Origin: a virus
Taxonomy: Duplodnaviria; Caudoviricetes
Strand: one strand, 5' to 3'
Length of the DNA stretch: 64,000 bases
IMG/VR virus record: IMGVR_UViG_3300046522_000316
Location: 224,001 to 288,000 of that record
Positions 1 to 64,000 of the stretch are shown here, in pieces (position 1 is the first letter of the stretch; each line of letters starts with the position of its first letter). Made by a program: the position numbers and the translations under genes. Under the pieces are notes generated by a model that did no database searches, was not told where the DNA came from, and saw only the letters and a list, made by a program, of their open reading frames with translations.

Positions 1-495
1 TTGGATGCAGTGAGGTTCCATGCTTTCCATCAGGTCAGCATCGCGCAGACAACATTCCAAAATGCTGTTCGGTTCAATTGGAAATGCCATGTCGCGGAAT
101 TCCGTGCAGCGAATTGCACGTTCGATCAAACCAATTCCAGCCGGGCCGAAATAGTCATGAACGCATTCAGCGGCGCGCAGACCAGAAACAGCGATTTCGA
201 TATTGTTGATATCAGGGCCTTTGCCGGTGTGACCGAAATCGTGAAACAGTGCAGCGCAAATGCCGCGTGCGTAGTCCTGCTTCAAACGCCAGCCACTGGC
301 AGTCATCAGTTCAACGAAACGCAGCGCCACGCGGATACAGTGATCAACGTTGTGGTAAGCGTTGCCGGTATCGAACTGCGCTTTTTGCACGTACCGAAAA
401 ATCGTAGCCAAACCGTATTCTTCGGTAATTGCTTCGATCATTGCCAGCCGGTAAGTGGCTGCAACGTCCAACTGCATTTTATCCAAAAGACTCAT
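1..495 (-). CDS. HD-domain metal-dependent phosphohydrolase (3' end runs off the window)
   Basis: Translated by hand from ATG at 495 (ATGA overlap with stop of 492..929): MSLLDKMQ...AYHNVDHCIRV...AALFHDFGHTG...CLRDADLMES. YHNxxH, HD and downstream D motifs in order. Not in the ORF track because it is truncated. Confidence 0.85.
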   Translation of the reverse strand, partial: MSLLDKMQLDVAATYRLAMIEAITEEYGLATIFRYVQKAQFDTGNAYHNVDHCIRVALRFVELMTASGWRLKQDYARGICAALFHDFGHTGKGPDINNIEIAVSGLRAAECVHDYFGPAGIGLIERAIRCTEFRDMAFPIEPNSILECCLRDADLMESMEPHCIQ

Positions 496-929
496 GGGAA
501 AACTCCGATGTTTGAAAGCGTGCCAAAGATGCCACCGATCAATGCGGCGAACACCATGTAACCGACAGAACGCCAGCCGTTAATTTCTTGCAGCGCCAAT
601 TTCCAGCGGTATTTCTGCGTCAGGAAAACCCCGTCTTCGATTTCCGGCAAATAACCGGTTTGTTCGAAGTGTTTCAACATGGGCAGCAGACGCTTTACCT
701 GCCCTTGCGTCAAATGCATGCGTGTGTCGCTGTGAACTTCGAGGCCTTCAGGAAACTTGAACGGCACCCAACCTTCACCCGGCACGCAGTAGCGCGTATT
801 CGATTCGTTCACGCCGAACCAGATTGCGCCCTCGGTTGCGAGACTGCTTTCCTGCAAAGAACATTCGATGCCGTAGCGGTCGGTAAAGTCCAGCAGAGAA
901 AAACCGCGCTGATTTACGTTTGCGATCAT
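492..929 (-). CDS. hypothetical phage protein
   Basis: Co-directional ORF with ATGA overlaps; no function recognised. Confidence 0.75.
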   Translation of the reverse strand: MIANVNQRGFSLLDFTDRYGIECSLQESSLATEGAIWFGVNESNTRYCVPGEGWVPFKFPEGLEVHSDTRMHLTQGQVKRLLPMLKHFEQTGYLPEIEDGVFLTQKYRWKLALQEINGWRSVGYMVFAALIGGIFGTLSNIGVFP

Positions 930-1195
930 TTTTCGTTTCCTGTATTCAAAACTTTCGGCTCGACACTTTCGAAAGGATTCGGTGACGTACTATCAACAAT
1001 ATCGACAGCGATTCGTGCGCAGGCATTGCCGTCGAGGATCTTGATGATTTCCGTCGAGTAGGCCCGGCGTGCTTTGTTCCAGCCTTCCTGCCATTCCTTA
1101 CGCGGCACATCGTCAAACGCCTGCGGATACACGCCGAGGTTAATGCTCAGGATTTTGTGCAACGTTTCCGCCAGCTGCTTTTCAACCTCAGTCAT
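926..1195 (-). CDS. hypothetical protein
   Basis: Co-directional ORF with overlaps at both ends. Confidence 0.7.
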   Translation of the reverse strand: MTEVEKQLAETLHKILSINLGVYPQAFDDVPRKEWQEGWNKARRAYSTEIIKILDGNACARIAVDIVDSTSPNPFESVEPKVLNTGNEK

Positions 1196-1464
1196 TTTTT
1201 AATCTCCACCTTGACCGTGATATCCAGATAGACCAGAAACGCGATGAAACAGAAACGGGTAATTGCGTCGTTGTACTTGTGTTTGTAAATGTCCGTGATC
1301 AGCATGACGATCAGGCCGATAAGCACAACCCATTTCACAAACTTGATGCTGACTTTAGGAAGCATTCTGTTCTTCCAGCCGCTGCTCGATCCGGTCTTCT
1401 GCTGCGCGTTCTTCAGCGAGTTCGCGTTCCAGAATTTCGTCACGTTTTTTCTGGAATTCTGCAC
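1192..1464 (-). CDS. small membrane protein (true start probably MLPKVS near 1365)
   Basis: Two hydrophobic segments (WVVLIGLIVMLI; FCFIAFLVYL). Confidence 0.55.
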   Translation of the reverse strand: MQNSRKNVTKFWNANSLKNAQQKTGSSSGWKNRMLPKVSIKFVKWVVLIGLIVMLITDIYKHKYNDAITRFCFIAFLVYLDITVKVEIKK

Positions 1465-1978
1465 GCCACTTTTTCATGATCTTGCCCCGCGAACCTTCCA
1501 GATCATTTACCACGATCAGGCCGGGGCCAACCATACGCCGCATTTTGCGAACTACGGCCTTCAGGTCAAACGACCATTCCCGATACATGCCCTCGACTTC
1601 ACCCAACAATTCCGGATCGCGAACTTCCAAAACATATTGGTACTGAATGCGCATGTGACGACCGCGCTTTTTCTGTTCGTCGATGTAGTGCCGGGCGCTG
1701 TTGTAGTTGCCAGCTTGCCACGCGCACGGTGTGGAATAACCGCCGTTGTCCCATTCCTGAATTTCGAAACCTTCGATGCGTAGCACGGCATCACAATCGC
1801 GAAACAGCGGGCGATATTTCGGATTGATTTGAATGTGGTTGCGCTTCCACCGCCGCATGATCCAACTGCCGTAAATCGGATGGTCAGGCGACACACCCGA
1901 AAACTCGCAAACCTTTTCAATTCCCGCCATTGAATTTCTTCCTGATAAAATAAATTTCACCGCCCACCATCCAGCCAC
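1355..1978 (-). CDS. hypothetical protein (start probably MAGIEK)
   Basis: Co-directional ORF; charged helical C-terminus. Confidence 0.7.
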   Translation of the reverse strand: MAGWWAVKFILSGRNSMAGIEKVCEFSGVSPDHPIYGSWIMRRWKRNHIQINPKYRPLFRDCDAVLRIEGFEIQEWDNGGYSTPCAWQAGNYNSARHYIDEQKKRGRHMRIQYQYVLEVRDPELLGEVEGMYREWSFDLKAVVRKMRRMVGPGLIVVNDLEGSRGKIMKKWRAEFQKKRDEILERELAEERAAEDRIEQRLEEQNAS

Positions 1979-2387
1979 CGACGATGAACGTAATCACCAG
2001 ACCGAGGCCACCGATCAACTTGTAGAAAAACCCTATCGACGTTTGTTCACGCTTGTCGATGCTGTACGGCCACAAAACCTCAATCGGTTTATTTCCTTCA
2101 CGCTCGAATTGGCGGTACAGGCTGTCACCGATGCTATCGCTGAATTTCAGGCCGGTTTCTTTATCTACAAAATACCCGTAGGTGTTGTAGTAGTGCTGTG
2201 CTTTGACCTGCGAGTGTTGCGCGTTGGTGTCGATCATGCGCGCACTACGCATAACTTTTTCTTCGCGTTGCTGGCCGACCTTGTAAAGCTCGACGCTGCC
2301 CCAACCCAACAACCCAACACCAACGATAATTGCCCATGCTTTAATTCGCTGACGCATCACATGAAATCCCCGTACTTGGCTTTCCAT
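1917..2387 (-). CDS. two-TM membrane protein
   Basis: Hydrophobic segments near the N- and C-termini. Confidence 0.7.
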   Translation of the reverse strand: MESQVRGFHVMRQRIKAWAIIVGVGLLGWGSVELYKVGQQREEKVMRSARMIDTNAQHSQVKAQHYYNTYGYFVDKETGLKFSDSIGDSLYRQFEREGNKPIEVLWPYSIDKREQTSIGFFYKLIGGLGLVITFIVGGWMVGGEIYFIRKKFNGGN

Positions 2388-3388
2388 TCCGCGTCTTCTT
2401 TTGCGCGAACTTTTTCACGCAATTCTGCACGCTCTTTCTTTTCGTAAGCGGCGCCGATTTCTTCCAGCTGGCGTGCAACCCACTTGCGCCCATTCTTCTC
2501 GCGCTTGACCAGATAGTTCACAGCGTCTTTATGCTTGAACTTTTTCCGGGCCTTTTCGTACAACTGCGTAAGCCGGTCGGTTGGGTTATACAGATACTGC
2601 ATATCGCCCACGCGATCATACAGGAAATACGGGCGCCCTTTGCTCTTTGGCATATCAACAACAAAACCATCGACGTGACGTTTCAGGCGTTCGAACGTGC
2701 CTTCCAAATCCCAATCGGCTTCGAGGTCGATATAAATCTTTCCATCCTGTGCTTCAGCAAATGCCTTCAGCCACAATTCAGAATTCGTTGCTTGGATAGG
2801 CCAGTTGCGATTTGCCTTTGCGCGAATTTCCATCGGTACGTGCATCGGCTGGTTGTACCAACTGCCCAAAGGAATTCCACCGTTCAACATTGTGTTGAGC
2901 GAACTAAGCCCGGTCAGGATTGGAACGTTGGATTTACGGTGGCCTTTGTACTGCGGAATACTATCTGCGAAACGCTTCGCCATTTCCGCAAGACTTTCAT
3001 GCTGGTGTTCCTTTGGTTCCCACGCCTCGAAATGGCCACCGGGGCTAACGCTAACCACTTCGTCCAACATGCCCGGATAATTCATGTACCCGTGCATCCC
3101 CATTTTTTCACCGGCTTCCCACATGCGCCGCATCACTTCGGTTTTTCCGCCGCCCTTTGGAAGGTTGGCGCCGATTGTGCCACCGCTGCAACTCCAGCGC
3201 TTACTGGTGATGCTGCTCAACTGCCAAGGCCACAGGCGCGGCTTTGCGGCGAACGTGAATTGACGCGGGCCGTGTACAACCATGTCGCGCATTTCACGCC
3301 ACGCAATAGCGGTTTGTTTATCGCTCTTCGGATCTTTGCCCAGCAGGCCGACGTAATCCGTTGGTGCGTGTTCAGGCCGATTGTTCAT
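2357..3388 (-). CDS. hypothetical protein with P-loop/RecA-like fragments
   Basis: LPKGGGKT and ILTGLSSLNTMLNGGIPLG segments; no complete ATPase motif set. Confidence 0.65.
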   Translation of the reverse strand: MNNRPEHAPTDYVGLLGKDPKSDKQTAIAWREMRDMVVHGPRQFTFAAKPRLWPWQLSSITSKRWSCSGGTIGANLPKGGGKTEVMRRMWEAGEKMGMHGYMNYPGMLDEVVSVSPGGHFEAWEPKEHQHESLAEMAKRFADSIPQYKGHRKSNVPILTGLSSLNTMLNGGIPLGSWYNQPMHVPMEIRAKANRNWPIQATNSELWLKAFAEAQDGKIYIDLEADWDLEGTFERLKRHVDGFVVDMPKSKGRPYFLYDRVGDMQYLYNPTDRLTQLYEKARKKFKHKDAVNYLVKREKNGRKWVARQLEEIGAAYEKKERAELREKVRAKEDAEWKAKYGDFM

Positions 3389-3719
3389 CGTTCTTCCTTC
3401 GCTTGATTTCCAGCACAGCAGCCGAAACTAATTTCGCCCTGCTTTTCGGTTTTAAATGGCGGTACTCTTCGTTCAAACTTTTAACGATTTGATCCGCCGA
3501 CATTCCTTTGGCTAGCCGCACCAACATGAGGTCTACGGCTACGTCGATTTCTGTACGCATTTTCAGGCCCGCAATTGACGCAGGCGGTTCACACCACGGC
3601 GGAAAGTATCGGTGTAGAACTCGACACGGTAAGGACGTTCCATAACCGTGAAGGCGTCGTAGAAGTCGATAGCCGGGCCGTCTTCGTCGCACTGCATCGG
3701 CAACGAAATGTACGGGCAC
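3372..3719 (-). CDS. hypothetical protein (true start probably MRTEID near 3560)
   Basis: C-terminal half fills the gap between neighbours. Confidence 0.5.
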   Translation of the reverse strand: MPVHFVADAVRRRRPGYRLLRRLHGYGTSLPCRVLHRYFPPWCEPPASIAGLKMRTEIDVAVDLMLVRLAKGMSADQIVKSLNEEYRHLKPKSRAKLVSAAVLEIKRRKNDEQSA

Positions 3720-4018
3720 TGGTCGAGGCGCTGACCGATCTTGGCAGCAACGGCTTTTTCGATTTCACGAATTGCGATTTCGACCATTTCTTCCATCGAA
3801 TCGCTTTTGTGTTTACCACCGTCAAACCAGAAGGTGTACACGCCGTTGCTGGTATCGAAAGACAGATAGCCTTCAGCTTGTGGCGGGAACGTAGCGGCGA
3901 ACAAGGTAGGCACAACCTCAATAAAGAATTGGCCGGGGAATTTCAACAAGGATTGTGTAGGAATCATTTGGCTCTCACTTTTCGTTGTATTCGCGTGTAC
4001 GTTTTTTGATGTGTTCAC
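3563..4018 (-). CDS. hypothetical protein
   Basis: Co-directional ORF, no motif recognised. Confidence 0.6.
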   Translation of the reverse strand: MNTSKNVHANTTKSESQMIPTQSLLKFPGQFFIEVVPTLFAATFPPQAEGYLSFDTSNGVYTFWFDGGKHKSDSMEEMVEIAIREIEKAVAAKIGQRLDQCPYISLPMQCDEDGPAIDFYDAFTVMERPYRVEFYTDTFRRGVNRLRQLRA

Positions 4019-4490
4019 GACTCAATTTCCAAATGTCTTGGTCACGCATTGAGTCACGGAATTCGGTGGTCATCAGGCCGTACATATCCGAGCCTTGACC
4101 TTTGCTATTTACTGCCCAGTCCGAATTGCCTTCCATCACGTGCGACAGGCGCCCGGTGGTTTGCATAAGTGCGTGCAGGCGTCCGGGGTTTTGCAAATAC
4201 GCTTCACGGATTGCAATGCGCATTGTGTCGATGCGTTTGGTCTGGTGGTCTTCGCGCTTTTTGCCACCGGCTTTTTTCGAGCCGTGGAATTTCGCTTTGT
4301 ACGGACAGTATGCGTCGAGAATCTTTGTGCGCAATGCTTTTTCAGAAACATCCAGCGAATAAAACTGGTACATCTGTTCGATGGATTTGAACAGGCGTTT
4401 CTTGTAGTAGAACGGTGAAGGCCACATGGCGCTCCACATCGGATTTTCATACGAGTTAAACGGTGTGGTCTTTACTGCTTTCTTCGCCAT
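3975..4490 (-). CDS. NADAR/YbiA-family protein (divergent)
   Basis: SAMWPSPF..FKSIEQMYQ..CPYKAKFHG..KREDH..RIDTM..YLQNP..LMQTTG..VMEG.SDW..G.GSDMYG..EFRD follows the NADAR pattern (FSNF.PSPF, T.EH..Q, P..AK..G, R.DW, KF.QN, LL.TG, VE...D..WG, G.N.LG, VR). Start moved to Met30 of the track ORF. Confidence 0.8.
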   Translation of the reverse strand: MAKKAVKTTPFNSYENPMWSAMWPSPFYYKKRLFKSIEQMYQFYSLDVSEKALRTKILDAYCPYKAKFHGSKKAGGKKREDHQTKRIDTMRIAIREAYLQNPGRLHALMQTTGRLSHVMEGNSDWAVNSKGQGSDMYGLMTTEFRDSMRDQDIWKLSREHIKKRTREYNEK

Positions 4491-4806
4491 TCTCTTCAAC
4501 TGCCTTTTCGATAGCGTTAAGTAATTTCTGACGGCCTTGTGGGCTGCTCTGAACAATGTTGCCGGTGTGCAGATCAATCAGCGTACCGGGCGGGTGATTC
4601 TTCAAAATCTTTTTGGCCTGTGCATCGCTGATCGTGCAACGATTTTCCTGCATAAACTTTGCAGCTTCGTCTTTCACCGAAACCCACACGGTGCCCAGTG
4701 GTTCGATGTGAGGCGAAACCGGTTTCTCTCCAACCACGAAACGAATGCGCGCCGTAGCAAACGGCCACTTGGAAAGATCCGGGCCTTCCTCATGAATTTT
4801 AATCAT
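4456..4806 (-). CDS. hypothetical protein
   Basis: Co-directional ORF. Confidence 0.65.
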   Translation of the reverse strand: MIKIHEEGPDLSKWPFATARIRFVVGEKPVSPHIEPLGTVWVSVKDEAAKFMQENRCTISDAQAKKILKNHPPGTLIDLHTGNIVQSSPQGRQKLLNAIEKAVEENGEESSKDHTV

Positions 4807-5051
4807 CGCGTTTTCCTGCTGACAATTTCGATCAAAACAAATTCGTGGTCGTCATACCAACCGTCCAGCCACTGATCCAATTTCTGGTAGGCCTGATCAC
4901 GGTCGGTGAAAAACGATTGGTTGATGTGGTTGCGATTTAATTCCTCGCGATGCACACCGCCTTCGAATTCTACTTCGAATGGGTCAACCAATTTACCGTC
5001 TTGCCAAACACGCCAGACGTATTCCGCTTTTATGTTTGAGAAATAACGCAT
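4803..5051 (-). CDS. hypothetical protein
   Basis: SD AGGGA 9 nt upstream; ATGA overlap. Confidence 0.7.
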   Translation of the reverse strand: MRYFSNIKAEYVWRVWQDGKLVDPFEVEFEGGVHREELNRNHINQSFFTDRDQAYQKLDQWLDGWYDDHEFVLIEIVSRKTR

Positions 5052-5070
5052 CTTTCATTGTCCCTAAGTT

Positions 5071-5090
5071 GGGCACCCCGAAGGGCACCC
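5071..5090 (-). promoter_or_regulatory. intergenic hairpin with cUUCGg tetraloop
   Basis: GGGUGCCC-UUCG-GGGUGCCC; no U tract, so a stability/processing hairpin rather than a classic terminator. Confidence 0.6.
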
Positions 5091-5097
5091 GCTTTGT

Positions 5098-5763
5098 TTA
5101 GTCGCAACCACCGGGGCTGCTGTCGTTGTTGCTCGACGGCGAATCGTAGCTCTCAGAACGGCTAGGAGACGAATAGGATTCGCTGCGGCTCGGTGCTGGC
5201 TCAGGCGCCGAATAAACCGGGCTGCATTGCTGTGCAGTGTGGCTAGGCGAACCGGGATAGCCTTCGGTTGCCTGTACCTGCGGAACTTCCACCACGTGCG
5301 CCCGGAAATCCGAATCGACTACAGCAAAAGCAGTAGCCGTAAGCAAAGCGCTGTTGTCTGGTTGGGGACTTTCCAGCGGATCGCGGTCATTACGGCGACG
5401 GCGATTCGACTCGCTCGCCATGTCAGAAGAAACAACACCGGGAACGTCGGTGCGGGGCCGGGACTTTGGGCCTTCTGTTTGCCCGTGCGTGCCTTTCACT
5501 TGGTACGGCAAATTTTCAGCGTGTGCAGCGCCAGACAAAACAGCAATGCGATTGCGGCATTCGTCCAGCTTCTGATCACGATCCAGAAGTTTGCGCACGT
5601 AGTCACGATTTGCGGCCTGCAATTGATGCACTTCGTTTTCCAACGTCACGCGATCTTTTTGCATTTCTTTTTGACGTGCAACGAACGCCTGCCATGCCTT
5701 CGTGTTGAACAGTACGTCGTACCAGCAAAACGATTTTACGAATACGCTCATTGTGCATTCCAT
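5098..5763 (-). CDS. coiled-coil protein with Ser-rich C-terminal tail
   Basis: Heptad-like N-terminal part; ends SRSESYSSPSRSESYDSPSSNNDSSPGGCD. Confidence 0.7.
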   Translation of the reverse strand: MECTMSVFVKSFCWYDVLFNTKAWQAFVARQKEMQKDRVTLENEVHQLQAANRDYVRKLLDRDQKLDECRNRIAVLSGAAHAENLPYQVKGTHGQTEGPKSRPRTDVPGVVSSDMASESNRRRRNDRDPLESPQPDNSALLTATAFAVVDSDFRAHVVEVPQVQATEGYPGSPSHTAQQCSPVYSAPEPAPSRSESYSSPSRSESYDSPSSNNDSSPGGCD

Positions 5764-6590
5764 CCGAGGTTAGCGAACAGGTCTTCACCGATTTCATAAT
5801 CAGTGTCCAAACTGTTCAGGTGTTCAGCGAAAAGCTTCGACCAGTTTTCCAGTTCAACGCCCGGATAAACCGAGGCGAAATCACGCAGTGCAACAGGCGG
5901 AATAAAATCGACGCCTTTTTCACGCGATCCAACGGTAACGCCTTTGCGCAGACGCAGACGCAGTGCGACCGCCACATGCAAACGACCAACGTTATCAGTT
6001 GCATCGAAAATCAAACCTTCGAAGTGCAGCGAAGCCAGATGCGCCAGACTGTGAACAGTGGCGATCAAACGTTCTGCTGGCGTGCCTTCGTTTTCCCACG
6101 CGACGAATTTTTCGCCGTTGACAAACCACGTCATTTCTTCGAACGCTTCACGCATCACGTTGTAAAGCAGCGTGGCGTATGCGTCGATAACGCTGGTCGG
6201 AATACCGCCCGCATTAATCACGGTTTTTACGTCGAGGAAATCAGTGTGTCCACCGGGGCACAGCGAACCCCGGCCCTGCAAATCCGATTCACCGTTACCT
6301 TCCCGCGCACGCATGTACGGATTCACTACCGGCTGAAATGGTGGCGTGCCGTGTTCTTCGACCGTGAAGTAATTCAGCCACTGCGCATAATCGCGGTTGC
6401 CTTTGTACGACTCGCCCCAGTGCAGGGATTCGTCGAGGTCTTCACGCTGGCCGATAATCAGACCGCGTTTGGTCAGGTTCAGGAATTGTTGAAAATCAAC
6501 TTTCACAAAACCTTTGCCACCCAAACCGAGTTGCGGAATGTCTTGCAAAACTTTGCGGCGAATTGCCACGATAGATTCTGGATATTTCAA
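5748..6590 (-). CDS. Nudix-superfamily phosphoesterase (COG4112/YmaB-like)
   Basis: YMRAREGNGESDLQGRGSLCPGGH ... NVMREAFEEM ... VGRLHVAV resembles the YxR..G.GE.RL...S...GGH ...N..RE..EE ...VG.VH pattern. Confidence 0.75.
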   Translation of the reverse strand: MKYPESIVAIRRKVLQDIPQLGLGGKGFVKVDFQQFLNLTKRGLIIGQREDLDESLHWGESYKGNRDYAQWLNYFTVEEHGTPPFQPVVNPYMRAREGNGESDLQGRGSLCPGGHTDFLDVKTVINAGGIPTSVIDAYATLLYNVMREAFEEMTWFVNGEKFVAWENEGTPAERLIATVHSLAHLASLHFEGLIFDATDNVGRLHVAVALRLRLRKGVTVGSREKGVDFIPPVALRDFASVYPGVELENWSKLFAEHLNSLDTDYEIGEDLFANLGWNAQ

Positions 6591-6602
6591 AACGGTGTTC
6601 CC

Positions 6603-6648
6603 CTAGAAGGTAGGGCCTGCCCGGATTGGACAAGCAACCTACCCCTAG
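6603..6648 (-). promoter_or_regulatory. intergenic stem-loop
   Basis: Imperfect inverted repeat CTAGGGGTAGG...CCTACCTTCTAG, immediately downstream of an ACTGTAAATA motif. Confidence 0.5.
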
Positions 6649-6662
6649 TATTTACAGTTTAA

Positions 6663-7178
6663 TCAGTTACGACCGCCAAGCTTCAGCGACAGGCCAGCGT
6701 AACGCAAACGAACGTCAGGCCCGGCGAATACCTCGGCAAACGCGTCACCGGTTTCAACAGTGAACGGAACGACCATACCGGAAGCGTTCGTGCAGGACAG
6801 GCGGAACGTGCCGTGCAAATCGGCGTACACCCAAATTTCATCGTCCGGGCGTTGTGCAGCAAACTTCTGAATCTCTTTGATCTTTTCGGAATGATCACCG
6901 ATGGTCGCAGCAGGCGAAACCGAAATCAGTTCGAAGCGGCCTTCGAAATCCGTAACGAATTTACGGTAGTGTTCGTCGTTGCCGAAATACTGAGTGAAGC
7001 GCAACCACAACGACGCCTGATTCATTTCGTCTTCCAGATACAGAAACGAAATTGGTCGAGGTTCCGGTTGGTGGCGTTCGATCATCATGTCGGTGTAGAG
7101 GCCACCCATGACGGTGTTGGTTACGCCCGCACCGGGGCGAGATTGTGCAGCGATCATTTCAGGAAAAACGTATTTCAT
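6663..7178 (-). CDS. hypothetical protein
   Basis: Co-directional ORF. Confidence 0.7.
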   Translation of the reverse strand: MKYVFPEMIAAQSRPGAGVTNTVMGGLYTDMMIERHQPEPRPISFLYLEDEMNQASLWLRFTQYFGNDEHYRKFVTDFEGRFELISVSPAATIGDHSEKIKEIQKFAAQRPDDEIWVYADLHGTFRLSCTNASGMVVPFTVETGDAFAEVFAGPDVRLRYAGLSLKLGGRN

Positions 7179-7663
7179 TTAACAGTCCTTTTTACTTCAG
7201 TTGCGAAAGCGGCCAGACCTTTTGGCGACATGCGGAGAGTTGCAACGTCCACCGTCACTTTCGGATTTTTGGCGAGCATCAGATTGAAAAACGCATTTTC
7301 TTCTGGCTCGTCCAGCTGTACGTCTGGTTCGTTATCTTCGACCACCACTTTCAACAGGCTCGGCGTGTCGAGGAAAAAGTGGTGGTGCATATCCGGATAA
7401 TTGGCGAGCGAAATATCCAACGCTTCCGCAATGGCCTTCGCACGGTAGGCCTGCATAACGTTGACCCGGTTGCCGAGTTCTTCCATGTGTTCGCGACCGT
7501 ATTTCACGACCAGTTCATGGAACAGCGCGTTCGGATTTTGTTCGTCGGTGACGTAATAAAACGCGTCGTTCGGAAAGCGCTTGATGGCCTGCACCAGCAA
7601 GTTGAATGCTGACATGGACGCACCGGCACCCGCCATGGAAAACGTAATTAATTTCGGTAGCAT
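7175..7663 (-). CDS. hypothetical protein
   Basis: Co-directional ORF. Confidence 0.7.
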   Translation of the reverse strand: MLPKLITFSMAGAGASMSAFNLLVQAIKRFPNDAFYYVTDEQNPNALFHELVVKYGREHMEELGNRVNVMQAYRAKAIAEALDISLANYPDMHHHFFLDTPSLLKVVVEDNEPDVQLDEPEENAFFNLMLAKNPKVTVDVATLRMSPKGLAAFATEVKRTVK

Positions 7664-7666
7664 TTT

Positions 7667-8068
7667 TTACTCCACGAACAGTGTGATTGTTGCAACGTCG
7701 TCACGGGCCATCTGACGTTTGATTGTGTCGCTGGTGATTTCCACCGGCAACCAATCGCCCGCGTCTTGCTTGTATTTAATCTGGCCGGGCATCCAGTAAA
7801 CGATATGGATATTCGGCGCCAGATCACCCGGCAGGTTTTTGTAATACTCGATGCATTCGTCTACCCGGCCAACGCCGTGACAAACGGCAACCGCTTTGCT
7901 CGGCTTCTGGAACTCGCCCATGACGCGCAGTTGTTGCGGCAACAAATCCTGATCGGCAACCACCACGATAAGCGACTCGAAACGCTCCAGACGTTTGCCG
8001 ATGGTGTGGCCCAACAGAAACGTCGATTGCGAACGGTCAGTGCCTGTAATCACGTTGTAGGTTTTCAT
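7667..8068 (-). CDS. hypothetical protein
   Basis: Co-directional ORF. Confidence 0.7.
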   Translation of the reverse strand: MKTYNVITGTDRSQSTFLLGHTIGKRLERFESLIVVVADQDLLPQQLRVMGEFQKPSKAVAVCHGVGRVDECIEYYKNLPGDLAPNIHIVYWMPGQIKYKQDAGDWLPVEITSDTIKRQMARDDVATITLFVE

Positions 8069-8772
8069 TCTGGTTTCTCCAAAAGAGTCAGACCGTGTTC
8101 AGAGATTGCAGCGATTGCTTCGCGTGCGTCTTCCTCGGACGCGTACACCCAACGCCCGTTAGGTTTATCACCCACATACAGCATCGAATTTTCCTGCGCC
8201 TTTTGCGGATCTACTTCGTTGACCACCAGCACCCACGCATGGAAATTCCATTCGTCACGGCCACCCGTGATTTTGTACGGCGTCAATTTGCTTTCGCCCT
8301 GCGCGACAGACTTGGCGAATGTGTCGCCGGTAATCAAGCACACCGGGTGTTTCTTATAACGCTCACGCTCACGATTTTCACGCAAGCGCCGACGACGCGC
8401 TTTTTCTTCTTTGGCTTCGTCGTCTTTGCGTTGTTCTTTCTCGGCAGAAATGCGCAGCGTACCCGCCGTGATTTCCTGTTCGAGTTGTTTAGCGTATTCG
8501 GTGCCGTCGAACGAACCGCACTGACTCAAAACCCGTTTGGCTTTTACCGAAATTGCCGGATGATCTTCCAGTTTCTTTTTCGGCACCAAATCAATAACTG
8601 CGGCCAGCGCGTATTCCGCTTCGGAACGCATGTCGTTGACACGGTTCAGGCGATTCATAACCGCCGTCTGCATTGCGAGAATGAGCGGCCCCATCCATTC
8701 CGGATTTTCTTCGATAACGTCCATCACGTTTTGGAAGAACCGTTCTTTTTTCATCGGATCGAAATCGTTCAT
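8065..8772 (-). CDS. hypothetical protein
   Basis: Co-directional ORF; central charged coiled coil. Confidence 0.75.
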   Translation of the reverse strand: MNDFDPMKKERFFQNVMDVIEENPEWMGPLILAMQTAVMNRLNRVNDMRSEAEYALAAVIDLVPKKKLEDHPAISVKAKRVLSQCGSFDGTEYAKQLEQEITAGTLRISAEKEQRKDDEAKEEKARRRRLRENRERERYKKHPVCLITGDTFAKSVAQGESKLTPYKITGGRDEWNFHAWVLVVNEVDPQKAQENSMLYVGDKPNGRWVYASEEDAREAIAAISEHGLTLLEKPE

Positions 8773-9428
8773 TCGTCTACGTCCTTTTCCGGCGCTGTGA
8801 ACAGATCGTTATGGTGGCGTGACAGGAAATCGGCTGCGTCACCCATCAGGCCGCTAGTCATTTCGCAAAACGCCTTGGTGAACTTGCGGTCGGCGTACAG
8901 GAATTTTGTGCGTTCCTGTTGATCACGCATACCACGCCACAACCGCATCAGTTCTTCGGGTTTGTTTTCTTCGATGAATTCGCACAGCAATTTGTGCAAA
9001 CCTTTTCTGTACCATTCCACCATTATTTCGGTGTCATGGTCGCGGTCGTAATCGCCCAGTGTCACAGGCAGCACCAAACGCCAGCGCTCAGGTGCCGACG
9101 CAATGAAATCAATTGCAGCCACCGCGCCGTTGCCGTAACCCAAGCGAACCAGTGCATCACGTTCGTCGAAGGCTTCTACAGCATCCATTTGCGAATTTTT
9201 GCTGCGCCAGAAAACCCACCACGTGCCCAGTGTGCGAATTTCGGTGTTGCCGTTTTTCAGCGACAGGCGCAGGTCGCCCAACCGAGTAAAGAAACTGATT
9301 TCTTCAGCTGTTGGATTTTGGTAGTTCTTCAGGTCGAAATGCGCCAGCAAATCGCTGATCAATTTTTCGTGATTCACTTGGCGTTCTCCACGCACATTTT
9401 CACGTCGTGGGAACGAACCAGCACCCAC
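8769..9428 (-). CDS. hypothetical protein (start probably GTG near 9378)
   Basis: Co-directional ORF. Confidence 0.7.
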   Translation of the reverse strand: MGAGSFPRRENVRGERQVNHEKLISDLLAHFDLKNYQNPTAEEISFFTRLGDLRLSLKNGNTEIRTLGTWWVFWRSKNSQMDAVEAFDERDALVRLGYGNGAVAAIDFIASAPERWRLVLPVTLGDYDRDHDTEIMVEWYRKGLHKLLCEFIEENKPEELMRLWRGMRDQQERTKFLYADRKFTKAFCEMTSGLMGDAADFLSRHHNDLFTAPEKDVDE

Positions 9429-10150
9429 ACCTTCGTCGGCTCAACTTTGATTTCCGGCAAAACGTAATTGCTGGTAATCGAATAATGTTCCTTCGCAGGA
9501 ATAAAAGTGAACGGGCCGTCCGTGAGGAAATTGCCGTGTGCTTCTGGCGCGTGCCCATCGACATAAACCTGCCCGACCGGCGAACCGAGGGAAAGCGTCA
9601 TGCTGTTGAAATTGTGGTGCGCCACACGTTCGCTTTCGTGGTCGTTGTAGCTGTTGTTCACCACGTAGTAATCGTTGGACGCCAGAAATTTATAAAACGG
9701 CGTGTGGCCCAAGCGATTCAATTTCACCCACGCCTGAACGCCGATACGAATTGCATTAACGCCGTCGCGACCTTCCACGTCACGCGTGTATGCCGTGAAC
9801 TCTACCCACTCCGGGGCCTTGGTCAATTCACGGGCGTAGTGGGCGTAGTGAGCCATACAGCACGACAGCCGAATATAATCCGCGACCGCTTTTGTTTCTT
9901 CGTCGGTCTTCGGGGCGAACAGCTGGTCGTGCCAGTCCCAATCAACGCCGTCGCCGTGCGTCTGCACTTTCTTGCGGTAAACGTTGATCGTGTTTTTGTT
10001 GAAGTTGAACCGAATACCTTCGGCCTGAATTATACAGCCCCAGCGCGACGGTTCATTTTCGAACGGGATGGCACGCGTGGTGAAATATTCCAGCACGAAA
10101 TTAATGTGCTTTTGTAGCGGATGTGGTGCAGTCATTCTCATACGTCCCAT
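9374..10150 (-). CDS. hypothetical protein
   Basis: Co-directional ORF. Confidence 0.75.
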   Translation of the reverse strand: MGRMRMTAPHPLQKHINFVLEYFTTRAIPFENEPSRWGCIIQAEGIRFNFNKNTINVYRKKVQTHGDGVDWDWHDQLFAPKTDEETKAVADYIRLSCCMAHYAHYARELTKAPEWVEFTAYTRDVEGRDGVNAIRIGVQAWVKLNRLGHTPFYKFLASNDYYVVNNSYNDHESERVAHHNFNSMTLSLGSPVGQVYVDGHAPEAHGNFLTDGPFTFIPAKEHYSITSNYVLPEIKVEPTKVWVLVRSHDVKMCVENAK

Positions 10151-10923
10151 TCATGAGGAAAAATAAGCGGCAGCGGCATTTGATCGCGTGGAACGAGTAC
10201 GAGGAAATTATCCTGCATTACGCGGCCCTCTACGATTTGAATGCCTACGGCTTCGCATTCTTCTTTGTTGTTCACGACCATTATCTGTCGGCGCTCAAAC
10301 CACGCCAACACCATGTTCGTATCGACCGGCAAATAATCGAAAGGCTTGTATGCGCTTTCGGCCCACACCTTGAACGGCCCCTGATTCAATTTCGTGAATT
10401 CTTTTTGCTTGAGCAAGAAAGGTTTTTTCACGCCGACGAATTTCGCCTTTGTTCCTGCGTCACTGATCACGCGCCGGTAAGCTTCGTGATTGCTGTTCAG
10501 GCCGCGCACGCGGTACAGGGCATAGAGGCTTATATAATCTGCATCGTCCCAATACTTGCGGCCCTTCAGGAAAGAACGCTCGCCAACCGCAAACACGATT
10601 TCAGGAACATTGAAGCCGGGCATTGTGCGCCAGCGTCGGAATTCCTGCGCGATATCCGCAACGCCTGTCAGCGCTTCGAGTGCCGTATCGGAATAGCGAA
10701 ACTTCCCGATAATGATTGGCCCCATTGTTGCGAGATTTACGATGTGGTCGGAATACGCGTAGGCCCGGATCACGTATTCGGTTGCGTTGAACGTGACGGT
10801 CAAGCCATCGGTCGCGACTTCATTTTCAGAATCTGCAAACGGCACCGTGCGACCATCCAGCAGGTCAATAAAATGCTGCTGAAAATTAACTGGCAACATT
10901 GTTAATCTCCATATACCCGGCAA
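10138..10923 (-). CDS. hypothetical protein
   Basis: Co-directional ORF. Confidence 0.75.
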   Translation of the reverse strand: MPGIWRLTMLPVNFQQHFIDLLDGRTVPFADSENEVATDGLTVTFNATEYVIRAYAYSDHIVNLATMGPIIIGKFRYSDTALEALTGVADIAQEFRRWRTMPGFNVPEIVFAVGERSFLKGRKYWDDADYISLYALYRVRGLNSNHEAYRRVISDAGTKAKFVGVKKPFLLKQKEFTKLNQGPFKVWAESAYKPFDYLPVDTNMVLAWFERRQIMVVNNKEECEAVGIQIVEGRVMQDNFLVLVPRDQMPLPLIFPHEWDV

Positions 10924-11986
10924 TCACATTGTAGAAATCGGACACGCCCAACCGATCATCTGTACGCAATTCCACGCGCAGATAACCGCCGTTCTTTTCC
11001 AGTACGAAAATCAGATACGTTTGGCCCGCCCGATCTTTTGCGTCAACCAGAATGCCGACGTGTTTCTGATTGTCGTTTCGTACAACGGTGAATTCGTTGC
11101 GCCCGCTCACAAACGCCGTCAGCTTTTCGCAGTTTGCCAGCCGGTCTTTGATGCCGTCGATTGCGGCCATGCCTGTGCAGTCGTGAATGCCACGCGTACC
11201 ACCGGTTGGGACATTGGTAATTACTTCGTTCACGTGGCCGATTAAATCCGCGCCCTGTGTCACCAAATCGAATTCTTTGTGGCCCCCATTCGAATCATCG
11301 ACCAGAACCATTTTGTTCGCCTTGCGGAATTTCACGGTGATACTCCCGCCGATTTTGTAAACGATGCCTACGCCTTCCGGCCCGTATTCAAAACTCCGGT
11401 CATACAGCGCCGCCAAACGTTCCAGCGAACTTGCCAATTGATCCCCCGTGTTCGGCACAATGTCTACGCCTTCAATGTGGTGCTTCCAGCGCTCTATAAG
11501 CTGCGCCAGCTTGTGCGGCCTGTAACCCTCTTTAAAGAGTTCGCGCAACGCCATCAGTTCGTGCCCCAGCTTCACGTGGTTAGCGTTGGCTGGCAGGCGT
11601 ACAGGCGTCACCGTATCGGCCACCACAACGCCGTTTGCTACGCAGATAATCGGCAACGTGCCTTCCACGAAACGCACAAGGTTTGCAATGCGCAACCCGG
11701 CAAAAGGAAACGCGGTCACGACCAGTTTGTCAGTCGAACGCACGAACTTATTGTCGTACATAAAACTCAACAAACCTTCGGCCACCAGTTGCGGGCTGTA
11801 GCCGTCGAGTTCTTCAGCGACTTTAGGAATCACGTTCGCGAAAATCTCACGGGTCTTGCGCCCGAACTTATCGTAAACCACGACAGCGGAATTCGCGGAC
11901 TGGTAAATATTGTCCACGATGAAAACGTCAAAGACTTCACCGAAGGCGCGGCGGTCTTCAAACAGATCCATTAATTGCATGCTCAT
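10886..11986 (-). CDS. hypothetical protein
   Basis: 366-aa co-directional ORF. Confidence 0.8.
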   Translation of the reverse strand: MSMQLMDLFEDRRAFGEVFDVFIVDNIYQSANSAVVVYDKFGRKTREIFANVIPKVAEELDGYSPQLVAEGLLSFMYDNKFVRSTDKLVVTAFPFAGLRIANLVRFVEGTLPIICVANGVVVADTVTPVRLPANANHVKLGHELMALRELFKEGYRPHKLAQLIERWKHHIEGVDIVPNTGDQLASSLERLAALYDRSFEYGPEGVGIVYKIGGSITVKFRKANKMVLVDDSNGGHKEFDLVTQGADLIGHVNEVITNVPTGGTRGIHDCTGMAAIDGIKDRLANCEKLTAFVSGRNEFTVVRNDNQKHVGILVDAKDRAGQTYLIFVLEKNGGYLRVELRTDDRLGVSDFYNVIAGYMEINNVAS

Positions 11987-12387
11987 GCTGATTGTTCCTT
12001 ATATTCGTCTTCGAATGATTCGCGAAGCCCGGTGGCCTCGGCTAATTTTTGATCCCAATTTCTCAGATAGGTATTGTCGTTGCCTATGTGAATCATTTGG
12101 GGTTTCCCGGTAACTGGGTTGCACACCGCAAAGCGATGTTTAACTTGGCTACCGTCTTTCACCGTGTAATGCGTGATGCCCACGGGAAGCTCACTCGTTT
12201 TATTTGAGCGAGCTTTTGTTTCGAGTTTACGCGGTGGTGCGTCTTCCGGTTCAATTTCGCGCACAGCAGCGGCATACGCTTGCTCACGGCTACCGAAATC
12301 AGAATCGTAAAACTTTGTGCGCTGGGTTCCAAAGCGCTCGGGGATGTACCATCCGGTTTGGATGGCGTTACGATAAATCTTTTTCAT
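11983..12387 (-). CDS. AP2-like DNA-binding domain protein
   Basis: GWYIP..RTKFYDSDFGSREQAYAAAVR resembles the AP2 pattern W....K.F....G..EA...A..R; SNKTSELPVGI linker and a second similar unit. Confidence 0.55.
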   Translation of the reverse strand: MKKIYRNAIQTGWYIPERFGTQRTKFYDSDFGSREQAYAAAVREIEPEDAPPRKLETKARSNKTSELPVGITHYTVKDGSQVKHRFAVCNPVTGKPQMIHIGNDNTYLRNWDQKLAEATGLRESFEDEYKEQSA

Positions 12388-13016
12388 GGTTTGGCATAAT
12401 AAACACTCGCTTCGTGGGCCGGAATAACGGCACTCATAAAATCACCCGTGGGCGCTGTGAAAACATCAAGGCGCCGGAATTCTTCTTCAAGCTCTTCGAT
12501 TTGTTGGCGGTTTTCCATCTGCACCACGAATGCGTTTTCACGCACCGGGCACAACGTCCAGCAATAACGGTCGGTGCGCAAATGATTGCGCCGCGTGTCG
12601 ATCCAGATTTTCTTTCCTGCACCGTCACCAACGTAGGCATAACGACGCGCCTCGGGCACGTGGTCAAGATCCACGCCCAACACATCAATAAACTTACGGC
12701 GGAACTTAGGCGAGACTACAGACGCCCCACGCACCCATTTAGAACGCGTCTCGGGTTTGCATACGGCGTCGAGGTTCACGCCCTGCCGTTGCAGTTCGAG
12801 AATGTGGTAGGCGTACAGGGCCAACCGCCATTCATTTTCGAAGTCGTCAAGAATGCTAAGCGCCTTCACTTCTTCCAACGGCGGCAAATACATTCCCGTG
12901 CCATAAGCGTGCAGCGTTGCGGTTGCGCGCTCAACAGACCAATCCATTTTGGCAGCGAAAGAATCGACGATAGAACGATTGCCTGCCATAGCACCAATCG
13001 ACGAATAAAACATCAT
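12384..13016 (-). CDS. hypothetical protein
   Basis: Co-directional ORF. Confidence 0.7.
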   Translation of the reverse strand: MMFYSSIGAMAGNRSIVDSFAAKMDWSVERATATLHAYGTGMYLPPLEEVKALSILDDFENEWRLALYAYHILELQRQGVNLDAVCKPETRSKWVRGASVVSPKFRRKFIDVLGVDLDHVPEARRYAYVGDGAGKKIWIDTRRNHLRTDRYCWTLCPVRENAFVVQMENRQQIEELEEEFRRLDVFTAPTGDFMSAVIPAHEASVYYAKP

Positions 13017-13066
13017 GAAAAACCCTCTGATCCCGATTTGGTTTCTTAAAAAATTTACTGCCGTGT

Positions 13067-13101
13067 AAAAAATAAATGGGCCACCTATCCAAGCATGGCC
13101 C
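13067..13101 (-). terminator. intrinsic terminator
   Basis: GGGCCAU..GUGGCCC stem followed by AUUUAUUUUUU, right after the stop of 13108..14631. Confidence 0.8.
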
Positions 13102-13107
13102 GGCGCG

Positions 13108-14631
13108 TCAGACGAAAGTCACGCTGTTCATAAAGAACGAATCGTCGTTCGGGCTAATACCCGTTTCCGGATGGAAATTCGATTCTGCTTCTGCGCTGAT
13201 AGGCAGATGCATCACGTTGTGTTCATCGACATAAATGCCGTGGATATTCAGAATCGCACGACCTGTACTCAAATTGCTCTGGTGTTCACGCAGACTGGCA
13301 ACGCCGCGATGCGGGCCGTTGTCGTAAACTTTGTTGTCCAGATAATAAACGCGGAAATCCATTTCATGAACGGACATTCGATATTCGTCAAACGCGCCTG
13401 CGGAATCTTCGCGCTCGAACAAAACGCCGCGTGGTGCTTCCGCCGCCAGCAGCAAAAATTCTGCCGCTGTAAAGTGTGCGCCGCTGCCCATCAAACGAAT
13501 CGACTTACCCGGCAACGACGACATGAACGCAGACGGGTTCTGTTGAATGTCTTGAATGATTTCGAATTCCATCCCGGCAACGGCCTTGCGGTCGAAGCCT
13601 ACGCCTTTCAGAACGGTTTCCAGTTGATCCCCGCTCAGGGTATCGAAGTAATGGAAAACACGCTCTACGGCGTCCTGCAAGCTCGCTGTAGTGGCGAAGA
13701 ACGAATAGCCTTGCTTGTCCTCGCCTACGATCACTTCTACGCGATCCTTGCGCACCACGGCACGGAATACGCTGGTGATGAAAGTCCACGAAAGATCGCG
13801 AACGTCAGCGGCCTTGTTTGCGTAGTGGCGGAAAGTGGTCGGCCACAATTCCAGCATTGCCCGGAACGCCTTCAGCTGCACCAGACTTTCGTAATCTTGA
13901 AAATCGACGTGCTGCACGTTGCGTTCATAATCGTCGGTCAGATTATGCACCCGATCCAAATCACGCGCCGTGAACAAATCGTAAACTTCGTCACCGGCAG
14001 AATATTTCACTACCGGCGTTTTGCGCGGTTGGAAATTCTGGTCGTCTGCCAGCGGCGAACCTGCCAGCAAATAAATGCCGTGAGTCGCCAAATTTTCCAG
14101 CGTGCCTTCTGAAGGCGATGCAACTTCGTCACGCCAGTTTTTAATCGACTGCGCACTGAACAGGCCGTGCAGCGTTTGGATTTCACCCGGTGACATTTGG
14201 TCGATGTTGTGGCTGATCAACGCACGACGGAAAGCGCGCAGAACATCCTGCTTCGTGTCTTCGTCCATCGTGTGCAGCATTTTCGAACTGAACCGGGTAA
14301 TCAGGTTCGGCACATTGTCTTCTGCATAATCGACGTACAGACGTGCGTCGTCGGAAGTCTGGAACATTTGCACGTACTGCACGATGCCATTGCCACGCTC
14401 GCGCCACAGGTCACGGAATTGCAGCGGCTTTACTTTGTCAGCCTTCGGAGTTTTCACCGGCTCTTTCGGCGTGGCTTCTACCGGGCGATCCGGACGGCCT
14501 TTTGCAACACGCTTTTTCTCTACCTTTTTCTCAACGACAGGTTTTGCAGCCGCTGCCTTTTTCGCCGTAGCGGGTTTCTTTTCCACTGGCGATTTAGCGG
14601 CGTCTTCTTTGCGGATAATTTTTGCTGGCAT
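13108..14631 (-). CDS. hypothetical protein with Lys/Ala/Pro-rich N-terminus
   Basis: 507 aa; KKPATAKKAAAAKPVVEKKVEKKR; SD AGGAGA. Confidence 0.85.
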   Translation of the reverse strand: MPAKIIRKEDAAKSPVEKKPATAKKAAAAKPVVEKKVEKKRVAKGRPDRPVEATPKEPVKTPKADKVKPLQFRDLWRERGNGIVQYVQMFQTSDDARLYVDYAEDNVPNLITRFSSKMLHTMDEDTKQDVLRAFRRALISHNIDQMSPGEIQTLHGLFSAQSIKNWRDEVASPSEGTLENLATHGIYLLAGSPLADDQNFQPRKTPVVKYSAGDEVYDLFTARDLDRVHNLTDDYERNVQHVDFQDYESLVQLKAFRAMLELWPTTFRHYANKAADVRDLSWTFITSVFRAVVRKDRVEVIVGEDKQGYSFFATTASLQDAVERVFHYFDTLSGDQLETVLKGVGFDRKAVAGMEFEIIQDIQQNPSAFMSSLPGKSIRLMGSGAHFTAAEFLLLAAEAPRGVLFEREDSAGAFDEYRMSVHEMDFRVYYLDNKVYDNGPHRGVASLREHQSNLSTGRAILNIHGIYVDEHNVMHLPISAEAESNFHPETGISPNDDSFFMNSVTFV

Positions 14632-14651
14632 TTGGTGTTTCTCCTAAAGGC

Positions 14652-14674
14652 GGGGGCCGCGTTGGCATGCCCCC
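14652..14674 (-). promoter_or_regulatory. intergenic hairpin
   Basis: GGGGGC...GCCCCC inverted repeat between genes. Confidence 0.45.
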
Positions 14675-14685
14675 TGTTCGGTATT

Positions 14686-15492
14686 TTAGATTTTGGTTTC
14701 TTGCGCTGCCAGTTCGGCAAAGCGAGAGTCGATGGTGCAGAGATATTTCAAGATGCGTTTCGGGAAATTCAGAACCGAAACCGCACCGCTGTAGATTTCA
14801 TGCGACGACGATTGACCGCTGTTCATGTCGTGGAAGAACAGGAGTTCGCCAACCGTCATTTTGTAATAACGAGTGTGGCCGTAATTTGGCACACGCTCTT
14901 GCAGACGTTTCCACGCTGCATCCGAACCACGCCCAAGCATGAGCAATTCGAATTCGTTTTTGCTTACAACGGTCAACACATGCACGTTGCCGAAACGGGT
15001 CACGGTGTTTTCGAACCAGCGCGCACGGAATTCCTGATCAACAAGGGCCTGCACATATTCAACGCGCTCGCCGGTTTCGTCAGCGATGATTGCCATTTGC
15101 TCGGCGGTAGGAATAAACGTGCCGTTGTGGCGGAACAATTGTTCGCGCAGGCTCGGCAGTGGCAACGATTTAAACGTTTCCACATACAGGTTCACAAAGT
15201 CGGTGAACGGTGTCGCGGTTTCCGCTTCGTCGAAATACTCGCCAACCTGATAAACGTGCGGACGTTCAACGCGGGTTTTCTTTCCACGGATAAGCCATTG
15301 CTTGGCAACGCCCAACTGGCGAACGTCGAGCATTGTCCAAACATTCGGGCACGCCTGATTAAAAAGCAGGTCGGCTTCCTCACGGGACAACGCAATTACG
15401 TGCGCTTCCATTTTCTTCACCACGGTATCCAACACGGTGAAAATGTAGTGGAACGAATAAAGCGGGCTAGTAGTACGTGCATTTGCAGCCAT
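14686..15492 (-). CDS. hypothetical protein
   Basis: Co-directional ORF. Confidence 0.75.
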   Translation of the reverse strand: MAANARTTSPLYSFHYIFTVLDTVVKKMEAHVIALSREEADLLFNQACPNVWTMLDVRQLGVAKQWLIRGKKTRVERPHVYQVGEYFDEAETATPFTDFVNLYVETFKSLPLPSLREQLFRHNGTFIPTAEQMAIIADETGERVEYVQALVDQEFRARWFENTVTRFGNVHVLTVVSKNEFELLMLGRGSDAAWKRLQERVPNYGHTRYYKMTVGELLFFHDMNSGQSSSHEIYSGAVSVLNFPKRILKYLCTIDSRFAELAAQETKI

Positions 15493-15511
15493 TGATGAAA
15501 CCTCGTAGGGG

Positions 15512-15763
15512 CTAGTAGAAACACAAAAGAAGAAACAGCAAACCGAACATCACCATATTGGCGCGTTCGACTTTGGCAGTGCTTGGATCGGTAGCGCGTC
15601 CAACAAAGAACAGCGCAACCACACAAACCAGAAAACCGATGATACCAATCACAGCGTGCGCCGTTGGAATGCGTAACGCAGTTCCAAACAGCACTATAAG
15701 CAGCCCCACAAAACCATAGTGGGGGCGCATCCATACAGCGTGCCTAGCTTTCATTGTACCCAT
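15512..15763 (-). CDS. small multi-pass membrane protein
   Basis: Three hydrophobic segments; SD AAGGGA 7 nt upstream. Confidence 0.7.
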   Translation of the reverse strand: MGTMKARHAVWMRPHYGFVGLLIVLFGTALRIPTAHAVIGIIGFLVCVVALFFVGRATDPSTAKVERANMVMFGLLFLLLCFY

Positions 15764-15771
15764 CGAAACTT

Positions 15772-15871
15772 CCCTTAATCCGTGAGGGTTGTATGACCGG
15801 GCAGCGAATGCCCAGCCGCCATACTGGCATCGCTAGGCGTCCGGTGTCAAGTTCTCCACGCGGATCAAGGG
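15772..15871 (-). ncRNA. candidate structured leader RNA / cis-regulatory element
   Basis: 11-bp closing stem CCCUUGAUCCG/CGGAUUAAGGG overlaps the SD; inner stems GUAUG/CAUAC and GCUGGGCA/UGCCCGGU; an alternative pairing set exists. Confidence 0.55.
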
Positions 15872-15898
15872 TTTAGGCTCTGAAGCTGCTGTAGGGCG

Positions 15899-16357
15899 TT
15901 AGGCGTCGTTGGCCTCGGCAAGCAGGGCCGCGACCTTCGCCAGCTTCACGGCTTCGTGCTGCTCGGGCGACATGATAGAGGCCAACCCGGCGTCGATATC
16001 GAACCACTGGCGTTTGCGCAGTTCGAACTCTTCCCAATTCACATACGACAGGAAAGAGGCGCGATAGAAAATCTCACGCTGAATCTTTTCGTCGTGCGTC
16101 TCGGTTGCCGGGTAATGCAAAACTTCGTCGTAAATCTTTTCGTGCAGTTGAATGCCGACGCCTGCCTCTTCCGCATATTCCTTCTTGGCGTTTTCTTCTG
16201 GCGTCAAACCTTCTTCGACGCCACCTTTCGGCAAAACCCACAGGCCGGGGAATTTCAAAGACGTGACCAACATCACTTTCGAAATGGTGTTATCCAGCAT
16301 CACGGCGCCGGAAGTGGTGCGGGTGTAATTCAGGTTTTCAGATTTTTGAACGAACAT
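15899..16357 (-). CDS. Nudix hydrolase
   Basis: WVLPKGGVEEGLTPEENAKKEYAEEAGV Nudix box, resembling the DIPP/Ap6A-hydrolase type. Confidence 0.9.
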   Translation of the reverse strand: MFVQKSENLNYTRTTSGAVMLDNTISKVMLVTSLKFPGLWVLPKGGVEEGLTPEENAKKEYAEEAGVGIQLHEKIYDEVLHYPATETHDEKIQREIFYRASFLSYVNWEEFELRKRQWFDIDAGLASIMSPEQHEAVKLAKVAALLAEANDA

Positions 16358-16382
16358 GCGTGTTCCTTAAATGGTCAGCGAA

Positions 16383-16625
16383 TTAATAGCGTGCGGAATT
16401 TTGGCGTGCGGCCTGCGCCAGCATCACAAGGTTTTCCAGATCGTCGAAACCTTGCCAACCTTTGCCGTTGTGAATTTCCATACCGGCCACCACGTCAGTT
16501 TTGCACACGTGGTCAGAAAGATCAGAGCGGTACGATTCCTCGGATTCGTTTTCGTGCGGGGCGCGGAAGCCGTACATTTGTGCAGCGCCTGCCAACTGCG
16601 TCATATCTTTGAATTTGGTACGCAT
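16383..16625 (-). CDS. hypothetical protein
   Basis: TAATG overlap. Confidence 0.65.
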   Translation of the reverse strand: MRTKFKDMTQLAGAAQMYGFRAPHENESEESYRSDLSDHVCKTDVVAGMEIHNGKGWQGFDDLENLVMLAQAARQNSARY

Positions 16626-17368
16626 TATTTTTCCTCCCGTGGAACCATAAGGTAAGTCATGTCGGAACCGAATACGGAACCGAACAAATCCATCAAACGC
16701 TGGTCAACCGTGAACTTCAGATCGAAGTTATCGAAATCGACGCGGATTGTGTAGGCGCGTGCCGTCATGTGGTGCCACACCATGAGGAAATGTTCGTCCT
16801 CACTGGTATTTTCAGGCGGTATATAAAGTTCACCACGGCCATACGCAACACGCTGTGCGTATGCGTTATGTGTAACCCGCTGAAACAGATCGTGAACCAA
16901 AAGGCGACAGCGCTGAATTTCAAACTGATCATCGACCGGGTGTGCGCCTTGCAGCGTTTTCGCGATAGTGAATTTCAGTTCCGTTTCGTAGTAATGCACG
17001 AACGTTTTGATAATGGTCGCCATGCCCATAAGGTCGAGCAACCCAACGTCACCGGGATAACCCCAGTGAACAATTGGCCCACGGCCCGGAATCAAATACA
17101 GCAGCGAGTAACCGTTATGAAAAAGCCGATCACGATCATCTGCCGTCACGTATTCGAACTGCATGTTTAGATTCGGACGTGCAGGCACAAACGGTTCACG
17201 TGCAGTTCGTAGCCAGTCTTCGACCATTGCCTTCACAATAAAATGCGAATACTGCTTGGGCTTGGATGCGCAATAAATCATTGCGTGATTAATTTTCGCG
17301 TTAGGCTGGGTGCAGGCGTCTTTATCAAACGTCAAACTGAATTTCGGAATAGCACGTTGTAAAATCAC
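16625..17368 (-). CDS. hypothetical protein
   Basis: Co-directional ORF. Confidence 0.75.
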   Translation of the reverse strand: MILQRAIPKFSLTFDKDACTQPNAKINHAMIYCASKPKQYSHFIVKAMVEDWLRTAREPFVPARPNLNMQFEYVTADDRDRLFHNGYSLLYLIPGRGPIVHWGYPGDVGLLDLMGMATIIKTFVHYYETELKFTIAKTLQGAHPVDDQFEIQRCRLLVHDLFQRVTHNAYAQRVAYGRGELYIPPENTSEDEHFLMVWHHMTARAYTIRVDFDNFDLKFTVDQRLMDLFGSVFGSDMTYLMVPREEK

Positions 17369-17751
17369 AGCAGCCCCTTTTCAATCAAATAGTCTTCGAT
17401 TGCTTCACGTGCAACCCGGTCAATTTGTTTTGCGCGTCGGCCTTTCTTCGCCAGTTTCATTTTCTCATGGCGTTTTTTCATCAGCCGATCATGCAGCACC
17501 ATTCCAGCAACCCAACCGGCCCCAGCGCCTACGCAACTGAAAAGCGAGTAATACGGGTTTTCCATCTTGAGTGCAGCAACGCCAATCGTCAGCATAATAA
17601 TCAATTCGCAGGCGCTCATTGCAGACCCGCCACAAAATGCCATGATCTTGTGACCGCCTGAAGCTGCCTTGCTCTGCATTCCACGCAAAAGAGTAGTGAC
17701 GAATAAAACACCACTCATGGACAATACAGTTGTCGCCATGTGCCAATCCAC
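17365..17751 (-). CDS. three-TM membrane protein
   Basis: Hydrophobic segments and a basic C-terminal tail. Confidence 0.7.
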   Translation of the reverse strand: MDWHMATTVLSMSGVLFVTTLLRGMQSKAASGGHKIMAFCGGSAMSACELIIMLTIGVAALKMENPYYSLFSCVGAGAGWVAGMVLHDRLMKKRHEKMKLAKKGRRAKQIDRVAREAIEDYLIEKGLL

Positions 17752-18296
17752 TACGATGTTGCCCCCATTTTTTCAAGTGCAAAACGCATCGTGGTATCAG
17801 TAACCAAGCTGCTCACTTTCACCGTGTCAGCAGCGCTAGATTTTTCCAGCGAAACGATTGCCGGGAATTTGGTATCATCCAGCGTGACGGCCAGCGGGAA
17901 ATCCAAACGCACTCGGCCATGGCCGGGAATACGGGCAACCTTGCGCGCAGCGGTGTACACACCCGCCATCGAACGAACCAGCCACAGGTTTTTATGCAGG
18001 TGTTCGTATTGATCGTGGTCGGGACTATCGAATTCGATTGAAACACTATTTTTGTGCGGCTGCATTTGCTGCACAGCGTCGATCATTTGTTGGTCGGTGT
18101 AAAACTTCAGATCGTAAGTGAGTTTTTTCCGACTCTCACAAATCTGCATCCACCATTGCACATCGGTGCCGGTTTCTTCCGGATAACTGCCGGTAAACTC
18201 GAATGGGCAATCTGCGCCCAAACCACTATAGGCCCTGACAAGACGCGGGATATCCGAGCGGTTGCGCACCGGAAATATATTACGCTTGCTTTCCAT
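17751..18296 (-). CDS. hypothetical protein
   Basis: Co-directional ORF. Confidence 0.7.
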   Translation of the reverse strand: MESKRNIFPVRNRSDIPRLVRAYSGLGADCPFEFTGSYPEETGTDVQWWMQICESRKKLTYDLKFYTDQQMIDAVQQMQPHKNSVSIEFDSPDHDQYEHLHKNLWLVRSMAGVYTAARKVARIPGHGRVRLDFPLAVTLDDTKFPAIVSLEKSSAADTVKVSSLVTDTTMRFALEKMGATS

Positions 18297-18305
18297 TGTT
18301 CTTCC

Positions 18306-18887
18306 TTAGATCATTTTCGATTGAATTGAGTAGGTGCCTTCGCCGGTCGTCTCGAAGAATGTTGCGTTCAAAATTGCGCGTTGCAAATCGCGATACACAC
18401 CGGCCCGCCATGCTGCGTAATTGTCCGGCTTCGAATCCGGGTGAAATTGCAGACGGCGTTTTTCTTGTTCGTCAAACTCGAACAATTCTTGCGCAATCAT
18501 GTTGTCGATCATGTCCAGCAGCGTGCGCAGTTCGCGCTCTTCCAGAAGCCCGTTCGCCACCATGTCGAAGTGTACCGAAACCCAACCGTCATCCAGATAG
18601 GCGCCGAGTTTCGAACACGCATGCATGCACATCCGTTTCGATTTTTTCCAGAATTCACGCGGTGCGTTTCCATCACCGATGTACTCGACTTGCGAAGCGC
18701 GGTAGCAGAACCGGGCAGCAGGCATAAAAACTTCTTGGCGGAAGAATTCGCGCAGTTCCTGTACCTGCTGATCCTTCGCCCGGATCTTGTTGAAACGTTC
18801 GTGAATGAAATGCGAAGGGAATCGGAAAATCACAGCGTGTTCGTGCTTGGATAGCATTTTCACCAGCCGATCATTTTTATCGAACAT
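18306..18887 (-). CDS. hypothetical protein
   Basis: Co-directional ORF. Confidence 0.75.
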   Translation of the reverse strand: MFDKNDRLVKMLSKHEHAVIFRFPSHFIHERFNKIRAKDQQVQELREFFRQEVFMPAARFCYRASQVEYIGDGNAPREFWKKSKRMCMHACSKLGAYLDDGWVSVHFDMVANGLLEERELRTLLDMIDNMIAQELFEFDEQEKRRLQFHPDSKPDNYAAWRAGVYRDLQRAILNATFFETTGEGTYSIQSKMI

Positions 18888-19231
18888 TACTTGTTCCCCA
18901 GCTGCGCTTCGAGTGCTTTCCGCTGTTCGATGGAATCACGATACGTCCGGTACTTGTGCGCCAGATTATCGTTACCCGGTTTCAGACACGACATGCGGCC
19001 CTGTGAATCGCTGCTGATATAGCAAACCACATTCGCCTCTGAATCGTAAAAGCGGGTCATGTCAGAGATACCCGACCCATGGTTGAAAAACTCAATCATG
19101 AACGGCGATTGTTCGACGAACTTATTGGTTTTGGTTTCTGCTTCGGCACGCGGAGAGTTCACGAAGTTCAGCGTCAGCGCCGTGACGATCATTGCGGAAA
19201 TCAGCGAAAGGTTTCGGTAGTCGTGTCGCAT
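18887..19231 (-). CDS. exported protein with signal peptide/anchor
   Basis: N-terminal hydrophobic helix ending PRAEA; DSEANVVCY...MSCL Cys pair. Confidence 0.7.
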   Translation of the reverse strand: MRHDYRNLSLISAMIVTALTLNFVNSPRAEAETKTNKFVEQSPFMIEFFNHGSGISDMTRFYDSEANVVCYISSDSQGRMSCLKPGNDNLAHKYRTYRDSIEQRKALEAQLGNK

Positions 19232-19695
19232 TAATTTGCCCCATCCAGAATTTGAGCTTTGATCATGTCAAGAATACGATCCACGAAATCTGCGTGATCG
19301 CATGCCTCTTTCACCGTCGAGAATTTAGTGCCCAGTGACAACCCGTGCGGCAACCGGGCTTTTTCCAAATCGAAACCGCCGACGATCCGCACGTACCAAT
19401 CACCGTGCCAATAAACACGCGTCCAATCACTTACACGGTTGCGCTCACTGCGAACGGTCACGCCACGAATCGGAGTAATGTCACCGTGTTCGATGTGGTG
19501 CTGAATTAGATAATCACGAACCGGCACAAAAACATTTACATCAACGACCGTTTCTACTTTTACACCAACGAGCTTCCCGCAACACTCGCTGATAAAAGCC
19601 GGGGCTGTATAGTGCAGCAATTTCTGGTTGCAGTACGGGCACTTCAGAAGATCGGGGGTCATTCGGTTTCGCTTCCACTTTGGTAAGCGCGCCAC
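19231..19695 (-). CDS. Zn-ribbon protein
   Basis: KCPYC...ECCG. Confidence 0.6.
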   Translation of the reverse strand: MARLPKWKRNRMTPDLLKCPYCNQKLLHYTAPAFISECCGKLVGVKVETVVDVNVFVPVRDYLIQHHIEHGDITPIRGVTVRSERNRVSDWTRVYWHGDWYVRIVGGFDLEKARLPHGLSLGTKFSTVKEACDHADFVDRILDMIKAQILDGAN

Positions 19696-19789
19696 AATAA
19701 ACGCAGCGCATTTTTAATTCCGAGGTCAGGAACATCGCCTGTAATTCCGGCGAGCAAAACAAGCCACGGCTACATCGTCGGCAATTCAT
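19541..19789 (-). CDS. small Zn-finger protein
   Basis: CRRC...C...CVYC; ATGA overlap with upstream gene. Confidence 0.5.
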   Translation of the reverse strand: MNCRRCSRGLFCSPELQAMFLTSELKMRCVYCGALTKVEAKPNDPRSSEVPVLQPEIAALYSPGFYQRVLREARWCKSRNGR

Positions 19790-20037
19790 GAGCGGTGCGC
19801 AGAACCGTCGAGTTCACCGGCACGCTTGAATTGATGAATCAAAAACTTTTCAGCAGATTCCAGTTCGGCACGAACCTGATTATCCCGCTGATCCAGAAGA
19901 CGTTTACGTGCCTCATGGAAGTTTTGGTAGCGCAGTGCTTTCGAAAGATGTTCCTGCGCGTTCGCCAATTGAACACCGGTAATCCGACGCACACGCCGGG
20001 CCACGGCTTTGAAGAGTTCCAGTGCGTTGTCATTCAT
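19786..20037 (-). CDS. small helical protein (Glyoxalase_8-like N-terminal pattern)
   Basis: FKAVARRVRR..GVQLANAQEHLSKALRYQNFHE. Confidence 0.55.
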   Translation of the reverse strand: MNDNALELFKAVARRVRRITGVQLANAQEHLSKALRYQNFHEARKRLLDQRDNQVRAELESAEKFLIHQFKRAGELDGSAHRS

Positions 20038-20311
20038 TTGAAATCAGGCCCAAACGTTTTGCGACTTCGTTGAATTCTTTCAGGTGTTTGTCGTTGTTCA
20101 CCAGAACAGATTGGTGCTGCTGAATTTTCGATTCGTGGGACTTGATGGCGATCAGGCACCCGGCGATATCATGCAGCTGCGTGTAACCACGTTTACCGCT
20201 AGGCGCAACGCCGATCAATTTGCAAACACGCACATACAATTCGTGTTCTGCATCTGCCGCTTTTTGAACAAGGCCGCGTGCCGTATCCAGATCCATAGCT
20301 TTGCCGATCAT
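20030..20311 (-). CDS. hypothetical protein
   Basis: Start moved to MIGKAM at 20311, which overlaps the stop of 20311..20481. Confidence 0.65.
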   Translation of the reverse strand: MIGKAMDLDTARGLVQKAADAEHELYVRVCKLIGVAPSGKRGYTQLHDIAGCLIAIKSHESKIQQHQSVLVNNDKHLKEFNEVAKRLGLISNE

Positions 20312-20481
20312 TAGCAGGTAATCCGTGGTGGTGTGATAAGGGTTTCGTGACCGCAACCGGGGCACACGTGGCGGTACTGCATACCACGCGGAATTACCAT
20401 GCCGGTTGGTGGCCGGTGCGACAGGTTAAAGCACGGCTCTTTGTATTCCGGAATAGGCTCGAAGCCTGACTGCTTTTTCAT
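20311..20481 (-). CDS. 56-aa Cys/His protein
   Basis: Hand translation MKKQSGFEPIPEYKEPCFNLSHRPPTGMVIPRGMQYRHVCPGCGHETLITPPRITC; SD GGAG upstream; below the track length cutoff. Confidence 0.7.
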   Translation of the reverse strand: MKKQSGFEPIPEYKEPCFNLSHRPPTGMVIPRGMQYRHVCPGCGHETLITPPRITC

Positions 20482-20497
20482 TGTCCCTACTCCAAAT

Positions 20498-21001
20498 TTA
20501 CAGTTTTTCTTCGAACTGCGGCACCGGATAAACCATGTGCATCGCGTCTTCGAAAAGTATAGGGTTCAGCGCCCGTGACTTGACGATAGGCGGAATGCGG
20601 ACGATTGCGGCCCAGTGGGCGTTACCCTGCACGTCCACGATAAAACCCTGCTGTTGAATGTACAGATCGACGCGCTGTTGCCAGTCCTTCAGCGTTTCGC
20701 TTTTTGCACGCTTCAATTCTTTTTCTTTACCGGCGAGTTCCCACCGCTGATCGGGGTCAATTTTCAACTCGGGGGCATCGTGCAAATCGCTTTTGTGGAA
20801 CGCGTCATACACAGCGGTACGATGGTCGGAACGTTTGTGATTAAAACGCAGAGTCACTTCCTGCGTCCGAACCGTCTGCATGAATTCTGACAACCGCTCA
20901 AACGAAAGCGGGTCGCGACCATCCGTGTTAATGATCAAGGTGTCGATTGCTTTCATTTTAAACGTCCCTTTCCGCAAAGTTTTGTTTCGGGAGAACGCCA
21001 C
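20498..21001 (-). CDS. hypothetical protein
   Basis: Co-directional ORF. Confidence 0.7.
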   Translation of the reverse strand: MAFSRNKTLRKGTFKMKAIDTLIINTDGRDPLSFERLSEFMQTVRTQEVTLRFNHKRSDHRTAVYDAFHKSDLHDAPELKIDPDQRWELAGKEKELKRAKSETLKDWQQRVDLYIQQQGFIVDVQGNAHWAAIVRIPPIVKSRALNPILFEDAMHMVYPVPQFEEKL

Positions 21002-21419
21002 CGGTAAACACGCAGGTCAGTAGGTCGGGAACCTCTTCCATAATGCCCGGCAAATATTTGTTGAAGTCTACGCAATGCAGCACACGCAATTTGTTGTAGG
21101 CGTCACGGCTGCGCGCATTGTGGGAAATCTGGAACCGGGTGATTGCCGAATCAATTTCGCAAATATCAATCCAGCCCTTGTTGAACATGGTGTCCACTTT
21201 GGCAACCAGATTTGTCAGCGCCTGCATTTGCCAAACGTCATCCATATTTTCCGGTTCAGGAAATACGATCAGGTCTGTGATTTTCTGCTTACGGAAAACG
21301 CGGATGCTCGGCGCTTCCTGACGGGAAGACTGTTGCGAAATGTGCGCCATCGCGGTCGATGCAGAAGGTGTGCTGTCCGTGTCTTTTACACGGGTGATTG
21401 AAAGTCCTAAGAAATTCAT
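20958..21419 (-). CDS. hypothetical protein
   Basis: Co-directional ORF. Confidence 0.7.
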   Translation of the reverse strand: MNFLGLSITRVKDTDSTPSASTAMAHISQQSSRQEAPSIRVFRKQKITDLIVFPEPENMDDVWQMQALTNLVAKVDTMFNKGWIDICEIDSAITRFQISHNARSRDAYNKLRVLHCVDFNKYLPGIMEEVPDLLTCVFTGGVLPKQNFAERDV

Positions 21420-21832
21420 TTGTTAAGCCCCTGTACGATTTCCACGATGTTGACGCCGTAGTGATTCACGTCACGAATTGCAATGTCGAACAATTCCTGT
21501 TCGGTCGGCGCACGTTCAGGCATCGGAGGATTTCGCAGCAGTTGCATACGCTGTTCGATATCGTCGATATTCCGTTTCATTTGCTGCACACAACTCGAAC
21601 CGTGTTCAACGTCCAAGAAACCATCGAACATACTTGGGCCACGTTGACCGACAGCACCACAGCCCGGCAAATTGGAATACAGGTTGTCCAGCACCCTTTG
21701 GCGCTGGTCGCGGTGTGCCGTAAGCTTGCGATAAATACCTTCCAGCACTTTCACTTTTTCGTAATTCGTCAACGACATTTCACGATCCTTTTTGCATGCG
21801 TGCGGCTCTTTTCGATTGCCCTGCACGGTCAC
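21416..21832 (-). CDS. hypothetical protein
   Basis: Co-directional ORF. Confidence 0.65.
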   Translation of the reverse strand: MTVQGNRKEPHACKKDREMSLTNYEKVKVLEGIYRKLTAHRDQRQRVLDNLYSNLPGCGAVGQRGPSMFDGFLDVEHGSSCVQQMKRNIDDIEQRMQLLRNPPMPERAPTEQELFDIAIRDVNHYGVNIVEIVQGLNK

Positions 21833-22064
21833 GCCGAGATTGGTTTAAAAGCGGCCACTGCACATCGAGGAATTTACACGCCTCGTAGAATTTACGCCGG
21901 TCGTATCCGAGGATTTCGGCAGCGTGCGTTCTGCTGTGTCCAGTAGCCGCAAGTTCCCTGCACTTAGTTACAAGGCAGTCCGTTTTTTCCAGTTGCGTTT
22001 TGGTTTGTATGACCGGTATTTCTGTTTGCATATCGCGTACACCGTAACGGCCAGCGGCAGGCAA
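21780..22064 (-). CDS. Fis/NtrC-type HTH protein
   Basis: LAATGHSRTHAAEILGYDRRKFYEACK resembles L..TGGN.T.AA..LGI.R.TLY.K. Confidence 0.6.
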   Translation of the reverse strand: MPAAGRYGVRDMQTEIPVIQTKTQLEKTDCLVTKCRELAATGHSRTHAAEILGYDRRKFYEACKFLDVQWPLLNQSRRDRAGQSKRAARMQKGS

Positions 22065-22101
22065 TTCATGAACACCATGAAAAGAATAAACAACGTCTTC
22101 A

Positions 22102-22347
22102 CTATTCGCTCACTACCAGCTGAAGGTCATAGCCAAGATTCGCGCAGAACATCAGGATGCGGGCGAGCGGCACTTGGCCCCGGCCCGTGATGATCCCGTG
22201 CAAATCAATTTCGGAAATTTTGTACAACTTGCAAAGTTCTGGCGCTTTCATTCCGAGCTTTGCGAGTTTCGCTTGGATTGCTGCAACCGCCTGATCGCGG
22301 ATATCGTCTACAGCGATTTGGCCTCGGTCGAGGTTTGGCTTGGGCAT
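22102..22347 (-). CDS. XRE/Cro-C1 HTH transcriptional regulator
   Basis: LAKLGMKAPELCKLYKISEIDLHGIITGRGQVPLARILMFCANLGYDLQLVV. Confidence 0.75.
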   Translation of the reverse strand: MPKPNLDRGQIAVDDIRDQAVAAIQAKLAKLGMKAPELCKLYKISEIDLHGIITGRGQVPLARILMFCANLGYDLQLVVSE

Positions 22348-22694
22348 TTCGTTCCCCGTAAATCAATGAGTAGTTGGCGGCGCGCTTGCTCCACCGTAAT
22401 GTTACTCATTTTATTTACAGTATCCAATTCGATGCGCAGTTCCTTGATCAGTTCGCGCAGTTCCCAATTGTGATGTTCGATTGGCTGACCACCGATGTTA
22501 ATGCGTGGCTTGGGCGTGCTGTAGATCGTGCCCGGCATGCGTAGAGCATCGTATTCTTCCGGTGCGATGATATCGACAACCTGTGCGCGGTCGCTGTTCA
22601 GGTAGCGTTCGAAACCTTCGGCCTTCAGCAAAAGATTTTTGATGCGCTCGGCCTGTGTAAGCAGCATCCCATTTTCGTCACGTTTTTCAGTCAT
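22308..22694 (-). CDS. hypothetical protein
   Basis: Co-directional ORF. Confidence 0.65.
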   Translation of the reverse strand: MTEKRDENGMLLTQAERIKNLLLKAEGFERYLNSDRAQVVDIIAPEEYDALRMPGTIYSTPKPRINIGGQPIEHHNWELRELIKELRIELDTVNKMSNITVEQARRQLLIDLRGTKCPSQTSTEAKSL

Positions 22695-23142
22695 TGGTCG
22701 GGTGCCCCAACGCAGTCCACAAAAAGTACGCAGGTTTTTCTGCTTGTTCTACCGAACGAACGTTCCAGTTCGATTGGAACGTACCCAGTTCAATACCGGC
22801 ATTGACGTTCTGGTAACTGACCGTCGCGTGGAACATGAAACGCGGCATGGAACCATCACGCGGATAGCCCGGAATGCGGAACATATTCGACACGCTTACC
22901 ACGATGGAATATGCACGAACTTTCTCACCGAACAATTCCTGATAAACGCGTTTGTGCAGCGAGTGTGGGTAGTCGCCGGTTTCGAAAGGACGCATATCGC
23001 GCCACGTGTAACCCGCATCGCTGAATGCCAGAAAGATCGGATCGTTTACCAGACCGTTAGGCAGATTGCTTGCGCTTTTTGCTGTTGGATCGGGCACGAC
23101 GTGACTTACGTTCCGGCTCAAATTCTGATTCGACTGGTTCAT
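22687..23142 (-). CDS. hypothetical protein
   Basis: Co-directional ORF. Confidence 0.65.
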   Translation of the reverse strand: MNQSNQNLSRNVSHVVPDPTAKSASNLPNGLVNDPIFLAFSDAGYTWRDMRPFETGDYPHSLHKRVYQELFGEKVRAYSIVVSVSNMFRIPGYPRDGSMPRFMFHATVSYQNVNAGIELGTFQSNWNVRSVEQAEKPAYFLWTALGHPTND

Positions 23143-23494
23143 CTTTTTTCACTTCCATTTCGGCAAGAATCATTTCGACCAATTTTACGGGCGCAGGGTG
23201 CCACATAATGGTCATCATCAGTTCGAAGTTCGAAGTCCAAACTTTTTGTACGACGCCACCTTCGCCTTCGACGTATTGAACTTGATCTACTTTTTGCAAC
23301 ATTTCCCACGCAGCTTTCCGCACAGCTAATGCCGTACCTTCCAGTCGCGCAGCCAACACCACGACCAGCAGTGCATGCCGGTAATCGTGCAGGATTTTCG
23401 GAGGGTCAGGTTTCTTTGGAAAAATAACAAAGTGAACATGGTACGCAATTGAAGTGCGTGCAAACGGCGCCTTAAACTTTATCACTTCCCGCAT
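23057..23494 (-). CDS. hypothetical protein
   Basis: Co-directional ORF. Confidence 0.65.
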   Translation of the reverse strand: MREVIKFKAPFARTSIAYHVHFVIFPKKPDPPKILHDYRHALLVVVLAARLEGTALAVRKAAWEMLQKVDQVQYVEGEGGVVQKVWTSNFELMMTIMWHPAPVKLVEMILAEMEVKKDEPVESEFEPERKSRRARSNSKKRKQSA

Positions 23495-23780
23495 TTACTG
23501 CACTCGCCTTATCGTCGAACAACTTCCACAGCGCATGAAAATCCGTGTCTTCCTGCGCGGCCCTTGTTTGGTTAAGTGCGGCACGGATCGTTTCGTGATC
23601 CACGCCATCCAGATATTTAATGATCGCCACTTCTAGCCGGTGAAGGCCGTTGGCTTTTTTGCAGAAATCGGAATTCATTTTCTGCACTGTTTGATCGTGG
23701 CCCGCCGCGTAATGCTTTTCACCCGTGGCGTTCGCACGTGAACCGTTGCTGCGTTTCCTTTTAGCGGGCATCTGTTCCAT
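23472..23780 (-). CDS. hypothetical protein
   Basis: Co-directional ORF. Confidence 0.65.
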   Translation of the reverse strand: MEQMPAKRKRSNGSRANATGEKHYAAGHDQTVQKMNSDFCKKANGLHRLEVAIIKYLDGVDHETIRAALNQTRAAQEDTDFHALWKLFDDKASAVNAGSDKV

Positions 23781-23783
23781 GGC

Positions 23784-24203
23784 TTACGCCTCGGACGGAA
23801 TCGGATACGGCAGGCCCATGCGACCTTTGAAAATCGGCATGTTCAGAGCGACAAGCGCATTCAGAACTTTCACCGTTTCATCTGGATCGCAATGGCAGGA
23901 ATGTTTCAGTTGAACCAGTGAACCGTCCGCATTTTCGCGATAGATGAAACGTGCGCTTTCACGCCAGCGGCCCGGCACCATCGTGTACAGGCGGTCGCCC
24001 ATTGCATCATGCGGCGCCAATTTACGTTCAACACGCAGCATGAAATACATTTCGGATTCGATGTTCATGCGCAACACAAACGCTTCGATATCTTCGGCTT
24101 TATCCAGCTTGAAGGATTTGATCAACATATCCAAAGCTTCGTACTTGTAGAAGCCGAGAATCAAACGACCGTGACCTTTCGGGATTTCAGGAATCGGAAT
24201 CAT
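23784..24203 (-). CDS. hypothetical protein
   Basis: Co-directional ORF. Confidence 0.7.
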   Translation of the reverse strand: MIPIPEIPKGHGRLILGFYKYEALDMLIKSFKLDKAEDIEAFVLRMNIESEMYFMLRVERKLAPHDAMGDRLYTMVPGRWRESARFIYRENADGSLVQLKHSCHCDPDETVKVLNALVALNMPIFKGRMGLPYPIPSEA

Positions 24204-24205
24204 GC

Positions 24206-24781
24206 TTAGGCCTCCGCGTTGTTGGTCAGGGTGTGCAGCAAACCTTCGGCTTTCAGTTTGCGAATTTCACTGAGGGATTTTCCGTACTTCGCCGCCAGTT
24301 CTTTCACTGTACCTTCGGGCGCCGGTAGGTGCTGGCTGTTGAATTGCTGGCGAGACGCACGCACCGCGTTATCCTTGGCAAGTGCTTGGCGAGCGCCGCT
24401 TGCCCGTTGGTTGCGAAATTCCACAGTCGCCGGAATATCCACGATCTTTTTCATGGCGATAGCCACAGGTTTCAGCGATTCGAAATCTATATGCGCGTGA
24501 TCTTTTTCCGACAGGCCTTTAATGTGAAGCGCAGCCTTTGCCTTGATCAATTCCAGCGGTTTCGTGATTTCTGCACCGAACGCCAGCAACGCGTCCATGG
24601 TGTTATGCGGGTTGATGTGGCGACCGTTCAACGCGTAGTAAATCGCCAGACGGATATCCGCGTCGGTCACGCCCTGTACGATCATGTCTGCGAAGTAGAA
24701 GCGGCCTTCGAAAATGTCCATGAACATTACGAAGCCTGCGTCTGTACGTTGTTTTGCAACTGCTTCCAAATCTCGGCTCAT
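24206..24781 (-). CDS. hypothetical protein with C-terminal HTH-like segment
   Basis: GTVKELAAKYGKSLSEIRKLKAEGLL. Confidence 0.65.
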   Translation of the reverse strand: MSRDLEAVAKQRTDAGFVMFMDIFEGRFYFADMIVQGVTDADIRLAIYYALNGRHINPHNTMDALLAFGAEITKPLELIKAKAALHIKGLSEKDHAHIDFESLKPVAIAMKKIVDIPATVEFRNQRASGARQALAKDNAVRASRQQFNSQHLPAPEGTVKELAAKYGKSLSEIRKLKAEGLLHTLTNNAEA

Positions 24782-25149
24782 TAAAAAATCTCGATATCGT
24801 GAATGTATTCTTCGCCCGCCAAGTGCTGTTTGAGAATATGATAAAGCACAGGCAGCATTTCAGGTTTCTTGAAAATCGGAGGGCAGCACATCGGCAGAAT
24901 GTACGCCGGTTTACTTCCGTTAAAGGCCCACGTGTGAATCACAGCCCAGTGAGAAAAACGCAGGTCGCCAACATGCGCACGAAATGCAGAAACTTTCGCT
25001 TCTGCTTCTTTCGTTCTGCGATCAAGTGTATCGCTGCGCATGTTGCCCGGAATCCTCAACAGGCATTGGTAATCATCAATTGCAGCCTTGCCCTTTTGCA
25101 TCTGCTCAACTGTGATGTGATTACCGTAAGAAATGCCTGTGCGATCCAT
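24781..25149 (-). CDS. hypothetical protein
   Basis: TAATG overlap. Confidence 0.7.
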   Translation of the reverse strand: MDRTGISYGNHITVEQMQKGKAAIDDYQCLLRIPGNMRSDTLDRRTKEAEAKVSAFRAHVGDLRFSHWAVIHTWAFNGSKPAYILPMCCPPIFKKPEMLPVLYHILKQHLAGEEYIHDIEIF

Positions 25150-25152
25150 GGT

Positions 25153-25908
25153 TTATTCCCCGTGGTGTTCTTTGCTAACCTGCTCGGTGATAACTTGCAG
25201 TGCTTCCGGCGTCACGTGTACGTCGTGTGCAGTGTAGAAATCCAACACGTTGCCTTCCAGAATCTGGATGAACAATTGATGCACGGCGCTGATATAAATG
25301 TTGCGCACATCATGGCTAGGCAACACCGATTCCATCTTCACGCTATCGCCGCCCGGCGCTTCGTAAAAGAAAGCGGTTTGCTGCGTGTAAATCGGATCTT
25401 CGCCGGTCAAATCAATTCCGATATCGAAATTGTCGAAAGCGGTTTCCAAAATACGTTTTGCCATCTTGCCCGTCAGGTACGGCAGATCGGGTTTGCCTTT
25501 CGGATCGACCTCAGCCCGCAGATGGAATTGCAGCGAATCGCCGTCACGATCAGCCACGTATTCGATTTCGAGTTCCAGACCGTGAACGCTTTCCGTGGTG
25601 CGTACTTCGTTGAGTTCTGCCAGCAGCGGCGAAATCTCACGACGCACCACATCAGTGACCAAAGCCACGGGGTCAATGCGATCCACAATTTGTTTGACCA
25701 GCGAATCGCCAGACAGCCCCAGCAACGAAATAGGAAACTTCATTTCCATTCGGCTGAGAATTGCGTGACTGTCCATCACGTTGGTGTCGATGCGTTTGGT
25801 TTCCAGCTTCGGTTTACGAACACGCGGTTTCGGCGGGTTCTTTTTCAGGGAAGCTTTTGCTTTTTTGTCTTCGTCTTTCTTTTTCTTCGTAGCCATTATT
25901 TCACCCAT
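25153..25908 (-). CDS. hypothetical protein with Lys-rich N-terminus
   Basis: MATKKKKDEDKKAKASLKKNPPKPRVRKPK. Confidence 0.75.
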   Translation of the reverse strand: MGEIMATKKKKDEDKKAKASLKKNPPKPRVRKPKLETKRIDTNVMDSHAILSRMEMKFPISLLGLSGDSLVKQIVDRIDPVALVTDVVRREISPLLAELNEVRTTESVHGLELEIEYVADRDGDSLQFHLRAEVDPKGKPDLPYLTGKMAKRILETAFDNFDIGIDLTGEDPIYTQQTAFFYEAPGGDSVKMESVLPSHDVRNIYISAVHQLFIQILEGNVLDFYTAHDVHVTPEALQVITEQVSKEHHGE

Positions 25909-27095
25909 ACCCAGTCTTTAAGTTTCGCATCCCACATTTTCGTATTGGCGGGAGTCATGCGAATGAGGTTCATGTTTTTGTATACGCCCCAGCCGCCTTT
26001 GGCAAAATTCACAACCCATGGCGATGTGCTGGTGGCGCGCACGTACAATTTACGGACTTTCAAACGATCCGCACCGGTACGGTCGATGCAAATCAGCTGG
26101 CGTTGAATCTCAACTACGCCAGTTTTCAAACGAGTCAGAATCTGGATGTTGTAGCACCCATTTTCCAATTCGAGTTTTGGCAATTCACTCGGTTTGTAGC
26201 GCGGATAATTCGCGATGATTACTCGCGACTCCGATGCCCCCGCGTGAATGTATTCGTCGTTGCTCATGCCGCTGTACAGGAAGTGATCCCCGTACCACGT
26301 GCGCAGGAATCCAACGTTAACCGGCGTGCGGTCAAAGTTGCCGCTGAAGTACGCGCCGTATTCTGCCACCAGTTGGTTTGCCGAACGGAAGAACGCGCCG
26401 TATTGCCCATTTGCAGCGGTGTTCACATCGGGAATATCCGGCCCGTGGTCGGTGATCAGAATCACACCGTTACCGGCCTCACGATACGCCACCATTGCCG
26501 CCACGCCTTGCGGTGTGAAACGCCCGGTTGCTGTCGTGTAATCAGACGACATATGCAGCACTGCGCAATACTGGTCGAGTTCCGCGAACGTCGGGTTCAG
26601 CGTGCCGCTGTAGTCCGCACGGTCTTTGAAAATCGGATTGTAGCCAGCGATTGCAAACAGATTCGCAAACGACGTGTAGAAGCCCGTAGGCGCCCCGGAC
26701 TTAATCGGGTAGGCCTCGGCTGCAACAGCATCGCCCAAGATCAGCACGTTGCGATTGCCCGCGTTAACTTTCGCTTTGTTGCTCACGAAATTCAGCGCGT
26801 TGTACAAATATTTAAACGCACCAGTCAGCCCGGCGAAACCGACGTTAGCGGCTGGCGCGTAGATGTTGTAAAACTTCGGAAAACCACCGTCATATACAAC
26901 GTTGCCGCGCCCGTCCTGCGTCACCGCAATAAATGGGTTTGCAGGATTGAGCGTATCGTAGGCAACGTATTCGGAAAGCGTCGGCATCAATCCGTTAACA
27001 GTGAACATAACGAAATCGACGCTCTGGCTCGCTTGCCAGTCAACGGTTTGGCGAGTGGTGTACGTGCCCGCCAAGTGATCGAGATTTACATGCAT
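25896..27095 (-). CDS. class I GATase-like-fold protein, possibly virion/tail-associated
   Basis: ELDQYCAVL...GVAAMVAYREAGNGVILITDHG resembles L..YD.V...AL..YV..GG.LLL..DH; DGRGNVVYDGGFPKFYN recalled from jumbo-phage proteins (unverified). Confidence 0.55.
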   Translation of the reverse strand: MHVNLDHLAGTYTTRQTVDWQASQSVDFVMFTVNGLMPTLSEYVAYDTLNPANPFIAVTQDGRGNVVYDGGFPKFYNIYAPAANVGFAGLTGAFKYLYNALNFVSNKAKVNAGNRNVLILGDAVAAEAYPIKSGAPTGFYTSFANLFAIAGYNPIFKDRADYSGTLNPTFAELDQYCAVLHMSSDYTTATGRFTPQGVAAMVAYREAGNGVILITDHGPDIPDVNTAANGQYGAFFRSANQLVAEYGAYFSGNFDRTPVNVGFLRTWYGDHFLYSGMSNDEYIHAGASESRVIIANYPRYKPSELPKLELENGCYNIQILTRLKTGVVEIQRQLICIDRTGADRLKVRKLYVRATSTSPWVVNFAKGGWGVYKNMNLIRMTPANTKMWDAKLKDWVWVK

Positions 27096-27104
27096 GGGAA
27101 ACCT

Positions 27105-27422
27105 TTAGGAATTTGGTCGGTAGTCTTTATCCGGCCAATGTCCACATTCGACCATCGCGTCTGACCACTGATAATGGCAGAAGCTGGTGACGCACGAATC
27201 AAAAACCGAACAGAGTTCATCGAACGTTTCGATTTCATGCGAGCCATAACGCGTGTCGATGAACAGCGTGCCACCTTTCGTGGTGTACGCACTCATGTGA
27301 GACTTTGCGCCAGTATTGAGTTCGTAAGTAAAACGGGATTTTTCTTTGTCGTATCCGAGGGTGATTTCTACGCCGAGTTTAACCAGCTGTTCAACCAACG
27401 GATGGAGGGGTTTCGTCTTCAT
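27105..27422 (-). CDS. hypothetical protein
   Basis: Co-directional ORF. Confidence 0.7.
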   Translation of the reverse strand: MKTKPLHPLVEQLVKLGVEITLGYDKEKSRFTYELNTGAKSHMSAYTTKGGTLFIDTRYGSHEIETFDELCSVFDSCVTSFCHYQWSDAMVECGHWPDKDYRPNS

Positions 27423-27867
27423 GTTCTTTACCTTTACAGTTATCGTCAGGCTCAGATATTTTTGGTCGTTGTGCTTCGAGGTCGCGGATTTTATTCAGCT
27501 TTATGGCCCGCACTCGTTGCGATGTGGTCATCAGGATTTCTTCGACCACACGATTACCCGGCGAATGATATTGAGCGTGCTGTTTACCGTCACGGGTCAA
27601 CGGCACACCGTATTCGCTGAAAACGCCTTTTTGAATTCCGTTCACATCGTGCATGCGCCAACGGATATTTTTGTGATTGATTTTTTCTTGCGTGATCGCC
27701 AACCGAAATGCGTCGAAGGCAATCTCGTTTGCGATGTGGATCGTTTCATGTGCGTCGGGCGCAAAGTAACGCGACGGGAGCGAAAGCGCCTCGCCATCCG
27801 AAAGTGCGTACACTGCGTATTCCGCTTCGTCTAACGATCCGGGCAGGTGCAAGTGGACTGTAATCAC
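27391..27867 (-). CDS. hypothetical protein
   Basis: Co-directional ORF. Confidence 0.65.
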   Translation of the reverse strand: MITVHLHLPGSLDEAEYAVYALSDGEALSLPSRYFAPDAHETIHIANEIAFDAFRLAITQEKINHKNIRWRMHDVNGIQKGVFSEYGVPLTRDGKQHAQYHSPGNRVVEEILMTTSQRVRAIKLNKIRDLEAQRPKISEPDDNCKGKEHEDETPPSVG

Positions 27868-28207
27868 GTTGGATAAACTCCACGTTCAGGAAATATTCCG
27901 CATCGTGTACGTCGTGAAACACCACGCGTTTACTCACAATGCCGTGTTGATAAAAGTCTACGGTGAATTTCCGGCGTTTGCCTTTCACGTGTTCGGAGAC
28001 TCTGATATTTTTCTCTGAATCGCTGATAAAGATTTCGTGCAGGTACTCGCCACGACTCAAGCGATACAGCGAATAAGATGCTTCACGCGGTCGGTCATTG
28101 TGGTGAACAATCCGCGCCACTCGAAGGAATTCTGATTTTCGGAACAGGGGCCACAATCCCCGTTTTTTGTTTTGCTCTGTCGCCGCTGGATGGTGCGTAG
28201 CATGCAC
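27746..28207 (-). CDS. hypothetical protein (boundaries uncertain)
   Basis: Fills 27867-28057 but overlaps both neighbours. Confidence 0.45.
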   Translation of the reverse strand: MHATHHPAATEQNKKRGLWPLFRKSEFLRVARIVHHNDRPREASYSLYRLSRGEYLHEIFISDSEKNIRVSEHVKGKRRKFTVDFYQHGIVSKRVVFHDVHDAEYFLNVEFIQRDYSPLAPARIVRRSGIRSVRTFGWRGAFAPVALLCARRT

Positions 28208-28431
28208 AGCAGATCCTCCTTCTTGGACTCGCTGTAACTTTTTGCAAGTCCTGTATTCAAATTACGCAAAACGAAGCTTTTACGATATTCAATCAGCACG
28301 TAATAAATCGGACGCTGATCCGAGCCGCGTGCCTTGAAAGAAAATTCGAGCGTTCCCTCGCCACGCGATTGCACTACTTTGTACTCAGGCAGTGCAGCGC
28401 GCAAATCCGATACAATTTTCGACCACAACAT
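28057..28431 (-). CDS. hypothetical protein
   Basis: Co-directional ORF. Confidence 0.6.
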   Translation of the reverse strand: MLWSKIVSDLRAALPEYKVVQSRGEGTLEFSFKARGSDQRPIYYVLIEYRKSFVLRNLNTGLAKSYSESKKEDLLCMLRTIQRRQSKTKNGDCGPCSENQNSFEWRGLFTTMTDRVKHLIRCIA

Positions 28432-28459
28432 TTTTCAGAAATCCTTTTCTCAGTTTGGG

Positions 28460-28786
28460 TTAGAGGCTACGCGGAATGCCAGCCGATTCTTCGGCCTGTG
28501 CAATGATTTCCTGCGTCAGGCTACGGATGGCAGTTTTGCGAACGGTGAAACAGAAAACATCGTTCGCGCTGAATTCGCCGTTTGCCAGTTTGTCTTCCAG
28601 CACTTCGGCGCCCCGGCGAATTACTTCCACCAGCGGGTCAGGAATGTAGGTGCCTGCTGCGTCGAACATTTGCAGCGTATTTGCCAGCGCAATATCAGTG
28701 CTGTTCATGCCGCCGCCAGCGCGTGGCCCGGTGACGTTTACTTCTGCCACGTATTGGTCTTCGTAGCGAATGCTTTTATCGTTCAT
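28460..28786 (-). CDS. hypothetical protein
   Basis: Co-directional ORF. Confidence 0.7.
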   Translation of the reverse strand: MNDKSIRYEDQYVAEVNVTGPRAGGGMNSTDIALANTLQMFDAAGTYIPDPLVEVIRRGAEVLEDKLANGEFSANDVFCFTVRKTAIRSLTQEIIAQAEESAGIPRSL

Positions 28787-28793
28787 ACAGACC

Positions 28794-29606
28794 TCAATGA
28801 ATGTGGTGATTAGGGACGTTCAGACGCACCACAGTACGCGTGCAATCGCGCAGCACTGGTAACGACTCATGCACGAACGTAACGTTGCCTGCGTAGGCCG
28901 TGTGGGCGTCTAGAATGACTTCCTGCATATGGCTGAAATCCAGATGCGAAACATCGCCACCGGGCAACACCAAACCTTCCCATTCGCCAAGCAACGCACG
29001 ACTGGCCGAAATGTCAGAAGCCAAAATAATCGCTTCCGGTCTATCGTTCAAATCGAACTCCCAACTACTACCCGGAACATCCCATTGGTCGCTCGCCTTT
29101 TTCGTCGGGTTGCGAGTGTCGTAGTTTTTGCGTGGCGTTTTGTGCGGCTTGCCAAGATCGCCACGTTCTTTTTTGCGGGTTTCTTCCTCACGCTTGCGGC
29201 GCTGATATTCCTCTTCGGAAATATAACCGTGCCCATCGCGACGACGACCAACATCGGAATGACTTCCACGTGGGGCATGACGACCACTAGGCATACCGCC
29301 GTGTGCAGAAATTGCGTTCCACGGTTTTTGTCCATCGTTCCACGCGCCCGCAGGATTCCAATAACCATCAACATGCAGGCCGGGGCGACGATGCGTTGTG
29401 GTGGCCGCAACAAACTTCTGATCAACCATCAAATAAATCGGGCCGTCAGTATCCACGCCGACCAACATTTGATCGACGGTTTGTTGCCAGCGTTTCAGGT
29501 CTTCAGGCAGACCAGTTTCCAAACGAAATTCACGCATGTAAATTCGTTCTGCTGTGTACGCCGGAAAATCAACCGGGCCAACTTTCTGCATAACCGACTG
29601 CAACAT
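28794..29606 (-). CDS. 2OG-Fe(II) oxygenase-like protein with low-complexity insertion
   Basis: RRPGLHVDG (HxD) ... VHESLPV ... RTVVRL (distal His, Arg). Confidence 0.7.
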   Translation of the reverse strand: MLQSVMQKVGPVDFPAYTAERIYMREFRLETGLPEDLKRWQQTVDQMLVGVDTDGPIYLMVDQKFVAATTTHRRPGLHVDGYWNPAGAWNDGQKPWNAISAHGGMPSGRHAPRGSHSDVGRRRDGHGYISEEEYQRRKREEETRKKERGDLGKPHKTPRKNYDTRNPTKKASDQWDVPGSSWEFDLNDRPEAIILASDISASRALLGEWEGLVLPGGDVSHLDFSHMQEVILDAHTAYAGNVTFVHESLPVLRDCTRTVVRLNVPNHHIH

Positions 29607-29929
29607 TATTTCTTCCTCGACTGCTTACGCATTTTCTTTTTCACTTTACGCGCTGCACGTTTGATGGCCGCAAACGGTTGACCGTGGCCGCTGGTACGCA
29701 CGCCGTCAGAACGCCCGCCTGAATAGCTCAGGCCACCGAACGGCAAATGGGTACGTGGTTCCGTGTCTTCGGTGCGTGGTGGCGTCGGGTGCATTGCAGC
29801 AGCCGTTGCCATTGCCATAGCCAGCATACGCAAATGACCACTACGCCCGCCGCTGGTTGTGGTGCGGATAATTTCGATGCCGTCCGGATACTTTTGGACA
29901 GGCACGTCGCCTTGAATTTCATTTTGCAT
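29606..29929 (-). CDS. hypothetical protein
   Basis: TAATG overlap; basic tail. Confidence 0.6.
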   Translation of the reverse strand: MQNEIQGDVPVQKYPDGIEIIRTTTSGGRSGHLRMLAMAMATAAAMHPTPPRTEDTEPRTHLPFGGLSYSGGRSDGVRTSGHGQPFAAIKRAARKVKKKMRKQSRKK

Positions 29930-30346
29930 TTAGCGAATTCCGACAGAAGTTTGAGAAACAATCACGGTGTAGGTGCGCGTAGACTGATCCGCCATCAGGG
30001 CCTTGGCTTGTTCGTTCGCAATTACTTCGTCGCGGTAATGAATTGCACGACTGCCGACTTTCGTGGTGCCTACAGAATCCAGCGCAATCACCGCCACATA
30101 TTCCATGGAACGGTTTTCGCGGATCATGTAGAGAAATTCGGTGCCCGGTTGAAGTTCGCCGCGTTCAACAGCTTCGAAGCCGGGACTAGCTGGCGCAGCC
30201 GTCCACACCTTCGCAAAAGCTTCTGCGGTTTCTTTGTTGGGAAAGCTCAACGCCTCCTGATCAAGTGTTACCATAAGCACTTTGCCATCGGGGCAAATCA
30301 TGCCGACAAAACCACCAGATTTTTTATTGCGAATTACGAATCCCAT
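29930..30346 (-). CDS. hypothetical protein
   Basis: Co-directional ORF. Confidence 0.7.
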   Translation of the reverse strand: MGFVIRNKKSGGFVGMICPDGKVLMVTLDQEALSFPNKETAEAFAKVWTAAPASPGFEAVERGELQPGTEFLYMIRENRSMEYVAVIALDSVGTTKVGSRAIHYRDEVIANEQAKALMADQSTRTYTVIVSQTSVGIR

Positions 30347-30990
30347 TATTTCCGTTTCCCTTCTGCGTCAAACATTACGACTGCAACCACGCCGTAGCGC
30401 GTCGATTGCGGGCCGCGTAAAGAATCGCGAACCTCTTCGGCCAGTTTCCGGCCCGTGGTCAGCATTGCTTTTTGAATGTCGGTGCTGGTGCGAATATCGG
30501 GGCCAACCAACGCCGTGATGTAACGGTTCGTGTGGTTGTCGCTGATCGCGTAAACGTTAATGTCTTCCGTCGGCGGCACGTCCACATTAATTGGCGTGAT
30601 GTGCTTCCAGAAAATGTATTCCAGCGCGTCGGTTGAGGCCACACGAATATAGCCATTGCGCGGCAAAGATTCTTGCAGGATTGGCGAATGCACTTGATCG
30701 ACAAACACCGCGTGATAACCGAGGACAGTTGCGCGATTCTCCAGCCACGAAAGCAGCGTGCGGAAAAACCCCTGATTACGCAATCTTTCTGCAACGTCAA
30801 TCGACGCCACGGATATTGCAGGAATGAACATACGGCCTTCAGGCTCCAGACGACGCCCGGCGCGCAGGTAAATTCGGAACTGCGAACATTTAAATTCTTC
30901 CGAACGTGGAATTTGTGAATCGACTTGCGCAGCTAGCCAATCCGCGATTGCGTCCATGGCGGGGCCAGCATTATCTTTTTTCGCTTTCAT
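30346..30990 (-). CDS. GNAT-family acetyltransferase-like protein with extra C-terminal domain
   Basis: VASIDVAERLRNQGFFRTLL motif A; LPRNGY motif B. Confidence 0.7.
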   Translation of the reverse strand: MKAKKDNAGPAMDAIADWLAAQVDSQIPRSEEFKCSQFRIYLRAGRRLEPEGRMFIPAISVASIDVAERLRNQGFFRTLLSWLENRATVLGYHAVFVDQVHSPILQESLPRNGYIRVASTDALEYIFWKHITPINVDVPPTEDINVYAISDNHTNRYITALVGPDIRTSTDIQKAMLTTGRKLAEEVRDSLRGPQSTRYGVVAVVMFDAEGKRK

Positions 30991-31547
30991 AACTTACCTG
31001 CCTTTTTCGCGGCCAAGAATTGTTTTCGGAATGCCTGTTTACGGCGCGTCTGGATAATTCGAATTGCTCGCCAGCGATCAATAAAAAGCTCGCCGGTCTT
31101 TTCGCGGATTTCCCGCGATGCTCGTTGTATTTCCACTTCGCCAAAAGTATTGTCCGGCACATAAATAAAATGCCGTTCGAAGAAATCCAAGGAACCCGGA
31201 TAACCCTGCTCGCCCTGAATAACCCGGTTGCCGAAGTTCTCCAGTTCACGCAGTCGTTTCAGCATGGCAGTAGCAACGCCCTTACGGCGCTTTGTAGGCG
31301 TCACGTAGAACTGCACATAGCAGCGCTTAGGTTCGAACAGAATGCAGCCCACAGGCCAGCTTAGTTTCGGCCCGCCCCATGCAACGATGATCATCACTTC
31401 CCGGCGCCAATCTTTGCCGGTGCGTGCGACACGTTCCCATGAATCTTGCAGATGGCCGCTTTCCTCGAACATGCGTTCCCTGCTCATGATTCCGGCGATT
31501 TCTTTTAACGCAGTTTCACCAGTGTACGAATGACAAGCCAATTTCAT
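30987..31547 (-). CDS. GNAT-family N-acetyltransferase
   Basis: VQFYVTPTKRRKGVATAML motif A; GSLDFFERH motif B. Confidence 0.85.
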   Translation of the reverse strand: MKLACHSYTGETALKEIAGIMSRERMFEESGHLQDSWERVARTGKDWRREVMIIVAWGGPKLSWPVGCILFEPKRCYVQFYVTPTKRRKGVATAMLKRLRELENFGNRVIQGEQGYPGSLDFFERHFIYVPDNTFGEVEIQRASREIREKTGELFIDRWRAIRIIQTRRKQAFRKQFLAAKKAGKL

Positions 31548-31719
31548 TTGCGGCCCTTACGCTGCGCACGCAACGCTGCACGTTTCTTTTTGGAAGGCAC
31601 GCACACTTTGCGTGGGTCTTCTTTCCGGTCTTTCGGATTGCTACGCAGGATCGGCCCCAGTTGTGTACCGAGGCGAATGCTGCGCGCAATCATGTCATCA
31701 ACGAAATATCGGTCAGGCA

Positions 31720-32127
31720 TCATTTCTTCTTAGCCCGTGCTTGTTTGCGCGCTTTCTTTTCGAGTTTACGCTTGGCTTTCTTTTTCTTCGCCGCTGCAAT
31801 TTCGTGCGGCCAGATCGGTTCCGGGGCGCGACTCAAATAACCAGAATGAGGTTTGCCCGGCGTGAGAAACAGCGTACCGGTATTTCCAGTCAGCCGGTCG
31901 AACACAGTCGGGTTTTCGTTGCGGTCACTCATTAGCGCATTGCGCAATCCTTGATCCATCATTGCTGTGCCCTCGCTGGCGATTCGTTCGATACAGGAAT
32001 CGGGTGCGTAATCATGTACACGTATGGCATGCGGTATTGTTTGCCGTGCGTGCGGATCGAAACTTGATTCGGTAAAAGGCTGCTGACAAAACCCTGACGA
32101 ATATTCATACCGAAAACACTTTTGCAC
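31720..32127 (-). CDS. hypothetical basic protein (true start probably MMDQG near 31962)
   Basis: Lys-rich tail; overlap resolves with the later start. Confidence 0.5.
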   Translation of the reverse strand: MQKCFRYEYSSGFCQQPFTESSFDPHARQTIPHAIRVHDYAPDSCIERIASEGTAMMDQGLRNALMSDRNENPTVFDRLTGNTGTLFLTPGKPHSGYLSRAPEPIWPHEIAAAKKKKAKRKLEKKARKQARAKKK

Positions 32128-32690
32128 GAACGCCCGTTAATGATGATCGCCAGTTCTACGGGATCGCCAATATGCAGTTCGTTGTCGATTTCTGTCGAGT
32201 AGTGCGGTTGCCGACTGAGAATCGAAAACATCAATTTCAGGAACGTGGCGTTCGGACTGAAATAAATATCGTTCTGTACGTCGTGCCACATGCACAGCGA
32301 ACGGTGTTCTTCCATTGGCCGGGTAAGCGACGTTTTACCGTCGAACACATCCTGAAGCCCGGCGCTAATTCCTTCAGGGCCACCGAGGCGTTCGAGCCTG
32401 TCGGTCGCTACAAGCGCGTACAGGCGTTTTCCCTGTACGAACAGCGTTTGATATTCGGGTTGCTCGCCCACTTGCGACAGGCGCGTTTGTGGACGGCAGG
32501 AAAGGATAACGAGCGAGTAAGGAACACCCTCAAGCAGTTCACGGCGCACGCGGTATTCGCTTTGTGGATATGCGCCGAAAAACTCCGGTGCCGCCATATC
32601 CTCATAGCTGACAATTTCCTCGACGCTTTGACCGCGATGGAGTTCGGAGTAACGGAAGCCAACACGATGCAGCAATTTAGGTTTGTACAT
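31959..32690 (-). CDS. hypothetical protein
   Basis: SD AAGGA upstream. Confidence 0.7.
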   Translation of the reverse strand: MYKPKLLHRVGFRYSELHRGQSVEEIVSYEDMAAPEFFGAYPQSEYRVRRELLEGVPYSLVILSCRPQTRLSQVGEQPEYQTLFVQGKRLYALVATDRLERLGGPEGISAGLQDVFDGKTSLTRPMEEHRSLCMWHDVQNDIYFSPNATFLKLMFSILSRQPHYSTEIDNELHIGDPVELAIIINGRSCKSVFGMNIRQGFVSSLLPNQVSIRTHGKQYRMPYVYMITHPIPVSNESPARAQQ

Positions 32691-32724
32691 TTTTGTATTC
32701 CTTGTTCAAGGGCCGGGGTTTTAT

Positions 32725-33111
32725 TTATTCGTCGTCAAGAAAACTTAGATCGTCGTCCGAATCTTTTTGTTGCGGTGGTTCTTTCCCCTCGACGAATTTG
32801 CCGAGGATTACATGGTTGCGTACACCCTTCCACTTGTGACCGTTGGGCGTAGTGATTACATCGTTCGGGCCGAAGCCTGTCAGATTCCACCACGCGCCAA
32901 AGAAATAGCGGAAACGGAAAACGTAAGGCTTGCCGTCAGCGATCCCGACTTTCTTTTTGAAGAACTGGAAATCAATTGCACGACCGAAGCCGTAAATAAT
33001 TTCCAGCAGAATGCCAGACAGGAACCACAGCAGCGCGCCGGTTACGATTGCACCACAAAGCAGCAGCCACCAATGTTGAATAAAATGATTCGACAAATAG
33101 TCATTCAGCAT
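32725..33111 (-). CDS. membrane-anchored protein
   Basis: N-terminal TM helix; acidic tail. Confidence 0.7.
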   Translation of the reverse strand: MLNDYLSNHFIQHWWLLLCGAIVTGALLWFLSGILLEIIYGFGRAIDFQFFKKKVGIADGKPYVFRFRYFFGAWWNLTGFGPNDVITTPNGHKWKGVRNHVILGKFVEGKEPPQQKDSDDDLSFLDDE

Positions 33112-33451
33112 TTTGTTCTGGCCTCACTTTGTATTCGGTCAGTTTGACGATGGCACTGCCACGCGGGCCGCTGCGTTGGTTGTTCAATTCCTGCTGAATA
33201 ATTGCAGCAGCATCAAACGACGGATCGGAATGCTTGATGTAGCCCATGAAACGCTCGACGGCTACAGGCGGAACCGAACCGTGATAATCCACCGCATTGA
33301 CCGCACGATAAATTTCGTCAACGGTGCGATTCAAATGCAGGTTCCACAACGTGAGCCTGCGTTCCGCCAGATAAAGGCGCCACATGAAAATCGCACATGC
33401 CACGGCCATCAGCACAAGGCACGTATACGGACTGTACATTACTGTTTCCAT
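33101..33451 (-). CDS. membrane-anchored protein
   Basis: N-terminal TM helix; SD AGGGA. Confidence 0.7.
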   Translation of the reverse strand: METVMYSPYTCLVLMAVACAIFMWRLYLAERRLTLWNLHLNRTVDEIYRAVNAVDYHGSVPPVAVERFMGYIKHSDPSFDAAAIIQQELNNQRSGPRGSAIVKLTEYKVRPEQNAE

Positions 33452-33465
33452 CTTTCATTGTCCCT

Positions 33466-33497
33466 AAAGTAAATGGGCCACTCGAAAAGAATGACCC
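33466..33497 (-). terminator. hairpin / probable terminator
   Basis: GGGUCAUUC-UUUUC-GAGUGGCCC followed by AUUUACUUU. Confidence 0.65.
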
Positions 33498-33505
33498 TTG
33501 CGGAA

Positions 33506-34513
33506 TTAGCTCAAAGCTTCGTCGTTATTTTTTGTCAGACGACGTTTTGCTGCAATGGATACGACCGGCATACCAGCACCGCCCATCAGAACGTGACGCA
33601 TATTGCAGTTGGTGGTTACAGTCAGGCCCAACGTGTCACGCAAATATGCAATCAGGTACTCAACCTTACGATCTTGGCGCACCATGTTTTCCAAATTGCG
33701 TTCGACGAAATCACGGGTCACGCCCATGATGCTTACAGCGTCGTCATCATCGGACTGATCCAGACGAATATGGCAACCTGTTTCATTACGGACGAATCTT
33801 TCGAATTCCAGAACCGTGGTTTCGTAGCAAGGTTCGAAAGAATCCGGCTGTTCTTTTTCCTGTTCGAGCTTGCGATATTTCACCCGGTCGTAATCCGGGG
33901 CGCAGGCGTATTCGTGTTCGTCGAAACAAACCTTTACACCCTGCTCAGGAATGCAACGCGCTGTAAATGCCAGCATATCCAGAAGGTCGTTTTCCTCTTC
34001 TGTTTCATCCGCCAAATTAATCATGGCGCCAGCGAACCACAACAGACTGCCACGCAGGACAATCGTTTTCTTCGAACTGGATTTGCGCAGGATTTGGATT
34101 TTGAAGCCGGTCGCTTCGAACACCAGACTTTCGATTACGACGATTTGCTGAATCGAATGATCGTCAACTTTCAATTCCGCCAAACTGCGCTGGTCGCTAC
34201 GGCTGATTTTCTCAGCAGCCGTTTTTGCAAAATCCGGAATGTCGCGTTTCTCTTCCAGCCACAAACCAACTTGGCGCAGGCGTTCGATTTGCTGCAACCA
34301 AATGCCTTGTGCGTCTTCGTCGCAGTTGTCCATATCGACGCCTTTAGCATCGTACAGCGCGCCGTCGTTGGTTGTGTTTCGTATCGCTTCCGCAAAATGC
34401 GAAGGCCCCAAGGATTCGATCACGTTACCTACTACGTTCTCGGCCAGTTCCATAGTCTTACGTCCCATGCTCAAACTTCCTCTAATGCGTGAGTGCTTTT
34501 GTTTCGGGCACAC
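33506..34513 (-). CDS. hypothetical protein (start probably MGRKTM)
   Basis: Long co-directional ORF. Confidence 0.75.
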   Translation of the reverse strand: MCPKQKHSRIRGSLSMGRKTMELAENVVGNVIESLGPSHFAEAIRNTTNDGALYDAKGVDMDNCDEDAQGIWLQQIERLRQVGLWLEEKRDIPDFAKTAAEKISRSDQRSLAELKVDDHSIQQIVVIESLVFEATGFKIQILRKSSSKKTIVLRGSLLWFAGAMINLADETEEENDLLDMLAFTARCIPEQGVKVCFDEHEYACAPDYDRVKYRKLEQEKEQPDSFEPCYETTVLEFERFVRNETGCHIRLDQSDDDDAVSIMGVTRDFVERNLENMVRQDRKVEYLIAYLRDTLGLTVTTNCNMRHVLMGGAGMPVVSIAAKRRLTKNNDEALS

Positions 34514-34570
34514 AATGGGCCAGCCGCCACATTACCATTCGTCGGCCCACGGGTCAAGGTCAGGCAGGCC

Positions 34571-34867
34571 CTAGAGCGCGTAGCACTGCCGAACGGCGGG
34601 CACCGGGCCATCGGTGGTTACACGGACGGTTGCGCCCTTCTTGTCGTAGTACCGGGTAACGCTGTTGCCTGCCTTCGCCAGTTCAATCAACGCAAGGCGC
34701 AAACCGTTTGCCCAAATGCTTAACGACCAACCGCATTCGATTTCAACAACCGAGGAAATATAACCGCGCTGCTTTGCCAAATTCTGCGCGTTACGAATCT
34801 GGTTGAAAATAATGTCTACGTCTTGTTTCGTCTGCCGTGACTTTGGCGGCATCTTCACTTTTGCCAT
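34571..34867 (-). CDS. hypothetical protein
   Basis: SD GAGGA upstream. Confidence 0.7.
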   Translation of the reverse strand: MAKVKMPPKSRQTKQDVDIIFNQIRNAQNLAKQRGYISSVVEIECGWSLSIWANGLRLALIELAKAGNSVTRYYDKKGATVRVTTDGPVPAVRQCYAL

Positions 34868-35270
34868 CTTTCACTTCCTCCTGCGCTTCCAGCTTGCGCA
34901 TGAACAGAATTAAATCGGCGGGGATATTGTCCGCAGCGTGGAATGGGTAATCTTTAAAAGCCTCCCCCAGCCAACTCATGCTAACACATTGACCGTCACC
35001 AATTACTTCAATTACGGAACCGACGATGCGATCACGACTTTGAATCAGGATCGCAATATCTCCGCTACTGCCCATAACCAAACTCGGGCGATTTACATCA
35101 CGGTCGCGAAGGTACTGCAAAACCTGCAATGCCTCGGCAACCGTTTTGCGATTTGCGGCCCGGCCTTCACCATCACACCAACCCGGTTCCGAGGTCAGAA
35201 ATAATTCCAGACGCTCGAACTGGTATTCACTTAGCGAAAAAGTCCGGGGTCTTGAGAGTTTCGATTTCAT
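34791..35270 (-). CDS. hypothetical protein
   Basis: Co-directional ORF. Confidence 0.6.
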   Translation of the reverse strand: MKSKLSRPRTFSLSEYQFERLELFLTSEPGWCDGEGRAANRKTVAEALQVLQYLRDRDVNRPSLVMGSSGDIAILIQSRDRIVGSVIEVIGDGQCVSMSWLGEAFKDYPFHAADNIPADLILFMRKLEAQEEVKDGKSEDAAKVTADETRRRHYFQPDS

Positions 35271-35538
35271 CTTGCAGTTCCCGAATGTAGGCGTTCTTTT
35301 CCGTCAGCAGGTTCTGCAATTGCAAAGCGTGCTGGCGCTGGCGGGCGTAACGTTCTTTCCACACACGCACCATGCGCACATAGCGATTGTTCAGCGCGTC
35401 CCAAATAACGTCTTCGAGGAATTGTTCGGATTTGATCGCGTACTGCGTTAGGAATTTCAGCGAGATTTTGCGGCCTTTGTAAACGCGGCCAGTGGTCAGC
35501 GGTTTGTTGGCGTCCGGGTGGTTGTTGTAATCGGTCAT
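35227..35538 (-). CDS. hypothetical protein
   Basis: Coiled-coil C-terminus. Confidence 0.65.
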   Translation of the reverse strand: MTDYNNHPDANKPLTTGRVYKGRKISLKFLTQYAIKSEQFLEDVIWDALNNRYVRMVRVWKERYARQRQHALQLQNLLTEKNAYIRELQDEIETLKTPDFFAK

Positions 35539-36302
35539 ACTGTTCGACTCATGATATCGTGGAAAGCCACGTTGAGAAATTCGCGGTGTTCGTCCTGTTT
35601 GTGTTCTACCAGTTTCGGATAGTCCGCTTGGTACAGGACGTTTTTGCGAAATTCAGCGTAGGAATTTTCTTCGTCGGTTGGCTGCTCTGCCATGGCCCAA
35701 TCAAACAGACGCAGAATGTCCGGCTGCATAGAATGCTCAGCCAGTTGCAATTTGCGGTACTGGTCGATATTCACACGCGGCAACAAATTACTGCGACCGG
35801 TCGAATAATCCAACAGCTGCAAACCAACGAACAAATAACGGAATGTTTGGCGACGACGTTTCGCTTCGTCTTCGTGCTTCACGCTGCTCATGCTGCCGAC
35901 AGTAGACCGGAACATTTCACGCGGATCGAAACAGGCTTCGCTTACACGGCGGAAAGTGTCGCGGGTAAGCTCGTTGCCGAAATAAACGAACGGCGAATAA
36001 ACAGCTTCGTGCCCGACCAGCACAGACTTTTGCAACTTGCGCAGAAACTTCGCAACGCTGAAAACACGCACGTCGCATTCTTTGCCTTTGAACATGATTT
36101 TCTGCGTGAACGATTCACGCGGGTAGCGGTAGATATCGTATTGAACATCGTGCGCCACCACAGTGAAATCGTGGTCGGAATTTTCGGTGTCGGTGCCCCA
36201 CGCTTTGCTGCCAGTTTCAGCAACAAAAACCAGACGCAAACCGAGGTCACGCAACGTACTTAAAAGTTCGAAGCGTTCATCAGAAGTTAACATGCGTTCC
36301 AT
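35535..36302 (-). CDS. Pol-beta-superfamily nucleotidyltransferase (YcgL/PF10127-like)
   Basis: LVFVAETGSKAWGTDTENSDHDF resembles ESGSRAWG...DSD.D; downstream D.RVF...KF..L.KS...E..YSP. Confidence 0.85.
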   Translation of the reverse strand: MERMLTSDERFELLSTLRDLGLRLVFVAETGSKAWGTDTENSDHDFTVVAHDVQYDIYRYPRESFTQKIMFKGKECDVRVFSVAKFLRKLQKSVLVGHEAVYSPFVYFGNELTRDTFRRVSEACFDPREMFRSTVGSMSSVKHEDEAKRRRQTFRYLFVGLQLLDYSTGRSNLLPRVNIDQYRKLQLAEHSMQPDILRLFDWAMAEQPTDEENSYAEFRKNVLYQADYPKLVEHKQDEHREFLNVAFHDIMSRTV

Positions 36303-36809
36303 TTAATCCTCTTTCGGCTTCGCGGCGGTCAGCGTGAGTTTCGGATACGCCTCATGCAAAGCGATGTATGCCGTTTCGTGTTGCTCTTTGTTGACGCGGG
36401 CACCAAAGCGATTTTTGATGCTGGTCAGATTCCCGGCGTCGTCTTTGATGAAAATGGATTCAGCCGGTTCCTGATAAGCTTTCGGCAAATTGTCGCAAAT
36501 CACTTTCAGGCATACCCAACCGTTTACCTTGAATGCACTTTTCGCCAGATGCGCGATGTACTGGTCGATTTGTGCCTGCGTGATAATTACAGCCGGTGCA
36601 GATTTCGCAGCCTGCTCCGCAATCACTTTCAGACAGGCCGGAACCGGATACAGCAGAACAAAAGTATTCATCACAATTACCTCTTCAAACTTTCGATATG
36701 GTTCATCGACGACGACCCAGCCGAACCACCGTTTGGAAATGGTGGCCGTGCCTCCCGCCGCGTTGTTACGTTGCATTTCACGCACGGCACTACTGTAGGA
36801 GAAAAACAT
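36303..36809 (-). CDS. hypothetical protein
   Basis: Co-directional ORF. Confidence 0.65.
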   Translation of the reverse strand: MFFSYSSAVREMQRNNAAGGTATISKRWFGWVVVDEPYRKFEEVIVMNTFVLLYPVPACLKVIAEQAAKSAPAVIITQAQIDQYIAHLAKSAFKVNGWVCLKVICDNLPKAYQEPAESIFIKDDAGNLTSIKNRFGARVNKEQHETAYIALHEAYPKLTLTAAKPKED

Positions 36810-37622
36810 TTATTCACCGTCGAGGTTGAAGAACTCCAACATCTGCTCCAAAGAACCGTGGAATTTCTGTTTCTCTCCACCGCCCAGCAGAACGTAGTAG
36901 GCCATCATCTGATCGTGCGGTTCGCCCATCGGCCACAGGTCGATCACACCGTGAATATTTACAGCTTTTGCCACACCGTCAACGTTGATCACCGCGCACT
37001 GAACTTTTGCCAGTTTGCGAAGCATCGGATGGTCTTTATGGATGCCGAAAAGATTGCTGGCGCTGAACGAATAAACGCTGTCGTAATCGCCGTAGTATTT
37101 CGAGGAAGAATCCACAACGAACAGATGCGCCACACGACCATCAGCGTTGAGGGTAGGCCCGCGATAACGCAGCAGCATTCCCTCTTCGAAATCCGCCGAT
37201 TCACCAGTCGCCAAATCGAAGCCAACAATTTCGTGACCAACGATGCACAATTGATTATGTGCTTTGGAAACCATCTGGCCGCAACTGTGCGAAAAGTTTT
37301 GTAGCACGTTGCGAATCATTTCCGCGTCGTCAGTTGGCACCGATTCGAAATTCAGCATCGACGCCATCAGCACCAGTTCATCGGCCTGACCACGGGTGTG
37401 AATGTTGAGCGATTCAGAGTGGCCCCAGCATTTCACCGGAACGCCAGAAGAACAGAAACCGGCACCTACCACTGTCACGTCATCAAAGACAGTTTCGAAC
37501 GTCATGGAAATGCAGGTCTGCATATGTTCCGCAACGTCCGCGTGGGTCAGATGCTCATGGTGCATCAAACCGATTTCGAATTGCATGTCACCTTTCGTGA
37601 CTTGAAAGATTTCATATTTCAT
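36810..37622 (-). CDS. hypothetical protein
   Basis: Start moved to MKYEIF at 37622 (ATGA overlap). Confidence 0.75.
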   Translation of the reverse strand: MKYEIFQVTKGDMQFEIGLMHHEHLTHADVAEHMQTCISMTFETVFDDVTVVGAGFCSSGVPVKCWGHSESLNIHTRGQADELVLMASMLNFESVPTDDAEMIRNVLQNFSHSCGQMVSKAHNQLCIVGHEIVGFDLATGESADFEEGMLLRYRGPTLNADGRVAHLFVVDSSSKYYGDYDSVYSFSASNLFGIHKDHPMLRKLAKVQCAVINVDGVAKAVNIHGVIDLWPMGEPHDQMMAYYVLLGGGEKQKFHGSLEQMLEFFNLDGE

Positions 37623-37864
37623 TTTCCTTTTCTCCGGAAAACCCAGTCGCCTACGCGCCGGTTGTAAAGGGGCAAGGCGCTGACAAGCACCCATAGCATT
37701 TGCCAAAACATCAGGTACGAAAGCATGCCGTCTTTGCCTAACGTACCGGCCCGCCAATCACAGATAAGCCAGTACGTGCCGACCGCCCCATAGATTGCTG
37801 CCAGCACGATCAACCACCACGCTTTACGCGGAATGCTTTTGAGATAATTCAGCAGACGTTTCAT
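37619..37864 (-). CDS. two-TM membrane protein
   Basis: Start MKRLLN at 37864; two hydrophobic helices. Confidence 0.65.
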   Translation of the reverse strand: MKRLLNYLKSIPRKAWWLIVLAAIYGAVGTYWLICDWRAGTLGKDGMLSYLMFWQMLWVLVSALPLYNRRVGDWVFRRKGK

Positions 37865-38073
37865 AGTCTTTGAATCCAGTCGAAAACTTCGGAACCCCAA
37901 CCGGCGTAAATCATGCACACGCATGTTGTGAAAACCGACATTGCGAAAATGTTCCCGTGTGGGATCGCACGACGGGGAAGCCACATAGACCAGATGATCA
38001 GATAGTTCAACGCAAACGGAAGAACAAAAGTCCAAAGCAGGGTGTACAGTTGAATCAGAAAATTCGGATTCAT
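37861..38073 (-). CDS. small membrane protein
   Basis: Hydrophobic 70 aa; overlaps at both ends. Confidence 0.65.
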   Translation of the reverse strand: MNPNFLIQLYTLLWTFVLPFALNYLIIWSMWLPRRAIPHGNIFAMSVFTTCVCMIYAGWGSEVFDWIQRL

Positions 38074-38804
38074 TACCCAACCACCTTAACTGCCGCCAGA
38101 TCAAACCGCACAGCAGTCGCATATTGTGGCAAGTCTTCTGCAACCTGCACCACACAAATACGCGACTCCTTGAAAGAGTGGCGCCAGCCGTCTTGGCTGA
38201 TCATCAGTCCTACCTGACCTTCCAGTTTGCCCAACAATTTGATGGCGAGAAATTCGCACGGATTAACTACGTTCACAAATCGAATTTGGGACGGGGCCTG
38301 CTCCAACTGAATCACGTAGGCCTGAAAGAATTTGAAACCGTATTTGAAAATCATACGGTCTTTGATGTAATCGGGGAACAATTCAGCCCAGCGCTGGTGC
38401 AGTTCTGATTCGACTTTGCCGCCGAGGTCTTTAACTTTTTCTTGTGCTGCTTCGAAGTCTTTTACGAAGCCAACCACCAAGTTACCAGAACGGCCCGGAT
38501 CGAGGGATTCTTCCAGCGAATGGCGCAACGCCGTTTCGAAATTCTCGCGCATGATTTTCTGAACCATGTCAGCACCGGCTGGCGTGTAGAAATCGTGTTC
38601 GATATCGCCGCCGTGAATGTACTGCGTAGCCATGTGAACGTTTTCGTTACCGTCAATATCTGTACCGAAAAAACGAACAACACCGAAGTCGCCTTCCTCG
38701 CCATCGACGTAAACATAATCGTCGTTGTTTGTGGTCAGGGTATCGGCCCATTTTGCAACAGCTTCATCCAGCGCGCTACCGTAATGCAAACGAACATTTG
38801 ACAT
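38073..38804 (-). CDS. hypothetical protein
   Basis: Co-directional ORF. Confidence 0.75.
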   Translation of the reverse strand: MSNVRLHYGSALDEAVAKWADTLTTNNDDYVYVDGEEGDFGVVRFFGTDIDGNENVHMATQYIHGGDIEHDFYTPAGADMVQKIMRENFETALRHSLEESLDPGRSGNLVVGFVKDFEAAQEKVKDLGGKVESELHQRWAELFPDYIKDRMIFKYGFKFFQAYVIQLEQAPSQIRFVNVVNPCEFLAIKLLGKLEGQVGLMISQDGWRHSFKESRICVVQVAEDLPQYATAVRFDLAAVKVVG

Positions 38805-38814
38805 GGTTTGTTCC

Positions 38815-39165
38815 TTAGTGCCAAGTGGACACGGCGAAGTATTGGAGTTTGTCGCGCAGCTGTTTCAAATCTGCGTCACTCAGGCCGCGTTTCTCGGCAT
38901 GTTGCAGAAGTTCTTCTTTGACGGTTTCGACCAGTTTCACACGGGCCTGAAATTCGGGGTTTTGTTTGCATTCGGTGACTAGACCGACCTGCGAAAAATT
39001 GGTGCAGTATTCGTACTTCGCACCGCACGCGAAAGCAATCGACTCGCGCCACTCACCGCTGCAATGCTGATCGAACTTGCGGTATTCTTTTACTTCTTTA
39101 TTTCCGCAGGTTGGGCAGCAGGAAACTTCGGAGATTTTCCGGATACCTATGTTGTACTTAGTCAT
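38815..39165 (-). CDS. Cys-rich putative Zn-binding protein
   Basis: CCPTCG...HCSG...ACG...YC...EC. Confidence 0.7.
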   Translation of the reverse strand: MTKYNIGIRKISEVSCCPTCGNKEVKEYRKFDQHCSGEWRESIAFACGAKYEYCTNFSQVGLVTECKQNPEFQARVKLVETVKEELLQHAEKRGLSDADLKQLRDKLQYFAVSTWH

Positions 39166-39428
39166 GTGCTTTTCCTTGTACCTTTACGAAGTGGTTTCCG
39201 TTCCGGTTCCCACCGCTCTGTGATTTGTTCGCAGCACCGGGCAATTTGGCCATCGGTGACGCCGGGGTTTTGCTCGCGCAGTTCCGTCCTGATAAATTTA
39301 CCGGACGATTTAGGATACTGCCGCGTGAGGTTCACGATGCCTCGAATGATATCGAAATCATCGTACAAATATTCTGGCTGGAAATCTTCTTGAACAACCT
39401 TTGGTTTTTTCATCTTACACTTCCTCAA
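39162..39428 (-). CDS. hypothetical protein
   Basis: Co-directional ORF. Confidence 0.6.
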   Translation of the reverse strand: MRKCKMKKPKVVQEDFQPEYLYDDFDIIRGIVNLTRQYPKSSGKFIRTELREQNPGVTDGQIARCCEQITERWEPERKPLRKGTRKST

Positions 39429-39452
39429 AAGGGGAATCCCGAAGGACTCCCC
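39427..39452 (-). terminator. intrinsic terminator
   Basis: GGGGAGUCC-UUCG-GGAUUCCCC-UUUU just after the LemA-like gene. Confidence 0.75.
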
Positions 39453-39460
39453 CGACCAGA

Positions 39461-40066
39461 TTATTGCGCTGGCTTTTTGCTCATGTCGTACAGGCCTTGG
39501 TCTTTGCCGGTTTCGAACGAAGTTGCGGTACGCTCGTTCATCAGCGGCGCGTATTTGTCCGGGCCATCACCGCAACCGATTTCCAGTTCAGCACTGCCCA
39601 TGATCGCGATCACTTGTTTGTTCGGGAACGTGCGGCGATACATACACGCTGCCGTTTTGCGATCCGTCATCAACTTTTCTTCGTGCGTGAATTTGTCACG
39701 ACCTTGGTCGATCAGATTCACGATTTTCTCGGCCAGCGCTTGCGAAGCCGGGATATTGTTTTCACGCAGGAAAAGCACAGTCGCTTTCATACCTTCGGCA
39801 CCGGAACGCAACTTGATTTGTTCGTTCACGGTTTTACGAATGTCTTCGACGTTCATGTCTTTGACGCCGATGGCTTCTTGCACCTTCTGGCTCAGGTTCG
39901 ACAGAACGGCCTGACGCGATTTGTTCGCGCCGACGATCCCGGCTTCCTGACGCACGACCGTGTTATTGATGCTGACTACCCAAAGCACCAGTGCAATAAC
40001 GAGGCCGATGGCGACCATAGCGCCGACCGAGATAAAACCGCCTTGTTTCGATTTCATTATTTCCAT
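39461..40066 (-). CDS. LemA-like membrane-anchored protein
   Basis: N-terminal TM, then INNTVVRQEAGI...RQAVLSNL..K; ENNIP..ALAEKI...GRDKF...K...MY...FPNKQV, matching the LemA architecture (N.LV..EE; E.YP; R..YN......FP...VA). Confidence 0.65.
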   Translation of the reverse strand: MEIMKSKQGGFISVGAMVAIGLVIALVLWVVSINNTVVRQEAGIVGANKSRQAVLSNLSQKVQEAIGVKDMNVEDIRKTVNEQIKLRSGAEGMKATVLFLRENNIPASQALAEKIVNLIDQGRDKFTHEEKLMTDRKTAACMYRRTFPNKQVIAIMGSAELEIGCGDGPDKYAPLMNERTATSFETGKDQGLYDMSKKPAQ

Positions 40067-40072
40067 TTTCCT

Positions 40073-40177
40073 TTAGTGGGTACAGCTTTTGAGTGCGAAC
40101 AACGCAACGCCGATAATCGCCGCAACGATCAGCAGTTCGATCAGCGTGAAGCCTTTAGATTTCTTTGGAGATTTCAT
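40073..40177 (-). CDS. 34-aa mini type IV prepilin-like peptide
   Basis: Hand translation MKSPKKSKGFTLIELLIVAAIIGVALFALKSCTH: basic leader, G|F site, Glu+5, hydrophobic helix; fills the gap between two genes. Confidence 0.8.
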   Translation of the reverse strand: MKSPKKSKGFTLIELLIVAAIIGVALFALKSCTH

Positions 40178-40188
40178 AACGGTTCCAG

Positions 40189-41259
40189 TTAGATAAAACC
40201 GAACTTCCGATGGCGCCGACCGTAGGCGTTACGTCTGTCCAGTATATAGTTTACAGTTAATGACGGGATCACCAGAATTGCCAGCAGCGACAACGCAACC
40301 AACCAGTATGGCGGATCGTATTCGTCTTTCAGGAAGTCGTAACGTCCGAGGTCTTCGCGTTGGAAATACTGAAACGCACTATCCAGCGATTCGATATATT
40401 TCGCCGTGTCGTAACGATCCAGTTTCACCGCGTTGACATGCATCAGGTTGGAAAAGTTGTAGCCTTGCGGATCGGTCAAGTTATCAGCCGACCGGGTAAA
40501 CGAATTCGCGTTGATAACCCGGCCTTCTTTATCCAGCCGCATGACCACCACAGCATCGTTTTTCTTGCCGCCTTTCCACTTGCTTTTCAGCGCGTAATAA
40601 AAACCTTTGAAGTCGGTTTCTTCACGCAGTGCAATGACCATCACGTTAACGCCGTGCATCGGCCCCCAGCGCTTTTGTGCCACGTTCAACTGGCGCGACA
40701 ATTCGCGTTGGTCAACTTGCGGCGTGTTGGAGAATCCACGCTGCACTTTGAAGCCTGCGTAAACGTGCGGATATTCCGGCAACCAACCTTTGTACTCTTC
40801 AGCGGCTTCGCGGTCGATCATCACCGTTTGTTCGCTCACGTTCTGGAAATTCAGAAAGCGTTTGCTGGCGGTGTACGGATCGCCTATTTTCGTGTTGGTG
40901 TAAATCTCCGGCGCACGAATGGATTGGTGCGTGTATTCGCTGAATTTGTCACCGTCGATATCCGACACAACATCCCAGCGCCAGCGTGGAATTTCGCGGG
41001 TGCAGGTTTTCGTGTTGCCTTGGGAATCTTTTCCGCAATCGTAGCTTTCAGTTTCTGGATCATAAACACGTTTTTTCTCCGCGACAGAACCGCTCAACAA
41101 TTGCAGGTCGGAAGCCTGCCAATACATCGGCCCGTAGTAAACTGCACACGACACGATCACACCGACAAGAAAGCACAGGCCAGATGCCGCCCAATCGTGT
41201 TCCCTGTGTTGCCAATAGGCCGCAACCAAAAGGGCTGCGAAGAGATACGCAAAAATCAT
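40189..41259 (-). CDS. membrane protein with TPM-like periplasmic domain
   Basis: Two N-terminal and one C-terminal TM; GVNVMVIAL...KSKWKGGKKNDAVVVMRLD resembles the TPM core. Confidence 0.6.
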   Translation of the reverse strand: MIFAYLFAALLVAAYWQHREHDWAASGLCFLVGVIVSCAVYYGPMYWQASDLQLLSGSVAEKKRVYDPETESYDCGKDSQGNTKTCTREIPRWRWDVVSDIDGDKFSEYTHQSIRAPEIYTNTKIGDPYTASKRFLNFQNVSEQTVMIDREAAEEYKGWLPEYPHVYAGFKVQRGFSNTPQVDQRELSRQLNVAQKRWGPMHGVNVMVIALREETDFKGFYYALKSKWKGGKKNDAVVVMRLDKEGRVINANSFTRSADNLTDPQGYNFSNLMHVNAVKLDRYDTAKYIESLDSAFQYFQREDLGRYDFLKDEYDPPYWLVALSLLAILVIPSLTVNYILDRRNAYGRRHRKFGFI

Positions 41260-41534
41260 TGGTAAATCTCCAAATTCCTTTTGACTTCAGGCCACGCCAT
41301 GATGCCCTTGGAAATATCCTGATCATCGACAGGAACCAGATTGTATTTAAACCCGCCTGCCGCATCGCCGTAGCCGCAAATCAGATTGTCCGCGTAGTCG
41401 TGCGACCAGTACGGGGCAAACCCGGCGTCGTAGAGCGCGTAAGCAATGCAGATTTCGTCCTCGAAAGTGACCAGACGTTTTTCGCCGTTGGGCATACGGT
41501 TCGGATCGAACGGCATGTATTTATCCATTTGCAT
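41256..41534 (-). CDS. hypothetical protein
   Basis: Start moved to MQMDKY. Confidence 0.6.
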   Translation of the reverse strand: MQMDKYMPFDPNRMPNGEKRLVTFEDEICIAYALYDAGFAPYWSHDYADNLICGYGDAAGGFKYNLVPVDDQDISKGIMAWPEVKRNLEIYQ

Positions 41535-42093
41535 TCGGCGCCCCCGTGTAACGGAAGTTTTCGTTAATCCAGCGCATCGTTTTGTAAATATCTTTGCGCC
41601 CAAGAAACTCGATGTAAAACCATTTGCCTTGCGGATCGTGCGCACCACCCTGAAAGAACGGCGACGACAAACGACGGATTTGATAACCCGGCGAATCCAT
41701 GTAGAGCGAAAGCAAATCGCCCATTAGGAAATCGTGCAGTTCTGCCGGTGCGTGGTGGTCACGAACTTCGAAACCGATATCGTAACGCTGACACATGGTC
41801 GGGAAGAAACGCGGCACACCTTCGATCAGGCGTTGGCTCATGAGGTAGTTGGTTCGCATGTGAGCATGAAAACCAATCACCGGCAGATTGTCATCGACGA
41901 TTTTGTACGTGCCGATAACACGATCCAAATCATGATCGAAAATTTCGCCGTTATCCTGATAGGAAAGCACGTCAGTGAAATGCTCTCCGAATCCGAGGCC
42001 GCGCAGCAAAGAAGTACAGCGGTCGCGCAGCGTTTCGCCCACGATAAATTCGCTCGCATCAAACGTCATGACGGTACGCCTCCGGCAAATCAT
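41521..42093 (-). CDS. hypothetical protein
   Basis: Co-directional ORF. Confidence 0.7.
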   Translation of the reverse strand: MICRRRTVMTFDASEFIVGETLRDRCTSLLRGLGFGEHFTDVLSYQDNGEIFDHDLDRVIGTYKIVDDNLPVIGFHAHMRTNYLMSQRLIEGVPRFFPTMCQRYDIGFEVRDHHAPAELHDFLMGDLLSLYMDSPGYQIRRLSSPFFQGGAHDPQGKWFYIEFLGRKDIYKTMRWINENFRYTGAPNANG

Positions 42094-42274
42094 CCCACGC
42101 GATTACATCGACCGGTTGCCAGTAGCCGAAAACGTCTTCGACCCAGTTCCCACCATCGACACAAACGCCTTTGTTAAATCGCACAATTTCTGCGATCTTT
42201 TTACCGCGAACGGTTGCGATGTAATCCCCGGTTTTACTCGGGGAATACTCAGTCTTCCAATTGGCGACCGACAT
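42059..42274 (-). CDS. DUF551-like small phage protein
   Basis: NW...P...GDY...W....DVIAWDDLPE pattern. Confidence 0.6.
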   Translation of the reverse strand: MSVANWKTEYSPSKTGDYIATVRGKKIAEIVRFNKGVCVDGGNWVEDVFGYWQPVDVIAWDDLPEAYRHDV

Positions 42275-42516
42275 TAGTTATGCTCCACGTCACCGGCCCA
42301 GCCATACACGCGGAAGCACTCGGTCATGAATTTGTTGTAATACCAGTTGTAGCCGTCTTCACTCAGACGTTCACGCACTGCACGCGGCAGTTCTTCGTCG
42401 GTGAAATCCACGTAGGCTTCTTTATCCTCAACTGCGGCCTTCGTGATCTTTTCGATAGCCGCGTCGTACTCCGGCATTTCTTCACGGATTTTATCTTTCA
42501 AATCTTGCAGGTTCAT
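42274..42516 (-). CDS. hypothetical protein
   Basis: Co-directional ORF. Confidence 0.7.
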   Translation of the reverse strand: MNLQDLKDKIREEMPEYDAAIEKITKAAVEDKEAYVDFTDEELPRAVRERLSEDGYNWYYNKFMTECFRVYGWAGDVEHN

Positions 42517-43322
42517 ACGTCACCCATTTTCTCGAAGCGCGTCTGCATCGGTTCGAAAACGATACCTTGCTGGCGCAGGCTTTCTTCAACTTCGTCCAGC
42601 ATTTTGCGCCGGGTTGCAATTTCGTGTGTGGTGTATTCGTCACCAGTCTGATAACTGCGCGGAAGTTTCACTTTATATTCTGGTTCGTCGCGGGCCGTAA
42701 CCATCGCTTTGTAAATGGCTTCGACAGCATTTTTGCCGTGAGCTTCTGCGTTTTCTTCGCCTTCCTCACGCTTACCGTCGAAATTTACTTCCGGCTCGGT
42801 ATCGAAGAAACGACCCAGTGCCGTCATACCGGCTTTGATCATTTTTTCCGTGGTCTGGTATTTGAACGGCACAGCGTATTCACGTTCAACCATTCCGGCA
42901 GTCAGATCGGTCAGCTGCGACAGTTGCGTTTGCAGTTCGTAAAACTTTTCCTGCACACCGTCAGCCGTGCGGGTAATCAGAGCCTTTGCCGCTACCTGAA
43001 CAGCCTTTTCGAAATCGTCAAAATGGGCAGCACTCAGTTTCTGCGTTGCCAAACGATTCGCGAAATACGACATGATTTTGTTGAAGCTTTCGTAAACCAC
43101 ACGTTCGCTGTTCAGGAAGATCGAAACTTTCATGCGTTCCGAATCCCACAGCGGATCGTCAACTACTCGCGACAGGGTTTCACGTGGTACAGCATCCAGC
43201 AGCACGAAGTTAAACCAGCTACCTTTACCGCCCTCGTCGTTCTCGCCTTTCATGAAACTAACGATTTCGAATTCACCGGCCTCGAAAGCTTTGTCGATTG
43301 GCGATTGATTTTTCTCAGCCAT
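42513..43322 (-). CDS. hypothetical protein
   Basis: Co-directional ORF. Confidence 0.75.
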   Translation of the reverse strand: MAEKNQSPIDKAFEAGEFEIVSFMKGENDEGGKGSWFNFVLLDAVPRETLSRVVDDPLWDSERMKVSIFLNSERVVYESFNKIMSYFANRLATQKLSAAHFDDFEKAVQVAAKALITRTADGVQEKFYELQTQLSQLTDLTAGMVEREYAVPFKYQTTEKMIKAGMTALGRFFDTEPEVNFDGKREEGEENAEAHGKNAVEAIYKAMVTARDEPEYKVKLPRSYQTGDEYTTHEIATRRKMLDEVEESLRQQGIVFEPMQTRFEKMGDV

Positions 43323-43840
43323 TATTTTTCTGCCTTGTAATGCCGATGTTCGGAACGGCCACCGTGGTCAACGATACCGATTCGGAAATTGCTGTATTCG
43401 ATTTCCGTGAGAATCACGCGGGCATGTGCCGCTGCCTGTTCCGCGTCGTCACACAAACCTTTTCGAACCACGCTGTCATGGCCCCACGTCCGGCACATAT
43501 TGCCGATGTATGCGCGCAGCATTCCGTTGAATTCGTCGATTGCCGTTGCGCGTTCGTTTTCGTCCGCTGGCAACACGATTTCCATCTTGGCGAATTTCAG
43601 ACGCGGGCTAAAATCTTTGCACGCTTGCCAGCCGTTCCACTGCATAGCGGTATCAGGATCATCCCCGCCCATGGGGTTCAGCTTTTCGGGAGGAAGCAAG
43701 CTTTCAAATTCTGCGCGGGATTTTTGCAGAAGTTTTCCACGATAACGGGCGCAAGTTGCAGCCCATTCATCAGCAGCTTTTTTCTGTGCCGCTTGGTACT
43801 CTTCGGGAGTGCCCAAAATATCTTCGAGGCTGCTTTTCAT
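43322..43840 (-). CDS. hypothetical protein
   Basis: Co-directional ORF. Confidence 0.7.
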   Translation of the reverse strand: MKSSLEDILGTPEEYQAAQKKAADEWAATCARYRGKLLQKSRAEFESLLPPEKLNPMGGDDPDTAMQWNGWQACKDFSPRLKFAKMEIVLPADENERATAIDEFNGMLRAYIGNMCRTWGHDSVVRKGLCDDAEQAAAHARVILTEIEYSNFRIGIVDHGGRSEHRHYKAEK

Positions 43841-44055
43841 GTTCTACGCCTTCTTGTCCAGCGGGAAAATTTACAGGTAAGAAAACAGATCACGATCAAG
43901 ACAATCAGGAACCCGACAAACGAAATAACCGGGCTATCGAAAAATACAATCTTGAAGCGACCGCTATACCAATCAATTACTGGCATGAGGCACGTTCCAA
44001 AACTTAACGTAATGGAATCGCCGTGCCTTGCCCAAAGCCAACGCAGAAAGTTCAC
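43837..44055 (-). CDS. small membrane protein
   Basis: C-terminal TM followed by RRRR. Confidence 0.65.
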   Translation of the reverse strand: MNFLRWLWARHGDSITLSFGTCLMPVIDWYSGRFKIVFFDSPVISFVGFLIVLIVICFLTCKFSRWTRRRRT

Positions 44056-44327
44056 TTGAACATTTTCTCTGCCGGAACGTTGTAAGTTTCCTGCGCCATC
44101 ACCGAATAAAACAGGCGGGCCAGATCGGTATGCGCTACCGGCGTTTTGTTCATCATGCGGCTGCGAATTGCGCTCGCCATTTCAGGACTGACAAAACCGT
44201 TTTCGTCGAACAGCTTTGGCGCCACCATTGGCGTTTCGTTCACGCGCACGTTGTTCTGTTTCAACTGGCCGTTCGACAGGAACAGAGTGGACAGCGTTTT
44301 GGCAGCTTGCAGATTTTTGTCGTTCAT
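44052..44327 (-). CDS. hypothetical protein
   Basis: Co-directional ORF. Confidence 0.65.
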   Translation of the reverse strand: MNDKNLQAAKTLSTLFLSNGQLKQNNVRVNETPMVAPKLFDENGFVSPEMASAIRSRMMNKTPVAHTDLARLFYSVMAQETYNVPAEKMFK

Positions 44328-44328
44328 T

Positions 44329-44901
44329 TTATTGCTCCCGTTGGGCGATGCGCTGTTGCACGTAGTTGATAAGTTCGTTCGTGGTTTGCCACGTCATGTC
44401 TTCGTCAGGAATTTCGATGCTGAAATGATCCTCGACACACAACGTCAGATCGAACATTGCAATTTCGTCAGCTTCCATTTCGCTGAATGGAGTGCGGACG
44501 TTGATGTGTTCTGCGCGATAACCAAAACTACCGGCCACCATTTCGAGAATCGTGGCTTTCAATTCTGGTGCCATTTCACTCGGCATAATTTCCTCTACTT
44601 CGTCAAAGGGCACGGTATCAGGCAGCGGGTAATTCTTGGCTGCGTCGTCAAGCGCAGCGCGCAACGTAGGCTTTGGTTCAGTTCGTTCAAACCGCCACAT
44701 TAAATTGAATTCTTTGGCCGGTGTACGCTGGAACATATTCGGGTTGATCGACAGGCCGCTATTCGACAGGGCCGTGCGACGTTCCAGATAATCGAGGCGA
44801 TCAGTATCCCCGAAAAGTTCGCGCAATTTTGCAGCGAGTTTGTAATCGGATGCGCACACCAATTCGTATGCGCGTTGGCGTTCCTGTTTGGTCAGGCTCA
44901 T
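44329..44901 (-). CDS. phage domain fused to a C-terminal ACP-like domain lacking the Ppant Ser
   Basis: aa 110-186 ...EADEIAMFDLTLCVEDHFSIEIPDEDM..TTNELINYV aligns to AcpP [36 protein letters not shown]; Ser replaced by Glu. Confidence 0.8.
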   Translation of the reverse strand: MSLTKQERQRAYELVCASDYKLAAKLRELFGDTDRLDYLERRTALSNSGLSINPNMFQRTPAKEFNLMWRFERTEPKPTLRAALDDAAKNYPLPDTVPFDEVEEIMPSEMAPELKATILEMVAGSFGYRAEHINVRTPFSEMEADEIAMFDLTLCVEDHFSIEIPDEDMTWQTTNELINYVQQRIAQREQ

Positions 44902-44903
44902 GA

Positions 44904-45173
44904 TTAATTCACCAGCTTACGAATGAGAAACGACGTGCGAGCGTAACCGATTACTTTTGAATTCTTCGGTAGCTCAATTAGCTTTCCGTAGGCCTTGCGG
45001 GTTTTGTGCCCTTGGCCTTTTCCGTACCAGTACCCGGCCATCAAATGCAGACCGGGCTGGCGGGCGTTTGCACCACGCTTGATATCTTGCTGCGTGATGT
45101 TGATCGCTACCCAATGGCGGCGACCGCTACCGGTTGTTTTCGCCGGAATTTTCACTAACGACAGGTTCTTCAT
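44904..45173 (-). CDS. hypothetical basic protein
   Basis: Start moved to MKNLSL. Confidence 0.55.
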   Translation of the reverse strand: MKNLSLVKIPAKTTGSGRRHWVAINITQQDIKRGANARQPGLHLMAGYWYGKGQGHKTRKAYGKLIELPKNSKVIGYARTSFLIRKLVN

Positions 45174-45366
45174 TTTCGTTTTCTTCCAGATTGCAGTCAG
45201 GGCACGGATCACAAACACTATCGACTTGACCATCACCCCACGGCACCAAACCACCGATCATTCCGTGGTCGCCGCAGGTCATGCATTTAATTGAGGCCAA
45301 TCGTTCAAGCTGTTCAGGCGTCAACGGAACCGCTGGTGCAAATGGAATATCGTTCTCGCCTTCCAT
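45127..45366 (-). CDS. small Zn-finger protein
   Basis: CMTCGDHG...CDPCPDC. Confidence 0.65.
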   Translation of the reverse strand: MEGENDIPFAPAVPLTPEQLERLASIKCMTCGDHGMIGGLVPWGDGQVDSVCDPCPDCNLEENENEEPVVSENSGENNR

Positions 45367-45383
45367 CGACTACCTCACACGTT

Positions 45384-45470
45384 TTAAATTCCGCGAAGAA
45401 ACCACGCGATTGCTAAAGCACAACCGACGACAGTAAACGCGCCGGGCCATGTCGTGATTACTTCTACCAT
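45384..45470 (-). CDS. 28-aa single-TM peptide
   Basis: Hand translation MVEVITTWPGAFTVVGCALAIAWFLRGI; ATG overlaps the end of the upstream gene. Confidence 0.6.
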   Translation of the reverse strand: MVEVITTWPGAFTVVGCALAIAWFLRGI

Positions 45471-45733
45471 TGTTGCAATTCCTGTTCATGGCGCCACATT
45501 TCTTTTTGACGCACGATTTCTTCCATCTGTGCGCGCAGCGGTGCTTCCTCTTCGTGCTGCTTCACACGGTCGGCGCACGTTTCGGTTTTGACGCAGTGCC
45601 CGCCAGTCCACGAACAGCCATAGCCGTTCTGGCTGGTGCCGTAAATGTGGGCATTGATTTGTGTACGCAACGGGCAATCAGAATTCCCGTGGCCCGGATG
45701 ATTTGCGTGATTACCTTTTTCAGGATGAATCAT
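45464..45733 (-). CDS. Cys/His-rich small protein
   Basis: DCP..HIY...GCSWTGGHC...C. Confidence 0.65.
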   Translation of the reverse strand: MIHPEKGNHANHPGHGNSDCPLRTQINAHIYGTSQNGYGCSWTGGHCVKTETCADRVKQHEEEAPLRAQMEEIVRQKEMWRHEQELQQW

Positions 45734-46197
45734 TAGTCGCCCCTTGGTGGATTACGTGGCACGCGTTTGTTTGCCAACGCACAATGAATACGTGTCGAAT
45801 TCGCGCCGGTAGTTTTGCAAATATCGGTGTGGCCCAAACCCAATTTATCAGCCAGCCGAATCACGGCACCCAACACAAATTCAGCAGACACTGCGTCGGT
45901 TGGTTCATCGTGCTGGCGTGGATACGGGCGCTCTTCCAGTGGCTCAGGTTGGCGCACCACAATGAACGAACGCAAACCAATTTCGCACAGCACGTCGTAG
46001 GCTTCTGCGAGCGTGTAGCTAAGGCGCCGCCCTTTTTCGTCAACCAACGTGCGCGTCTGCCCGCCGATGAAAAACGTGATGATGAAATTGTCTTTGAAAG
46101 TCGCTTCAAACAATCGGCAAACTTCCGGTGTTTCGGTGTACGGCGCCAGAACCTTTTTGGCCCGGTTCAACGTGAGTGAATCCCCGCGTGTAGTCAC
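45733..46197 (-). CDS. hypothetical protein resembling small plasmid ParC/RepB-annotated proteins, with an HTH-like tail
   Basis: LVDEKGRRLSYTLAEAYDVLCEIGLRSFIV; LGHTDICKTTGANSTRIHCAL. Confidence 0.5.
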   Translation of the reverse strand: MTTRGDSLTLNRAKKVLAPYTETPEVCRLFEATFKDNFIITFFIGGQTRTLVDEKGRRLSYTLAEAYDVLCEIGLRSFIVVRQPEPLEERPYPRQHDEPTDAVSAEFVLGAVIRLADKLGLGHTDICKTTGANSTRIHCALANKRVPRNPPRGD

Positions 46198-46649
46198 TTG
46201 CGCCTCCGCTCTTCTTTTGTCTTCGTCACGATTTTCATCATGTCGGAGAACTCGAAATTTTCGTCATTTTGGCAGCGGTAGACAATCAGTTTAAATCCGA
46301 CTGTGCCCTGTTCCCACGCCGATGGATCGTTGAGGTGTTCCAGCGTCTTTGCGTCGAACGCACCCATGCGGAAAGTGTTTGAGAAATGGCCGTCTGCCGT
46401 ATTTAACCAAACCGCTTTTTCATTCGGTTTAAGTTCTTCTTTTACCCACGCTTCGATTGCCTTCACCACGCCTTCATAACTCAGGTCGTAGTCGATGCCG
46501 GTGTGGCCCTTCGGCGGCACGGCACCCGGTGGATTCAGATGCGGATACCAGTAGTCGATACTCGGCGTCATAATGTTGAGGCCTGTGTGTTCGTACTCGT
46601 ATGCGTAAATCGGCATACGTGACAATACAGCATCCCAATCAATTTTCAT
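46194..46649 (-). CDS. hypothetical protein
   Basis: SD GGAGG. Confidence 0.7.
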   Translation of the reverse strand: MKIDWDAVLSRMPIYAYEYEHTGLNIMTPSIDYWYPHLNPPGAVPPKGHTGIDYDLSYEGVVKAIEAWVKEELKPNEKAVWLNTADGHFSNTFRMGAFDAKTLEHLNDPSAWEQGTVGFKLIVYRCQNDENFEFSDMMKIVTKTKEERRRK

Positions 46650-47011
46650 TGTCCCTCCTGCAAATTGTTCCGTCGCACAAATCCGAAGCTCAACACGTAG
46701 CGCGTGCCCGCAACAACAGGCGTCACGCTGTGCAGATGCAGATCAGGCCGGAAGAAAGTGAAAAAACGATTACTGAAAATTGCACCAGCGTGTTCCGGTA
46801 CACCACCATCCTTTGCGTTCCACAAATAAACGTTCAGCCGGTAATGCTTGTGGTCTGGCACAGGATCGCGATGCTTTGGAATTCCAGATCCCACCGGATA
46901 ACGCAGCAGGTACAAATCCCATTTGAAGCGACTGAAAAACTTCCAACGATTTAGGAGTTTCAGTTTTTCATAACCGGTTCCCTGTCGGCCCGGTTCCCAA
47001 TTGAATCGCAT
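46646..47011 (-). CDS. minimal 2OG-Fe(II) oxygenase
   Basis: LLRYPVGSGIPKHRD...RLNVYL..GG...FRPD..LHSVTPV..GTRYVLSFG (HxD, H, RxS-like). Confidence 0.85.
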   Translation of the reverse strand: MRFNWEPGRQGTGYEKLKLLNRWKFFSRFKWDLYLLRYPVGSGIPKHRDPVPDHKHYRLNVYLWNAKDGGVPEHAGAIFSNRFFTFFRPDLHLHSVTPVVAGTRYVLSFGFVRRNNLQEGQ

Positions 47012-47014
47012 GGC

Positions 47015-47293
47015 CTACACCTTTTCGATTGCTGCAAAGCCACGATGTTGCAAGTAACTGCTAGCCCATGACAGGACGGCCCGCGATTCTGCGTCAGGAT
47101 TGACCCGCACAACTTCGAAGGTTTTGTCGGCATTAACCCGGATGGAAAATTCAGCATCCGTTCTAGGAATTACCGCGTCAATTACACACGCGTCGTCTTG
47201 CGGTTCGATGTTGCAGAAAATCACATCGTAAACACCAAGCAATTCATCTTGCATTTGAGTGCATACGACTTCTGTGTTGATACCGATGTTCAT
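47015..47293 (-). CDS. hypothetical protein
   Basis: Co-directional ORF. Confidence 0.7.
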   Translation of the reverse strand: MNIGINTEVVCTQMQDELLGVYDVIFCNIEPQDDACVIDAVIPRTDAEFSIRVNADKTFEVVRVNPDAESRAVLSWASSYLQHRGFAAIEKV

Positions 47294-47318
47294 AAAAACC
47301 GACCTCGGAATTAATGGC

Positions 47319-47341
47319 GCACGTTTTTGAACAGAACGTGC
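47319..47341 (-). promoter_or_regulatory. intergenic hairpin
   Basis: GCACGUU-(9 nt)-AACGUGC. Confidence 0.5.
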
Positions 47342-47354
47342 AAACTGTTAGGCC

Positions 47355-47783
47355 TTACTGTGCAGCGCCGCCTTTCAGTTCCAGCAGGCGAGCTTCCAGA
47401 GCTTCGACCGACAGGTCTTCCAGTGCCGCGTCTTTCTTCTTGGCGAGAGTGTCGGAGATTTTCGCGATTTCGGTTTCGCGTGCTTTCTGTTCGGTCTTCG
47501 CTTTGTTTTCAGCAACGCGGGTGTCGATGATGCTTTTCACCACGTCGAAACGCAGCTGAATCACCGGATCTTTTTTCGCGCCGGAAACGAAGCTTTTGTT
47601 TTTGCCTTTTTCCAGCTGTTCGTCGAGGTCGATTGCCAGCGAATCGAGGCTCGCTTTGTTGGAGCCGCGTGCGGTCAACGGCAGATCCCACAGGTCTTCG
47701 ACCGACAGCTTACCGATTGGAGTGTCGAAGCGCAGTTTCTGGCGGGTAGCTTGTTCGAAAACGTTTGCGATTTCAGTAGTCAT
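47355..47783 (-). CDS. conserved phage protein of unknown function
   Basis: FEQATRQKLRFDTPIGKLSVEDLWDL...LRFDVVKSII: motif recalled from many phages (unverified). Confidence 0.8.
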   Translation of the reverse strand: MTTEIANVFEQATRQKLRFDTPIGKLSVEDLWDLPLTARGSNKASLDSLAIDLDEQLEKGKNKSFVSGAKKDPVIQLRFDVVKSIIDTRVAENKAKTEQKARETEIAKISDTLAKKKDAALEDLSVEALEARLLELKGGAAQ

Positions 47784-47815
47784 TTTTCAGTTCTCTTTTT
47801 TCAGGTTTTACGGGA

Positions 47816-49834
47816 TTAGAATTTTACGTTCAGGATGCGATTGATTGCGCCCTTCACACGGACTTGCAGTTCAGCACGATCATTGACCGAGAAGCCAAGG
47901 CCGCTCAATTGGTCAGCGCTCGCAGGCACTTTCATTTGCGCGGAAACCGCTTCGAAAGCTTTGCGATGTTTGCTCAGTTCATCGCGCAGGTATTCGTTGT
48001 AGAAACCACGGGTGCCCTCTTCGTTCACGCAGCCTTTGAGCATAAAGAAAACATGCTCATGGCCCACGGCTTGATCGTTCCAGAAGTTTGGCGACTTCGT
48101 GATCAAATCAACCGGTGTCCATTCTTCGGTTTTGACGCCCCAGTTTTCAACCGAGGAACCTACGCCGCCGAGAATGCCTTCGCCTTCGATGCTGATATTG
48201 CCCGCCGCATCGACGTTGATATAACCAACGGTAACGCGACGATCATTGCCCAGCGCCATTGGATGCGCGAAGCTATAGATTTTGCCCAGCACTTCAATTT
48301 CAACGTCGAAGCCGACATTATTGGTGGAACGCTGCGACCAGTTGTGAACCTTAATTTCGTAGCGGCCACGGTTGATATCGCCTTTGGCAGTCCAGAAAAT
48401 GTTTTCCACTGGATCAACACTGTTCTTGGCGGAACCGGCGTTCATGTCCACATCGAGCGTGGCACCGAAAACTTTACGGGTACGGAAGTCGCAAACGTCA
48501 CGACCATTGTTTACGCTCAGGTCGAGGTCATCGCCGTTCTGCCACGAAAGCGAAACGCGAATATCGCCGTCGATTTTACCGCCTGCTTTTTTCACACGTT
48601 CGCGAATCGACGACGAAGTAACTTCACCGATGTACGACCACGAAAATGGGTTGTCCCATTTCAGCAGTGGTTTCGCATCCGGATTAACCGGGGCGATCAG
48701 GGAAACGAAACTGGCGGTGTGTTCGCTCTTCACCAGCACTTCGAGGGTATCGGCTTTCGGCAAAACTTTCTTGATGAAATCTTTGATCGAAATGTCTTCA
48801 ACATCGTTCAGCACTGGAACGTTTTTCTTGGTCGGTTTGATGCTGCCAAACGCGCCGCCCAGCAGTTGCTTTTTCACCGTGCCGTCAACGAACAAAACGT
48901 CGTTAACCGAAATGTCTTCACGCACCGCATAACGACGCGCCAGCGAATCACCGAGGCCCAGTTTCTCGACCAGCTTTTCAGCTTCGTCGATCATTTTCTG
49001 AGTGACCAACGCTTTCGAACGTTTGTAGTTCGGGCCAGCGGTTTTGAATTCGAAAGCCTTCACGGCGTTTTCGAGTTCCATGCCTTTGGTGATATCCGAC
49101 AGCAGCGTGCCCACAACGTCGTTGAGAATGCGGGTGTGTGGCGTCGAATTCTTCCACAGGAAAATTTCACGACCGCGTTCGGTTTTCAGCTTGGCGTAAT
49201 CCGCTTTCAGCTTGCGCAGCGCTACAACTTTCTTGCGCTTTTCGTCGCCTTTGTACAGCGAGTCGGTGTCGATCAGATCCATCACGATATCAATCGCGAA
49301 ATCCGAGATTTCATTGATCGAACGTTCCAGCAGATTTTTGTCTGCGTTGGATTCACCGATGTAGTCAGTTGGGTTTTTATCCCAACGGAAAAGCGCAGGC
49401 ACCAGACCGTGGAAGTGGTGCCACACTTCGCCCGTTTCTTGGCTGGTGGTTTTCGCACAACCGTATTGCGGCATTTCCGCAATGAAACGGTTTTTGATTT
49501 TCAGCGAACGCACCTTCGCCGCCATTGCATCGGCCACCGCTTGATGCGTTGGATCATCGACCTGCACATCCCACACGGTCAGCAGCTTACCTTTCTCGGC
49601 GTACACGACAGCACCGAGGTTGCGCACGAAGTTGTGGCAGGTATTGCACTCGTATTCGCGACGTTCACGGAACATCGGGTTGGTGCCTTCAGGGAACGAC
49701 GCAAGGTAATGCGCCCACAATTCGTCACCGTGGATATCAACGAGGAAAACGCTGTTCTTTTTCCCTTCGTCTTTTTGCAGCATCGAATTGTAGTTTGCAG
49801 TTACAGCCTGACCGAATTTCGAAAAATCACTCAT
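47816..49834 (-). CDS. large conserved phage protein with a C-terminal YfaP/DUF2135-like domain
   Basis: N-terminal ECNTC and WHHFH; C-terminal DIRVSLSWQNGDDLDLSV...LDVDMNAG...VENIFW...GRYEIKVHNW. Confidence 0.8.
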   Translation of the reverse strand: MSDFSKFGQAVTANYNSMLQKDEGKKNSVFLVDIHGDELWAHYLASFPEGTNPMFRERREYECNTCHNFVRNLGAVVYAEKGKLLTVWDVQVDDPTHQAVADAMAAKVRSLKIKNRFIAEMPQYGCAKTTSQETGEVWHHFHGLVPALFRWDKNPTDYIGESNADKNLLERSINEISDFAIDIVMDLIDTDSLYKGDEKRKKVVALRKLKADYAKLKTERGREIFLWKNSTPHTRILNDVVGTLLSDITKGMELENAVKAFEFKTAGPNYKRSKALVTQKMIDEAEKLVEKLGLGDSLARRYAVREDISVNDVLFVDGTVKKQLLGGAFGSIKPTKKNVPVLNDVEDISIKDFIKKVLPKADTLEVLVKSEHTASFVSLIAPVNPDAKPLLKWDNPFSWSYIGEVTSSSIRERVKKAGGKIDGDIRVSLSWQNGDDLDLSVNNGRDVCDFRTRKVFGATLDVDMNAGSAKNSVDPVENIFWTAKGDINRGRYEIKVHNWSQRSTNNVGFDVEIEVLGKIYSFAHPMALGNDRRVTVGYINVDAAGNISIEGEGILGGVGSSVENWGVKTEEWTPVDLITKSPNFWNDQAVGHEHVFFMLKGCVNEEGTRGFYNEYLRDELSKHRKAFEAVSAQMKVPASADQLSGLGFSVNDRAELQVRVKGAINRILNVKF

Positions 49835-49886
49835 GTACTTACACTTCCTTCATGTTGGTATATTTTTAGGATCGCTTGGCACGCAA

Positions 49887-50132
49887 TTACATTTCGCGTT
49901 TGCTTTTGTCTTTGCGTAATTCGCCAACGAATCCGAGGTCTTTTTTGCAGCCCAAACAAATGCCGTGACAGGCCATGTTTTCGCGGTAGGCTTTGTGCGG
50001 GCACCGCCACTGCTTGAGCTTGTCGAGGAACGCCAGCAAGACGACCACGGCAATCAGCACCAGTAGGAGGGTCATTCCCACTGCCATTTCTGCCAGCGTC
50101 TTGGAAATCCAAAACCAGAAATAGTCGAACAT
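49887..50132 (-). CDS. TM protein with Cys/His cluster
   Basis: TM then CPH...CHGICLGC. Confidence 0.7.
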   Translation of the reverse strand: MFDYFWFWISKTLAEMAVGMTLLLVLIAVVVLLAFLDKLKQWRCPHKAYRENMACHGICLGCKKDLGFVGELRKDKSKREM

Positions 50133-50133
50133 T

Positions 50134-50544
50134 TTATCCCCGCTTTTTGCCGATGAAAGATTGCTCTTTACGGAACGCCTCGCTCCAGATATCGGCGTGG
50201 TCGTTGTTGATATCGACGTAGGGATTATCCTTACCGCCGAAACCTTCCTGCGCCATCATCTTGCCCATTTGCGCCGGGCTGTATTCTTCGAACTCATGTT
50301 CGCGAACATACAGGATGGAAATGCGGGCGCCGCCTTTGTCGATATTCACTTCTTCCATGATCGGATCGGTCATTTGACGAAGCGAAGGGCCATACGACCA
50401 GACGCACATAGAGCCTTCGTAAACCGACTGCCATTCGTGTTTTTGGTACGCTTGGATTTTTACGGTTACATCAAAACGGCGTTTGCACTTTACGAATTTC
50501 AACGGCATTACATATTCCTCATTTTTTCCATCAAAGCATCCCAC
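50134..50544 (-). CDS. hypothetical protein
   Basis: Co-directional ORF. Confidence 0.7.
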   Translation of the reverse strand: MGCFDGKNEEYVMPLKFVKCKRRFDVTVKIQAYQKHEWQSVYEGSMCVWSYGPSLRQMTDPIMEEVNIDKGGARISILYVREHEFEEYSPAQMGKMMAQEGFGGKDNPYVDINNDHADIWSEAFRKEQSFIGKKRG

Positions 50545-50720
50545 ACGTCACGCGGGCGGTCATTGCGGGTGAACGGTACGCAGCGGTCGGCGTCGAGGCC
50601 AAAGCTCGCTACGGTATCGGCTGGCACATCCTCAACAGCGTGAGTAATTGCCTCGGCCATGTTTACGCCGGTTTTCGGTTCGTACCGATCATCGACGATT
50701 TCATAAGAACGATTTTCCAT
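50508..50720 (-). CDS. hypothetical protein
   Basis: Co-directional ORF. Confidence 0.55.
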   Translation of the reverse strand: MENRSYEIVDDRYEPKTGVNMAEAITHAVEDVPADTVASFGLDADRCVPFTRNDRPRDVWDALMEKMRNM

Positions 50721-50757
50721 TTTGTATTTCCTCGCCTTCCTCAGTGCAGCAATTCGC

Positions 50758-51438
50758 TCACGGATTCAGATGCAGTTGGTATTTCTCGACCATGTGAGCC
50801 AAACCCGGATGGGCACAACCCATGGAACCTTTCATCATGTTGATCATTTGCCCAACGAACCACGCACGGGTTTCGTATTGCTTGTGAGGCTTTTTGCCGT
50901 CGCCTGCAATCGTGAATTCGTTTTCCTTGTACCCGGCAGCTTCAAGCAACGGCAGAAGCTCGGCGCCGTAGTGCTTGATATTTACATTATCTGCCAACTC
51001 GATGTATTCCTTCAGCAGAAGCATCAAGCGGCAGGCAACCCAGTCGTTCGGCTGAATGTTGGAACCGCCGTGCGTCGCTGCCCAGTCCGTCAGAATCTTT
51101 TTGATTTCTGCCACGTAACTGTTCATCTTTTCCTGATTGTCCAACGTCTGCAAACGGCGGCTTTCTTCTGCCTGTTTGTATTCGTCGGATTGGCGGTAAG
51201 CTTCGGCGTTATCGTCCGAAACTTTTTTGTACACCAGATAAGCCAGTTCAGGGTCATCGGTATAAACCAGATTCAGCGTGACGCCGTTGCACACCAGCAC
51301 GCCTTTGACTTGCTGCCCGGCGTCCTTTTTTTGTTTGAGGATTACCAGCGCTTCTTTGATGCTTTCGCGAATGCTGTACCCGCCAATGCCTTCGAAGTGG
51401 TAAACAGCACCTTCACGCTTTACGATATCGACAGCCAT
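50758..51438 (-). CDS. hypothetical protein
   Basis: TAATG overlap. Confidence 0.75.
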   Translation of the reverse strand: MAVDIVKREGAVYHFEGIGGYSIRESIKEALVILKQKKDAGQQVKGVLVCNGVTLNLVYTDDPELAYLVYKKVSDDNAEAYRQSDEYKQAEESRRLQTLDNQEKMNSYVAEIKKILTDWAATHGGSNIQPNDWVACRLMLLLKEYIELADNVNIKHYGAELLPLLEAAGYKENEFTIAGDGKKPHKQYETRAWFVGQMINMMKGSMGCAHPGLAHMVEKYQLHLNP

Positions 51439-51686
51439 TATTTCGGTTCCTTCTGCAATGTGTTGTAGGCCTGATCGCGCAAATGTTCCAGCTGCGAAGC
51501 GACCAAAGATTCTTCACGATTGAGCAAATAATTCTGCCCGGTTTCTTGCATGCGGCGGTGCGCTAATTCTCGCATCGCTTCCAGCACGCCGAGAGCGTAT
51601 GTGTAATCTGCGCGGGCTTGCTTGTAGTCGGTGAACGTTGTACACGAATAACTTACGTTGGCTGGGGTTTGATCGGGCGTTGGCAT
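51438..51686 (-). CDS. hypothetical protein
   Basis: Start moved to MPTPDQ. Confidence 0.6.
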   Translation of the reverse strand: MPTPDQTPANVSYSCTTFTDYKQARADYTYALGVLEAMRELAHRRMQETGQNYLLNREESLVASQLEHLRDQAYNTLQKEPK

Positions 51687-52198
51687 ACGTCTTCCTCCTG
51701 TGCCAGTTCCACGATTTCGATATTCTGCAACCAACCGAAACCGACAAGGCCGTGGTGATGATGGAAAATCTTCAGTGCGAAATTCTGCACTTCGTCCGGT
51801 CGCAAATAAATGGGCAACCAGTGGCCCCACTCAACGCAAACGTCTTCTTTCCGTTCGCGCAGCCAGTCTTTGTATTCACAGTTATCGAGGTTCGGCTGCT
51901 GCCATGGATGCGCGACCACAAAATTGTGGAATTTCACATGCGGATCGGATGGACTGAAACCGCCACCACTTTCGCAATTAATCAGCCACGCATATTCCCA
52001 CCATACGCGACTGTCATGCTTGAACTTTTTCCACGCAGGATCGAACACCGTCATGGCCGACAAATAATCGTCAGCCTGTTGTGCCAGCATGACAACTTCG
52101 TCGAATTCCATGTGGCCGTAAACCTGACGCAGGTTGCGCAATTTCATTTCGCACAACCGGGTAACGAATCCGCTTTTCGGTTTTTGTTCTTCAGACAT
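51653..52198 (-). CDS. hypothetical protein
   Basis: Co-directional ORF. Confidence 0.75.
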   Translation of the reverse strand: MSEEQKPKSGFVTRLCEMKLRNLRQVYGHMEFDEVVMLAQQADDYLSAMTVFDPAWKKFKHDSRVWWEYAWLINCESGGGFSPSDPHVKFHNFVVAHPWQQPNLDNCEYKDWLRERKEDVCVEWGHWLPIYLRPDEVQNFALKIFHHHHGLVGFGWLQNIEIVELAQEEDVCQRPIKPQPT

Positions 52199-53084
52199 TT
52201 ACAGATTCCTTGTGCAAGGCCCTTGCGAGAATATCCGGGTCATACGTCGAACCCGAATCAATGCATTTCACCCGGCACCCTTTGACCAGTTCGTAAGCCG
52301 CTTCATTCACCAGCAGAACGTCACCGTGATTGAGGGCGATTGTGTGCAGTGATTCGCCGTTGATATCCAACACCGCGCTAGGCATGTGCAGCAAGGCCCT
52401 TGAGAGCGCCGTAGAGGCCCAATCGCCGTGTGACTTAACGTTGATTACCAGTGCATGCGAAAACCCTTTACGCCAGCCCACACGACGCGGATGCAGCGCG
52501 GCTTCCAGCATCCGGCGACCGTTGGCAACTTCCACCAGCGGTTCAGCCTGCTTTGCACTAGGTTTGCGTTTACCCGGTTTCGATTCATCACCGATTTTGC
52601 AAACGTCGATGTAGTTCACGCGGAAAACCATCGTGTAACCGAGTTCCTGCATTTCCTCAACACAGGCCTGATTAAACGCCGGGTTGTCGTTGGGCCAGAT
52701 GGTTGCAACGTTCCGGAACTTCGCAGGGGAAAGTCGCAACAGCTTTTCATTCGTTTCGACGAAAAGCTGTTTCAGCCGCATACAGATGTTTTCGATAATT
52801 GCGGGCCACTGATCAGGCTCCACATTCGTGACCGGCAACCGGGAAATAAAACAGGCGTCGGCACCGATTTGAATTTTGTAACCACGCTCGCCCATCAGTT
52901 CACGCAGAGCGCGCTGATTCGGATTGGTCAGCGGAGTGAAACCGTAGTCCGTTGCCAACGCGTTTACGGTGCGGCGTGGAATGCGCACCTTTGGATTATC
53001 CGAACCACCAACACGACCAATCAAATCGTCAGCGAATTTGTGGAACTGCTTGCTGAATTCCACACGCGGTTTAGGATGCTGCAT
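52191..53084 (-). CDS. hypothetical protein
   Basis: Co-directional ORF. Confidence 0.75.
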   Translation of the reverse strand: MQHPKPRVEFSKQFHKFADDLIGRVGGSDNPKVRIPRRTVNALATDYGFTPLTNPNQRALRELMGERGYKIQIGADACFISRLPVTNVEPDQWPAIIENICMRLKQLFVETNEKLLRLSPAKFRNVATIWPNDNPAFNQACVEEMQELGYTMVFRVNYIDVCKIGDESKPGKRKPSAKQAEPLVEVANGRRMLEAALHPRRVGWRKGFSHALVINVKSHGDWASTALSRALLHMPSAVLDINGESLHTIALNHGDVLLVNEAAYELVKGCRVKCIDSGSTYDPDILARALHKESVNV

Positions 53085-53415
53085 TTTGCGGTTCCTGTGC
53101 AGGCGAATGTGCGCCGATCATTTCCAGAATTTCGTTGATGTGGTCAGCGCCCTTTTCTTTCATGCGTGGGCCGTAGGCTTCCATAAATTCGTTATGCCGT
53201 TGCGTTACACGACGCACCGAATCATTCACATTTGCCGGACTGGCCCCAGTTTGTTCAGCGGCCACTTTCTGCGTGAGTCCTTCGACCAAAACCAGATACG
53301 CGCCCTTCGTGGATTTTACCGACAGGTCTGTGCGCATCCATTTTGCATGCACCAGAAATTCAGCTTCGGTTAGGGTTGGGTATTCTTTCCGTGGTACACA
53401 TCCGCCGTAATACAT
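53071..53415 (-). CDS. KorA/TrfB-like HTH DNA-binding protein
   Basis: LTEAEF...AYLVLVEGLTQKVAAEQTGASPANVNDSVRRV vs RK2 KorA LTESQF...ARGVLVDGKPQATFATSLGLTRGAVSQAVHRV (recalled). Confidence 0.75.
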   Translation of the reverse strand: MYYGGCVPRKEYPTLTEAEFLVHAKWMRTDLSVKSTKGAYLVLVEGLTQKVAAEQTGASPANVNDSVRRVTQRHNEFMEAYGPRMKEKGADHINEILEMIGAHSPAQEPQNAAS

Positions 53416-53738
53416 TATCTCGCCTTCCTCGTTTTTGGTTTTCTATATTTTTTGCCAGCAGCACGACACAAAATTTTATGCAGCGTGTCGTCTTTTTTCA
53501 CTAGGCCCGCCGCGCAAAGCACGTGGGCATTTTCCTTGAGGTCTTCACGGAAATTTTCAATTGCATCGTTGCGGCGTTGTTCACGTTTATGCTGGATTTC
53601 TTCCAAAGTATTTTCGGTAGATTCCAAAACCTTGTCGGCCCATGTATCAGAGCGGCGGGTGCTGTAACTTTCACTGTACCCGCCCATGCCCATAGAGGAC
53701 GCGACACGCCACATCATCCCGCCGAACGATCCGCCCAT
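53415..53738 (-). CDS. hypothetical protein
   Basis: Co-directional ORF. Confidence 0.7.
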   Translation of the reverse strand: MGGSFGGMMWRVASSMGMGGYSESYSTRRSDTWADKVLESTENTLEEIQHKREQRRNDAIENFREDLKENAHVLCAAGLVKKDDTLHKILCRAAGKKYRKPKTRKAR

Positions 53739-53740
53739 TT

Positions 53741-54166
53741 TTAAAGCATCCCCTCTTCCGGAATTTGTACCGGATAAACTTCACAGTGATCGGATGGCGC
53801 GGCCAGTGCAATAACAGGCCACTTGCCGGAACTATCCGGGTTGCGTTGGCGGTGTGCGTCCAACCATTTCAACGCCGCATGTTCCATGTGGTGTGCGTTG
53901 GTACGGATGATTCCAACACGCCGCATTTCGTTCCCGGTCGGGGTCATCGTGTAGACGTTGAATATTCCGACACACGCGGCGCCGTCGTACTGGTTCTGCT
54001 GCCAACCCAAACCCGGATCAACAAACGCCACATCCTGCGCATCGTACTGCTGCCGAAAATAATGCAGAAACTCTTCCAGCTTTTCACCGCCGTTTCTAAA
54101 TCCTTTGCGGACTGGCAGGCGGTGATAGTCGTAGGTACGGCTAAACGAATCAATGACAGTAGGCAT
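53741..54166 (-). CDS. hypothetical protein
   Basis: SD GAGGG. Confidence 0.7.
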   Translation of the reverse strand: MPTVIDSFSRTYDYHRLPVRKGFRNGGEKLEEFLHYFRQQYDAQDVAFVDPGLGWQQNQYDGAACVGIFNVYTMTPTGNEMRRVGIIRTNAHHMEHAALKWLDAHRQRNPDSSGKWPVIALAAPSDHCEVYPVQIPEEGML

Positions 54167-54193
54167 AGTTGGCCCTCATATTATTTACAGTAT

Positions 54194-54231
54194 CTGAGTT
54201 CACTGCAAAGGGCACCATTCTAGATGCCCTT
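54194..54231 (-). repeat. hairpin module copy 1 (GCATCTAGAWTGGTGC-N3-TTGCAG-N2-AA-N-TCAG)
   Basis: AAGGGCAUC-UAGAAU-GGUGCCCUU then UGCAGUGAACUCAG; second copy near 59124-59163. Confidence 0.7.
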
Positions 54232-54241
54232 CACCAGTTGA

Positions 54242-54673
54242 TCAGTAGGTGATTTCGTTGAGGTCTTTGCCTTCGAGTTCCCATTCGTTCACGCGGTCTT
54301 CACCGTACTCGCGAATCAGGTCGTTGCGTCGGCGCCCGTACAGAATTGTTTTGTATTCTTCGCGGGTTAAAACCAGTTCTTTATCCGTCTCGCTCAGCAG
54401 CTGGTCAATCGACGATCCCCACGTTAGCATGCTGTTGACATTCGTCGCAGGTTCACCGATGTGGCGGATGATGGATTCACCAATCGCGTGAATTGACACT
54501 TCGCCCAAAACTTCACGAAATTCATAAACCGTGTTCGGTTTGAAAAAGTCGTGATTCTGAAACGAAGCACCGACCAGCAAACCGTCAGCGTCGTTACACC
54601 CTCGGAAAATAAATCGACCTATCGCCCTCATGTTGTCACGGCCTCCGAATGAAACCAGCGCTGGTGAATCCAC
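54242..54673 (-). CDS. hypothetical protein
   Basis: Co-directional ORF. Confidence 0.7.
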   Translation of the reverse strand: MDSPALVSFGGRDNMRAIGRFIFRGCNDADGLLVGASFQNHDFFKPNTVYEFREVLGEVSIHAIGESIIRHIGEPATNVNSMLTWGSSIDQLLSETDKELVLTREEYKTILYGRRRNDLIREYGEDRVNEWELEGKDLNEITY

Positions 54674-54903
54674 GTAGCGCTAACAATTGAAAACGCAGCA
54701 GCCGTGCCGTTGATAAAGCAGTACCACCACGTACCCTGCATAAAGATCGTGGCGTAGGTGCCAGCCGCTACAAACTCAAACGTACCCTGCACATACGAAG
54801 TGGCGAACATGCTCCACCACTTGTTGTGCTGAATGTTTTTGAACTGAAAACCTTTCAGGAAAATCGCGATGAACGTCACACAAAAAGCTGTCACGTAAAT
54901 CAT
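54628..54903 (-). CDS. small membrane protein
   Basis: Three hydrophobic segments. Confidence 0.7.
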   Translation of the reverse strand: MIYVTAFCVTFIAIFLKGFQFKNIQHNKWWSMFATSYVQGTFEFVAAGTYATIFMQGTWWYCFINGTAAAFSIVSATWIHQRWFHSEAVTT

Positions 54904-55094
54904 GCGCGCTTTGCCTCTTTCTTGAATTTCTTCAAGTGGCGGCGGAAACGTTTTTCGACCGACTGTTGCATCAGTTCGAAATCGGTATACACCTGCGCGT
55001 TGCGGGCCAGATCGCGACTACTGCTGATTACGTCGCGGCGACCTTGCAAGGCTTCCCCTCGAAAGCTCGACAAATTGCATTGAATAATATCCAT
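54900..55094 (-). CDS. hypothetical protein
   Basis: Co-directional ORF. Confidence 0.6.
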   Translation of the reverse strand: MDIIQCNLSSFRGEALQGRRDVISSSRDLARNAQVYTDFELMQQSVEKRFRRHLKKFKKEAKRA

Positions 55095-55123
55095 CCTTCA
55101 CTTCCTCGACTTCCGTCTACGTT

Positions 55124-55312
55124 TTACTTTTGATGTGGCCCAGCGTCGTCGAATTCCCAATTTTTCAACAGCCATTCCAATTCGGGATCGTCACGCTGGT
55201 AGCCCTGCGCTTCCATCATTTCCAGAAAGCGCGCCTGATTGTAATTGCAGAGTTCGTAACACGTGTCAGCCGCAATCTGCATTTCACGCTTCATTTGCAG
55301 GCGCCTCGACAA
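55124..55312 (-). CDS. hypothetical protein
   Basis: Co-directional ORF. Confidence 0.6.
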   Translation of the reverse strand: MSRRLQMKREMQIAADTCYELCNYNQARFLEMMEAQGYQRDDPELEWLLKNWEFDDAGPHQK

Positions 55313-55961
55313 TCGTAAAGTCGTACCAGCCGCACAAGTGTTTCACGGCGCCGGATACGTCTTCGTACATATGAGGCTCTTCGATAATCGACAGGCCTGT
55401 TTGTTTACCGAATTCACCGAGGATATATTCGAACCATGCGCGCAATTTTGCAGCACGTGGCAAATCAGGTTCCGAGGTCTGGCCGAAATAACCTTCGCCA
55501 GTTTCCATCGTGTGCATTTCCCGGCGAATCTCGCGCAGTTCATGCGTAACGCGTGCCATGGAAACCGGCCCCGGTGCAGTGCCGCGCAGACTGCCGTTCG
55601 ATTCATTCATCCAGTCCAGCACCGTGCGCCCTTCTACGCATTTGCTGCTGATTTCGAACATGTGGTCGAGGCCACCAGACGTTTGCCCGCCCAACGCCGC
55701 GCAAGGGTATTGATTGTGCCACACGCTGCCTTTCGAATCGGTCAGGATATAACCGTCGTATGCCGGTTCCGCATCTTTTTGGTCGTACTCGCCACGCACC
55801 ATGTGATGCTCGGCAACAGTCAGTTCGCGAAATTGCACAGCAGGAAAATCGCTCGGTTGCATTTCTGCGAACTTGAGCAACTTCGTGTAGAACGGATACA
55901 TGAAACCGTCTTCAATGTCGGCCCACAATACCCAAATCTTTTCACCGATTTGATGGCGCAT
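55284..55961 (-). CDS. hypothetical protein
   Basis: Co-directional ORF. Confidence 0.75.
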   Translation of the reverse strand: MRHQIGEKIWVLWADIEDGFMYPFYTKLLKFAEMQPSDFPAVQFRELTVAEHHMVRGEYDQKDAEPAYDGYILTDSKGSVWHNQYPCAALGGQTSGGLDHMFEISSKCVEGRTVLDWMNESNGSLRGTAPGPVSMARVTHELREIRREMHTMETGEGYFGQTSEPDLPRAAKLRAWFEYILGEFGKQTGLSIIEEPHMYEDVSGAVKHLCGWYDFTIVEAPANEA

Positions 55962-56402
55962 TTATTTCTTCCCCTTGCGAATTGTGAACGAGCGCGGCGC
56001 GTTCAGTTTGTCCCACTTCCGTTTTTCGAAATGCGTGAATTGTTTCGCTTCCATCCGGCGCAAATAAGCGTCGGCTGCTTCACGCGTTAAGAACGTGCAG
56101 TGCATGTTGTAGGTGTTCGGGATAATGCCGCAATCACGCAGCGACATTTGACCTTCAAACCCACTGACCTTTCCGTCACGCACCGAACGATATGTGAACA
56201 TCTGCACAGGGCCAACGGACAGCCCTACAACGTGCGGCATTGCCTTAACCAGAACTTCGGCCACGTATGCCTTTGCAACGTCTGGTGCAGGCGCATAGGC
56301 CACGTACAAACGAAAGCCCGGCAGAACTTGCGAAGGCAAAGCCCGCTGGCACATTTCGCTCACGTTGTCCGGGCGCTTGTGAAATCCGACGACGATGCCC
56401 AT
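55962..56402 (-). CDS. hypothetical protein
   Basis: Co-directional ORF. Confidence 0.7.
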   Translation of the reverse strand: MGIVVGFHKRPDNVSEMCQRALPSQVLPGFRLYVAYAPAPDVAKAYVAEVLVKAMPHVVGLSVGPVQMFTYRSVRDGKVSGFEGQMSLRDCGIIPNTYNMHCTFLTREAADAYLRRMEAKQFTHFEKRKWDKLNAPRSFTIRKGKK

Positions 56403-57112
56403 TACTGAATCCCCTGTTTGCCGTAGCGTGGGTCACGTTCGATTTCAGCGGCGAACCACGCTAGCTTTTCGTCGAAACGATCCGCGATCTTTTTCACGCA
56501 TTCCAGAAGGCGGGAATAATCGTCGCCGGTTGGCCGGGCCGATTGATCTTCAGCTTCGTTAAAATCGAAACCGAGTTCGTGGTAAGAAAATGCCATGGCA
56601 AAATCGTTGCGGTAATGCACGTGCAAATTCGTGTCGAGGAAAATCACCTTCGTGACTTCCCACAACGAATGCAGACGGAAAGTGTCACGTTCGGAAATCA
56701 GGTGGCCGTATGAGCCGCGTTGCTCGAACAAAATAACCTGCGCCATTCGTGCAAACATTTGCGAGTCTGCACGCTCTTCAGGAAAGCGACCGGGCCACAC
56801 AATGCGATAGCAGCGGATCAACTGTTCGCCACGGTCGATGGCTTCCACGATGCGCCCTACGTCGCGTTGCGTGTGGTCATCCTCATAACTGCGGGCGAAC
56901 AAATCGAGGAACGTTTTCAGTTCTTCGGCAGTGCCTTCGATGAACGCAGAACCGAAAAGCTGGCCGTGTGGATAGCCAGTGAAATTCGGCGCTTTAAGCA
57001 GCAGGTTCTTTTTAATGTCGTACATGTGCGCGATGTTCGAACTTAACCAGCTGACAACTTCGCCGTCTTTCTTGTAGCCACCACACGAAAGATCCACAAT
57101 TATTTTAGGCAT
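56402..57112 (-). CDS. hypothetical protein
   Basis: Co-directional ORF. Confidence 0.75.
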   Translation of the reverse strand: MPKIIVDLSCGGYKKDGEVVSWLSSNIAHMYDIKKNLLLKAPNFTGYPHGQLFGSAFIEGTAEELKTFLDLFARSYEDDHTQRDVGRIVEAIDRGEQLIRCYRIVWPGRFPEERADSQMFARMAQVILFEQRGSYGHLISERDTFRLHSLWEVTKVIFLDTNLHVHYRNDFAMAFSYHELGFDFNEAEDQSARPTGDDYSRLLECVKKIADRFDEKLAWFAAEIERDPRYGKQGIQ

Positions 57113-57431
57113 CGCCTTGTTCCCATTCGAGGGTTTCGGTTCCTGAAATGCCGCTGCGTGTCAGCGAATCAATCAGGATCATTACCAGCAAACCAGCTTG
57201 ATGCAATTGCACCTTTTCCGACAACTGATCGCGATGCTGGAAATCGTGAATGATGCGGATGTGAATATCGTCCAACTGATCGACGCATTTATTCAGCGTC
57301 AGAAAAATCGGCTGTTCATCAACCGGGAACATCAGCGGGTGATTGGACGGTGCGAATTTCTGCACCAACGAAAATTGTTCAGCAGTCCACGAACCAATAT
57401 CGCGACCGACTTTTGCACACGACAGCATCAT
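57105..57431 (-). CDS. hypothetical protein
   Basis: Co-directional ORF. Confidence 0.65.
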   Translation of the reverse strand: MMLSCAKVGRDIGSWTAEQFSLVQKFAPSNHPLMFPVDEQPIFLTLNKCVDQLDDIHIRIIHDFQHRDQLSEKVQLHQAGLLVMILIDSLTRSGISGTETLEWEQGDA

Positions 57432-57925
57432 GTCGAAGGTTCCTTGTTCTGTACTTTGATTGCCGGGTTAGTGGCGGGCGTCACGGTGCGTGTACGCGTT
57501 GTGGTATTTACCGGGGGATCAATGTCGTAATATTTCTTCACGTACATTGCGCCCACGGCCATGATTGCATCCCGCATCAATTTCACATGCGCAAACATGT
57601 ACGCGCCCCCGGTTGGCAATTCGACTTCAGCTTCGAATTCGGGCGTGCTGCATTTCAGTGTTTTTCCATCGCTGGAAACGTCGATGCTCATGCGCAAATA
57701 TGCAGCGACCATCATTGCATCACCGCCGTGATCATACGGATTGAATTTGACGGGGCAAATGCCGTCGTAGCCAGTCGCGTCGATCAGGGGCCGGTATACG
57801 CCCCGCACACCATTGTCGCCCATAGGTTCGAACACATCGCCCCGCAACGGCTCATAACCCACCAGACGCGCAAACTGCGCAGTGATTTGATTGGTTTCTT
57901 GAATCTTGATTACGAACTCGTTCAC
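57428..57925 (-). CDS. hypothetical protein
   Basis: Co-directional ORF; Thr/Pro-rich tail. Confidence 0.7.
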   Translation of the reverse strand: MNEFVIKIQETNQITAQFARLVGYEPLRGDVFEPMGDNGVRGVYRPLIDATGYDGICPVKFNPYDHGGDAMMVAAYLRMSIDVSSDGKTLKCSTPEFEAEVELPTGGAYMFAHVKLMRDAIMAVGAMYVKKYYDIDPPVNTTTRTRTVTPATNPAIKVQNKEPST

Positions 57926-58085
57926 GTTGCATGCTCCAACATTTTGCTAGGCCGGAAATTCCGACGCAGATAAAAAACAGGGCAGCACCCGCCAACTGCA
58001 TTTGATGCGAAAACGACGGGGCGCCGATTGAAAAACCTAACAAGCAAATTGCTAGGTTACGAAACAATAAATGAAGCAGCAGCAT
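57852..58085 (-). CDS. small two-TM protein
   Basis: Two hydrophobic segments; abuts the upstream stop. Confidence 0.5.
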   Translation of the reverse strand: MLLLHLLFRNLAICLLGFSIGAPSFSHQMQLAGAALFFICVGISGLAKCWSMQRERVRNQDSRNQSNHCAVCASGGL

Positions 58086-58340
58086 TCAGGACTTCGCCAC
58101 CAAATAATGCTCACAGGTTTTCGGGTTGTACTCGGTGCGCATTGCATTATCTAGCGCCTCTTCCAAGCTTTGCCCGGTGGCGTTCAACCATGCGCCCCGT
58201 GGATCGTGCCAAACAACGCGGTGTTCTTTGTAAACGCCGCCCCGGTCAAAATCCACATGCACGCTGGCCCAACGTTCGCGAACCGCCAGCCATTCCATGC
58301 GCCGGAGATTTTCCACATCGGTTTTGAATTGATCAGCCAT
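58086..58340 (-). CDS. hypothetical protein
   Basis: Start moved to MADQFK; RRMEWL...GQSLEEALDNAM. Confidence 0.65.
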   Translation of the reverse strand: MADQFKTDVENLRRMEWLAVRERWASVHVDFDRGGVYKEHRVVWHDPRGAWLNATGQSLEEALDNAMRTEYNPKTCEHYLVAKS

Positions 58341-59091
58341 TTTGTTTTTCCTGTTGTGCTTTACGGCGACGGTCGAATTCCGGAATGGAGATTTTGCTGC
58401 CACGTGCCGAGTGCAATGCCGCCAGACGATCCGACAGCACTTTGTGATCGTGTTCGACCAGTGCAAAGATTTCGTCGTCTTCTGCGCCCCACACGGTGCG
58501 TTTGTCGCGTTCCTCGCGCTTGGTCTTACCTTCGCGCAGCGTTTGGGCAACCTGCGTCACTGGCGACGTTACAGAGGCTTTCTGAATCGGCGGCAAGTTG
58601 AGCCAGTCAGGGCACGAACAGGCTACGCGATACATCTGCTTGCCTCTAGTGGTCAGGTACGGCATTTGCTCACGGGTGAAACCGGAATGACGTTTTTCAG
58701 TCACGCCGATAAAAATCGCCAGCAAGTCAATTCCGAAATCGAAATCCTGTTCCTGCGTTTTGGTGAACTGTGCGCGGGCCTGTGTGTAGGTAGCCGGGCA
58801 TTTACCATCAAACTGACGCTCGGCGTCCAGCGCTTTTTGCACGGCGTCCACATTTGCATAGCTGGCAACTTCTGCAAACGCGACGTAATGAGGAACGTCA
58901 GATTTGCGTTTCGGTTTACGCACAAGACACACCACAACTTTATGCGTGTGTTGGTTAATGGTCGCAACCAGTTCGCCAGTTTCCTTGTGGTGAACAGCGA
59001 CGTATTTTTCGCCGTTCTCTTTCAAGCTGTCGGCGGTGGAAAAGGTCAGCTTGTGATTCGGGAACAATGCGCGGGCGTCAGTCTGTTTCAT
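58333..59091 (-). CDS. hypothetical protein
   Basis: SD AAGGA. Confidence 0.75.
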   Translation of the reverse strand: MKQTDARALFPNHKLTFSTADSLKENGEKYVAVHHKETGELVATINQHTHKVVVCLVRKPKRKSDVPHYVAFAEVASYANVDAVQKALDAERQFDGKCPATYTQARAQFTKTQEQDFDFGIDLLAIFIGVTEKRHSGFTREQMPYLTTRGKQMYRVACSCPDWLNLPPIQKASVTSPVTQVAQTLREGKTKREERDKRTVWGAEDDEIFALVEHDHKVLSDRLAALHSARGSKISIPEFDRRRKAQQEKQNG

Positions 59092-59123
59092 GATTTAATT
59101 CCTTTACGGTTAGGATTGTGACT

Positions 59124-59163
59124 GCTGATTTATCTGCAATGCGCACCAATCTAGATGCGCATT
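59124..59163 (-). repeat. hairpin module copy 2
   Basis: AAUGCGCAUC-UAGAUU-GGUGCGCAUU then GCAGAUAAAUCAG. Confidence 0.7.
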
Positions 59164-59167
59164 AAAG

Positions 59168-59572
59168 TTAATCGTCAGAGTTAGGGTGAAAGTGATTCCA
59201 CTCGGCTTGTTCCTGCGAGCGTTCCCACTGTGCCATTGCTTCGGCGCTGCATTCGTGACAGTCAGCGTACTCAATGTCATGTTTGCAATATTCCGTCTGG
59301 TCACATTCTGCATCAATGCGCCGTTCGTATTCTTCGTCGCAGGCTTCACAGCCGTCGCCGTAAATAACACCGTGGCCGCATTTCGCTGGCGGGCTGCAAA
59401 TTTCACAGCCGTTAATTTCCTCGCCATGCTGGCAGTTATTGCAGTGATCGCAGCCGGTGCATTTATTGCTTTCGCAATTCTTGTACAGGGCTGTCGAAAT
59501 GCACGCGTCGATTTCTTCTTCGAGCGTACAGATGTTGCACAGGCCACACGGGTTTTCGTTCGTGCATTCCAT
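59168..59572 (-). CDS. Cys-rich acidic metal-binding protein
   Basis: Start MECTNE; repeated CxxC (CNIC, CDHCNNC, CEIC, CEAC, CHEC). Confidence 0.7.
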   Translation of the reverse strand: MECTNENPCGLCNICTLEEEIDACISTALYKNCESNKCTGCDHCNNCQHGEEINGCEICSPPAKCGHGVIYGDGCEACDEEYERRIDAECDQTEYCKHDIEYADCHECSAEAMAQWERSQEQAEWNHFHPNSDD

Positions 59573-59587
59573 TACATAAACCTCCGA

Positions 59588-59615
59588 ATTAAAGGGGCAC
59601 CGTTTCAGATGCCCC
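59588..59615 (-). terminator. hairpin / probable terminator
   Basis: GGGGCAUC-UGAAAC-GGUGCCCC then UUUAAUU. Confidence 0.65.
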
Positions 59616-59622
59616 CGGTTAA

Positions 59623-60204
59623 TTATTCGCTGACCTTTACCATTTTCAGAAGAACAGGCGCCAGCGGAACAATGGTGAAGTCCGTCGCGAATTTCTCCGC
59701 GAATGTTTGGCCGACCTGAAACGCGCCGTGCAACATATTCGGCGCCCATACCTGAAGCTGACATTTCTTTTCGTCAGCGGTGCCCGGCTCGAACGTGACG
59801 GCGAAATTGAAATCGCGACCTTCCGGCGTCGGTGCGTCGGAATATTCGATACCGTCCTCTTCCTTTTCTTCGACCGTGGGCACGGTGCCTTCTACTTCGT
59901 CGCACCAGTGCTGGATATCGTTCCATGCAGTCACCAGCAGCAGATAAACCGGATCGACGAATTCAGCAGGCACCACGCTTGCCACGGCTTCGCGCTCGTT
60001 CATGGTGTAGAACCGGGAGTGGTCAACGATGCAGTAGTGCGTCGGTTCACCACGGGCCGCACATTCGGCGCGCTTGATATCCATCGCGGCGCTAGCAGCG
60101 TCAGAGGCCGCTTTGTCGAACGAATTTTCGCGTGCTGCCATTGCTTCGCGAATCCATTTTGCGAATTGTACTTTGTCCATTTTCATACTTTCCTTTCTGT
60201 CCAT
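59623..60204 (-). CDS. hypothetical protein
   Basis: SD GAGGA. Confidence 0.75.
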   Translation of the reverse strand: MDRKESMKMDKVQFAKWIREAMAARENSFDKAASDAASAAMDIKRAECAARGEPTHYCIVDHSRFYTMNEREAVASVVPAEFVDPVYLLLVTAWNDIQHWCDEVEGTVPTVEEKEEDGIEYSDAPTPEGRDFNFAVTFEPGTADEKKCQLQVWAPNMLHGAFQVGQTFAEKFATDFTIVPLAPVLLKMVKVSE

Positions 60205-60219
60205 CTTTCACTTCCTCAG

Positions 60220-60435
60220 TTAAAAACGAGTGCCTACCAGTTTTGCAATAAGCGCTGGCGGGCTAATGGTTACGGTCAGCTTGCAGTAACCGCAATCGAC
60301 TTTCCACGTCGGCGGCATTGTGTGCTGCTCGCGAAAATCGCTTTCGTCACCTTGGCACGTCGCCCCGCATTTGGGGCAGGTGAAAATTAATGGCGGTGCA
60401 GATAAAACTTTCATTGCTACCTCACTTGTCCCCAA
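60220..60435 (-). CDS. Zn-ribbon protein
   Basis: CPKC...CGYC. Confidence 0.7.
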   Translation of the reverse strand: MGTSEVAMKVLSAPPLIFTCPKCGATCQGDESDFREQHTMPPTWKVDCGYCKLTVTISPPALIAKLVGTRF

Positions 60436-60584
60436 CGGTTACGAACCCTGTCGTGCCGTTTCGGTTCGCGTTTCAGTTTTTCAATTTGTTCCTGCTTGCG
60501 TTGTTCCCGCAAGTATTCTGCAAATTGACGGTCGGCCCAGTCGCGCTGTTGCTGGCGCATGTTGTCGTGCCAGAACATAATTAA
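60390..60584 (-). CDS. possible small protein
   Basis: Region needs a gene; the frame is uncertain. Confidence 0.3.
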
Positions 60585-61816
60585 ATCCCCGATGTGATAA
60601 TTGCAAAGTCACTCGGATTCAAATCGGTGTGCTGTGCAAATTTAACCAGTTCGGTAAAACCGAATCGGCCCGCCAGTTCGTCGATGATTTCGATCCGGCG
60701 TTTCATGCCCGACAATTCGTGAACTGCGGAAGCGTCGAAGTCGCACTTGCCTTCGTTTACGATGTGGTTAAAAAGGGCAACCAGACCGGGCGTAGAAACA
60801 TCCGCCAACAAATCCACGATTTCGTCTTCGTCTTCCGCGTCGATAGTTTCGCCGTCGATTTCCTCTTCCTCTTCTTCGAGGTCGTCAGGGTCACGGAACG
60901 AAGAACAGACGTTGTAGCAACTGCGGCGGCACGGGTGAACCGATTCAATCATTTCGCGAAACACACGCAGCACGTCAGATTGCGCATGCGCCACGACGTT
61001 TTCACTTTCGTATAAATCGAAAACCCGATCCGTGATTTTCAATTCGAACGCTCGCTGCAAACTGAACAATTGCTGCGTCGTGTCTTTGCCGTTGTACAGG
61101 TGCTGCATATAGCGCAGCGATTGTTTCACGCAGGCCACATAACGCACGATTACAGATACCAGCCATTCGTCTAGGCTCTTCGGCATTGCAGCGCCAGACA
61201 AACGCGCCATATCGCACAGGGCCAGAATGTGCGACTCGGAACCGACGTTGTGATCAATCACCAGCATTTCACCAACGTACAAACGGAAGCCGTTAAAGCC
61301 TTCGCTGATTTCCACCACAGCACGGGCGAACGTGGTCGCGTTGGGCACGTTGCACAGGTGAATTGCACCGTCGCTGTGAATCTGCATCACGAAACCGGCA
61401 GTGGCTTTTGTAGGCGCCAATTTCTTTTCGAGGTCGCCCATGATCAGCGACAGATTGTGCGGACGGCTGTTTTGGAATTTGACAGGCTCGCCAATTTCCT
61501 TTGCCATTTTCACCACGACCTTTTTCGGCTGCGCTACACGCGGCGCAGAATCCATCGGTTCGTGATTGGCGATATACGTTTCAATATCACGAACCGTTCT
61601 CCAACCACTCGATACGCCGCCCGGAATTTCGATTTCGAATTCCTCTTCAAGATCCATGAGGATTTCGCCAAGATCCATTCCGTTGATTTTCAGGGAATGT
61701 CTGATCGTGTCTTCCGAATCAATCGGGTGCCCGATTTTCATGCCCATGTGATCAGTAATGACGCGGCGAATGCGGTTCATTTGATCAGCGGAAACTTTCT
61801 TGCTCGGCTTAGCCAT
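60581..61816 (-). CDS. protein with an N-terminal ACP-like domain lacking the Ppant Ser
   Basis: RIRRVITDHMG...LKINGMDLGEILMDLEEEFEIEIP..WRTVRDIETYIANH aligns to AcpP; DSL replaced by NGM; start moved to MAKPSK. Confidence 0.8.
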   Translation of the reverse strand: MAKPSKKVSADQMNRIRRVITDHMGMKIGHPIDSEDTIRHSLKINGMDLGEILMDLEEEFEIEIPGGVSSGWRTVRDIETYIANHEPMDSAPRVAQPKKVVVKMAKEIGEPVKFQNSRPHNLSLIMGDLEKKLAPTKATAGFVMQIHSDGAIHLCNVPNATTFARAVVEISEGFNGFRLYVGEMLVIDHNVGSESHILALCDMARLSGAAMPKSLDEWLVSVIVRYVACVKQSLRYMQHLYNGKDTTQQLFSLQRAFELKITDRVFDLYESENVVAHAQSDVLRVFREMIESVHPCRRSCYNVCSSFRDPDDLEEEEEEIDGETIDAEDEDEIVDLLADVSTPGLVALFNHIVNEGKCDFDASAVHELSGMKRRIEIIDELAGRFGFTELVKFAQHTDLNPSDFAIITSGI

Positions 61817-61897
61817 GGTGCGAATTCCTTGATAAAGGTCAGTTTGATTTACTACTGACAAAACCCACACATGGCGGGCTTGTCTTTGTGGTGGGGA

Positions 61898-62179
61898 TTA
61901 GCGGGAATGCAGCGTGTCGAGGTCGTCGTCGGAATCGTGAAAATCTTCGTCGTCTTCCTCTTCCTCTTCCTGCTCTTCGTCCTGTTCATCGTCGTCAGGA
62001 TTATCAGGCACCATATTTTCGTACTGCGCTTCACGTTCCGCGTTGATCCGATCTTTATCGGCTTGCGGTAGTGCGTCCCATGCTGCTTTTTCCTGCGCGA
62101 TTTCTACACGGGCTTTTTCGACCAGCCGCGTTTCCTCTTCGAGGAACAAATCGCCCAGCGTTACACGTTTGTCGCTCAT
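61898..62179 (-). CDS. hypothetical protein with acidic tail
   Basis: D/E-rich C-terminus; SD GAGGA. Confidence 0.75.
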   Translation of the reverse strand: MSDKRVTLGDLFLEEETRLVEKARVEIAQEKAAWDALPQADKDRINAEREAQYENMVPDNPDDDEQDEEQEEEEEDDEDFHDSDDDLDTLHSR

Positions 62180-62208
62180 TTCGTTTTCCTCATGCGGGTT
62201 TCATTACA

Positions 62209-62232
62209 ATGGGCACTCCCTCGAATGCCCAT
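62209..62232 (-). promoter_or_regulatory. intergenic hairpin
   Basis: AUGGGCAUUC-GAGG-GAGUGCCCAU. Confidence 0.6.
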
Positions 62233-62237
62233 CAGAA

Positions 62238-62795
62238 TTAATCCTCTCGGAAATTACCGCGCACATCGCACGGCATGTACAGGGTGCGTTTCTCGCCTTT
62301 GTCGTCCGTCACCTTTTTAGCGCGGAGAACTTTGTACGGGTCGAGGCCGTACACGAAATTGTCAACGCGGCAGTGAATACGCGCCCATGCAGAACCCGGC
62401 GAATATTCTTCCCACGCCACAATTGCATCACGCAGCGATGCAAAGTCGTCGCTGTATTTGCAACTTTCCTCGCCGTCGCTTTCGTACTTGCCGGTAACGA
62501 CGCCGTAAGGAAAAGCAGCGTCTGCAAATTGCGCCAGCGTTTCGGCAGGCAACGCATTGTGACGGCTCGCCAAGTCGATCAACTTTTTGAGGTATTCGGT
62601 TTCCGTTACCAAACCATCCTGCAATTGCGTGTGCAGTTGGTTTGCTTCGGCGCCAGTGGCGATATTGAATTGCAGAACGGCCAACAGGTTCAGGTTGAAC
62701 ATTTTAACTTCCTCTATTGCGTGAGTGTGTGAATCGTGGGCGCAACTTGCCCGACTGGATTTCATTGTACCTATGCACCGACGAACGGTCAACAA
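62238..62795 (-). CDS. hypothetical protein (start probably MFNLNL near 62702)
   Basis: Co-directional ORF. Confidence 0.7.
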   Translation of the reverse strand: MLTVRRCIGTMKSSRASCAHDSHTHAIEEVKMFNLNLLAVLQFNIATGAEANQLHTQLQDGLVTETEYLKKLIDLASRHNALPAETLAQFADAAFPYGVVTGKYESDGEESCKYSDDFASLRDAIVAWEEYSPGSAWARIHCRVDNFVYGLDPYKVLRAKKVTDDKGEKRTLYMPCDVRGNFRED

Positions 62796-62808
62796 ACGAA
62801 AACAGCCC

Positions 62809-63210
62809 CTACAGGGGCCGCTTGCACTCGCTACAGCATCGTTTGAGCTTCAGGCCGTTACGACCTTGTGCCCATTGCAGAAACAGCCCTTCACGTTCGC
62901 CAAGGCCCGTTAGCACGTTGCCTATGTCGTGGGTTGCACTGGCGGCAATGGAAAGCGCTTTCGCTTCGCTGGCAGTCACCGGGTCAGGGCGCAACACCAT
63001 GTCGGTTTTCGAACGGGCCTTTGCATCGTCGCGCAATCGTTCCATTGTCGCGGCTGCTGATTTGTACCCGTAACGTTTCAGGTCAGCAATGCAGCGCGCC
63101 AACTGGTAAGCCGAAACTTCGTGAATCACGGCGTAATCGTGATTCGTCGAGAAATAATATTTCACGGTTTCATTCCTTCGGGATTTTGAAAGCCAGATGG
63201 TCACTGCCAA
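62809..63210 (-). CDS. hypothetical protein
   Basis: Ends CCSEC. Confidence 0.6.
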   Translation of the reverse strand: MAVTIWLSKSRRNETVKYYFSTNHDYAVIHEVSAYQLARCIADLKRYGYKSAAATMERLRDDAKARSKTDMVLRPDPVTASEAKALSIAASATHDIGNVLTGLGEREGLFLQWAQGRNGLKLKRCCSECKRPL

Positions 63211-63853
63211 TCCACGTGCCGTTCGTGGCCGACAGATATTCTATCGTGTTGAATTTGCCGTCGATCAACTGGCGCGGATTTACCACCACGACATAATCTA
63301 GGCCGGGCATGTAATAGTTTACAGTTTTGAACATGCGCTGAAGGTCGAAGCCGAGAACGGATTCCATGACGGGCGATTCTGGATAAAGAAACATCACCCG
63401 GTAAAAACCATCCTGCCCCAAAATGCCGGGCAGCGTAGCAATCGAACAATCCAGCGTTTCATTTACTTGCAGGTCTACGCCATCCTTTAAAACGTCGAGG
63501 CGCATAATTGTACGACCGTTGCGCAACGCGGTTGCCAATTGATCAAGCCACGGCTCGTTTTGCGTCACGGTGTTGTGCGTGCCCGTGCGATAGTGGAATG
63601 ACAAATCAGGACTGCGCAGCGTCACGCAGTAATCGTTATGTTCCATCCATGCACAGAAAATGTGGTGGTGTGCTTTGGCCCAAATTGGCGCAGTGTCGAT
63701 TCCGTAAACCTGCGCGATACGCAGATGCGCACGGAAACCAAAAAGTGCCGCGATCAAATACATCAGCGACGGCAGCACGTATTTAACGAAAACGAAAAGC
63801 AGGGCAGCAGTGCCCAAAACTTTTAGAATCGTGGACATAATCTCGGTGGTCAT
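63170..63853 (-). CDS. membrane-anchored protein
   Basis: N-terminal hydrophobic segments; SD GAGGA. Confidence 0.75.
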   Translation of the reverse strand: MTTEIMSTILKVLGTAALLFVFVKYVLPSLMYLIAALFGFRAHLRIAQVYGIDTAPIWAKAHHHIFCAWMEHNDYCVTLRSPDLSFHYRTGTHNTVTQNEPWLDQLATALRNGRTIMRLDVLKDGVDLQVNETLDCSIATLPGILGQDGFYRVMFLYPESPVMESVLGFDLQRMFKTVNYYMPGLDYVVVVNPRQLIDGKFNTIEYLSATNGTWIGSDHLAFKIPKE

Positions 63854-63891
63854 CTTCTACTTCCTCAGTTGTGAATCGGATTTCATCCCGT

Positions 63892-63917
63892 TGCACACTC
63901 TAGCATCAGAATGTGCA
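63892..63917 (-). promoter_or_regulatory. intergenic hairpin
   Basis: UGCACAUUCU-GAUGCU-AGAGUGUGCA. Confidence 0.6.
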
Positions 63918-63924
63918 GCAGTGA

Positions 63925-63999
63925 TTAGTCCAGCGGGATCGCTACGATATAGTAAGCAGGCGCGTGTGCGTCTGGCCCCATATCCGGGTTGTATTTGCG
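63925..63999 (-). CDS. 3' end of an ORF entering from beyond the window
   Basis: ...RKYNPDMGPDAHAPAYYIVAIPLD-stop, followed by a hairpin. Confidence 0.5.
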   Translation of the reverse strand, partial: RKYNPDMGPDAHAPAYYIVAIPLD

Positions 64000-64000
64000 G

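What the first reader, a model, noticed from the sequence alone, without database searches (positions are those of the whole stretch)
40073..40177. 34-aa mini-pilin: a bare type IV prepilin N-terminus encoded by a phage
Seen: MKSPKKSKG|FTLIELLIVAAIIGVALFALKSCTH, missed by the ORF track. It has a basic leader, the Gly|Phe cleavage site, Glu+5 and a hydrophobic helix of about 20 aa, then stops with no globular head. Known: PilD/GspO cleave and N-methylate this class III signal, and this helix is the polymerisation unit of type IV pili and T2SS pseudopili. The phage anti-pilus proteins I know (Tip, Aqs1, PfsE) act on the motor or platform rather than mimicking pilin. Inference: a headless pilin mimic that poisons or caps pilus/T2SS assembly or titrates prepilin peptidase, giving superinfection exclusion of pilus-dependent phages or secretion shut-off. 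This is the strongest candidate for an undescribed system here.
Basis: partly seen in the sequence, partly recalled or inferred. Interest (0 to 1): 0.78.

Follow-up and report, generated by a model that had tools for sequence, protein, structure and literature searches.

The report
Headless 34-residue pilin of jumbo phages
A giant soil phage carries a real, conserved 34-codon gene that encodes only the export signal and membrane helix of a bacterial pilus subunit. It probably tampers with the host's pili or secretion machine, an idea already in print for longer phage "pilin stubs" and still untested.

Summary
The ORF at 40073-40177 (minus strand) encodes the stated 34-residue peptide. It passes Pfam N_methyl (37.9 bits against a cut-off of 21.2) and TIGR02532.

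It is a real gene. Orthologues of 31-35 aa lie in the same slot in 10 further lineages of PaBG/Lu11/HRDY3-like jumbo phages. The slot is between a TPM-domain membrane protein and a phrog_1383 virion protein. Seven of the 11 start codons overlap the upstream stop codon. Purifying selection falls on the cleavage site plus F1-V10, including invariant Gly-1, Phe+1 and Glu+5 (pN/pS 0.22). The rest of the helix only stays hydrophobic (pN/pS 0.77). The gene looks ancestral to the clade and was lost three times, including in all three cultured isolates.

A complete 312-kb relative has no prepilin peptidase and no other pilin, so any processing must use the host enzyme.

The function is inferred: a PilD-processed 25-residue helix that interferes with type IV pilus or T2SS assembly, or with pilin sensing.

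The novelty claim is overstated. Phage pilin mimics (P-FimU) and truncated ~60-residue phage PilA proteins were described in 2026. IMG already annotates this ORF. This scan has also noted other phage mini-prepilins on other DNA. I class this as a new, extremely short variant of a known kind.

The parts
40073..40177 (-). Mini-pilin gene, 34 codons plus TAA stop (40073-40075)
   Evidence: ORF list; Pfam N_methyl 37.9 bits; TIGR02532 31 bits; 10 syntenic orthologues of 31-35 aa
40151..40177 (-). Basic leader MKSPKKSKG ending in Gly-1 (predicted prepilin-peptidase cleavage after 40151)
   Evidence: Read from the sequence. Gly-1 is invariant in 11 orthologues. Cleavage itself is inferred.
40076..40150 (-). 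Predicted mature 25-residue peptide: Phe+1, Glu+5, a 20-residue hydrophobic helix and the polar tail KSCTH
   Evidence: pN/pS is 0.22 for the cleavage site to V10 and 0.77 for residues 11-22.
40178..40188 (-). 11-nt spacer between the upstream stop and the mini-pilin ATG, with a weak GGA Shine-Dalgarno-like element
   Evidence: In 7 of 11 orthologues the start overlaps the upstream stop instead (ATGA, TGATG, TAATG).
40189..41259 (-). Upstream gene: 356-aa membrane protein (two N-terminal and one C-terminal TM helices) with a TPM-like domain, phrog_2087
   Evidence: phrog_2087 E 5e-68. The AF2 model (mean pLDDT 65) matches TPM domains 2kw7, 3ptj, 2kpt and 8c7i with prob 0.97-1.0.
39461..40066 (-). 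Downstream gene: 199-201-aa phrog_1383 'virion structural protein' (N-terminal TM plus helical bundle; called LemA-like in the PaBG record). The likely start is the second ATG at 40057.
   Evidence: phrog_1383 E 1.6e-43; PaBG annotation; AF2 model. LemA 2etd is only rank 17 with E 1.2.
39426..39453 (-). Intrinsic-terminator-like hairpin (10-bp GC-rich stem, UUCG loop) plus UUUU, 8 nt after the downstream gene's stop. It closes the three-gene unit.
   Evidence: RNA fold. The simple consensus scan did not list it.

Best explanation
The ORF is a genuine gene of a roughly 314-kb soil/rhizosphere jumbo phage of the PaBG/Lu11/HRDY3 group. Its product is a type IV prepilin cut down to the class III signal peptide and the alpha1-N membrane helix.

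The proposed mechanism is inferred. The peptide is made together with the upstream TPM-like membrane protein and inserts into the host inner membrane. The host prepilin peptidase (PilD/GspO) cleaves it after Gly9 and N-methylates Phe+1. The resulting 25-residue headless pilin carries the same F1...E5 face as the host's pilins.

That face lets it occupy sites that recognise the pilin N-terminus. These sites could be the base of the growing pilus or pseudopilus and its platform, the peptidase itself, or a pilin-sensing kinase such as PilS. The outcome would be less surface piliation or T2SS function in the infected cell. That would exclude pilus-dependent competitor phages, or stop progeny being lost on infected cells and debris.
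For: Shown:
- The motif is real and well above the family cut-offs.
- Eleven orthologues of 31-35 aa occupy the same slot in divergent phages, where the neighbouring protein is down to 36-40% identical.
- The profile search's best full-length hits among 1.84 billion representatives are 29-35-aa proteins.
- Seven of 11 start codons overlap the upstream stop.
- Selection is concentrated on the pilin signature. Gly-1, Phe+1, Thr+2, Glu+5, L7, I8 and V9 are invariant. pN/pS is 0.22 there and 0.77 in the rest of the helix, with synonymous sites near saturation. A buried Glu kept in every lineage argues for a partner that reads the pilin N-terminus.
- Three long contigs from other studies keep the frame. 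They show only A19V, A20V/L and H34N plus five synonymous changes.
- A complete 312-kb relative has no other N_methyl ORF and no Peptidase_A24, so processing must be done by the host.
- The leader and first 12 mature residues match PilA of rhizosphere Pseudomonas (MKKQQG|FTLIELLIVVAI...). Bacterial genes with this N-terminus have a median length of 163 aa.

From the literature:
- Prophage FimU mimics enter the pilus and block phages. Truncated ~60-residue PilA proteins occur in six virulent Pseudomonas phages (PMC12952977).
- A 17-residue N-terminal PilA peptide is enough to signal to the kinase PleC in Caulobacter, and it lowered phiCbK susceptibility by 77% (PMC7196804).
- PilS interacts directly with PilA for autoregulation (PMC6058289, citing Kilmury and Burrows 2016).
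Against: - There is no experimental or expression evidence for any member.
- Processing by PilD is inferred from the motif alone.
- Gly14 and Pro22, which help alpha1-N pack in filaments, are not conserved, so true co-polymerisation is doubtful.
- The gene sits in a unit with a virion structural protein, ahead of a terminator. That is not where early superinfection-exclusion genes are usually expected, though timing is unknown.
- Its constant position, translationally coupled between two phage membrane proteins, fits a phage-internal role as well.
- The host and the phage's receptor are unknown.
- Three lineages, including all three cultured isolates, do without the gene.
Confidence: 0.45

Rival explanations
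1. The peptide is a small subunit of a phage membrane module. It works with the flanking TPM-like and phrog_1383 (LemA-like) membrane proteins, for instance as a helix that packs against their TM segments. The prepilin signal then serves only as a compact insertion and cleavage device, not as mimicry of host pilins.
For: It is always found between the same two genes and is usually translationally coupled to the upstream one. All three products have TM helices, and the unit ends at a terminator. Most phrog_1383 homologues of the clade also start with a basic leader ending in Gly, such as MKSKQRG or MNNQKG. An earlier unchecked note of this scan (e1-1396997) describes another mini-prepilin placed in front of membrane-scaffold proteins.
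Against: The TPM-like/phrog_1383 pair exists without the peptide in 5 of 15 clade members. The TPM-like gene has homologues in about 450 phage records, and the few checked outside the clade (L015-L019, Aeromonas AsFcp) lack an adjacent mini-pilin. A simple TM subunit would not need an invariant buried Glu+5 and an exact FTLIELLIV pilin consensus while the rest of the helix drifts.
Confidence: 0.25
2. The peptide is a signalling mimic rather than an assembly poison. The membrane-embedded alpha1-N helix imitates a full inner-membrane pilin pool. It binds the TM region of a pilin-sensing kinase (PilS-type) and reprogrammes pilin transcription and linked surface-sensing outputs.
For: A 17-residue pilin peptide is sufficient for kinase signalling and lowers pilus-phage susceptibility in Caulobacter (PMC7196804). 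PilA and PilS interact directly for autoregulation (PMC6058289). Only the first ~10 mature residues are constrained, and the filament-packing residues G14 and P22 are not. Infection by an unrelated jumbo phage, PA5oct, lowers type IV pilus transcripts (bioRxiv 10.1101/679506).
Against: There is no evidence that the unknown host has a PilS-type sensor or that such a short heterologous helix binds it. In a lytic infection a transcriptional effect is slow compared with direct block of assembly.
Confidence: 0.15
3. The ORF is a non-functional relic: a captured 5' fragment of a host pilin gene, or a chance ORF, with no role.
For: It is very short. It is absent from HRDY3, Lu11, PaBG and two uncultured relatives. 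The same slot also holds an unrelated 61-aa ORF in Lu11 and L048, so the site is plastic.
Against: The frame is open in 11 lineages and 3 further contigs, although synonymous sites are near saturation. pN/pS is 0.22 on the signature. Start-stop coupling is conserved. Length stays within 31-35 aa.
Confidence: 0.03

Closest known systems
Truncated phage PilA-like proteins (P-PilA, N-terminal ~60 residues) of six virulent Pseudomonas phages (Sztanko et al. 2026, Cell Rep, PMC12952977)
   Same: Encoded by virulent phages. They keep only the N-terminal part of a type IV pilin. The authors proposed the same two mechanisms: entering the pilus without a phage-binding head, or inhibiting assembly. They are untested, like this one.
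   Different: This peptide is about half the length (25 mature residues) and has no alpha1-C. It shares no similarity beyond the signal motif: phrog_10597 and phrog_13280 match only residues 5-24. It belongs to a different phage lineage and has a fixed place between two membrane-protein genes.
Prophage FimU mimics (P-FimU) of F10-like Pseudomonas phages (PMC12952977)
   Same: Phage-encoded pilin-family proteins that use the host pilus machinery and protect against pilus-binding phages.
   Different: P-FimU proteins are full-length minor pilins with heads and extra loops. They keep the pilus working and act by replacing the receptor at the tip. The peptide here has no head to display.
CIP, the 17-residue N-terminal peptide of Caulobacter PilA (Del Medico et al. 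2020, PMC7196804)
   Same: A bare pilin TM helix with biological activity. It binds a sensor kinase TM helix and lowers susceptibility to a pilus-specific phage.
   Different: CIP is a laboratory fragment of a Tad-type host pilin, not a natural gene. There is no sequence relationship, and its target PleC is specific to Caulobacter.
PfsE of Pf filamentous phage (PMC8764522) and Tip/Aqs1-type pilus inhibitors
   Same: Small phage proteins that switch off type IV pili to prevent superinfection. From my own knowledge, not checked here: PfsE is about as small and also membrane-embedded.
   Different: No sequence similarity was tested or seen.
Bacterial type IV pilins and T2SS pseudopilins (PF07963, TIGR02532)
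   Same: Basic leader, Gly-1, Phe+1, Glu+5 and a hydrophobic alpha1-N. The first 12 mature residues are identical to Pseudomonas fluorescens-group PilA.
   Different: There is no alpha1-C or globular domain and no G14 or P22. No pilus genes or peptidase lie nearby. Bacterial genes with this N-terminus have a median length of 163 aa.

Membership tests
Class III (prepilin-type) signal peptide, PF07963 / TIGR02532 | Profile score above the curated cut-off | tested here: met
   PF07963 scores 37.9 bits against 21.2. TIGR02532 scores 31 bits against 16.3.
Class III (prepilin-type) signal peptide, PF07963 / TIGR02532 | Short basic leader ending in Gly-1, hydrophobic +1 (Phe), Glu+5, then about 20 hydrophobic residues | tested here: met
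   Read from the sequence. G-1, F+1 and E+5 are invariant in 11 orthologues.
Class III (prepilin-type) signal peptide, PF07963 / TIGR02532 | Cleavage and N-methylation by a prepilin peptidase (PilD/GspO) | not testable with these tools
   This needs a biochemical assay. The phage itself has no Peptidase_A24 in a complete relative.
Type IV pilin / T2SS pseudopilin (structural subunit) | Alpha1-C plus a globular beta-sheet head domain after the N-terminal helix | tested here: not met
   The protein ends 25 residues after the cleavage site. All 11 orthologues end at 22-26 mature residues.
Type IV pilin / T2SS pseudopilin (structural subunit) | Helix-breaking Gly14 and Pro22 that allow alpha1-N packing in filaments (my knowledge of T4a pilins) | tested here: not met
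   No Pro occurs anywhere. Position 14 is G in only some members.
Type IV pilin / T2SS pseudopilin (structural subunit) | Encoded with, or dependent on, a pilus or secretion assembly system | tested here: inconclusive
   The complete 312-kb relative has no pilus or peptidase genes. Dependence on the host system is inferred.
Truncated phage P-PilA (~60 aa; PMC12952977) / phrog_10597, phrog_13280 | Phage-encoded protein made only of the N-terminal part of a pilin | tested here: met
   Phage context and a headless product.
Truncated phage P-PilA (~60 aa; PMC12952977) / phrog_10597, phrog_13280 | Homology along the whole family profile (59-67 positions) | tested here: not met
   Only profile positions 2-21 align, with E 3e-6 to 1e-5. 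The tails (ALKSCTH, IYKATH) are specific to this family.
TPM-domain protein (upstream neighbour) | TPM alpha/beta fold | tested here: met
   Foldseek hits 2kw7 (E 9e-5), 3ptj, 2kpt and 8c7i. Pfam found no hit by sequence.
LemA (downstream neighbour) | LemA helical fold or PF04011 profile match | tested here: inconclusive
   No Pfam hit. LemA 2etd is only rank 17, E 1.2, TM 0.45. The name comes from the PaBG record.

The most novel reading that the evidence does not exclude
The 25-residue peptide is a viral mimic of the host's inner-membrane pilin pool. After PilD processing it acts as an intramembrane ligand of a pilin-sensing kinase (PilS-type). It would switch off pilin transcription and rewire surface-sensing outputs during infection. 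That would be the first natural, virus-encoded pilin-helix signal, and the smallest known functional pilin derivative.
Probability: 0.12. Interest if true: 0.8.

Novelty: new variant of a known kind. Interest (0 to 1): 0.5.

Why it matters
If the peptide acts as proposed, it marks the minimal part of a pilin that the pilus or T2SS machinery, or its sensors, still recognises: 25 residues, of which only about 10 are constrained. It would be a natural lead for peptide inhibitors of piliation. It would also add a conserved member to the emerging class of phage pilin mimics, and so a way to study phage-versus-phage competition for pili in soil Pseudomonas-like hosts. It also shows that genes of 31-35 codons can be ancient, selected parts of jumbo phage genomes. 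The function is cheap to test by expression in laboratory Pseudomonas strains.

Tried and rejected
- **Read-through fusion.** In the window the mini-ORF is in frame with the next gene across one TAA. L005 and contig X4 have a 1-nt deletion in the spacer that breaks the frame, so this is coincidence.
- **Tandem duplication of the next gene's 5' end.** The window shows no convincing DNA similarity. A 23-nt near-identity links the L047 mini-pilin leader to the window's phrog_1383 leader. I kept it only as a passing note.
- **Complex prediction.** The job used the TPM-like protein, the phrog_1383 protein and the mini-pilin. The verdict was 'no answer' with score 0.00 and controls were not run. This is not evidence either way.
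- **The genome search 'own'.** No genome is held for the window.
- **Expression.** No RNA holder is listed among the sequencing runs. This is not evidence on expression.
- **Host assignment from the pilin N-terminus.** GFTLIELLI occurs across many phyla. It is only compatible with Pseudomonas.
- **PDB sequence searches with the neighbours' profiles.** They found nothing significant.
- **Short contigs for P0091 and P0066.** They gave no context.
- **Kilmury and Burrows 2016 (PMC4889343).** The paper is not held, so details of the PilA residues needed for PilS binding rest on memory and are not used as evidence.
- **Table S3 of Sztanko et al.** It is not held, so the six Pseudomonas phages could not be compared directly.

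Full report
**Observation**

The minus strand of 40073-40177 holds an ATG-initiated ORF of 34 codons. It encodes MKSPKKSKG|FTLIELLIVAAIIGVALFALKSCTH.
- It scores 37.9 bits on Pfam N_methyl (cut-off 21.2, E 1.1e-9).
- It scores 31 bits on TIGR02532 (cut-off 16.3).
- It is the only class III signal motif among 1228 open frames of 30 aa or more in the window. Chance is excluded.

The window is phage DNA.
- All large ORFs run on the minus strand.
- Neighbours hit PHROG families.
- The nearest records are the Pseudomonas jumbo phages HRDY3 (313 kb), Lu11 and PaBG.
- The exact peptide lies on a public contig of 314,289 bp.
- The DNA recurs in soil, rhizosphere and plant metagenomes of more than ten studies.

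**Is it a gene?**

The ORF lies between two conserved genes.
- Upstream is a 356-aa membrane protein (40189-41259, phrog_2087). Its AlphaFold model matches TPM domains (2kw7, 3ptj, 2kpt, 8c7i).
- Downstream is a 199-201-aa phrog_1383 'virion structural protein' (39461-40066), which the PaBG record calls LemA-like. I could not confirm that fold.
- A GC-rich UUCG hairpin followed by UUUU closes the unit at 39426-39453.

The slot is not always filled. HRDY3, two uncultured relatives (L002, L003) and PaBG have only 17-31 nt there. Lu11 has an unrelated 61-aa ORF.

Many other relatives do carry the ORF.
- A 96%-identical metagenome relative (L005) keeps it with four conservative changes.
- Much more distant relatives (L006, L014; neighbour 39-41% identical) carry a 31-aa version at the same place.
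- A profile of four members was searched against 1.84 billion representative proteins. The top full-length hits were proteins of 29-35 aa with related tails: ALKSCTH, ALKSCANI, ALKQCAG, (I/L)YK(A/Y)TH.
- All seven of these that I looked up sit between a 342-361-aa gene (cut to 225 aa at the contig end in L054) and a 183-198-aa gene (cut to 152 aa there). Four are on contigs of 89-280 kb.

That makes 11 distinct lineages.
- In 7 of them the start codon overlaps the upstream stop (ATGA, TGATG, TAATG). In one the gap is 1 nt. In three an 11-nt spacer carries a Shine-Dalgarno-like element.
- Pairwise dN/dS is mostly 0.1-0.7, with dS often above 1.
- Split in two, pN/pS is 0.22 for the cleavage site plus F1-V10 and 0.77 for mature residues 11-22.
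- M1, G-1, F+1, T+2, E+5, L7, I8 and V9 are invariant.
- Three long contigs from other studies keep the frame. They show A19V, A20V/L and H34N plus five synonymous changes. The only indel is in the spacer after the stop.

On a tree of the TPM-like neighbour, the mini-pilin is present in 10 of 15 ingroup rows and absent from both outgroups. The simplest history is one gain and three losses: the HRDY3 clade, Lu11 and PaBG.

**What it can and cannot be**

It meets every sequence criterion of a class III signal peptide. It lacks everything else that defines a pilin.
- It has no alpha1-C and no head.
- It has no conserved Gly14 or Pro22.
- A complete, terminally repeated 312-kb relative has this as its only N_methyl ORF and no Peptidase_A24. 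Cleavage, if it occurs, is done by the host.
- The leader and first 12 mature residues equal those of PilA in rhizosphere Pseudomonas (MKKQQG|FTLIELLIVVAI...).
- The motif is too widespread to name a host.
- Bacterial genes with this N-terminus have a median length of 163 aa. Forms of 31-35 aa are the rule only in this phage family.

**Mechanism**

All of the mechanism is inferred. Selection acts on exactly the part that prepilin peptidase and pilin-pilin or pilin-machinery contacts read. It keeps a charged Glu inside a membrane helix, while the rest of the helix drifts within hydrophobic residues.

I therefore favour a host-directed role (0.45). The peptide would be PilD-processed and membrane-embedded. 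It would present the F1...E5 face and interfere with type IV pilus or T2SS assembly, with the peptidase, or with pilin sensing.

Three precedents exist.
- Prophage FimU mimics enter the pilus and block tip-binding phages. The same paper reports truncated ~60-residue PilA proteins in six virulent Pseudomonas phages and proposes incorporation or inhibition (PMC12952977).
- A synthetic 17-residue PilA helix signals to PleC and cut phiCbK susceptibility by 77% (PMC7196804).
- PilS binds PilA directly for autoregulation (PMC6058289).

The unrelated jumbo phage PA5oct uses pili as receptor and lowers pilus transcripts during infection. Its authors read this as avoiding loss of sister phages (bioRxiv 10.1101/679506).

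The lack of G14 and P22 speaks against true co-polymerisation. It mildly favours docking, titration or sensing.

The main rival (0.25) is that the peptide is a small subunit of the phage's own TPM-like/phrog_1383 membrane module. Its fixed, coupled position suggests this. Against it, the module works without the peptide in a third of the clade, and the TPM-like gene occurs in about 450 phage records. A plain TM subunit also would not need the exact pilin consensus. A complex prediction gave no answer. A relic reading is nearly excluded (0.03).

**Comparison and novelty**

- The kind, phage-encoded headless pilins, has been noted in print.
- PHROGs holds short pilin-like families.
- IMG names these ORFs.
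- Earlier notes of this scan describe mini-prepilins of 30-79 codons in other phages. Those are AI notes that I did not check.

Four things are new here.
- It is a distinct family at the lower size limit, with 22-26 mature residues.
- It is ancient within a jumbo-phage clade.
- Its selection pattern pins the functional part to about ten residues.
- It has a constant place inside a membrane-protein operon.

I rate it a new variant of a known kind, with interest 0.5. It is worth a simple expression experiment but is not a new category.

Noticed in passing
window 39989-40066 (-); L002, L010, L011, L044, L047, L048, L052-L054 gene starts: Most phrog_1383 (LemA-like) virion proteins of this clade begin with a basic leader ending in Gly before their TM helix, for example MKSKQRG, MNNQKG or MFKYKG. 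They lack Phe+1/Glu+5. HRDY3 and L003 lack the leader. This may be a degenerate prepilin-like cleavage site or just the positive-inside rule.
   Followed up: partly
L047:3010-3032 versus window 40035-40057 (-): The mini-pilin leader of L047 (KSKQGGF) and the window's phrog_1383 leader share a 23-nt stretch that is nearly identical (21 of 23). Recombination between the two similar leaders would excise the mini-pilin precisely. That may explain its repeated loss.
   Followed up: no
L010:2514-2699 (Lu11_0343) and L048:3097-3316: The same slot can hold a second, unrelated small ORF of about 61 aa (motif REVxSALHWCGVxTNW). It occurs alone in Lu11 and together with the mini-pilin in L048, where no gene was called. 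The junction is a hotspot for small accessory genes.
   Followed up: partly
window 40189-41259 (-): The phrog_2087 protein has homologues in about 450 phage records, including Ackermannviridae-like phages, Aeromonas phages and many jumbo phages. It has a TPM-like domain flanked by TM helices. The role of this widespread phage membrane protein is unknown.
   Followed up: partly
window 40106-40156: In two metagenomes many short contigs of other organisms pile up on the 45-50 nt that encode GFTLIELLIV at 80% identity or more. This part of the gene is close at the DNA level to bacterial pilin genes in the same habitats.
   Followed up: no
window 44329-44901 and 60581-61870 (-): Two ORFs hit the PHROG acyl carrier protein family (phrog_5934). 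HRDY3 annotates acyl carrier proteins in the syntenic region.
   Followed up: no
L023, L024, L028-L031, L039, L040; L027, L033, L035, L037: Other viral contigs carry pilin-like ORFs of 54-67 aa. One recurrent 63-65-aa family ends in ...GKWSEGIQYGRITQLCTYN. Short phage pilin derivatives are therefore common and diverse.
   Followed up: no

Follow-up and report, generated by a model that had tools for sequence, protein, structure and literature searches.

The window, a stretch of 64,000 nucleotides that forms part of a 314,289-bp contig, carries about 109 plausible open reading frames (ORFs). Every one of them lies on the minus strand, and the coding density is 92%. Its PHROG matches include virion structural proteins, and the nearest phage in GenBank is Pseudomonas phage HRDY3 (313.7 kb), to which it is weakly similar. 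The source is a jumbo phage. Nine Pfam families are represented in the window, including NUDIX, RlaP, NADAR, KORA, a KH domain, a 2OG-Fe(II) oxygenase and GNAT.

The gene considered here encodes a protein of 411 amino acids followed by a stop codon (Table 1). Its start codon is the ATG at 61816, and the same MxKxxK start is found in all full-length homologues. An earlier note, made from the letters alone, had placed an acyl carrier protein (ACP)-like domain at the N-terminus of a protein of about 410 residues. That placement was accurate: the stretch it quoted corresponds to residues ~42–85, and the complete domain spans residues 9–86. The remainder consists of a flexible linker and a C-domain (residues 113–411), in which an α/β core with a layer of helices is followed by an acidic linker and then by a bundle of helices. 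The core is marked by the motifs KLxPTKA, EGFNGFRLY and HNxGSESHI.

Directly upstream of this gene lies an ORF (61898..62179, minus strand) for a very acidic protein of 93 amino acids that includes a run of about 20 Asp/Glu residues. Its product is the orthologue of HRDY3 XDJ15347, and the synteny with XDJ15346 and XDJ15348 is conserved. The second gene downstream (60220..60435, minus strand) encodes a zinc-ribbon-like protein of 71 amino acids with a CPKC...CGYC motif. At 62764..62823 (minus strand), two genes upstream of the 411-aa gene, a σ70-like promoter (TTGACC, a 17-nt spacer and TACAAT) that may represent the start of an operon comes after a terminator-like hairpin (62823..62800); in a promoter and terminator scan, such sites were no commoner than in shuffled sequence.

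Table 1. Position of the serine-less ACP gene, its modules and the second ACP gene in the window.
Feature	Coordinates	Strand	Basis
Whole gene, 411 aa	60581..61816	-	ORF and common start of homologues
Shine-Dalgarno-like AAGGAA, 8 nt before the ATG of the 411-aa gene	61825..61830	-	Read from sequence
ACP-fold domain (predicted), residues 9–86, net charge -8	61559..61792	-	Homology and AF2 model
Gly46 codon, at the phosphopantetheine Ser position (E. coli Ser36)	61679..61681	-	HMMER alignment, column table
Helix II and the EIEIP after it, residues 46–65	61622..61681	-	Alignment
Flexible Lys-rich linker, residues 87–112, pLDDT <50, pI 9.6	61481..61558	-	AF2, composition
Family-defining α/β core and helical layer, residues 113–293, pLDDT 85–95	60938..61480	-	AF2, alignment
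Acidic low-complexity linker, residues 294–329, net charge -11, disordered	60830..60937	-	AF2, composition
C-terminal helical bundle, residues 330–411	60584..60829	-	AF2, alignment
Second Ser-less ACP gene, 190 aa, ACP domain at the C-terminus, Ser->Glu	44329..44901	-	PF00550, alignment

Comparison of the protein with the PDB by phmmer aligned residues 9–85 to residues 5–80 of the 81-residue Bacillus subtilis ACP; matches in this search included 1F80 (E = 6.7e-7) and 2X2B (E = 1.3e-6), with Gly46 opposite the phosphopantetheine serine. A profile built from 21 family members matched 2EHS (E = 3.6e-15) and E. coli AcpP (7PDI, E = 3e-13), and these ACP matches involve only the N-terminal region. 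PHROG 5934 (“acyl carrier protein”) matches the window protein at 2e-6, the Pfam family PF00550 scores 18.5 bits on it, which is 2.3 below the gathering cut-off of 20.8, and one relative (P0006) carries a precomputed PF00550 match. The identity of the domain to bacterial AcpP is about 28–30%.

The structural prediction agrees with these matches. An AF2 model built on 21 sequences (an earlier run with 15 sequences gave a poor ACP domain) has helices at residues 10–24, 46–60, 68–71 and 75–85 with a pLDDT of 80–90, and E. coli AcpP superposes on it with an rmsd of 1.4 Å. Foldseek searches with the model returned ACPs (e.g., 4etw_B and 1f80_F) with target-normalised TM values of 0.85–0.90 and an rmsd of 1.4–1.8 Å. 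The best match in VIA-align was Rv0033 (Z = 13.6, rmsd 1.0 Å over 74 residues), and 50 out of 50 among the matches listed were carrier-protein chains or domains, with Z between 9 and 13.6. Sequence and model together confirm residues 9–86 as a full-length homologue of type II ACPs with a predicted four-helix carrier fold. The ACP likeness claimed in the earlier note is thereby upheld by phmmer, by the family profile and by superposition, and the structural neighbours of the model are indeed ACPs. One element departs from the canonical structure, since in the window clade a Gly-rich loop that contains an invariant Trp takes the place of the acidic helix III of ACP. An HMM scan across the 64-kb window revealed no ACP-like domains beyond the two already known, and a word-indexed search of 5.8 billion proteins, of limited sensitivity, returned no close stand-alone relative of this one.

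Phosphopantetheinyl transferases (PPTases) modify a serine at the N-terminus of helix II. The D-S-L serine expected there in a holo-ACP is missing from the window protein, as the earlier note had observed. The clade to which the protein belongs comprises, in addition, ten full-length metagenome homologues (58–87% identity) and a locus from a JGI soil metagenome (L005, 86% identity), and none of the 12 members seen has Ser at the cofactor position, where Gly, Thr or Asp is found instead. In the 11 aligned proteins, including that of the window, Gly is the commonest residue in the column (eight proteins), followed by Asp (two) and Thr (P0004 alone), and L005 also has Thr. With the attachment site for 4'-phosphopantetheine gone, the domain cannot, judging by its sequence, carry acyl groups at this position, so acyl shuttling there would be impossible. 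Gly, Asp and Thr alike are common at helix N-caps and well suited to them, a pattern consistent with selection that acts on the fold rather than on the cofactor.

The genomic surroundings likewise lack the enzymes associated with a holo-ACP. No PPTase or ACP-client enzyme (KS, AT or adenylating) was found among the 109 ORFs of the 64-kb window of this ~314-kb phage, and the complete genome of HRDY3 contains no AcpS, ketosynthase, malonyl transacylase or adenylating enzyme (PF01648, PF00109, PF00501 and PF00698 were searched). That the domain might still be a carrier, through modification of another residue (Ser41, Ser34 or the Thr46 of some relatives) or through a non-canonical prosthetic group, is hardly credible. 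Ser34 and Ser41 are nearby and Thr46 does occur in P0004 and L005; however, Ser41 is Phe in 3 of the 11 proteins, Ser34 is not invariant, position 46 is Gly or Asp in 10 of the 11, PPTases are established to act on the N-terminal Ser of helix II, and HRDY3 has no PPTase at all.

Conservation within the clade is unevenly distributed along the protein. Mean pairwise identity over the 11 aligned proteins is 68% in the ACP domain, 74% in helix II and 75% in the core, compared to 58% in the C-terminal bundle and 47% in the acidic linker. The dN/dS ratio against L005, which represents one sequence pair, is 0.38 for the ACP domain, 0.10 for the core, 0.43 for the bundle and 0.48 for the acidic linker. 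Between residues 46 and 65, the clade shows no variation at E51, I52, M54, E57–E59, F60, E61, E63 and P65, and the helix II stretch from E51 through LEEEFEIEIP is nearly invariant. The counterparts of E. coli D38, E41, E47, E48 and E49 are acidic: D48 is present in 10 of the 11 aligned proteins, and E51, E57, E58 and E59 are invariant. In E. coli ACP, E41 and E47/E48 form ion pairs with AcpS (bioRxiv 10.1101/2025.01.28.635281), and the counterparts of these residues are all invariant in the clade.

The 68% conservation and the dN/dS of 0.38 indicate that the ACP domain is not decaying. The sequence comparison supports the view that it is kept by purifying selection, above all in the acidic helix II, which would exclude decay; the earlier note had likewise argued for selection, and clade conservation, the near-invariant helix and the one-pair dN/dS bear it out. 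The idea that the domain is a relic, its carrier function lost and the remainder drifting towards a deletion like that in HRDY3, is accordingly given little credence. It could appeal to the absence of the domain from the sister lineage, to a dN/dS above that of the core and to the P0026–28 branch, which has diverged beyond Pfam detection. However, frameshifts and stops are absent, the conservation of the domain stands within a clade that is only 58–87% identical overall, the nearly invariant helix II stretch is 15 residues long, dN/dS is well below 1, and the Ser-less state occurs in two clades set apart by well-supported branches.

The wider family is defined by the C-domain rather than by the ACP domain. 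Only 13 proteins emerged when the family profile was run against 1.8 billion representatives, a JGI metagenome scan found the single locus L005, and a search of IMG/VR found no relative. With so few members, which reside on contigs of 245–320 kb, the C-domain defines a rare jumbo-phage family. Three architectures occur in it. In the first, the C-domain stands alone (HRDY3 XDJ15348, in conserved synteny, P0015 and P0020–24); P0012 and P0013 look like further ACP-less forms but come from 1.2-kb contigs and are probably truncated, and they were not counted. In the second, represented by P0025, an ACP with an intact GGDSLD (PF00550, 55.8 bits) precedes the C-domain. The third, a Ser-less ACP followed by the C-domain, is found in the window clade and in P0026–28. 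The N-terminus of the latter is too diverged for Pfam and aligns by hhalign to the ACP of P0025 (E = 1.5e-5) with GDG opposite GDS; helix II is not acidic in this branch.

In a tree of the C-domain calculated with IQ-TREE, the HRDY3 orthologue and P0015, both without an ACP domain, are sister to the window clade, and ACP-less members fall between the two Ser-less clades on well-supported branches. The distribution of architectures requires at least two changes on this tree, in which P0025 sits on a long branch and its placement is uncertain. P0025 and the window clade are homologous in the linker and at the beginning of the C-domain (EPV..N.RPH), as would be expected if the two parts were joined once, long ago. 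The fusion thus appears to be old, and two distinct clades have either lost the serine or lack it. The simplest history would be one in which a holo-ACP fusion was ancestral, the serine was lost in at least two branches and the whole domain was lost elsewhere. Since P0025 keeps GDSLD, it was probably a genuine carrier that was first fused to the C-domain, rather than a mimic made for the purpose.

The second Ser-less ACP in the window, also reported by the earlier note, is real (PF00550, 33.7 bits), and the two genes differ, as described there, in the position of the ACP, the fusion partner and the substitution. The orthologue of the second gene in HRDY3, XDJ15383, keeps DSL. In this family, the serine is kept in HRDY3 and six metagenomic relatives and is replaced by Glu in the window protein, P0030 and P0036 and by Asn in P0038; the serine state is therefore polymorphic within one orthologous gene, and the residue has been replaced several times. 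P0009, a homologue of the 411-residue protein with Gly, and P0037, a member of the second family with Ser, both lie on 55,505-bp contigs, which are probably one and the same. This combination indicates that the serine losses in the two genes would be independent, as the earlier note had proposed, with the loss in the 411-residue protein being the older and that in the second gene the younger.

Some other ACPs of the lineage retain the serine. HRDY3 has two adjacent ACP genes (2917..3886 in locus L004, corresponding to HRDY3 300916..301885), both keeping DSL, that encode a 236-aa protein whose ACP is at the C-terminus and a stand-alone ACP of 90 aa. The stand-alone protein (XDJ15384) is 35% identical to the domain in the window and has in common with it a W-[RK] motif after the EIP turn. 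In XbC2 (L006, 2830..3237) and fHe-Yen9-03 (L007, 2839..3255), an N-terminal extension of ~55 residues precedes a Ser-bearing ACP, which constitutes another form of phage ACP fusion.

The C-domain itself has few points of reference. It has no match in Pfam or PHROG, none by sequence in the PDB with the family profile and none in the PDB by Foldseek; BFVD gave only weak, poorly superposed Foldseek rows outside the ACP domain, and the ESM Atlas gave no usable match. VIA-align suggested frataxin/PsiB/Rv3902c-like sandwiches for residues 114–237 and death-domain-like bundles for residues 327–411, but with Z ≤ 6.8 in both cases, within the stated noise of the tool, these candidates were set aside. 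The C-domain, modelled only inside the whole protein, thus matches no known fold or family in its predicted form, and no new fold is claimed for it. Across 21 family rows, G176, D335, L337, T342, R374 and I378 are invariant, and most of these (D335, L337, T342, R374 and I378) sit in the C-terminal bundle, while none of the polar residues of the α/β core is invariant. Taken with the lack of database matches, this speaks against an enzyme dependent on a tethered substrate. An enzymatic role was rejected on these grounds, and the 300-residue module is probably non-enzymatic.

We infer from the sequences and by analogy that the protein is a cofactor-less descendant of a real ACP, tethered to a jumbo-phage-specific module, that acts as a protein-docking handle through helix II, and we assign this reading a probability of roughly 0.6. 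The N-terminal 86 residues would descend from a genuine ACP that lost its cofactor site, with selection maintaining the acidic “recognition” helix II as well as the fold, and the disordered Lys-rich linker of ~25 residues would tie them to the core, acidic linker and bundle. Helix II would bind a basic ACP-recognition surface on a partner protein, and the docked domain would bring or hold the C-terminal module there. Since HRDY3, the nearest complete relative, has neither ACP-client enzymes nor a PPTase, the partner would most likely be either an ACP client of the host or a protein of the phage that has escaped recognition. [quoted passage not shown] On the other hand, the domain is dispensable in the family, as the HRDY3 orthologue and P0015 show, it evolves faster than the core (0.38 versus 0.10, one pair), the canonical ACP interface is partly gone with the conversion of helix III to a Gly-rich loop, and the P0026–28 branch has a non-acidic helix II.

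The identity of the partner divides the remaining possibilities. It is possible, if not the favoured explanation, that the ACP domain is an internal module of the phage that has no host target and binds its own C-domain or linker in an autoregulatory manner, or else another phage protein, for example within a system built around Ser-bearing ACP paralogues of the phage. The lineage has several such paralogues, some with the serine (XDJ15383, XDJ15384 and most relatives of the second gene), a basic linker adjoins the acidic ACP domain, the GDSLD of P0025 suggests that ACP and C-domain were originally coupled in function, and the shared EPV..N.RPH segment fits one old fusion. However, the C-domain is itself acidic overall (net charge -2 in the core, -11 in the linker and -9 in the bundle), AF2 predicts no confident docking between the two parts (pTM = 0.44 for the 411-aa protein, with a disordered linker), and the ACP-less orthologues function without the domain.

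It is rather unlikely that the domain serves as a decoy of the host ACP or as an effector, being a permanent apo-ACP that competes with AcpP for client enzymes or targets the C-domain to them. Candidate clients would be acyltransferases, FAS and lipid A enzymes, and a redirection of host lipid metabolism during infection is plausible by analogy. The contact residues of helix II are invariant, phage-encoded ACP clients were not detected in HRDY3 or the window, and the σ70-like promoter two genes upstream could be cited in favour, although such sites do not exceed their shuffled frequency. Moreover, apo-ACP stops the growth of E. coli, where it inhibits glycerol-3-phosphate acyltransferase more than holo-ACP does (PMC3896788). 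However, SpoT is reported not to bind apo-ACP (PMC3896788), so the candidates cannot include all ACP clients. The low identity to AcpP, the loss of the acidic residues of helix III, the optional nature of the domain and the non-acidic helix II of P0026–28 also speak against a decoy, and P0025 keeps the serine, so mimicry would not be the ancestral role.

More doubtful is an extension of the docking-handle reading, in which cofactor-less ACPs would direct the phage proteins to host enzymes that recognise helix II of AcpP, deliver the 300-residue module and block or rewire the synthesis of host lipids or envelope. If this were true, phage ACP-decoy effectors would make up a wider class not yet described, and the protein would represent its fused version. 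ACP is among the most connected of bacterial proteins, several of its client enzymes are antibiotic targets and, to our knowledge, all of them read the same acidic helix. An unloadable domain that keeps this helix would lend itself naturally to probing or inhibiting the enzymes that ACP serves, and the Ser-bearing, Ser-less and ACP-less versions provide a natural comparison for non-carrier roles of the ACP fold. A practical consequence is that the label “acyl carrier protein” on phage genes in databases can be functionally wrong.

Among known systems, the bacterial ACPs of type II FAS (AcpP/AcpA; PF00550; 1F80, 2X2B, 4ETW, 1L0H) have in common with the window domain the four-helix fold, homology over the full length, the acidic helix II with LEEEF.xEIP, the size and the acidic pI. 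Unlike AcpP, the window domain has Gly in place of Ser and the Gly-rich loop with its invariant Trp in place of an acidic helix III, and it is phage-encoded, fused to a 300-residue partner and devoid of FAS context. The closest phage relatives in GenBank (PHROG 5934; HRDY3 XDJ15384, XbC2_157, fHe-Yen9-03 g156 and Motura gp339) are 30–36% identical to it; unlike the window domain, the GenBank jumbo-phage ACPs keep DSLD in five of the five examined, stand alone or carry no more than a short extension at the N-terminus, and are never fused to a C-domain of the window type.

The mACP of Plasmodium and other apicomplexans (PMC8547962) is likewise an ACP homologue that lacks the phosphopantetheine serine, is kept and works by protein binding, which shows that an ACP fold without the cofactor can have a selected function. 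However, it is eukaryotic, organellar and stand-alone, its partner is Isd11–Nfs1, and the lineages are unrelated. E. coli apo-ACP (PMC3896788), cofactor-free with an intact recognition helix that binds and inhibits a client, is the model for the decoy, but there the inhibition results from artificial overproduction of the host's own protein, and the phage domain may be likened to it by analogy. Full-text literature searches returned no description of serine-less phage ACP domains, so that within the literature searched the earlier note's term “undescribed” holds. What is distinctive about the present system is its fusion architecture and the occurrence, in one family, of Ser-bearing, Ser-less and ACP-less forms.
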